Both the position numbers and the translations under genes were made by a program. The notes beneath the pieces were generated by a model, which saw only the letters and a program-made list of their open reading frames with translations, was not told the DNA's origin and did not search any database. This document shows positions 1-27,573 of a DNA stretch of 27,573 bases, in pieces; position 1 is the first letter of the stretch; each line of letters begins with the position of its first letter. Source of the DNA: Elainellaceae cyanobacterium (lineage in GTDB: Bacteria; Cyanobacteriota; Cyanobacteriia; CAZCXK01); the NCBI GenBank assembly GCA_051117555.1, contig JBNPEG010000048.1:5782-33354 (forward strand). Reading direction: 5' to 3'.

Positions 1-62
1 ATTGAGTTCGTTTTAATGTGAACTGGGCGTTCTTCGATTGCTTGATTTGAGACTTGATTCAT
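1..62 (-). CDS. 5' end of a gene running off the left edge (MNQVSNQAIEERPVHIKTNS...), product unknown
   Basis: ATG at 62-60 on the minus strand, GGGAG Shine-Dalgarno-like sequence at 73-69, open frame to the window edge; only 20 codons visible. Confidence 0.55.
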   Translation of the reverse strand, partial: MNQVSNQAIEERPVHIKTNS

Positions 63-213
63 CGTGGGCTCCCGTCGATGATGCATGATTTCTAGTTGCA
101 AAGCACTTTATTGTGGTTTGTTTTTTTCTCTTCTTTCGTCTGACTTGAGGGATAAACCTAAGCCCGTAGGGCTATATCACCCTGACACGAGTCTCTAGAT
201 ATTTTCCAAATAC

Positions 214-296
214 ATCTTCAGGACTATCCGCAGGAATGTCCTGAAAACGAGTGGCAAGGATGCGTTTCAACCTGTCCTCCGGACTGTCTGCCAGAC
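214..296. repeat. 12-bp-period array of quasi-palindromic GTCCTNAGGAC-like units (cluster 1)
   Basis: ATCTTCAGGAC 214-224, ATCCGCAGGAA 226-236, GTCCTGAAAAC 238-248, GTCCTCCGGAC 274-284, GTCTGCCAGAC 286-296; all starts differ by multiples of 12. Confidence 0.8.
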
Positions 297-345
297 AGAT
301 TGCAACTGCACTCGTCTTCCTAAGAACAAAAATTAGTGAAGAAAC

Positions 346-353
346 GCGATCGC
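346..353. repeat. HIP1 octamer GCGATCGC (one example of many across the window)
   Basis: Also at 905, 1315 and dozens of other positions; characteristic of cyanobacterial genomes. Confidence 0.95.
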
Positions 354-378
354 TCAATAAATCCGTAAAGAGAGCGAT

Positions 379-999
379 ATGATTAGGAAATATCCTGAGG
401 ACAGTCCAGAGGATAATGGAATGAGCTATGGAGAAATTGACCGCTTTCCCGTTAGTCAGCTAACCGAACGCTATGGCGACCTGGCGCGGAGTGCAGTCTA
501 CAGTAGGCTCGAGGCTCTGGGAATCAAGCCTAAACGAATTGGCAATCGATCCTATGTGAATGCTGAGCAACTGAGACTGATGGATGATCTGCACCAGTTC
601 ATTAATTCAGGGAGAAGTACAGCAGAATTTCTTGAGATGAGAGGACTGGATTCAGCTACCAATTCATCATCTAGACAGTCCTCAGAGCAATCCTCAGGAC
701 TGTCTACCGTATCCCCCGATATCGTTCGGCTTGTCAGCATGATCGCCTCCGAAATTGCCTCGCGGTTTCAGCCCCCGATGCCCGAACCGGATCCATTGGC
801 ATATTATGAGACTCTAGAACGAGCCGCCCAGCAAGGATGGCTCCTTAAAACCTCAGAGGTTGCCTACTTACTACGGTTGCCCGCCGATGAAATTCAACAA
901 TATGGCGATCGCTTTTCTGAAGCAGGGTTTATATTCACTCGGGCAGGATACCGGGCTCCTGGTGAAATAGCATGGAAAGTCTCTAAACCTGTACAATAA
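379..999 (+). CDS. Hypothetical DNA-binding protein with two predicted (winged) HTH domains joined by a Ser/Pro-rich linker; the true start may be ATG 421
   Basis: 206-aa ORF. N-domain FPVSQLTERYGDLARSAVYSRLEALGIKP..RSYV resembles a MerR/Xis-type HTH; C-domain WLLKTSEVAYLLRLPADEI resembles a second HTH. GAGGA precedes ATG 421. Confidence 0.75.
   Translation: MIRKYPEDSPEDNGMSYGEIDRFPVSQLTERYGDLARSAVYSRLEALGIKPKRIGNRSYVNAEQLRLMDDLHQFINSGRSTAEFLEMRGLDSATNSSSRQSSEQSSGLSTVSPDIVRLVSMIASEIASRFQPPMPEPDPLAYYETLERAAQQGWLLKTSEVAYLLRLPADEIQQYGDRFSEAGFIFTRAGYRAPGEIAWKVSKPVQ
392..414. repeat. 12-bp-period repeat pair (cluster 2) over the translation-initiation region of the HTH gene
   Basis: ATCCTGAGGAC 392-402 and GTCCAGAGGAT 404-414. 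Confidence 0.85.
666..705. repeat. 12-bp-period repeats (cluster 3) inside the HTH gene linker
   Basis: ATCATCTAGAC 666-676, GTCCTCAGAGC 678-688, ATCCTCAGGAC 690-700; AGACAGTCCT (673-682) and AGGACTGTCT (696-705) form a perfect 10-bp inverted repeat. Confidence 0.8.
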
Positions 1000-1022
1000 A
1001 AAAGCCAGCTTTGGCGCTGGCT
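998..1022 (-). terminator. Intrinsic terminator-like hairpin with its U-tract on the minus strand
   Basis: Stem AGCCAGC 1003-1009 / GCTGGCT 1016-1022, A-tract from 998 overlapping the stop of ORF 379-999. Confidence 0.6.
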
Positions 1023-1219
1023 CGACTGTTCGTGTTCAATTGGATTCGTGTTCTGATAGTGATTCTGAGGGTGATGTTGGTGTTAGCACTGGCATCACCT
1101 AGTCTTTTAGGTCGATGGACTGTCAGTCATTCTGGCACATGTACGCCAGCAGGAGCTTTACCCACCAGTGGAGGCTGTTCTCCCTAGACCCTCCAGTCTT
1201 TCTTCGTACACTTTAGCAT

Positions 1220-1289
1220 GTCCTGAGGACAGTCCGAAGGATTTTCCTGATATTTTCCTGAAGATATTCCTAAGGACAATCCTGAGGAC
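1220..1289. repeat. Six tandem 11-12-bp units (cluster 4)
   Basis: GTCCTGAGGAC 1220, GTCCGAAGGAT 1232, TTCCTGATATT 1244, TTCCTGAAGAT 1255, TTCCTAAGGAC 1267, ATCCTGAGGAC 1279. Confidence 0.9.
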
Positions 1290-1463
1290 AGATTGGAATA
1301 CGCCGTTTAAGATGGCGATCGCAATCCTAGAGCAGTATGTGCTTGAATTGAGCACAATTGAAAATGGCTATAAATTAGCTAATGAAATGGAGTACAGGCA
1401 AGTTGCCCGTGCTATCAAAGCCTAGCCTTCAGGAGAAAAACAAACCACTCGCACTAGAGATTT

Positions 1464-1498
1464 GTCCTAAGGATCATCCTGTGGTCAGTCCTGAAGAT
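1464..1498. repeat. Three tandem 12-bp units (cluster 5)
   Basis: GTCCTAAGGAT 1464, ATCCTGTGGTC 1476, GTCCTGAAGAT 1488. Confidence 0.85.
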
Positions 1499-1534
1499 AT
1501 AGCGGTATGCGCTTGGGTTAAGTACGGCACAGTC

Positions 1535-1898
1535 TACTGGTGTAGCATAGCTAAAATGGTGCATTAGGTAGGGTGTCGTTAGCGCAGCGTAACGCACCGG
1601 ATTCAAGAGCTTCAGCCCTTTAAGGATTTGCACTATTTTAGACATGTCACGACACTACTGGTGTAGCACAGCTAAAATAGTGCATTAGGTAGGGTGTCGT
1701 TAGCGCAGCGTAACGCACCGGATTCAAGAGCTTCAGCCCTTTAAGGATTTGCACTATCTTAAGCATGTCAGGCCACTACTGGCGTGGCACAGCTAAAATA
1801 ATGCATTGGCAGGGTGCTGTTAGCGCAGCGTAACGCACCGGTTTCAAGAGTTTCAGCCCTTTAAGGGTTTGCACTATTTTAGACATGTCACGACACTA
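1535..1898. mobile_element. Three head-to-tail copies of a 120-121-bp MITE-like element with imperfect terminal inverted repeats and an internal REP-like hairpin
   Basis: Units start at TA 1535, 1656 and 1777 and end at TA 1898. Ends TACTGGTGTAGCACAGCTAAAATAGTGCA / TGCACTATTTTAGACATGTCACGACACTA; internal GTAGGGTGTCGTTAGCGCAGCGTAACGCACC. Confidence 0.8.
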
Positions 1899-1958
1899 CA
1901 TAGTGTTAGGTCTGAGGCATGACCGCAGCCTAGATTCGGCCCTAGCTTAGCTAAATCC

Positions 1959-4900
1959 CTATTGACTCAGCATGGTCTTAGACAAAACGCCATGAATCTG
2001 ATCGAGTAACTCTTTCATAGACACCGACGCTGACACGATATGCAGAGGGGATGATTGACTCGTGCGCTGTAGCTGTTGAGTCTGGATATAAGCAGACGCA
2101 TGAGAGGCATAGCTGCCATCTAGCACAAAGACAGGAACGGTTATTGCTAGAGTTTCAAGCCAGCTCATGGTATCTGCTAACGCCTTCATAGACTGTTCTG
2201 AGCTCACATAAAGTATCAATAAATTAATCGACCGATGCTGAAGCTGATGGCGAATATCAGGCCAGGCATTAAGGATCGAACATTGGAGCCCAGCCGCTTG
2301 AAAATAGCGCATTAATGCGCTCAGCCAAGTGTCAGTGTGCTTCATGCCATTGTGCACCGATACGACTTCAAATGACTGGCAATTTTCGGTGGAATGAGTA
2401 GTTAGGTCGGCTAAGTCAACCAGGGCAATATGCGGAGCCCAACCAATACCAGCCGCAATTCGAAGTGCTTGAATCAGAGCAGACGCTTGAGACGGGCTCA
2501 CCGTATTATCGTAAGTATCTTGTAATTCTAAACACGGAAATACTGCAAGTCCCGGTATCTGATTAGCCACTTGCGTTATGTTGGGCGTGAGAGTCACAAT
2601 CGGCAACGTCACCAGATAGGGATTTTGACTGAGCTCCTGCATCAGAGATTTTGGATCAGCAATGCTGCCATCAATCAGAATGACATCCGGGTTCCAGACC
2701 CGCGCTAGAAGATCAGCCTGATCAACATCGTCTACTTCTAAAACCCGACAGTGATAGGGATACAGCAGATGATTTAAATCGCATCGTGTCGTCAGATCAG
2801 GGGCTCCAGATTCTAGGATTTGATTATCCTCATCTGATTCTAGAAATCCTGAGACGTCAAGCCCTGATTCACCCTCAGATTTGTCCTCATTTCCACCCAT
2901 CGTCCTGCCTACATTCAAGTAGAGCACGGTCAGATCAGACAAACTCTCTGTATGAGCATCGGCGTCAGATTTCAGACGCGTGAGAGATTCTAGGGTCGTT
3001 CGTAACGCCTCAAGCTGGATGGGCAAATTTAGAAATCCCGAAGCTCCGTTACAGCGAACAGACCCTGTTTCAACAGGTGATGCCATGATAACCACTGGAA
3101 CATGCTGAGTCTGAACATCCGATTTTAAGAGCGTCATCACGCCCCAACCCGACAGTAGCGGTAAATCTGGGTTCATCAACACGGCAACGGGTTGCAACCG
3201 ACGAATTTTACCGATCGCCTCTGTCCCTGAACGGGCGATCGCCACTCGATAGCCTAATTGGGTTAATTGTTCTGTCAGAGAATCTAGATGAGAGGATGAG
3301 CCTTCCACCACCACCACCAAATGATTTTGTCGGCTCAACGTCGATGTTGATGCAAGAAGTGACTGAAACTTGGCAAGCTCCATTGCCTTAATCTGGGGCG
3401 GGCAGAGGGGCAAAAGCAATGTGAATTGGCTTCCTTGGGACTCTACAGACGTAAATGATACATCACCGCCATGCAACTGAGCGAGCCGCTGCGTCAAGAC
3501 CAATCCCAAACCAGCCCCTTCAAATCGGCGCGTTAAAGGATGCTCTAACTGCTGAAACTTTTGGAAAATTAAATGCTGCTTATCCGCTGGGATGCCGATG
3601 CCTGTATCCCACACTTTAAGAGCCATCCAACCGTCCCATGATGTTACGCTCAGACCAATTTCTCCATCGGCAGGGGTAAATTTCACGGCATTCGACAATA
3701 AGTGAGCTAGCATTTGCCTTAGCCGCAGTTCATCTGCAATGAGATGGTTTAAGCCAGGTTCAATGTCTAAAGAAAATGGCGCCGTTTTAACGTGTGTATC
3801 ATCTTGATCAGACGATATATTTTCAGAACTATAAATTTGTTGAGCCTGCCGATATGCTGCTTCGCAAATGCCACGAAGTTCAACTGGCTCTAGCATTAAC
3901 TTAAGCTGTCCTGTTTCAATGCGAGTCAGATCGAGAATGTTGTTGACAATCAACGAAAGGTGGCGACCGCTTTGGTGAATCAGTTGAGCGTAGTAAACCT
4001 GGCGACTATTCAACGGACCAAGCTGTTGATCTTTCAGTAAACTCGACAACCCAAGTATGGCAGTCAAGGGAGTTTTGAGTTCGTGACTAATGCAGGCCAA
4101 AAATTCATCTTTCAATCGATTAAGCTGGGTTAAATCTGCGTTTTTAGCAATTAGCTCTCTAGCGATTCGCTCGTGTTCTGTGGCATCCTGCGCGAGAACC
4201 AACCAAAAATCGGTTTCAGATTGACCCAGCGATGATGACGAAGCAGCATCTTGAGTCAACGGAATGTCGGGAGATGATGAGACGGACGATACTAGCCATT
4301 GATCAGAAATGGCTAAATCCGAACTGCCTGCTGTCGATAATGTCGCCACTTCAGCAATCGTGTGCGCATCAGTCATCGAATCCGAAGAAATCTGCAGCAG
4401 AACTTTAATGAACTTCCAAACCTGCTCGCGCCCGTCCTCCATTAACTGGACGCAAATGCAAGTATTGGAGGTGTTTCCAGGTTTACATAGATCTGCGGCG
4501 CCAAATTCGCCGTAGCGAGCATTCAAGTCTACAGGGGAGACTTCGTTCAGATTGGATGCAGTATCGAAAGCAGTATGACTGTCTACTGAATCGGAGAGGG
4601 AGGGATGGGGTGCTGATGCATAGGTCGATGCCGTTTGCATCAAAATGGTAGTCATATCATGCTGAAGCTTGGATGCTGTTTGAGACGCTCCGACCTGCTG
4701 CTGCCACGCTAAATTCTGAGATACAACCTCTCCCGTTCCGGTTTGTATCATCACAGGCAGTGGAAAATGTCTTAAAAGCTGACTTGTTGATTGGATGACA
4801 TCATCAGCCAACCGACCGGCAGAGCTAGTATTGCCTGTGTTAATTGAGGGATTGTCTTGCTGAGCCGGACTCCAAATCTTAGCTTTATTTAAATCTGACC

Positions 4901-5357
4901 CGTGGGTTGCTAGAAACTTCCAGAGATCCAGCCGATTTAATACTCCTACCGGGATATTCGTCTCACTTAGCAACACACATTCGTGATTAGGAAAATCTTG
5001 TAGACTCGCTTGTGCCTGATTTAAGCTTGATTTAATCGGGAGGGTGATAACCGGGCAAAGCAGAGGTTGAGTGTCTTGGTCACAGGATGATTTACTCAAT
5101 ATTTCGGCAATACTTCCCTCCAACGGCTTCGGAGACGAGAGGAGCGACGCGTCGGATTGATGGGGCGCAAGCACATACGGGAGAATGCGGTGAGCTGCTA
5201 ATATGCCTAATGGTCGCTGCTGCTCATCGGTAATCAGAAGGCGATCGCACGGGTATTCCTCTAGCGTCTTAAGAAGAGACAATACACTATCTGTATGAAT
5301 ACAGATAGGCAAGCGTTCAAGAAAAGTAATGAGAAAATCAGGATTCGTGAACGGCAT
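1959..5357 (-). CDS. Hybrid sensor histidine kinase (N-terminal CBS-like region, HisKA, HATPase, C-terminal receiver-like domains)
   Basis: H-box KDEFLACISHELKTPL, N-box LLSNAVKFT, G1 DTGIGI, G2 GAGLGL, receiver-like segments after about aa 680. Confidence 0.93.
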   Translation of the reverse strand: MPFTNPDFLITFLERLPICIHTDSVLSLLKTLEEYPCDRLLITDEQQRPLGILAAHRILPYVLAPHQSDASLLSSPKPLEGSIAEILSKSSCDQDTQPLLCPVITLPIKSSLNQAQASLQDFPNHECVLLSETNIPVGVLNRLDLWKFLATHGSDLNKAKIWSPAQQDNPSINTGNTSSAGRLADDVIQSTSQLLRHFPLPVMIQTGTGEVVSQNLAWQQQVGASQTASKLQHDMTTILMQTASTYASAPHPSLSDSVDSHTAFDTASNLNEVSPVDLNARYGEFGAADLCKPGNTSNTCICVQLMEDGREQVWKFIKVLLQISSDSMTDAHTIAEVATLSTAGSSDLAISDQWLVSSVSSSPDIPLTQDAASSSSLGQSETDFWLVLAQDATEHERIARELIAKNADLTQLNRLKDEFLACISHELKTPLTAILGLSSLLKDQQLGPLNSRQVYYAQLIHQSGRHLSLIVNNILDLTRIETGQLKLMLEPVELRGICEAAYRQAQQIYSSENISSDQDDTHVKTAPFSLDIEPGLNHLIADELRLRQMLAHLLSNAVKFTPADGEIGLSVTSWDGWMALKVWDTGIGIPADKQHLIFQKFQQLEHPLTRRFEGAGLGLVLTQRLAQLHGGDVSFTSVESQGSQFTLLLPLCPPQIKAMELAKFQSLLASTSTLSRQNHLVVVVEGSSSHLDSLTEQLTQLGYRVAIARSGTEAIGKIRRLQPVAVLMNPDLPLLSGWGVMTLLKSDVQTQHVPVVIMASPVETGSVRCNGASGFLNLPIQLEALRTTLESLTRLKSDADAHTESLSDLTVLYLNVGRTMGGNEDKSEGESGLDVSGFLESDEDNQILESGAPDLTTRCDLNHLLYPYHCRVLEVDDVDQADLLARVWNPDVILIDGSIADPKSLMQELSQNPYLVTLPIVTLTPNITQVANQIPGLAVFPCLELQDTYDNTVSPSQASALIQALRIAAGIGWAPHIALVDLADLTTHSTENCQSFEVVSVHNGMKHTDTWLSALMRYFQAAGLQCSILNAWPDIRHQLQHRSINLLILYVSSEQSMKALADTMSWLETLAITVPVFVLDGSYASHASAYIQTQQLQRTSQSSPLHIVSASVSMKELLDQIHGVLSKTMLSQ

Positions 5358-5594
5358 TGGAGACAGTCTCTATACATCAGAACCAGCCAATCGATAATTC
5401 ACGAGGAAACAGTAAATTCGCCGCATGGTGCCTAAATCTGCTTTAATCCAATTATGCCTCTTCACATAAGTATCGAGAACCTTTAGAACTACAATAAATA
5501 TTAAGTATTCTAATATCGAGCAACATTTCTACACGAAATGTCGATATGGGTCTACATTCTCACTAGCTGTTGATAGTCTGTATCCTTCGTTATC

Positions 5595-6500
5595 TTGCAC
5601 CCTCAATTTTCGATTTGCGCTCTTCTTTATTCAGGCTCTCTAGCAACCGAACTTTCACATGCTATGAGAGAGGATCACTATACGCTGAACCAGTTCAGTT
5701 CTGCTGCTGAGTTTCTGACGACTGTGGAGGAGGATAATCATCAAATTGACTGCCTTGTCCTAGAAGGCAACAGCCGCTTGTCATCAATTCTTGAGCAACT
5801 TGAGCAGAGAGAAGTCTTCCTTCCAGTCGTCGTAATCGAATCTCCAGATTATTTTGAGACGAGGCAACCCACATCAACGCAGTCATCTACGTCTAACTCA
5901 GCTACTCCCCTCGTTCCAGACGAGCAATACCACACAGCAATTTTAAGAATGAGGGTTGCTCAACTTGACCAGATTGGGTCATTCATTGATCAAGCTATTA
6001 CTAAATTTTTAGAGCTCTCACCCGCTTGTTCACTCCCTAAAGATAGATCCGGATCTCAAACATCACCCCAGTCATCATCCGAAGATGTGTTAGTTCCACA
6101 TCAGAAACGGTTAGCGGAAAAGCTAAGAGAGCGTTTAGGATATCTCGGTGTGTACTACAGACGAAATCCTCGAAATTTTCTGCGCAACATGCAGCCTGCT
6201 GAAAAGCAAGAATTCTTTTCTGAATTAAAAACGGTCTACCGAGAAATTATCCTAAACTACTTTTCCGATGACGATAATTTAAATCAAAGGATTGATAATT
6301 ATGTAAATATGACATTCTTTGCCGATATTCCGGTTGCCAGAGTTGTCGAAATCCATATGGAGCTGATGGATGACTTTTCTAAACAGCTAAAACTGGAAGG
6401 CCGGAGTGAAGAGATATTGCTCGATTATCGATTAACGCTTATCGATACTCTGGCAAACTTATGTGAAATGTATCGCCGATCTATTCCACGAGAGTCATAA
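5595..6500 (+). CDS. kaiA: Circadian clock protein KaiA (long form with N-terminal pseudo-receiver)
   Basis: LAEKLRERLGYLGVYYRRNP, HMELMDDFSKQLKLEGRSEEILLDYRLTLID, CEMYRRSIPRE; TTG start uncertain. Confidence 0.97.
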   Translation: MHPQFSICALLYSGSLATELSHAMREDHYTLNQFSSAAEFLTTVEEDNHQIDCLVLEGNSRLSSILEQLEQREVFLPVVVIESPDYFETRQPTSTQSSTSNSATPLVPDEQYHTAILRMRVAQLDQIGSFIDQAITKFLELSPACSLPKDRSGSQTSPQSSSEDVLVPHQKRLAEKLRERLGYLGVYYRRNPRNFLRNMQPAEKQEFFSELKTVYREIILNYFSDDDNLNQRIDNYVNMTFFADIPVARVVEIHMELMDDFSKQLKLEGRSEEILLDYRLTLIDTLANLCEMYRRSIPRES

Positions 6501-6570
6501 ACTAAACGAGATATTCAGACTTGCCTATTTTTATCCTCGCCTTTTTTGAGAACCATTCTTAGATTGCTTT

Positions 6571-6888
6571 ATGACTTCCTCGAATAAGACCTATATTTTG
6601 AAGCTGTATGTAGCGGGAAACACCCCCAACTCAATTCGGGCTTTAAGAACTCTAAAGAGCATTTTGGAACGAGAATTTAGGGGTGTTTATGCTCTAAAGG
6701 TGATCGATGTTCTCAAAAACCCACAGTTAGCAGAAGAAGATAAAATTTTGGCAACACCTACTCTCTCAAAGATTTTGCCTCCACCAGTACGAAAAATCAT
6801 CGGTGATTTGTCAGATCGGGAAAGGGTTTTAATTGGTCTAGATTTACTATATGATGAATTGCTTGATGACGATGCAGACTATGAATAA
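6571..6888 (+). CDS. kaiB: Circadian clock protein KaiB
   Basis: [16 protein letters not shown]...[15 protein letters not shown]...RKIIGDLS, acidic tail. Confidence 0.99.
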
Positions 6889-7001
6889 TTAAGACGTCGA
6901 TGCTGAGTTTTGATAAGCGACCCATTAGCAGATGAAAAGCGGCTCCTATCCTGAGCAAAATGCGTCTCAAATTTTGCAATTTATTACCTTCTCTCTCAAT
7001 G

Positions 7002-7093
7002 TATAGCGATCCTAAATCGCTTGTGAATTGTGTGTGAGCGGTGGGGCAGGCGCCGCCCGCCCCACCGCTCACAACCCATCTAAGATTGCTATA
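7002..7093. mobile_element. Miniature inverted-repeat element with a strong internal hairpin between kaiB and kaiC
   Basis: Ends TATAGCGATCCTA / TAAGATTGCTATA are imperfect inverted repeats; perfect 15-bp stem TGTGAGCGGTGGGGC 7033-7047 / GCCCCACCGCTCACA 7059-7073. Confidence 0.75.
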
Positions 7094-7194
7094 TTTCATC
7101 TGAATCATTTATTCCAACTGATTATAGACAGTAGTGCTCGTGCTTAAAATTATGCCCCTTCGCTGACTTAAAAAATGCGTCTTTACTAAGAATC

Positions 7195-8757
7195 ATGCAG
7201 AAGAACAATTACGACGGACGGCAGAACGAGACAGCCTTAGAAGGTATTCAGAAAATTCGTACCCTAATTGAAGGCTTCGACGATATCAGTCATGGAGGTC
7301 TGCCCGTTGGTCGAACAACCCTGGTCAGTGGCACATCAGGCACTGGCAAAACACTAATCGCTGTTCAATTTCTCTACAACGGAATTACTCAATTTGATGA
7401 GTCAGGAATATTCGTTACGTTTGAAGAATCCCCCATTGACATTATTAAAAATGCATATAGCTTTGGCTGGAACCTACAAGAACTTATCGACGATGGAAAA
7501 CTGTTTATTTTAGATGCATCTCCCGACCCCGAAGGGCAAGATGTGGTCGGCAATTTTGATTTGTCTGCTCTCATCGAGCGGATTCAATATGCCATTCGTA
7601 AATACAAGGCAAAGCGCGTTTCGATTGATTCGGTAACGGCTGTTTTCCAACAATACGATGTTGCGTCAGTTGTTCGTCGAGAGATCTTCAGGTTGGTTGC
7701 ACGTCTGAAACAAATGGGTGCAACCACGATTATGACTACCGAACGGGTTGAAGAATATGGGCCAGTCGCTCGATTCGGGGTCGAAGAATTTGTATCCGAC
7801 AACGTCGTCATTGTTCGCAATGTGCTAGAAGGCGAACGGCGGCGTCGAACCATCGAGATTTTAAAGCTACGAGGTACGACTCATATGAAGGGAGAGTACC
7901 CGTTTACGATAACCAATCAAGGTGTCAGCATTTTTCCGCTTGGCGCGATGCGTCTGACGCAGCGCTCATCTAATATCCGGGTGTCCTCTGGCGTTAAAAC
8001 CCTTGACGAAATGTGCGGCGGCGGATTCTTCAAAGACTCAATTATCCTTGCGACGGGCGCAACAGGAACAGGTAAAACCTTGTTAGTCAGTAAGTTTCTT
8101 CAAGATGGCTGTCGCATAGGAGAACGGGCATTGTTATTTGCTTACGAAGAGTCTAGAGCGCAGTTATCGCGAAACGCGTATTCGTGGGGCATCGATTTTG
8201 AAGAGTTAGAGCAACAAGGGTTGCTAAAGATCATTTGCGCCTATCCAGAGTCAGCAGGGCTAGAAGATCATTTGCAAATTATTAAATCAGAGATTGCAGA
8301 TTTCAAACCGTCAAGGGTCGCCATTGATTCGCTGTCGGCATTAGATCGGGGTGTAACCAATAATGCCTTTCGACAGTTTGTGATTGGTGTAACAGGCTTT
8401 GCGAAACAGGAAGAGATCACCGGATTTTTCACCAACACAACAGACCAGTTTATGGGGTCTAACTCGATTACCGATTCTCAAATCTCGACCATTACAGATA
8501 CAATCTTGCTCTTGCAGTATGTCGAAATCCGTGGCGAGATGGCTCGCGCGATTAATGTCTTTAAAATGCGGGGATCATGGCACGATAAGGGCATTCGCGA
8601 ATATGTGATCAGTGAAGAAGGGCCTCAAATTAAAGACTCATTCCGCAATCTTGAACGAATTATTAGCGGCTCACCCACTCGAATCTCAGTGGATGAGAAG
8701 AGTGAGCTCTCTCGCATTGTGAGGGGGTTTCAAGATAAGCCAGAAGATGACCTTTAA
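7195..8757 (+). CDS. kaiC: Circadian clock protein KaiC (double domain)
   Basis: Two P-loops GTSGTGKT and GATGTGKT, EE catalytic motifs, S431/T432 phosphosites, follows kaiAB. Confidence 0.99.
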   Translation: MQKNNYDGRQNETALEGIQKIRTLIEGFDDISHGGLPVGRTTLVSGTSGTGKTLIAVQFLYNGITQFDESGIFVTFEESPIDIIKNAYSFGWNLQELIDDGKLFILDASPDPEGQDVVGNFDLSALIERIQYAIRKYKAKRVSIDSVTAVFQQYDVASVVRREIFRLVARLKQMGATTIMTTERVEEYGPVARFGVEEFVSDNVVIVRNVLEGERRRRTIEILKLRGTTHMKGEYPFTITNQGVSIFPLGAMRLTQRSSNIRVSSGVKTLDEMCGGGFFKDSIILATGATGTGKTLLVSKFLQDGCRIGERALLFAYEESRAQLSRNAYSWGIDFEELEQQGLLKIICAYPESAGLEDHLQIIKSEIADFKPSRVAIDSLSALDRGVTNNAFRQFVIGVTGFAKQEEITGFFTNTTDQFMGSNSITDSQISTITDTILLLQYVEIRGEMARAINVFKMRGSWHDKGIREYVISEEGPQIKDSFRNLERIISGSPTRISVDEKSELSRIVRGFQDKPEDDL

Positions 8758-8762
8758 AGAAG

Positions 8763-9692
8763 TTATTCTCCCTGGCGCTGCACCTGGCGCAAGAGCTGAT
8801 CAGTTTGCGCTGCCCATTGAGTATTGCCCTGAGCCGAGAACAGACCTCGCGCATATTGCAACACCTGTTGCGCATCTGCATATTGTTGTTGCTGGATAAA
8901 GACTAAACCAGCACCATAGTAAGCATTGGGATAGTTTGGATTTGCTTCAGCAGAACTGCGAAAGGCGTCTAACGCTTCATCAAGACTGCCTCGGCTAAAC
9001 AAAAGCGTTCCCAAACTGTAGTAAGCTTCTGGGTAATTTGGATTGAGTTCAACGGCTCGTTGAAATGCGGTGAGAGCTTGATCGAACTTCTCTTGTTGAA
9101 GATAAATCTGTCCTAGATGGTAGGAGGGTTCTGGTGCGCTGGGGCTAAGCTGTCTCGCTCGTTGAAAGGAAGCGATCGCCGCGTCGAAATTTTGTTGCTG
9201 CTTGTAGACCAATCCTAAGTTATAGTGAGCCAGTCCTAGCTCTGGATCTAGAGCCACTGCTCTTTGCAAATATTGACCTGATAAATCAAAGTTGTTGCCT
9301 TCTAAAAGAGCTGCTCCCAAATTGGCATACGCAACCGCAAATCGTGGGTCAGCTTGGATGGCTCGGTAAAACGAATTAGCCGCGGGTTGGAGTTGACCAG
9401 TTTGGCGAAGTGCTAAGCCAAGGTTATAGTGAGCTGCTGCTAGATTCGGATTCAGTTCGGTTGCGTTTCGAAATGCTGCGATCGCCTCTTGCATGCGTCC
9501 TTGCTGAATAAATTGCAACCCGATATTGACCTGCCCTTCTGCCGATTGAGAATTGGGTGCGCTCTGGCTGAGCAACTGGGAATACGGCTGAGCCTGACTC
9601 GGCAGCGCAGTCCCGGATGCGATCGCTAACCAGATAATCATCAATATCTGGCCGAATCCCTTTTTTCTATAACTGTTTCTATCCCCATCCAT
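8763..9692 (-). CDS. Tetratricopeptide repeat protein with a predicted signal peptide
   Basis: Repeated AHYNLGLAL / AYANLGAAL / AHYNLGLVY / AYYSLGTLL TPR motifs; hydrophobic N-terminus ending SQA. Confidence 0.92.
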   Translation of the reverse strand: MDGDRNSYRKKGFGQILMIIWLAIASGTALPSQAQPYSQLLSQSAPNSQSAEGQVNIGLQFIQQGRMQEAIAAFRNATELNPNLAAAHYNLGLALRQTGQLQPAANSFYRAIQADPRFAVAYANLGAALLEGNNFDLSGQYLQRAVALDPELGLAHYNLGLVYKQQQNFDAAIASFQRARQLSPSAPEPSYHLGQIYLQQEKFDQALTAFQRAVELNPNYPEAYYSLGTLLFSRGSLDEALDAFRSSAEANPNYPNAYYGAGLVFIQQQQYADAQQVLQYARGLFSAQGNTQWAAQTDQLLRQVQRQGE

Positions 9693-9789
9693 AGTCGCCC
9701 AACTCCTGCACGATATCGCCGATAACTTAGTCTACGGCTGACCTGCATCACGAACCGAACTCAATTCAAGAATTTTGCCGCCAGCGGGA

Positions 9790-10287
9790 TCAATGAATTT
9801 CAAGATTGAGTACGTAGTGACCTAGTCGTAGCTGGTTTGACCAAAGCTCATATTCTAAGCGGAGGTGCTTGGGAAGGGGCGAGCCCGTTAAGTCTAGGTG
9901 ACGAGTAAAGTTGCGGAGGCGAATCTGATTATGGCTTGACAACTCATTTTGCAGCCAGTACCGATTTAAGCCATAAACGCCCTGCTCCCAAAAATGGCGA
10001 TAGCTCAGCTTACCGTTTCCTTGCATGGTCATGATGACTCGGTACGGAGACACTTCTAACCATAATAAACGAGGCGTTTGTAGAGTAGTTGGCAATGGTC
10101 CAATATCAGGAGCGCTGGGCTCTGCGTGTTTGCTTTGAATGATGGGTTCGGTCAATAAAATATGAAATCGATTATTATCTTTTTCGAAAACCGTTGCAGA
10201 GGTTTCCAGAACAGACCAAAGTGGCAAGTCAAACGACATCAACGAAAGCGAGACTGGCTTGCGGTGCTGATTCAGCATAAATATCAA
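9790..10287 (-). CDS. Conserved cyanobacterial hypothetical protein (start possibly 10278)
   Basis: 165-aa ORF filling the gap, protein-like composition (LLWLEVSPYRVIMTMQG, YRHFWEQGVYG). Confidence 0.8.
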   Translation of the reverse strand: MIFMLNQHRKPVSLSLMSFDLPLWSVLETSATVFEKDNNRFHILLTEPIIQSKHAEPSAPDIGPLPTTLQTPRLLWLEVSPYRVIMTMQGNGKLSYRHFWEQGVYGLNRYWLQNELSSHNQIRLRNFTRHLDLTGSPLPKHLRLEYELWSNQLRLGHYVLNLEIH

Positions 10288-10401
10288 GGAGCTTGAGGTA
10301 CAAAAAAGCCTAGAGGTGTCACGGGAATCATAAGAAACCCAGAAAACGGTAGGATTGCAAGATTGGCTGGTATCGTAATTCCCAGCAGCTAGTTTATCCT
10401 A

Positions 10402-11745
10402 ATGTCAACGGCTACCATAACCCTGAATATCACTGAATCTCATCATATTTTGATGATTAATCCTCCAGATGCAGGGCTCTCTTTGCAAGGCTCCATTCAA
10501 ATCCCAGGTGATAAATCAATCTCTCATCGGTCATTAATGCTCGGGGCGATCGCCCAAGGCGAAACCAAAATTCAAGGACTGTTGCTGGGCGACGATCCGC
10601 AGAGCACCGCACAGTGTCTACGAGCCATGGGAGCGGAAATTTCGGACCTAAACGCTGATGAGGTCATCATTCAAGGCATTGGGCTCGGACAGCTTCAAGA
10701 ACCTACAGATGTTTTAAACGCTGGCAATTCAGGAACAACGATGCGATTGATGATTGGGCTGCTCGCCTCGCACCCGGATCGATTTTTTGCGGTAACTGGA
10801 GATTCATCATTGCGATCGCGTCCTATGTCTCGTGTTATTCAGCCCTTACAGCAGATGGGCGCTAACATCTGGTCTCGCAGCGGCGGGCGGGCTCCCCTTG
10901 CGATTCAAGGGCAAGCCCTGAAACCCATTCATTACTATTCTCCGGTCGCATCAGCGCAGGTAAAATCGTGCATTTTGCTAGCTGGACTGATGGCAGACGG
11001 CCAGACTACCGTCACGGAGCCTTCTCGATCGCGGGATCACAGCGAACGCATGTTAGAAGCATTTGGAGCAGCCATTACAACTGATCCCGAAACACGGAGC
11101 GCAACGGTGTCAGGGCCTGCTCAGCTCCGAGGGCAAACGGTCATTGTCCCTGGAGATATTAGCTCGGCGGCTTTCTGGCTCGTTGCAGGTGCAATTATTC
11201 CAGGATCAAATCTCTTGATTCAAAATGTGGGCGTGAATCCAACGCGTACTGGCATTCTAGATGCGCTCAGTCAGATGAATGCAGATGTGTCACTCGAACA
11301 TCAGCGCACTGTTGCTGGAGAACCAGTTGCAGATATTCGAGTTCGATCAAGTTCACTACAGGCTTGCACGATTGAGGGAGACTTGATCCCGCGGCTAATT
11401 GATGAAATCCCGATTTTGGCAGTGGCGGCTCTATTTGCCAGCGGCACGACGATTATCAAGGATGCTGCTGAACTACGAGTGAAAGAGAGCGATCGCCTTG
11501 CAGTGATGGCCAATCAGCTCAACCGGATGGGAGCAAACGTGACAGAATTACCAGATGGATTAGAAATCACAGGTGGCAGCTCGCTTCATGGAGCTGAGGT
11601 CGATAGCCATGCCGATCACCGCATTGCCATGAGTTTGGCGATCGCGGCGCTTACCGCTAAAGGGGCAACCCATATCCACCGCGCCGAGGCGGCTGCCATT
11701 TCATATCCTGATTTTACGTCTACTTTACAGCGCGTTTGTGATTAA
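10402..11745 (+). CDS. aroA: 3-phosphoshikimate 1-carboxyvinyltransferase (EPSP synthase)
   Basis: [41 protein letters not shown]. Confidence 0.98.
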
Positions 11746-11767
11746 TCCTGTCATTAACCGTCTGCAA

Positions 11768-12562
11768 TCAAATCAAAGAAAGCTGACGCCCGCCTTGGCG
11801 ATCGTAGAAAATCGCCTCCACATCACCTCGGCGATACATCGGAAACCCATTTTCACGGCGTCCTGAGAAGCGGGACTCTACCCCTAATTCTGTCATCAAA
11901 GACTGGCACTGTTTCTTAGAACGCCGTAATAATTTTGCGGCTTCTTTTAGAGGCATCCAATGGCGAGCAAATCGAGCGATGAGTGTTTCATCGTCTTCAT
12001 TTCGGATTTCGTGTAACAACCGCTCTGCCAGTAGCCAGCACGCCTGGGTATCCGCTTCGGCACGATGAGATACACCCACCTGAAATTGGAAATGCTTCAC
12101 CAGCTTCGGCAAGCTCCGAGATGGTAAATCTGCCAGCATCAGGCGAGCCAGTTCTACCGTACAAAATCGCTCACTGGCAGGCTTATAGAAATTTGTCACC
12201 AGCCGAGCATATTCTGCTCTGAGAAATGGATAATCGAACTTAATATTATGGGCAGTTAAAATACCTTGATTGAGCCAAGAAACATAGAGCGGAAAGATAT
12301 CTTCAGCAGGAGGTGCAACGCTCACCATTTCTTGAGAAATGCCAGTCACCTCAACAATCTTAGGTGGGATTGGCTCCTGGGGATTAATCAAATGAGTTTG
12401 CTGTCGATGAATTCCATCTGCCAGCGTCGCCTGAAGCACCGACAATTCCATCACGCGATTATGACGTGCCCGATGTCCGGTTGTTTCGACATCAACAACG
12501 GCAAATAGCTGCGTGCTGAGGCATCGATAGTAAGCGAGCAGTTCGGTAGACAGCAGAATCAT
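11768..12562 (-). CDS. DEDDh 3'-5' exonuclease (DnaQ/epsilon-like) with a C-terminal HTH-like extension
   Basis: VVDVETTG, AHNIKFD, HRAEAD motifs; start moved to ATG 12562 because the 12853 start overlaps crhR. Confidence 0.9.
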   Translation of the reverse strand: MILLSTELLAYYRCLSTQLFAVVDVETTGHRARHNRVMELSVLQATLADGIHRQQTHLINPQEPIPPKIVEVTGISQEMVSVAPPAEDIFPLYVSWLNQGILTAHNIKFDYPFLRAEYARLVTNFYKPASERFCTVELARLMLADLPSRSLPKLVKHFQFQVGVSHRAEADTQACWLLAERLLHEIRNEDDETLIARFARHWMPLKEAAKLLRRSKKQCQSLMTELGVESRFSGRRENGFPMYRRGDVEAIFYDRQGGRQLSLI

Positions 12563-12650
12563 GCCTTTGATTTCAATATCTGAGACAAGGCTAAGAACGG
12601 CGCAGTGGGAATAGTGCTTAAACAAACCATTCCCAACTCTAACGCAATGC

Positions 12651-14060
12651 CTAGTTTTTAGACGGAAGTGAGGGGCGGCTTCGCTTGGATTGCTTCCCTC
12701 GTGAACCTGAACGAGACTTTGTAGGACGGGCGGGTGACTCGTCAACCACGTTTTGTTCTCGCATCCAAGCTGGACGAATTTGATCGTATGCCATTTGCAA
12801 CGCCGCTGCTGCAACGGTGTGAGGTTCATACTCTTCGCTAAGCTGCGACACAATTGGCAAGAACGAGGCGATCCGCTCGCTTGCTAATGCTTCTCGAATC
12901 TGATCTTGCAGCTTTTGAATATGGCGTGCTTCAATTTCTGCCCGAGTTGGAATCTTACCCCACGATAGTTTCTGCCGAATATGACGCTCGATATTGCGCA
13001 ATTTGTGCTTATCCAGAGGATGAATCAGCGAGAGCGCCATTCCTTCTTTACCAGCGCGCCCTGTTCGCCCAATTCGGTGGACATAACTATCGACGCTATC
13101 AGGCAGGTCATAGTTAATCACATGCGTCAAGTCTTCGACATGAAGACCTCGCGCGGCAATGTCGGTGGCAACAACCCATCGCACCTGACGCTGGCGGAAT
13201 CGAAGCAAAAGCCGTTCTCGCTGAGCTTGGCTTAGATCCCCATGATATTCATCGACGCTATGCCCTGCCGCTTGAAGCTGTCGGGTCAGTTCGGCTGCGG
13301 AGCGGCGAGTCCGTACAAAAATTAGGGCAGAGTCAGGATCTTCAAGCTCCAGGATCGGTTGGAGAGCTCGTGACTTTGTCCATCCTCGTGGGATCATGTA
13401 CGCAATTTGATTAATGCGGCTGGGAGCCGCTTTGGGTTGCTCAATTGCAACGGTGACGGGCGATCGCAAGAATTTTGTAGCTAGTTCACGGATTGAAGGA
13501 TCCATGGTCGCCGAAAAGAAAGCCATCTGGCGTTCTGACGGAGCCTGACTCAAAATATCTTCGACATCTTGAATAAAGCCCATATTAAGCATCTCATCAG
13601 CTTCATCCAAAACTAACCAATTCAGCTCATCCAGGCGAAGATCGCCTCGCGATAGCAAATCGAGCACTCGTCCAGGTGTGCCTACGACAATCTGACTCCC
13701 TTTTTGAAGGCGCTGAATTTGTCGATCGATTGCTTGCCCACCATACACGGCTAGCGTAAACAGCCGCCTGTCGTCGTTGAGACCTCGAATCGATTGATAG
13801 ACCTGAACTGCCAATTCGCGAGTTGGTGTCAGAATCAGCGCCTGTACCGCTCGATTTTTAACGTCGATTTGCTCCAGCAACGGTAGAGCAAATGCCGCTG
13901 TTTTGCCCGTGCCTGTTTGAGCTAATCCAACAACATCTCGACCGGATAGTAGGTGAGGGATGGCTCGTGCCTGAATTTCGGTTGGCGTATCAAATCCTAA
14001 ATCTTCGAGAATCCGGACACGGGCGTCCGAAAGTCCTAAACTCTTAAACGAGAGGGTCAT
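12651..14060 (-). CDS. crhR: DEAD-box RNA helicase CrhR
   Basis: AQTGTGKT, PTRELA, DEAD, SAT, HRIGRTGR; directly downstream of rimO, as in the cyanobacterial rimO-crhR operon. Confidence 0.93.
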   Translation of the reverse strand: MTLSFKSLGLSDARVRILEDLGFDTPTEIQARAIPHLLSGRDVVGLAQTGTGKTAAFALPLLEQIDVKNRAVQALILTPTRELAVQVYQSIRGLNDDRRLFTLAVYGGQAIDRQIQRLQKGSQIVVGTPGRVLDLLSRGDLRLDELNWLVLDEADEMLNMGFIQDVEDILSQAPSERQMAFFSATMDPSIRELATKFLRSPVTVAIEQPKAAPSRINQIAYMIPRGWTKSRALQPILELEDPDSALIFVRTRRSAAELTRQLQAAGHSVDEYHGDLSQAQRERLLLRFRQRQVRWVVATDIAARGLHVEDLTHVINYDLPDSVDSYVHRIGRTGRAGKEGMALSLIHPLDKHKLRNIERHIRQKLSWGKIPTRAEIEARHIQKLQDQIREALASERIASFLPIVSQLSEEYEPHTVAAAALQMAYDQIRPAWMREQNVVDESPARPTKSRSGSRGKQSKRSRPSLPSKN

Positions 14061-14081
14061 CGTGTCTCCTTAAATCGCGTG

Positions 14082-15455
14082 TTAGTGGTATCGCGCACTG
14101 AAAGAGACACGATTAAGCGCGCCTCTCAACTGCGTTTGAGTATCTGCAACATGACCATACAGGTCATAAATATCGGCGTCAGTAACGGCAACCGGAACAA
14201 TCGTTCCTAGCCTCGCCTCGCCCTGAACGTAAACTAAACCGTCAACATCTGGAGCAAAGCGGGCTGATCGCCCAATTAATTCTTGGGTTTCAGGATTTTC
14301 TTGCTCAATCAAGACATCGACTACAGTTCCAATTTCAGCTTGATTTTTCCGCCAGGAGATGGGCTGTTGGATTTGCATCAATGCATCTCGACGCGCATCC
14401 ATGACAGACTGGGGAATCTGATCCGGCATTAGATAGGCCGGAGTGCCTTCCTCAGGGGAAAATGTAAATACACCAATGTGGTCAAACTCATGACGTTGAA
14501 CGAACTGAAGTAGATGCTGAAACTGCTCGTCCGTTTCGCCAGGAAAGCCAACGATGAACGTTGTTCTCAGCACCGCATCCGGAAGTGCTGCTTTTATCCG
14601 TTCGATAATTTGGTCGTTAACCTGTCCTTGCCAGGGTCGATTCATAGCCCGCAACACATCGGGATGGGAGTGCTGGAGGGGCAAATCTAGATACGGCAAA
14701 ACGTTCGGCGTTTCCTGAATTGCTTCAATGACCTCGGGGGTCAATCCGGTCGGATAGGCATAATGCATCCGAATCCAGGGCACTTCAACGGTACCTAACG
14801 CTCTCAATAATTCGGCAAGCTTAGGCTCTCCGTAACGATCGAGTCCGTAATTAGTCGTGATCTGGGATATTAGAACAATTTCTTGAACACCCTCAGCCAC
14901 GAGTTGCTTCGCTTCCGCCACAATCGACTCAATTGAGCGCGATCGCTGCTTGCCTCGCAAATGGGGAATAATGCAAAATGCACACCGATAATCACAGCCT
15001 TCCGCGACTCTCAGGTATGCCACCCCTTCGGTCGTCGTTCGATAGCGGGGTATAGTTTCATCAGCGATATAGGTCGGATTAGCGGACACTTCCTTGACTC
15101 GCTCACCGGCCTCGGCACGATGAATCACATCTACAATTTTGTGATAGTCTCCTGTGCCTACAAGCGCTACCGCTTCAGGCAGTTCATCCAGCAATTCTTG
15201 CTGAAAGTGCTGCGCCATGCATCCGGTGATGACTACTTTTTTCTGAGCCTCTGCAAGCTCAACAAGCACCCGTACAGACTCTTCTCGGGCAGCTTGAATA
15301 AAGCTGCAAGTATTGACAATTACATAATCAGCAAGCTCTTCATTGCTGTCGACTAGGTAGCCTGCCTCTACAAGCAAACCCAGCATATGCTCTGTATCTA
15401 CTCGATTCTTTTCACAACCGAGATGTGAAATAGAAACTGTTGGCTTATCGCCCAT
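14082..15455 (-). CDS. rimO: Ribosomal protein S12 methylthiotransferase RimO
   Basis: [15 protein letters not shown], radical SAM motif [11 protein letters not shown]-terminal TRAM with APDVDG. Confidence 0.96.
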
Positions 15456-15871
15456 AAAAAGTTCTTATTGATACACAATGAGTAAGTGGATACTGGCTCG
15501 ATCCAAACGTAGGATGATGGGGATAGTGGTTTCGCACAGTAGCGATTGGTGATCAACGGCTAACCCCCTTCCAACCCTGCATCGTGCCAGGATGCTAACC
15601 AAATACCGTTAATTAGAATCGCTTGCTGATTTTATCGGATAGCGATGACATCCTAACGCAAAAATGCATAACATAACTACACATTTTAGACGAATCACGA
15701 CTAATTGTGAGAATTAACCGCTCTTAACACGATGACAACAGCCAGAATGCATCATCGACGAATCCCGAGAGTCTCAAATAATTCAAAGTTCAGTTCATAT
15801 TGCTGCTAAAGTTAGATCTTAAAGCTTAACATTGTGTGTATTGTGATTAACGGGTTCGAATTTAAGAACAC

Positions 15872-16741
15872 GTGGACTTGATTCAGATATTTAAGACTGC
15901 AAATCCGATTATTGGTGTCATTCATTTGCTGCCGCTTCCGACGTCGCCTCGCTGGGGAGGTGATTTGAAAGCAGTGATTGCTCGTGCTGAGCAAGAGGCA
16001 ACTGCCTTAGCGTCTGGAGGTGTCGATGGCATCATCGTCGAGAACTTTTTTGATGCGCCCTTTCCAAAAGATACGGTTGATCCAGCTGTTGTGAGCGCAA
16101 TGAGCCTGGTCGTTCAGCGCTTAACGAGTCTGGTGACGCTCCCGATTGGGCTCAACGTATTACGCAATGATGCTTGTAGTGCAATGGCGATCGCCACCTG
16201 TGTGCAGGCTCAGTTTATTCGCGTCAATGTCTTGACTGGTGTCATGGCGACCGACCAAGGGCTGATTGAAGGGCAAGCTCACCATTTGCTCCGGTATCGC
16301 CGTGAACTGGGCAGTGATGTCAAGATTTTGGCCGACGTATTGGTGAAACATGCTCGCCCATTAGGATCGCCTAACCTAACAACTGCTGTGCAAGAAACCA
16401 TCGGTCGAGGGCTAGCAGACGGCGTTATTTTGTCGGGGTGGACAACCGGAAGCCCTCCAAGTTTAGAAGATTTAGAACTTGCGACAGCCGCCGCAAAAGG
16501 AACGCCTGTCTTCATTGGCAGTGGTGCGACATGGGAAAACATACCCAAGCTCATCCAGGCGGCGGATGGCGTGATTGTTTCCAGTTCATTAAAACGTCGG
16601 GGCCAGATCGAACAGCCCGTCGATCCGATTCGAGTGAGTCAGTTTGTTGATGCAATGCGGCGAAGTTTAACGGCTCCGCAATCCCAATCCCGCTCAGCAA
16701 CGGCAATTCCATCTTATTCAGAATCCTATCCCGAGTCATGA
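15872..16741 (+). CDS. btpA: Photosystem I biogenesis protein BtpA
   Basis: IGVIHLLPLPTSPRW, VENFFDAPF, GLNVLRND, DVLVKHA; GTG start. Confidence 0.95.
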   Translation: MDLIQIFKTANPIIGVIHLLPLPTSPRWGGDLKAVIARAEQEATALASGGVDGIIVENFFDAPFPKDTVDPAVVSAMSLVVQRLTSLVTLPIGLNVLRNDACSAMAIATCVQAQFIRVNVLTGVMATDQGLIEGQAHHLLRYRRELGSDVKILADVLVKHARPLGSPNLTTAVQETIGRGLADGVILSGWTTGSPPSLEDLELATAAAKGTPVFIGSGATWENIPKLIQAADGVIVSSSLKRRGQIEQPVDPIRVSQFVDAMRRSLTAPQSQSRSATAIPSYSESYPES

Positions 16742-16927
16742 CCTGTCCAAGATAGTGATCTGGAAAGACGCCTCGAAAGGGAGTCCGAAAGGGAGTCTAA
16801 AACGCTTAAGCCAAAAAAAAGAGATTTCTTGATTTTTCAAAAACAAAAGTGAACAGTGTAAGCCAGAATGGGTAAGGTAAAGCTTGGTAAGTTCATCCAA
16901 ACAGCATAATTTCCGTGGGAAGGTCTT

Positions 16928-17860
16928 ATGAGCCGCCGACGTCAAAAAACTCCTTGGATTCATTTACGATCTCGATATATCATTGGGGCGATCGCCACGG
17001 TTGGGGCATTAGGTACGGCATACCTCACCATAGTTAAGGTGATGGGGGGTGATGCTGCCTGTCCGGCTCAGGGCTGTGAGCAGGTTCTCTCTAGCCCATA
17101 TGCGACCGTTTTCGGGCTACCGTTGACCCTCTTTGGCTTTTTGGGCTATTTCAGCATGGGCGTTTTGTCTCTGGGCCCCCTTGCTGTCAAACCAGAGAAT
17201 AATAAAGATCTTCGGCTCAAACTTGATCAGTGGAGCTGGTTGCTGCTATTTGCGGGAGCAACCGCAATGACTGTATTTAGCGGATACCTGATGTATCTGC
17301 TCGCTGCCGAAATCAGGACCACCTGCATTTATTGCATTACGTCTGCGATTTTGAGTGTGAGTATGTTTGCGCTGACCCTGATGGGTCGTGCGTGGGACGA
17401 TAGAGGTCAATTGCTCTTCACGGGATTTTTGGTGGCAGTTGTCACCTTAGTTGGGACACTGGGCGTGTATTCGGGGGTTGATAATCCTAGCTCCCCTGTT
17501 ACAGCATCGTCTGGAAGTGCGACAGGGCAAGCCCCTCCTCCCATTCAAACGACCTCAGGCGAGGCTGAAATGGCGTTGGCTCAGCATCTCAGCGATATCG
17601 GAGCCAAGAAGTATAGCGCCTATTGGTGTCCCCACTGTCACGCTCAACAAGCCATGTTTGGTCGTGAAGCCTTTGCCCTGATCGACTACATCGAATGTGA
17701 TCCCCAAGGGCAAAATGCTCAGCCGGAGCTATGCCAGGCTGCGGGAGTCGAAGGGTATCCCTCGTGGGAAATCAACGGTGAGATATATTCAGGAACTATT
17801 CCTCTTGAAGATCTTGCCGCATTGTCTGGATATGACGGTCCGATGAATTTCAAAAACTAA
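16928..17860 (+). CDS. Vitamin K epoxide reductase (VKOR) - thioredoxin-like fusion, disulfide bond formation
   Basis: C-x4-C-x2-VLSSPYA loop, transmembrane helices, CIYC, C-terminal WCPHC and GYPSW. Confidence 0.95.
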   Translation: MSRRRQKTPWIHLRSRYIIGAIATVGALGTAYLTIVKVMGGDAACPAQGCEQVLSSPYATVFGLPLTLFGFLGYFSMGVLSLGPLAVKPENNKDLRLKLDQWSWLLLFAGATAMTVFSGYLMYLLAAEIRTTCIYCITSAILSVSMFALTLMGRAWDDRGQLLFTGFLVAVVTLVGTLGVYSGVDNPSSPVTASSGSATGQAPPPIQTTSGEAEMALAQHLSDIGAKKYSAYWCPHCHAQQAMFGREAFALIDYIECDPQGQNAQPELCQAAGVEGYPSWEINGEIYSGTIPLEDLAALSGYDGPMNFKN

Positions 17861-17869
17861 TTCCAAATA

Positions 17870-19732
17870 CTAATCGTTTGGCGAGTTGAAGCCTAGATAA
17901 CCACGCGGGGTGATCATCCACTCAGCGTGGTTTCTCGTGTGGCTATTACCAATCAAGACAGTAGTTAGCATGTCAATCGGGTGATTCAGATAGTCTGCCA
18001 AGGTGGTTAGCGTCACCTTTTCATCGTCTCGATACGCAGACCGAACCAATGCTACCGGAGTATCAGATTTACGGTGGCGAAGCAAAATACGTTGGGCGAT
18101 CGCAATCTGTTCAGTGCGATTCCGAGATTTGGGATTATAAAGTGCAATCACAAAATCTGCCTGGGCAGCGGCATGGAGTCGAGCTTCAATGACTGGCCAT
18201 GGCGTCAGCAGATCGCTCAGGCTAATTGCGCAGAAATCATGCATTAGTGGCGCACCGATGCGGGAGGCAGCAGCTTGCATCGCAGTAATCCCTGGAAATA
18301 CTTGAACAGTGGGAGTCTTGCCATTCCAACCCTGGGTTTGAAGGTGTTCGAGCACCAATCCTGCCATGCCATAGATGCCACAATCTCCGGATGAAATCAC
18401 TGCTACGGTTAACCCCCATGTCGCTAGCTCGATTGCCCGGTTCGACCGCTGAATTTCTTGCGTAATGGGAGAAGATTCAACAATCTGACCTGGACGCAGA
18501 ATGAATCGGATTAAATCTACATATAGAGAGTAGCCAATCACAACATCAGCCTGGGCGATCGCCTGTTGTGCTGCCGGAGTCATTTGGTCTAGGGAACCAG
18601 GGCCAATACCCACCAGGCATACCTGCCCAAGTCGACCCGTAAATTCGTGTTTGGCTTGAGCGATCGCCACCGTTGCTGCTCCGGGTTGCCCATCCAGTCG
18701 AACAATACATTTGGGGACAATCAGTGATTCGGGGGTCTGAGCTGCAAGAATGGCAGATGCTTCTGCAACGCTCGGAGTACCAACTTCTTGATTGACGATA
18801 GCCGAAGGGGTGGGCACTGGAATGGCCTGGAGATCATCCGCTGAAAAACACCGGAGTGCCCACTGGCGATCGCGACACAAATCAAGAATGGCTTGCTCAT
18901 CGGCTTTGAGATCGAGGGTGGCAATTCCAGCGATCGCATCGGCTGCTAACTGATGGCTTGCACATGCATCTCGGACAGCCGTTTCGATCACGGTTCGAGA
19001 CGTTCCTCGCTCGCAACCCACTCCAACCCATAAGACTCGTGGATACCATTGAGCTTGAGGAATAGAGGATGGCGAGGATGAGGTGGGAGGAATTCGCTGG
19101 CTGGGGCTAATCCACAGGCGGGCGCGGGGATAAGCGTCAGTAGCTTCGTCAAACCGAAACGGATGATCGGGAGGAAGATGCGTTTGCCAAAGGGCGGAGC
19201 CAGCCTCTTGAATGACGTGTACGGGCTCTTGACGGGCGATCGCAGCACTCACGCCTGTCCAGTCGCCCGGTCCTTTAATCCATCCAAAGGGTTTCCCGAT
19301 ACTATCGATCCCCGACACGTTGTGGGCATGAGCTGCCCCCGTTATTACAGGGGTTGCATCGAGCTGGAGCGCAATTAGCTGAGACAGATGATCGGCACCA
19401 CCTTGATGACCACTGCAAAGGCTAATGACGAATTTGCCAGCCTCATCAACCACAACGACAGCGGGGTCAACTGATTTATGCTGAAGTAGCGGAGCAATCA
19501 GCCGGGTGACAGCGCCAGCCGCTAGCCCAAAAATCAAGCTACGATGCGTCTTCCACAGCATAGTGACGTGATCTCGAAGAGAACCGCTATAGGGAGTTGT
19601 GCCTTCAAGCTCGACTGAACTGGGCACCCATAGACATACATCATGGGGAGAACAAAATCGCAGGAGCGTGTGGGCTGCGGTTGGAGTGGTGGCGATCGCA
19701 GCAATGGGTTGAAACTCTTGAAACTGATTCAT
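17870..19732 (-). CDS. cobJ: CbiG - precorrin-3B C17-methyltransferase (CobJ/CbiH) fusion
   Basis: DPAVVVVDE, SGHQGGA, GVGCERG, TPSVAEASA (CbiG); LVGIGPG, SSGDCGIYGMAG, ISLSDLLTPW, TPRGY (CobJ). Start 19732 or 19819. Confidence 0.95.
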   Translation of the reverse strand: MNQFQEFQPIAAIATTPTAAHTLLRFCSPHDVCLWVPSSVELEGTTPYSGSLRDHVTMLWKTHRSLIFGLAAGAVTRLIAPLLQHKSVDPAVVVVDEAGKFVISLCSGHQGGADHLSQLIALQLDATPVITGAAHAHNVSGIDSIGKPFGWIKGPGDWTGVSAAIARQEPVHVIQEAGSALWQTHLPPDHPFRFDEATDAYPRARLWISPSQRIPPTSSSPSSIPQAQWYPRVLWVGVGCERGTSRTVIETAVRDACASHQLAADAIAGIATLDLKADEQAILDLCRDRQWALRCFSADDLQAIPVPTPSAIVNQEVGTPSVAEASAILAAQTPESLIVPKCIVRLDGQPGAATVAIAQAKHEFTGRLGQVCLVGIGPGSLDQMTPAAQQAIAQADVVIGYSLYVDLIRFILRPGQIVESSPITQEIQRSNRAIELATWGLTVAVISSGDCGIYGMAGLVLEHLQTQGWNGKTPTVQVFPGITAMQAAASRIGAPLMHDFCAISLSDLLTPWPVIEARLHAAAQADFVIALYNPKSRNRTEQIAIAQRILLRHRKSDTPVALVRSAYRDDEKVTLTTLADYLNHPIDMLTTVLIGNSHTRNHAEWMITPRGYLGFNSPND

Positions 19733-19831
19733 GCAATCACGATGGCAGAACAAAATCTGAATCGGGGAGGGAGACAGGACGCTCCCCTCCACGATTTGAA
19801 CAGAACCTGACTTGATCAAGCAGCCGCGAAA

Positions 19832-21937
19832 CTAAGCAATCTGATAGGGCTTCGTAAGTTTGCCTAACTGTTGCACCATGAGGCTAAGAAATAGCCCCAC
19901 ATCAGTTACGACACCCACCGACTCAACCGAACCGCGATCGCTCAATTTAGTAACCACAGCCGGATTAATATCAACGCAGACCATCTTCACGCCCGCTGGG
20001 GTCATGTTACCCACACCAATCGAATGCAGCATCGTTGAGAGCATCAGAATCATATCGGCTCCTTCGATGAGTCTGGCATAATCTTGCTGGGCCTCGATTA
20101 GATTCATCTGGGTATCTGGAAGCGGGCCATCATCTCGAATCGACCCCGCCAACGAAAAGGGCACCTGATGGTGGACACATTCATAGAAAATGCCGCTCTT
20201 GAGAATCCCCTGCTCGACGGCATTGGCAATACTGCCAGAGCGCCGAATGGCATTGATGGCTTTGAGATGATGACGATGCCCGCCGCGAACCGAGACTCCC
20301 CGTTTCATATCCATACCCAGAGAGGTTCCCATCAGAGCTTGTTCGATGTCATGAACGGCGATCGCATTTCCGCCTAGCAGCACTTGCACATATCCTTCTC
20401 GAATCAGCCAAGCCAAGTGATCTACCCCGCCAGTATGAACGACCACCGGACCCGCCGTCACTACGACTTTACCCCCCTGATCGCGAATACGACGCAATTC
20501 CCAAGCAATTTGCTCAACGACCAGTTCGACACGACGCTCACTCGACACGCCCGATCCCATAAAGCTAAATTCTTGTGTGTTGCGCTGCTCCCGCGATTCA
20601 GGTTTGCGAACCGTGCGAATGCCTTCCACGCCGACAACAACCTTCTCGCCGATTTCCAAATCTCGTAGAAGTTTGCATCGAGCGACAGGGCCATCTGGCG
20701 TGTCTACCACAGCGATCGCCCCATCCATTCGCTGGGCTCTCACTCGCACCCACTCAGCATCGATGCGAATTTCAGTAGGATAAATGGTCGTGACATAAAA
20801 GTCGTCCGGTGCAACTCCATCTTGAGGAACATCCTCTAACCGAACATTGCAAACCTCTTGAGGTGGAGACATCGCTCCCATGTCGATGAGTTGACTCATG
20901 AGTTCTTCCATAACCTCATGGCTTGGAGCCAACACTTTAACATCTGCTGACGAGGTATGTTGCCGTTGTTCACCTAGCTGGAAGTTTAAGACTTGAAAAC
21001 TTCCGCCCCCCTCTACGATGAGATCGAGAGCGCGGTTAATAAGCCCTGAATCGAGCAGATGCCCTTCAAATTTTAGGACTCGACTTTCAACAGCAGCCCC
21101 AGACGGCAGCTCTGCCCGAATCGGCTCGGTCACTCGTAGGGTTAGACATTTTGCGGCTCCGCCCGCTTTGAGAAACTCTGTGAGAGGCGTTTCGATGACA
21201 TCAAAGTTTGCATCAGCAAGGCGACCCTTGAGCATATCGCTCGCCTGATTCAAAAAAATGGTGCGATCGACATTAACTGCATTACAGGCAAAGTTAACAG
21301 CATCGACTTCAGTAATTGCAATTCGCTTGTCGGCAGGCACCCGCATTTCAATTAAGCGATTGGAATAGGCATCAAATGCAGGGGGGTAGTAGAGTAAGTA
21401 TCCGCCTGTCAGCGGGCAGAAACACGTATCTAAATGATAGAAACGCTCGTCCATGAGCCGTAGAGACAAGATTTCAATGTCTAGCCATTTAGCGAGATAC
21501 GGATGGGCATCGAGTTCGGTTCTAAATCCATAACCTGCCCATAACCAACGACCTTCCCGGTCTAGTAATGCATCACCCGCACCTTCAAATGGCAGCCCTT
21601 TGGGCAATTCGTGGACGGTATAGCCTTGTTCTTCAAACCAAGCCTTGAAGTGGGGCTCTTCCCCCTGCCGCTCCGGATGAAAGAACCGACTTAATACAAC
21701 CGTTTTGCCCAAGACCAAACCGGCATTTGCCGTAAACACCATGTCGGGCGACCCTTTTTGAGGCTTAACCAAGTCAACAGTTATATGTTCGGTTAGAACT
21801 TGGTAGAGCTTGTTCCACTGCTCTTCTGCGCGATCGCGCGAGGAGCGATGGATGTTTCCTTCCATCCAAGGATTAATGACATAATCCACATCATAATGAT
21901 GGGGCGGACACATAAGGAAACGAATCGAATTATCCAT
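19832..21937 (-). CDS. argZ: Bifunctional arginine dihydrolase / ornithine cyclodeaminase ArgZ (AgrE)
   Basis: N-terminal amidinotransferase fold (YVINPWM, PDMVFTAN, FEGAGD, FYHLDTC, GGAAKCL) fused to a C-terminal domain (GHLLD, VSSERR, AGSIRDDGPLP); start set at ATG 21937. Confidence 0.93.
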   Translation of the reverse strand: MDNSIRFLMCPPHHYDVDYVINPWMEGNIHRSSRDRAEEQWNKLYQVLTEHITVDLVKPQKGSPDMVFTANAGLVLGKTVVLSRFFHPERQGEEPHFKAWFEEQGYTVHELPKGLPFEGAGDALLDREGRWLWAGYGFRTELDAHPYLAKWLDIEILSLRLMDERFYHLDTCFCPLTGGYLLYYPPAFDAYSNRLIEMRVPADKRIAITEVDAVNFACNAVNVDRTIFLNQASDMLKGRLADANFDVIETPLTEFLKAGGAAKCLTLRVTEPIRAELPSGAAVESRVLKFEGHLLDSGLINRALDLIVEGGGSFQVLNFQLGEQRQHTSSADVKVLAPSHEVMEELMSQLIDMGAMSPPQEVCNVRLEDVPQDGVAPDDFYVTTIYPTEIRIDAEWVRVRAQRMDGAIAVVDTPDGPVARCKLLRDLEIGEKVVVGVEGIRTVRKPESREQRNTQEFSFMGSGVSSERRVELVVEQIAWELRRIRDQGGKVVVTAGPVVVHTGGVDHLAWLIREGYVQVLLGGNAIAVHDIEQALMGTSLGMDMKRGVSVRGGHRHHLKAINAIRRSGSIANAVEQGILKSGIFYECVHHQVPFSLAGSIRDDGPLPDTQMNLIEAQQDYARLIEGADMILMLSTMLHSIGVGNMTPAGVKMVCVDINPAVVTKLSDRGSVESVGVVTDVGLFLSLMVQQLGKLTKPYQIA

Positions 21938-22439
21938 GATTAAACCTGTTGAGATTGAGTGAAGTAGATGCAGCACTCAATATATTGACTGCAAAATTCT
22001 GAGTTGACTGCAATTTGATGGCCAGAAAGGGCAAGATCCTATTCTATTACGCAGGCTCATTTCTCAGGCATTCAGATTCATTAATTCCGATCGCATACGT
22101 CATGAATAATTAACAGGTTGAGGTTAAGGATTCAAACGTAAATTGATAAAGGCGGAAGCTAAACCAGTACGATTGAGAAAAAGCAGAAATAATCGATATA
22201 CTGGTCAAATTCGCATCTTCAAGGGGATAGACATTGATAGTTTTCTCGGGAATGACTCTAGAATGCTCGGGTGATTAATATAGCAATCCAGATGAGTTGA
22301 GTTTCGCAGGCAACATCTTAAGCAAACGGGTTTTGCAGGCAAACACTGAACGTTATGTGGAAACATGAGCATTTTATCTAGCATGGGTGTATAGGGTGCT
22401 GTCGAGATTGAGCTGAAGATCAGTACTCTGGACAGGCAT

Positions 22440-24149
22440 ATGGAATCGCGTTGGAAGCAGATTTATCCTTCTATTAAGGCAGCAGTTGCAAATGCTGAAT
22501 CAGTGAATATCCTGTTTCAGGATGTGTTAAGTGCGATCGCAGGAGTCTATCGAGCAGACGGTATTCTTTGGGCTGGCTTAGACCCTCATGACTTGGGGGC
22601 TCTTCGAGTATTTGTAACGGCTGGAGCATGGCAAGTATTTGATGAAACAGATCTAACGTCCGATCAGTTTGATCTTGACCAAGTCTCTAATCAGTCGCCC
22701 GCCCATTCTAGGGATGAGCCGCTTTTCCCTGCTGCTGCTTCTGCCGTCAAAACCTTTCGTCCTCATACGGTGCCATCTTGGCTGGCTCATCATCATATAA
22801 TGCCATCGCTAGTGCAGCGAGAGACGGGAGAGTTGATTATCTCAGCAGCGACTCAGGGAAAAATTTCTGCTGAGTCAATATCGGGTGAGCAATCTGAGCC
22901 GGCATATCCGAGCTTTTTACTTCAACTGAAGCGATCGCCCCACCCCGCTAACTCCTCACCCGATCAACCTCAAGCTAATCCAAATAAGCAATCCGATCCT
23001 GCATGGAGCGCTGACGAGATTGATGCATTACAGATCATTTGTGGTCAACTAGAGCTGGCATGCAATGCCCTTCTTTGGAAACAGCAGCTTCGGCAAGTCC
23101 GTCAGCAAACTGCTCTGGTAGGGAGAATCGTCCATCTTATCAACTCCAGTCTGAATCCGGATAAGATCGTGGGGCAAATCTTAGCGGAACTGGGACAAAG
23201 CTTATCCTGCGATCGCTGCATGGTTGTTGACTTGCGAAACAGGTCTGCCAGTCTTTTGGCATCATGGGATCATCCCAATGCTCATTTAGCCCCGATTGAC
23301 CCCCAATATATTGTTCCAGCGATTTGGCAAGACGTAATGGAGATGTTCCTTCAAGGTGGAACCTCTTATTTAGATTTAAAGCAGTTTGATGAGAACTTAA
23401 GCTTGAGTCCTTGGTTTTCCCAAATGGGAGCCGTTTCCGCGTTGGTGGTTCCACTCTTTGTGTTGGAAGAATTTTTTGGAGCGATCGCTCTGCTGTTCAG
23501 TCAATCCGAGCAAACTCGCGGAGTGCTTGAGCTGCAAATTGTGCGTCAGGTGTCTGATCAGCTGGCGATCGCCCTTATGAATGCCCAACATTATCAAAAT
23601 CCTTGGTACAAGCAAGAGGCGCTCCGACTTCAGAGCAATTCACTCCAGCTTGAAATTATTCGCGATGAGCTAACCCATCTGCTCAACCGCCGTTCACTAG
23701 ACCATGAACTTGATCAGCTCAGTATTCAAGCCGTTTGGGCAATTCAGCCTCCGTTCAGCATTCTGTTTTGTGATATTGACTACTTCAAACTGATTAATGA
23801 TATCCATGGTCATCTGATTGGCGATGACGTTTTAAAGCACCTCGCTCAAGACCTTCAGCAGCATTTGAGGCGGGATACGACTCTCTATCGATATGGCGGA
23901 GAAGAATTTGTCGCGGTGCTTGCAGAAACATCTCTTCCAGCAGCAATAGAAGTTGCGGAAAGACTCCGACGGGCGATTCGTGCCAACCCCATTCAGACGG
24001 CAGTAGGTGCATTAGATGTCACCGTTAGCTTTGGGGTTGCTCAACAAAATCTCGATAGCGATCACCATGCCAGAGAGGTGTTACGTCGAGCTGAGCAAGC
24101 TCTACTTAAAGCCAAATATCACGGACGCGATCGCGTTGAAGCTCTCTAA
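22440..24149 (+). CDS. GAF-domain diguanylate cyclase
   Basis: GAF-like region (LSCDRC...LVVPL...GAI...QLAIAL), RDELTHLLNRR, DIDYFKLINDIHGHLIGD, RYGGEEF. Confidence 0.93.
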   Translation: MESRWKQIYPSIKAAVANAESVNILFQDVLSAIAGVYRADGILWAGLDPHDLGALRVFVTAGAWQVFDETDLTSDQFDLDQVSNQSPAHSRDEPLFPAAASAVKTFRPHTVPSWLAHHHIMPSLVQRETGELIISAATQGKISAESISGEQSEPAYPSFLLQLKRSPHPANSSPDQPQANPNKQSDPAWSADEIDALQIICGQLELACNALLWKQQLRQVRQQTALVGRIVHLINSSLNPDKIVGQILAELGQSLSCDRCMVVDLRNRSASLLASWDHPNAHLAPIDPQYIVPAIWQDVMEMFLQGGTSYLDLKQFDENLSLSPWFSQMGAVSALVVPLFVLEEFFGAIALLFSQSEQTRGVLELQIVRQVSDQLAIALMNAQHYQNPWYKQEALRLQSNSLQLEIIRDELTHLLNRRSLDHELDQLSIQAVWAIQPPFSILFCDIDYFKLINDIHGHLIGDDVLKHLAQDLQQHLRRDTTLYRYGGEEFVAVLAETSLPAAIEVAERLRRAIRANPIQTAVGALDVTVSFGVAQQNLDSDHHAREVLRRAEQALLKAKYHGRDRVEAL

Positions 24150-24328
24150 TTCCTTACCATTTCTTCACCCTCTGCTATCAAATCCAAGCCGATTTAGTCT
24201 GGTGCATCGCCAATTCACCGGCTAGACTTGAGGCACCCTTATGTATCTATCTTAATTTGTCTGGCTCAACCCGCCAGGCTGACTAGTGTTGACATTAGTA
24301 AAGAATATCTTTATAACGCAGAGGTGAT

Positions 24329-25801
24329 ATGGCGGTTCATCCTTCTCCTGCATCCTTTATTGCAAAGCCCATCACATTTGGTACAGACGGCTGGCGAGGT
24401 CTGATTGCGGCAGATTTTACCTTTGAACGAGTTGCAAAGGTGGCGCCGTTAGCTGCGATCGCTCTAGAAAAAGCATACGGCGCTAACACTGAAAATCGCA
24501 CGCTGATTGTCGGCTATGATCGCCGTTTTCTGTCTGAAGAATTTGCTCGGGTTGCCGCAGAGGCCATTCAAAAGGCAGGATTTAATGTCAAATTGTCTGA
24601 AACCTATGCGCCGACTCCAGCCTTTAGCTGGGCGGCCTATGATCAAAAGGCGCTCGGCGCAATTGTAATTACGGCAAGCCATAATCCCGGTGGATATTCC
24701 GGGCTCAAGGTGAAAGCTGGATTTGGCGGATCGGTGCCGCCGGAGGTCACCCAAAAAATCGAGGCGCTGCTGCAAGGTGATCAAGGCATCGAAATTGCTG
24801 GAAAAGACGGTGCGACCATTGAACTATTTGACCCGTGGGCAAGCTATTGTGCAGAGCTTCAGCAGAAGGTTGATATCGCCGCGATTCAAACGGCGATCGC
24901 CACGGGCACGCTAACGGTGTTTGCCGATGTCATGCATGGAGCCGCCGCAGGAGGGCTAGCTCAACTGCTGGGGGATGGCATTCACGAGCTCAACAGTGCC
25001 CGCGATCCTCTGTTCGGGGGAGGAGCCCCTGAGCCATTGCCTCGATATTTGTCTGGATTATTCCGACAGATTAAAGCGCATCGCCAAGCTCACCCCGACT
25101 CGCTAACCGTGGGGCTGGTGTTTGATGGAGACAGCGATCGCGTTGCAGCCGCCGATGGGCAGGGCAATTTCCTCAGTTCTCAAATTTTGATCCCCGTCCT
25201 GATTCAACATCTAGCGACCCGACGTGGATACACCGGCGAAGTCGTAAAAACCATTAGTGGGTCTAATCTTTTCCCGCGAATTGCCCACCTGTATGGTCTT
25301 ACAGTTCATGAAACGCCCATCGGGTATAAATATATTGCCGACCGCATGTTAGCTGCCGATGTGCTCCTTGGTGGAGAAGAATCTGGCGGTATCGGCTACG
25401 GGCATCATATTCCCGAGCGAGACGCGCTGCTCTCGGCTCTGTATCTGCTCGAAGCGATCGTTCAATCTGGAATGGACTTGAGCGATCTCCATCGTCAGCT
25501 CCAAGAAAAGGTGGGCTACACGTCATTCTACGACCGGATCGATTTGCCCCTTGCCAATATGGACGTGCGATCGCGCTTGTTAGAGCAGTTAGAAAGCCAT
25601 ACTCCCCAAGCCGTCGCGGGGCAAGCCGTTCAGGACGTGCTAACCATTGATGGCTACAAGTTTCAACTGGCAGATGAAAGCTGGTTGCTCATTCGTTTTA
25701 GCGGCACCGAACCAGTTCTGCGCCTCTATTCTGAAGCACAGTCCTCTAAGAGAGTCCAGGAAAATCTAAATTGGGCAAAAGAGTGGGCAAGCTCAGTATG
25801 A
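24329..25801 (+). CDS. Phosphoglucomutase/phosphomannomutase family protein
   Basis: FGTDGWRG, ITASHNP, FDGDSDR, GGEESGG, RFSGTEP. Confidence 0.96.
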   Translation: MAVHPSPASFIAKPITFGTDGWRGLIAADFTFERVAKVAPLAAIALEKAYGANTENRTLIVGYDRRFLSEEFARVAAEAIQKAGFNVKLSETYAPTPAFSWAAYDQKALGAIVITASHNPGGYSGLKVKAGFGGSVPPEVTQKIEALLQGDQGIEIAGKDGATIELFDPWASYCAELQQKVDIAAIQTAIATGTLTVFADVMHGAAAGGLAQLLGDGIHELNSARDPLFGGGAPEPLPRYLSGLFRQIKAHRQAHPDSLTVGLVFDGDSDRVAAADGQGNFLSSQILIPVLIQHLATRRGYTGEVVKTISGSNLFPRIAHLYGLTVHETPIGYKYIADRMLAADVLLGGEESGGIGYGHHIPERDALLSALYLLEAIVQSGMDLSDLHRQLQEKVGYTSFYDRIDLPLANMDVRSRLLEQLESHTPQAVAGQAVQDVLTIDGYKFQLADESWLLIRFSGTEPVLRLYSEAQSSKRVQENLNWAKEWASSV

Positions 25802-25838
25802 TTGAGTCAGTTGTGCCTTGAATAAATGATTGCGTTGT

Positions 25839-26417
25839 ATGAAACTCGTTGTTGCCACGGGCAATCCAGGCAAGCTTGACGAAATGCAAGCCTATCTAAG
25901 CGATCTTCCATGTCAGCTCGTATTGAAGCCTGCCGAGTTAGAGGTTGAGGAAACCGGACAGACGTTTATGGAAAACGCCTGCCTGAAAGCATCTCAGGTT
26001 GCTAAGGCAGTAGGTGAATGGGCGATCGCCGATGATTCAGGGTTGGCGGTCGATGCGTTAGGCGGAGCACCCGGGCTTTATTCAGCGCGCTATGGCAGCA
26101 CAAACAATGAGCGAATTCATCGCTTGTTATCAGAGCTAAATGGCGAATCTAACCGGACGGCTCAGTTTATTTGTGCGATCGCCATTGCCCGTCCTGATGG
26201 CTCGATTGCGCTCCAAAGCCAAGGAATTTGCCGAGGCGAGATTTTAGATGAACCGCGCGGCACCAGTGGCTTTGGCTACGATCCGGTGTTTTACGTTCCT
26301 GAGCATCAGTTAACATTTGCCGAAATGCCATCCGCAACGAAGCACCACGTCAGCCATCGGGGACAAGCCTTTCAGCAACTGCTTCCGGCCTTTAGTGACG
26401 TCCTAAGGAAAAATTAA
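25839..26417 (+). CDS. rdgB: Non-canonical purine NTP pyrophosphatase (RdgB/HAM1)
   Basis: ATGNPGK, ENACLKA, DDSGL, PGLYSAR, FGYDP, SHRG; start set at ATG 25839. Confidence 0.96.
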   Translation: MKLVVATGNPGKLDEMQAYLSDLPCQLVLKPAELEVEETGQTFMENACLKASQVAKAVGEWAIADDSGLAVDALGGAPGLYSARYGSTNNERIHRLLSELNGESNRTAQFICAIAIARPDGSIALQSQGICRGEILDEPRGTSGFGYDPVFYVPEHQLTFAEMPSATKHHVSHRGQAFQQLLPAFSDVLRKN

Positions 26418-27046
26418 TCGAAATCGGTAGGTAAATCAGGATTGCGATAATGCTCAAAAAATCTTTGGATTTGAGACGCCAATACTCTTGACGTAGATAA
26501 GACTGGCAGTTCATCTTCACCAAAAAAGCCGACGTCACTTGTCTCAATACTTGTCCTGGGTTCTCCTCCTGTCAATTCACACCGAATAAATAGTTTGTAG
26601 ACATGAAATGGCAACAATGGCGTATGAGCGTGTTTGCTGCGGTCAAAGACGCACAGGAGTTTGGTCGGCTGTGTTTCATAGCCTGACTCTTCTCGAATCT
26701 CACGAGTGACAGACTCTCGCGGAGTCTCATTCACGTCAGCCCATCCTCCCGGCAACGTCCAACCGCCATCCGAGACTTCTTTCACCATCAAAATCTTGTC
26801 ATCTCGAAATACGACCCCTCGGACGTCGACTTTGGGGGTGGCATAGCCCTTCTCTTGTTGAAGAATCTCTAATACAACGGGGTGTTCAAGGTCGCCTTGA
26901 ATGGACAAGATTTCGGTGGCAATTTCTCGAAGGCGCGTATATCGCTGCACATCAAATGAATTTAATGAATTCTCGGTCGAAAACGTCAGCCCAATTTGGG
27001 CGATCGCCTGAAGTTCTTTTGCCCATTTCAACCATTGAGGGTCCAT
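26414..27046 (-). CDS. Nudix hydrolase with N-terminal Nudix_N-type helical domain
   Basis: WAKELQAIAQIGL, GYATPKVDVRG, Nudix box GWADVNETPRESVTREIREESG; start set at ATG 27046. Confidence 0.93.
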   Translation of the reverse strand: MDPQWLKWAKELQAIAQIGLTFSTENSLNSFDVQRYTRLREIATEILSIQGDLEHPVVLEILQQEKGYATPKVDVRGVVFRDDKILMVKEVSDGGWTLPGGWADVNETPRESVTREIREESGYETQPTKLLCVFDRSKHAHTPLLPFHVYKLFIRCELTGGEPRTSIETSDVGFFGEDELPVLSTSRVLASQIQRFFEHYRNPDLPTDFD

Positions 27047-27256
27047 ATAGCGACTTAATTTCAAGTTTTGGAGCTAGACGGCATAACGTTAACTTAAGGT
27101 TGCAGCTTAAGTGTGCATGATAAGTGTGCATGAATGGATCATCCAAAATCCACCTCTGGACGGGCAACCAGTACACCCTGCGGGAGAGGGGTATAAGAGT
27201 TAGCGATGTTTCAATGTAGTGAGTGGAGGTAAATATTAGGTTAAGGAATTAATTTC

Positions 27257-27573
27257 ATGAGAGTATTCAATCCTCGTTCATTAGTCAAAACATTAATTGG
27301 AGTAACTAGCGTTGCAAGTGCTGGCGTTCTACTCAGCGTTCCTGCAGAGGCGCAGTCAGAAATCACCGTGTCGCCCGAAGGTCTGGAAATTTTGTGTGAA
27401 CGATTTCCCTTAAATTCTCGTTGTATGGGTGATGTATCTCCTGAGACGGGCATTCCGCCTCGGGTTGAACCAAGTACGCTGGACGAGTCGCCCAGCGAAC
27501 CAGATTATGAGGCTGAAGAATCTGGTGCTGAGATGCCTGACGGGACTGCTAGCGAGATGACGGGTGAAGAAAG
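27257..27573 (+). CDS. Partial secreted protein (signal peptide, CERFPLNSRC motif, acidic linker), runs off the right edge
   Basis: AAGGA upstream; ATG 27257 opens MRVFNPRSLVKTLIGVTSVASAGVLLSVPAEAQ...LCERFPLNSRC...; no stop before the edge; absent from the ORF track because incomplete. Confidence 0.8.
   Translation, partial: MRVFNPRSLVKTLIGVTSVASAGVLLSVPAEAQSEITVSPEGLEILCERFPLNSRCMGDVSPETGIPPRVEPSTLDESPSEPDYEAEESGAEMPDGTASEMTGEE

Follow-up and report, generated by a model that had tools for sequence, protein, structure and literature searches.

The partition protein Par of the staphylococcal plasmid pSK1 is encoded by a lone gene beside its own repeated sites, and the pSK1 centromere repeats are 12 bp long. 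RacA, the chromosome anchor of Bacillus subtilis sporulation, uses short palindromic ram sites. MerR-family regulators commonly carry a winged helix-turn-helix and act on a single dyad, and their operators lie between the −35 region and the −10 box. Small winged-helix proteins of the Xis, P2 Cox and BldC types, mostly single-domain and 50 to 90 residues long, coat arrays of short direct repeats, which they bind head to tail. Regulator genes are also known to lie beside small-RNA genes (OxyR-OxyS, GcvA-GcvB, and SgrR-SgrS), and repressors are paired with antisense RNAs in pIP501 CopR/RNAIII and lambda cII/OOP; regulators of the OxyR-OxyS type have wider regulons, and the RNAs of the other pairs are antisense to a replication gene. 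Par and RacA are both MerR-type winged-helix segregation proteins according to PMC11500499, in which the remainder of Par is described as a coiled coil in the middle and, at the C terminus, a region containing DUF536 and an amphipathic helix of the membrane type.

We analyzed a stretch of cyanobacterial DNA of 27,573 nucleotides, referred to here as the window. Parts of the stretch occur in four public sequencing runs, all of them DNA metagenomes, and no RNA run containing it was listed. Near its start lies a small gene surrounded and interrupted by phased palindromes, which a first-pass annotation had proposed to be a single-protein centromere or DNA-organizing system. In light of the placement of the palindromes, we favor a different reading, with confidence somewhat above even: the protein would be a repressor devoted to this locus, one that controls its own gene and, once assembled on the arrays, gates a structured RNA. 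The cassette would consist of a 192-amino-acid protein, about 20 palindromes at an exact 12-bp period, and a convergent RNA of about 200 nucleotides (nt). We prefer this regulator-plus-RNA cassette to a centromere because the arrays sit on two predicted promoters, that of the gene itself and that of the RNA. The features of the locus, of which the operators are putative, are as follows.

215..247, no strand: distal upstream operator array with units at 215, 227, and 239 and a 12-bp period; same layout in near relatives L004 and L005.
275..326, no strand: two single, weaker operator-like sites (275-283 and 318-326) with 1 mismatch each, kept in L004 and L005.
378..383, plus strand: likely −10 box of the protein gene, TATGAT, as read from the sequence; contains ATG 379.
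393..413, no strand: proximal pair of operators with the sequence TCCTGAGGA cag TCCAGAGGA; both sites precede ATG 421, by 28 and 16 nt, and fall within the predicted 5′ leader.
421..999, plus strand: gene for the 192-amino-acid two-domain winged-helix protein (N-domain, residues 7-75; disordered linker; C-domain, residues 99-190).
679..699, no strand: intragenic operator pair within the part encoding the disordered linker, which reads ...SSGL...
997..1204, minus strand: conserved structured noncoding RNA, about 200 nt long and in convergent orientation to the gene; ends predicted.
1002..1023, minus strand: intrinsic terminator for the RNA, in which TTTT comes after GAGCCAGC...GCTGGCTT; it adjoins the protein gene's stop codon.
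1210..1218, minus strand: TGCTAAAGT, an extended −10 promoter serving the RNA, immediately next to the first operator.
1221..1288, no strand: downstream array 1, six phased units, which extend over the RNA promoter from about −20 to −85.
1465..1497, no strand: downstream array 2, which has three units in phase and lies about 245 bp farther downstream than array 1.

The operator unit is an 11-bp palindrome, (G/A/T)TCCTSAGGA(C/T), present in about 20 copies at the locus. Units start at 215/227/239, 393/405, 679/691, 1221/1233/(a weak 1245)/1256/1268/1280, and 1465/1477/1489. Mismatch scans of the window and the genome confirmed the phased clusters that had been reported from the first reading, with a 12-bp step throughout apart from a single 11-bp step in the 1221-1280 series. 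With up to 1 mismatch, TCCTNAGGA sites number 23 in the whole window (14 of them within 215-1497 and 9 across the ∼26 kb that remain), compared with a mean of 11.3 (standard deviation, 3.6) in shuffled versions of the whole window, of which 1 in 100 reached 23. The genome-wide rate at the same stringency (1963 sites in 6.06 Mb, or 0.32 per kb) leads to an expectation of about 0.4 sites for the 1.3-kb locus, where 14 were observed. At up to 2 mismatches, the locus holds 23 sites (16.4 per kb) versus 3.3 per kb in the remainder of the window.

The genome-wide motif scan that the first-pass annotation had suggested located arrays of this kind at this locus only. Adjacent pairs spaced by exactly 12 bp occur five times in the whole genome, always within the locus, which also holds the only clusters of three or more sites. 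A dispersed genome-wide repeat is ruled out by this confinement and by the frequency of the exact motif, which does not exceed the expectation from base composition (77 found versus about 92 expected). Tandem repeats of about 121 bp at 1545-1900 were considered as a further part of the cassette and rejected, as they represent a dispersed repeat found genome-wide.

The pairing of motif and gene extends well beyond this genome, in agreement with what had first been proposed. Arrays accompany the gene at 7/7 loci in one set and at 5/5 orthologue loci in another, and 28 of the 29 loci with the conserved RNA pattern have both gene and arrays. The carriers are filamentous cyanobacteria of several genera and families, with protein identities of 47 to 70%, and many genera share one layout, namely, an operator pair before the ATG, a site in the linker-coding region, and arrays downstream. 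Two cultivable strains, Leptolyngbya sp. JSC-1 and Leptothermofonsia sp. ETS-13, are among those that carry the cassette. Specifically, the proximal pair lies at −28/−16 from the ATG in 7/7 loci (−27/−15 in L009) and was recovered by regular expression in 24/29 gene copies; one intragenic site lies at +246 to +270 in 7/7 loci; and a second downstream cluster, 150 to 320 bp past the first, was seen in several orthologue loci. Downstream array 2 may possibly provide auxiliary or looping operators. The orthologue loci, 30 in this comparison, have 179 adjacent spacings of up to 60 bp; of these, 118 equal 12 bp exactly, and spacings of 10, 11, or 13 bp are absent. When other genomes were scanned for the tandem double site, the matches falling at the locus were 14/14 (G017), 6/6 (G515), 11/11 (G346), 10/11 (G080), and 2/3 (G516), and the reversed-pattern control gave 0 to 2 matches per genome on both strands.

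It had been suggested to test whether the repeats covary with the recognition helix. Among orthologues they do not, the motif being simply conserved. The distant groups differ in both repeats and helix: distant homologues have their own GGAC/AGAC-type repeats at the gene start and in the linker-coding part, and a predicted recognition-helix residue is S in orthologues and Q in the groups with CTGGAC/CTAGAC repeats, a comparison confined to two or three groups that are related. A k-mer count identified clear exact repeats at about 8 of the 28 distant loci, and inspection by eye found them at more.

One alternative is that the repeats are not sites for this protein at all and instead are bound by some other factor, have their effect on RNA or on translation (through AGGA and TCCT), or form an iteron replication origin. 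The motif does hold a Shine-Dalgarno-like AGGA, the proximal pair does lie in the leader, and short repeats in phase next to a small protein with two winged helices are reminiscent of iteron-type initiators. However, the repeats are palindromic, flank the gene, are also found upstream of the RNA start, and keep an exact 12-bp register, all of which fits recognition of double-stranded DNA. They are linked exclusively to the gene in all genomes examined, leaving no better candidate binder, and they differ between subfamilies. The protein matches no Rep family, and pP880103, a plasmid that bears a relative, has a CyRepA1 of its own. We consider it highly improbable that the repeats belong to something else.

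The start of the gene is most likely ATG 421 and not ATG 379, the start first assigned, judging from homologues, which are mostly 185 to 191 amino acids long with N termini that match ATG 421. Because of this start, and because ATG 379 falls within the likely −10 box, the cluster formerly placed over the start belongs to the 5′ leader; the remaining arrangement of clusters upstream, inside, and downstream of the gene stands. In most orthologue loci, a −10-like hexamer, mostly of the ATACT type, was found by inspection 8 to 14 nt upstream of the proximal pair. A 38-codon open reading frame (ORF) at 1312-1425 and a 58-codon plus-strand ORF at 1011-1187 were rejected as coding, each being common only to the near relative L005. 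A short AUG-started frame in the RNA hairpin was likewise rejected, as its changes are mostly nonsynonymous and its length varies (by inspection).

The 192-amino-acid protein matched 0 Pfam families at E values up to 1, and hence no DUF536, and had no match in NCBIfam; neither database returned a ParB or Rep family. A sequence profile run against the PDB gave no meaningful match (best E of 0.022, to an unrelated lipoprotein) and detected no relationship to pSK1 Par. The best PHROGs matches reached only E of 0.25 to 0.34, and PADLOC returned a single weak match, to mad1 (E of 0.002, 16 bits). The family nonetheless comprises 614 cluster representatives at E up to 0.001. Across 78 of its members, the Pfam MerR domain was absent in 78/78 and HTH_17 was weakly present in 11/78 (best E of 2.8e-4). 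The Atlas gave a tentative lead to a mostly "viral" cluster.

AlphaFold2 modeling (pLDDT 88.8 for the whole protein) supports the two HTH-like domains noted from the first reading. The N-domain (residues 7-75; pLDDT about 95) is modeled as a MerR-type winged helix-turn-helix, with RacA, GlnR, TnrA, SoxR, TipAL, and others at Z scores of 7 to 8.6. The best fold match is the DNA-binding domain of RacA (Z of 8.6; root mean square deviation [RMSD], 2.3 Å; 66 residues), and that of pSK1 Par superimposes over 53/53 residues (Z of 7.8; RMSD, 1.2 Å); Foldseek gave the RacA chains a probability of 1.00, though with E of 0.05 to 0.1. The C-domain (pLDDT 94.1) is winged-helix-like by weak matches only (Z of ≤4.3). 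Model helices after the N-domain are short (48-62 and 67-74) and are followed by the linker and the separate C-domain, and the predicted model of the protein contains no long coiled coil of the antiparallel dimerization type. Linker residues 86 to 92 have pLDDT values of <50, and the only conserved portion of the linker is an SSGL-like tetrapeptide, the very SSGL that the intragenic operator encodes. Homodimer prediction, with two copies and alignment A1, scored 0.01 and 0.00 and was given no weight for or against a dimer.

These folds bear on the centromere proposal, in which a single protein coats the arrays in a partition-type complex that positions, tethers, or organizes a chromosomal locus and the overlap with promoters reflects autoregulation on the side. 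The two closest matches are segregation proteins, a point that also counts against the regulator-plus-RNA reading, and a lone gene with phased repeats flanking it and inside it would suit a partition system. The family is common on cyanobacterial plasmids, including Synechocystis pSYSM; relatives occur on 30 cyanobacterial plasmid records, and pP880103 carries one together with the replication gene CyRepA1 and no annotated ParA. The orthologues, however, are chromosomal and occupy a single locus, 0.9 to 2.9 Mb from dnaN in four genomes (dnaN being a proxy for the origin only). No consistent position relative to origin or terminus was found in those four genomes by this proxy, and comparison of orthologue loci revealed no conserved neighboring genes beyond close relatives. 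A pSK1 Par-type protein would combine the N-domain fold with a coiled coil and DUF536, of which the 192-amino-acid protein has the fold alone. A RacA/ram-type system would have many sites over the origin-proximal chromosome, and here the arrays occupy one locus. Furthermore, the arrays coincide with promoter elements, the largest abutting the promoter of the conserved RNA, and one such site per polyploid chromosome, distant from dnaN, would have no obvious rationale. Because the locus is not near dnaN, its neighbors vary, and no partner was found, the centromere or DNA-organizing role first put forward is not supported, and we now regard it as decidedly unlikely.

The RNA had gone unnoticed in the first reading of the sequence. 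It is composed of a three-way-junction core, a conserved GGUGAUG...CAUCACC hairpin, an A/C-rich spacer, and the terminator; the core model matches 1099-1224, promoter included. In alignment A2, 25 pairs are paired in 99.7% of cells, 9 of them with compensatory change, and 0/500 shuffled controls reached the observed values. Sliding the pairing partners lowered pairing to 31 to 53%. The minus strand is favored by its consensus fold energy (−32.1 versus −13.8 kcal/mol for the plus strand) and by G-U pairs, which make up about 15% of cells and become mismatches if read on the plus strand. RNA model R1 has one match in this genome (E of 6e-26), and a search of Rfam 15 with window positions 1-2000, on both strands and with permissive filters, gave 0 matches at E up to 1. 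The extended −10 element TGnTAnnnT occurs at a fixed place in 24/26 aligned loci, and the remaining 2 have TAnnnT. A terminator hairpin and U-run are also present in full-length RNAs of other genera. The RNA thus has the predicted attributes of a small-RNA gene, with its own promoter, an intrinsic terminator, and a conserved structure with covariation, and on comparative sequence evidence it appears to be a previously undescribed structured noncoding RNA. Our literature search found no description of the motif, the protein, or the RNA in cyanobacteria.

The RNA follows the gene and its arrays closely. All 15 genome matches to the RNA model lie beside the protein gene, with 6 to 20 sites, and the distance from the conserved RNA pattern to the array start is 74 to 84 nt in 28/29 loci. 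The RNA is present at 10/10 orthologue loci versus 0/28 loci of distant homologues.

In the preferred regulator-plus-RNA reading, the protein would bind each palindrome, probably as a dimer, and adjacent dimers would assemble cooperatively on the phased arrays. Because operators sit at the gene's own predicted promoter, just past the predicted transcription start and, in many orthologues, over the −35 region as well, the protein would repress itself. Because the six-unit array abuts the extended −10 box, it would also gate transcription of the RNA; repression is the most likely sign, and MerR-style activation from the same position would be possible. The intragenic and distal arrays would probably add cooperative or looping contacts. 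It weighs against this reading that a regulator whose array targets lie only at its own locus needs an output, which would depend entirely on an RNA acting in trans or on a nontranscriptional role. We propose that the cassette has the RNA as its output; the 3′ part of this RNA may, moreover, be antisense to the 3′ end of the protein mRNA and provide feedback. Binding of the motif by the protein, the sign of regulation, and the expression and function of the RNA are all predicted here from sequence. A 12-bp period does not match the helical repeat and is found typically in wrapped complexes of the partition type as well as in operator arrays, which counts somewhat against the regulator reading.

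A doubtful variant would make the cassette an autonomous nucleoprotein-RNA module, with a two-winged-helix protein of plasmid ancestry coating phased palindromes over about 1.3 kb, its own coding sequence included, in a heritable, chromatin-like on/off state. The RNA would then be a ligand- or protein-binding partner or an effector against foreign DNA, and not a conventional base-pairing RNA; as a binding partner it could, for example, be a decoy or a sensor and so exert feedback on the protein.

The surroundings of the family raise another possibility, that of a domesticated mobile-element cassette for immunity, addiction, or defense. Its tightly repressed RNA would be a toxic, antiplasmid, or antiphage effector or a copy-control antisense RNA remaining from a plasmid, with the repressor and the RNA working as CopR and RNAIII do or in the manner of a phage immunity region. 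On plasmid-like contigs, the neighbors of distant homologues include genes for restriction-modification, defense, toxin-antitoxin systems, recombination, and mobilization, namely, those for HsdM, a type I restriction subunit, a PLD nuclease, STAND NTPases, AbiEii, PIN proteins, integrases, and MobC with a relaxase. Neighborhoods of the cassette are unrelated from one genus to another, some genera have it in tandem duplicate, heavy multisite repression would fit a costly product, and the weak mad1 match points in the same direction. Against this, the neighbors in the window are core chromosomal genes, including kaiA, kaiC, and those for EPSP synthase and a DEAD-box helicase, with no mobile genes nearby; the cassette has neither an attached replication gene nor a toxin protein; and no relative of the protein was found in phage records by tblastn or, with the single protein as the query, in viral contigs. 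Orthologues are single-copy and kept across several families at the identities given above, a retention that suggests a host function. We therefore think a mobile-element role unlikely.

The locus introduces an undescribed protein family of at least 614 sequence clusters without a Pfam or NCBIfam model. With it comes a probable recognition code, marked by an unusually strict 12-bp register and by operators within the gene's own linker-coding region. The structured RNA, about 200 nt long, shows strong covariation, has no Rfam entry, and goes strictly with the family's chromosomal branch, and a regulator with seemingly one target, a noncoding RNA, would be a compact, testable circuit. It might be used as an orthogonal repressor-operator part for cyanobacterial engineering, and it bears on how winged helices of the MerR/RacA/Par type are recruited for regulation or segregation. 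If the RNA is a sensor or effector, it would represent a new RNA class; if the nucleoprotein-RNA module is true, Leptolyngbya-like cyanobacteria would possess a previously unseen RNA-based switch or defense.

In comparison with known systems, the protein resembles pSK1 Par (PDB file 8csh) in its N-terminal MerR-type winged helix-turn-helix, in its lone gene beside repeated sites, and in having plasmid-borne relatives. In place of the central coiled coil and DUF536 region, it is modeled with a disordered linker and a winged-helix-like C-domain, and its orthologues are chromosomal and tied to a noncoding RNA. RacA (PDB files 5i41 and 5i44) is similar in N-domain fold and in the use of short palindromes, but the arrays here are confined to one 1.3-kb locus far from dnaN, and the C-terminal architecture differs. 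With Xis, P2 Cox, and BldC, the proposed cooperative binding of multiple copies to closely spaced short sites would be shared, both domain models match these proteins weakly (Z of 3.4 to 4.5), and some distant homologues adjoin recombinase genes; the units here are palindromic, however, the protein has two domains, and no orthologue locus has a recombinase. MerR-family regulators, including those of the GlnR/TnrA type, share the winged helix-turn-helix (Z of 7 to 8.2 to several members), and the promoter-proximal operator of the RNA gene lies, as theirs do, between the −35 region and the −10 box. Unlike them, the 192-amino-acid protein has no Pfam match and no long dimerizing helix after the wing, and its sites form arrays of two to six palindromes in place of one dyad. 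The described regulator/small-RNA pairs involve other protein families, and the RNA here is larger, has a three-way junction, and belongs to no Rfam family; in addition, our protein appears dedicated to one locus. They nevertheless share with this cassette a DNA-binding protein gene beside a small-RNA gene whose promoter carries the sites of that protein (here putative), and cII/OOP shares, in addition, the convergent layout with a 3′ overlap.

The quasi-palindromic 11-bp motif with core TCCTNAGGA, the presumptive operator of the protein encoded in this locus, has 23 matches in the 27.6-kb window when one mismatch is allowed, 14 of them within 215-1497. For a locus of that size, the genome-wide frequency (1963 sites in 6.06 Mb, or 0.32 per kb) predicts approximately 0.4. 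Within the clusters, units recur every 12 bp but for a single 11-bp step. The phased repeat clusters described in the first-pass annotation are real. A genome-wide scan supports the conclusion that the motif is not a dispersed repeat, since its exact form is not over-represented (77 observed, ∼92 expected) and all five adjacent pairs spaced exactly 12 bp in the assembly lie inside the locus.

The motif and the gene travel together. Flanking arrays, which the first-pass annotation had expected at homologues, are present at 7 of 7 related loci (53 to 96% identity): each has an operator pair at -28/-16 nt from the ATG (-27/-15 in locus L009) with additional sites farther upstream, one site ∼250 to 270 nt inside the gene, and arrays 770 to 1050 nt downstream. 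A relative was found in 47 of 401 sampled genomes of the phylum; among these, the five with at least 58% identity, the present genome counted, have 12 to 19 sites per 3.5 kb, and the 25 more distant loci retrieved have 0 to 3 TCCTNAGGA-type sites each. Of the 179 adjacent spacings of up to 60 bp measured at 30 orthologue loci, 118 are exactly 12 bp, multiples of 12 are next commonest, and none is 10, 11, or 13 bp. In five other genomes, including three closed or single-contig assemblies, the tandem double-site pattern is nearly restricted to the cassette; a reversed-pattern control gave 0 to 2 matches per genome with both strands counted. The whole cassette of gene, RNA (described below), and arrays is tandemly duplicated in some genomes (L007/L059 of a Pseudanabaenales assembly, L052, and L063), where the two protein copies are ∼50 to 64% identical to the query. 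At L053, the RNA and one gene copy are divergent and use a single array region in common.

The genes flanking the cassette differ between genera. In the window, it is set among core chromosomal genes, including EPSP synthase and the following:

Circadian clock cluster, 1959-8754
within 1959-8754, minus strand: hybrid histidine kinase with receiver domain, 1132 aa, beside kaiA
5595-6497: kaiA
7195-8754: kaiC

There is space for kaiB between kaiA and kaiC, and this cluster was found beside the cassette in this genus only. Upstream of the cassette are open reading frames of 234, 628, and 224 aa. The window begins directly after a 100-N scaffold gap (contig C204, 5682-5781), and at least 100 bases of its start (∼127 by position, window 1-127) exactly duplicate the pre-gap sequence (C204, 5555-5681), so that the divergent 234-aa frame is doubled at its 5′ end; overlapping contig ends were probably joined here during assembly. 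Window positions 1545-1900 hold three tandem ∼121-bp units, each with a GC-rich imperfect hairpin. This unit, which has no relation to the cassette, is dispersed in the genome (62 BLAST matches on 45 contigs) and resembles a miniature mobile element.

The open reading frame 379-999 has no Pfam match. A word-indexed search with it returned 256 relatives, and most of the matches listed are cyanobacterial "hypothetical proteins" of 185 to 191 aa spanning 92 to 93% of the 206-aa query; a full HMMER scan gave 614 cluster representatives (E up to 0.001). Because the frame in other genera starts at the Met corresponding to ATG 421, and ATG 379 falls within a TATGAT hexamer at a position suiting a -10 box, we take the gene to be 421-999 (192 aa) instead of opening at 379 as first annotated. 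NCBIfam gave no match, PADLOC gave a single weak one (mad1, E = 0.002), the commonest Pfam match over 78 family members was HTH_17 (11 of 78; best E = 2.8e-4), and no solved structure was found among sequence-level relatives. An AlphaFold2 model built with 78 relatives (pLDDT 88.8) shows a disordered linker between two confidently predicted domains, in keeping with the two HTH-like domains first noted. The N-domain (residues 7-75) adopts a MerR-type winged helix-turn-helix fold; the C-domain, modeled separately (pLDDT 94.1), has only weak winged-helix-type matches (Z ≤ 4.3).

The cassette had been read as a candidate single-protein centromere or nucleoprotein-organizing system, and a segregation or anchoring role is retained here as a minor alternative. 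The modeled N-domain does resemble segregation proteins: its best match is the DNA-binding domain of RacA (Z = 8.6; rmsd, 2.3 Å over 66 residues), and it also matches that of pSK1 Par (Z = 7.8; rmsd, 1.2 Å over 53 of 53 residues). However, it resembles ordinary MerR-type regulators equally by Z (several MerR, GlnR, and TnrA proteins, Z = 7 to 8.2), and Foldseek agrees on these matches at E values of 0.05 or weaker. Moreover, in four genomes the cassette lies ∼1.14, 0.87, 1.34, and 2.86 Mb from dnaN (the last if contig C1 is the scaffold carrying the locus), neither adjacent to it nor consistently opposite, and no conserved partner gene was found beside it.

The first-pass layout of gene and arrays stands, but it overlooked a ∼200-nt non-coding block that separates the stop codon from the first downstream array at all orthologue loci. 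A DNA pattern from this block found 29 stretches in a species-representative genome collection. Of these, 28 are cyanobacterial; in each, the protein gene lies upstream and an array begins 74 to 84 nt downstream. The remaining stretch, from a Desulfobulbus assembly, has neither protein gene nor array and is a chance match. The block is predicted to encode a structured RNA on the minus strand (∼1204 to ∼997), convergent with the protein gene. Consensus energy of the core is -32.1 kcal/mol on the minus strand versus -13.8 on the plus strand, and the consensus of 26 sequences has 25 pairs arranged as a three-way junction, with 99.7% of alignment cells paired. Compensatory changes occur at 9 pairs, in 35 cells; none of 500 column shuffles reached the observed values (116 of 500 for further pair types), and shifting partners by 1 to 3 columns lowers pairing to 31 to 53%. 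Approximately 15% of cells are G-U, which on the plus strand would be mismatches. Folded alone, the window RNA has a z-score of -2.4.

Upstream of the first RNA helix, 24 of 26 loci have an extended -10 box, TGnTAnnnT, at a constant spacing (TAnnnT at the other two), directly after the last operator (...GGAC-A/G-TGnTAnnnT), and an intrinsic terminator lies at 1023-1002 on the minus strand. Full-length RNAs are ∼190 to 210 nt in 17 loci. Insertions are tolerated between a conserved hairpin, GGUGAUG-CCAGUGCUAACACCAA-CAUCACC, and the RNA core, and bring the length to as much as ∼420 nt; in Leptothermofonsia sp. ETS-13 (L008/L069) a ∼100-nt GC-rich element (...ggggtacaggggtagaaacccctggctgg...) lies there, with a similar copy upstream of the protein gene. 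By inspection, a second, upstream CAUCACC with covarying extensions around an A-rich loop can also pair with GGUGAUG, which suggests alternative RNA structures. Rfam gave no match at E up to 1. The covariance model R1 finds exactly one copy in this genome. Among 151 genomes sampled from the class, 15 have a single copy, all 15 with the protein gene beside it and 6 to 20 motif sites; the model matches all 10 orthologue loci searched and none of 28 distant-homologue loci.

We propose that the protein controls both transcripts. At most loci, inspection reveals a -10-like hexamer 8 to 14 nt upstream of the proximal operator pair (detected in 24 of 29 gene copies), placing this pair just downstream of the predicted start; many orthologues have a second pair over the -35 region. 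Through these operators the protein would repress its own gene, and their placement fits autorepression. The six-unit array covers approximately -20 to -85 of the RNA promoter, which fits repression of the RNA; activation by promoter remodeling is also possible, given the MerR-type fold and an operator that adjoins the -10 box. Palindromic units in an exact 12-bp register suggest that dimers pack side by side along the arrays. The intragenic operator lies in the part encoding the disordered linker (pLDDT <50 at residues 86-92), and the sole conserved linker residues, "SSGL" and variants, are those it encodes; here the constraint appears to run from the DNA site to the protein and not the reverse. 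If the protein mRNA ends at a conserved plus-strand hairpin with a T-rich tail (1069-1100), as it may, the convergent transcripts would overlap by ∼100 nt and could give antisense feedback. This hairpin is the one formed by GGUGAUG with the downstream CAUCACC, and on the plus strand it looks like a terminator for the protein mRNA; the region could act as a switch or could terminate transcription in both directions.

Relatives at 24 to 41% identity occur on 30 cyanobacterial plasmid records and on small contigs of multi-replicon genomes, and neighbors of distant relatives include restriction-modification, defense, toxin-antitoxin, recombinase, and mobilization genes. One plasmid, pP880103, has a CyRepA1 replication gene of its own and no annotated ParA. 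On Synechocystis PCC 6803 pSYSM, the relative (L041; 30677-31183, annotated hypothetical) has ACTGGACA-type repeats upstream and is followed on the same strand by genes for an HNH endonuclease and a DNA phosphorothioation-associated methyltransferase; it may offer a handle on the family in a model strain. Several subgroups have their own repeats, ACTGGAC(A), ACTAGACA, or GTCCACTGGACA with periods of 9 or 12 bp, both close to the start codon and within the segment encoding the linker; by exact 7-mer count these are clear in just ∼8 of 28 distant loci. The predicted recognition helix reads (A/V)(R/K)SAVY in the TCCTNAGGA clade and S/T/G-K/R-Q-S/A-V/L-Y in the CTGGAC/CTAGAC groups, a co-variation with the motif that is suggestive but confounded by relatedness. 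One of the nearest feature-space clusters in the ESM Atlas (222 members; score, 0.94) is labeled 77% viral; searches of GenBank phage records and, with a single protein as the query, of IMG/VR contigs found no relative.

A literature search found no description of the motif, protein, or RNA, and the relatives appear in public annotation as hypothetical, "MarR family," or "MerR family" proteins. Binding of the protein to the arrays and the expression and function of the RNA are predictions from sequence. A regulator adjoining a small-RNA gene under its own control is a known kind of system; new here are the protein family, the operator arrays with their strict 12-bp spacing, which reach into coding sequence, the regulator's apparent dedication to a single locus, and the predicted RNA.
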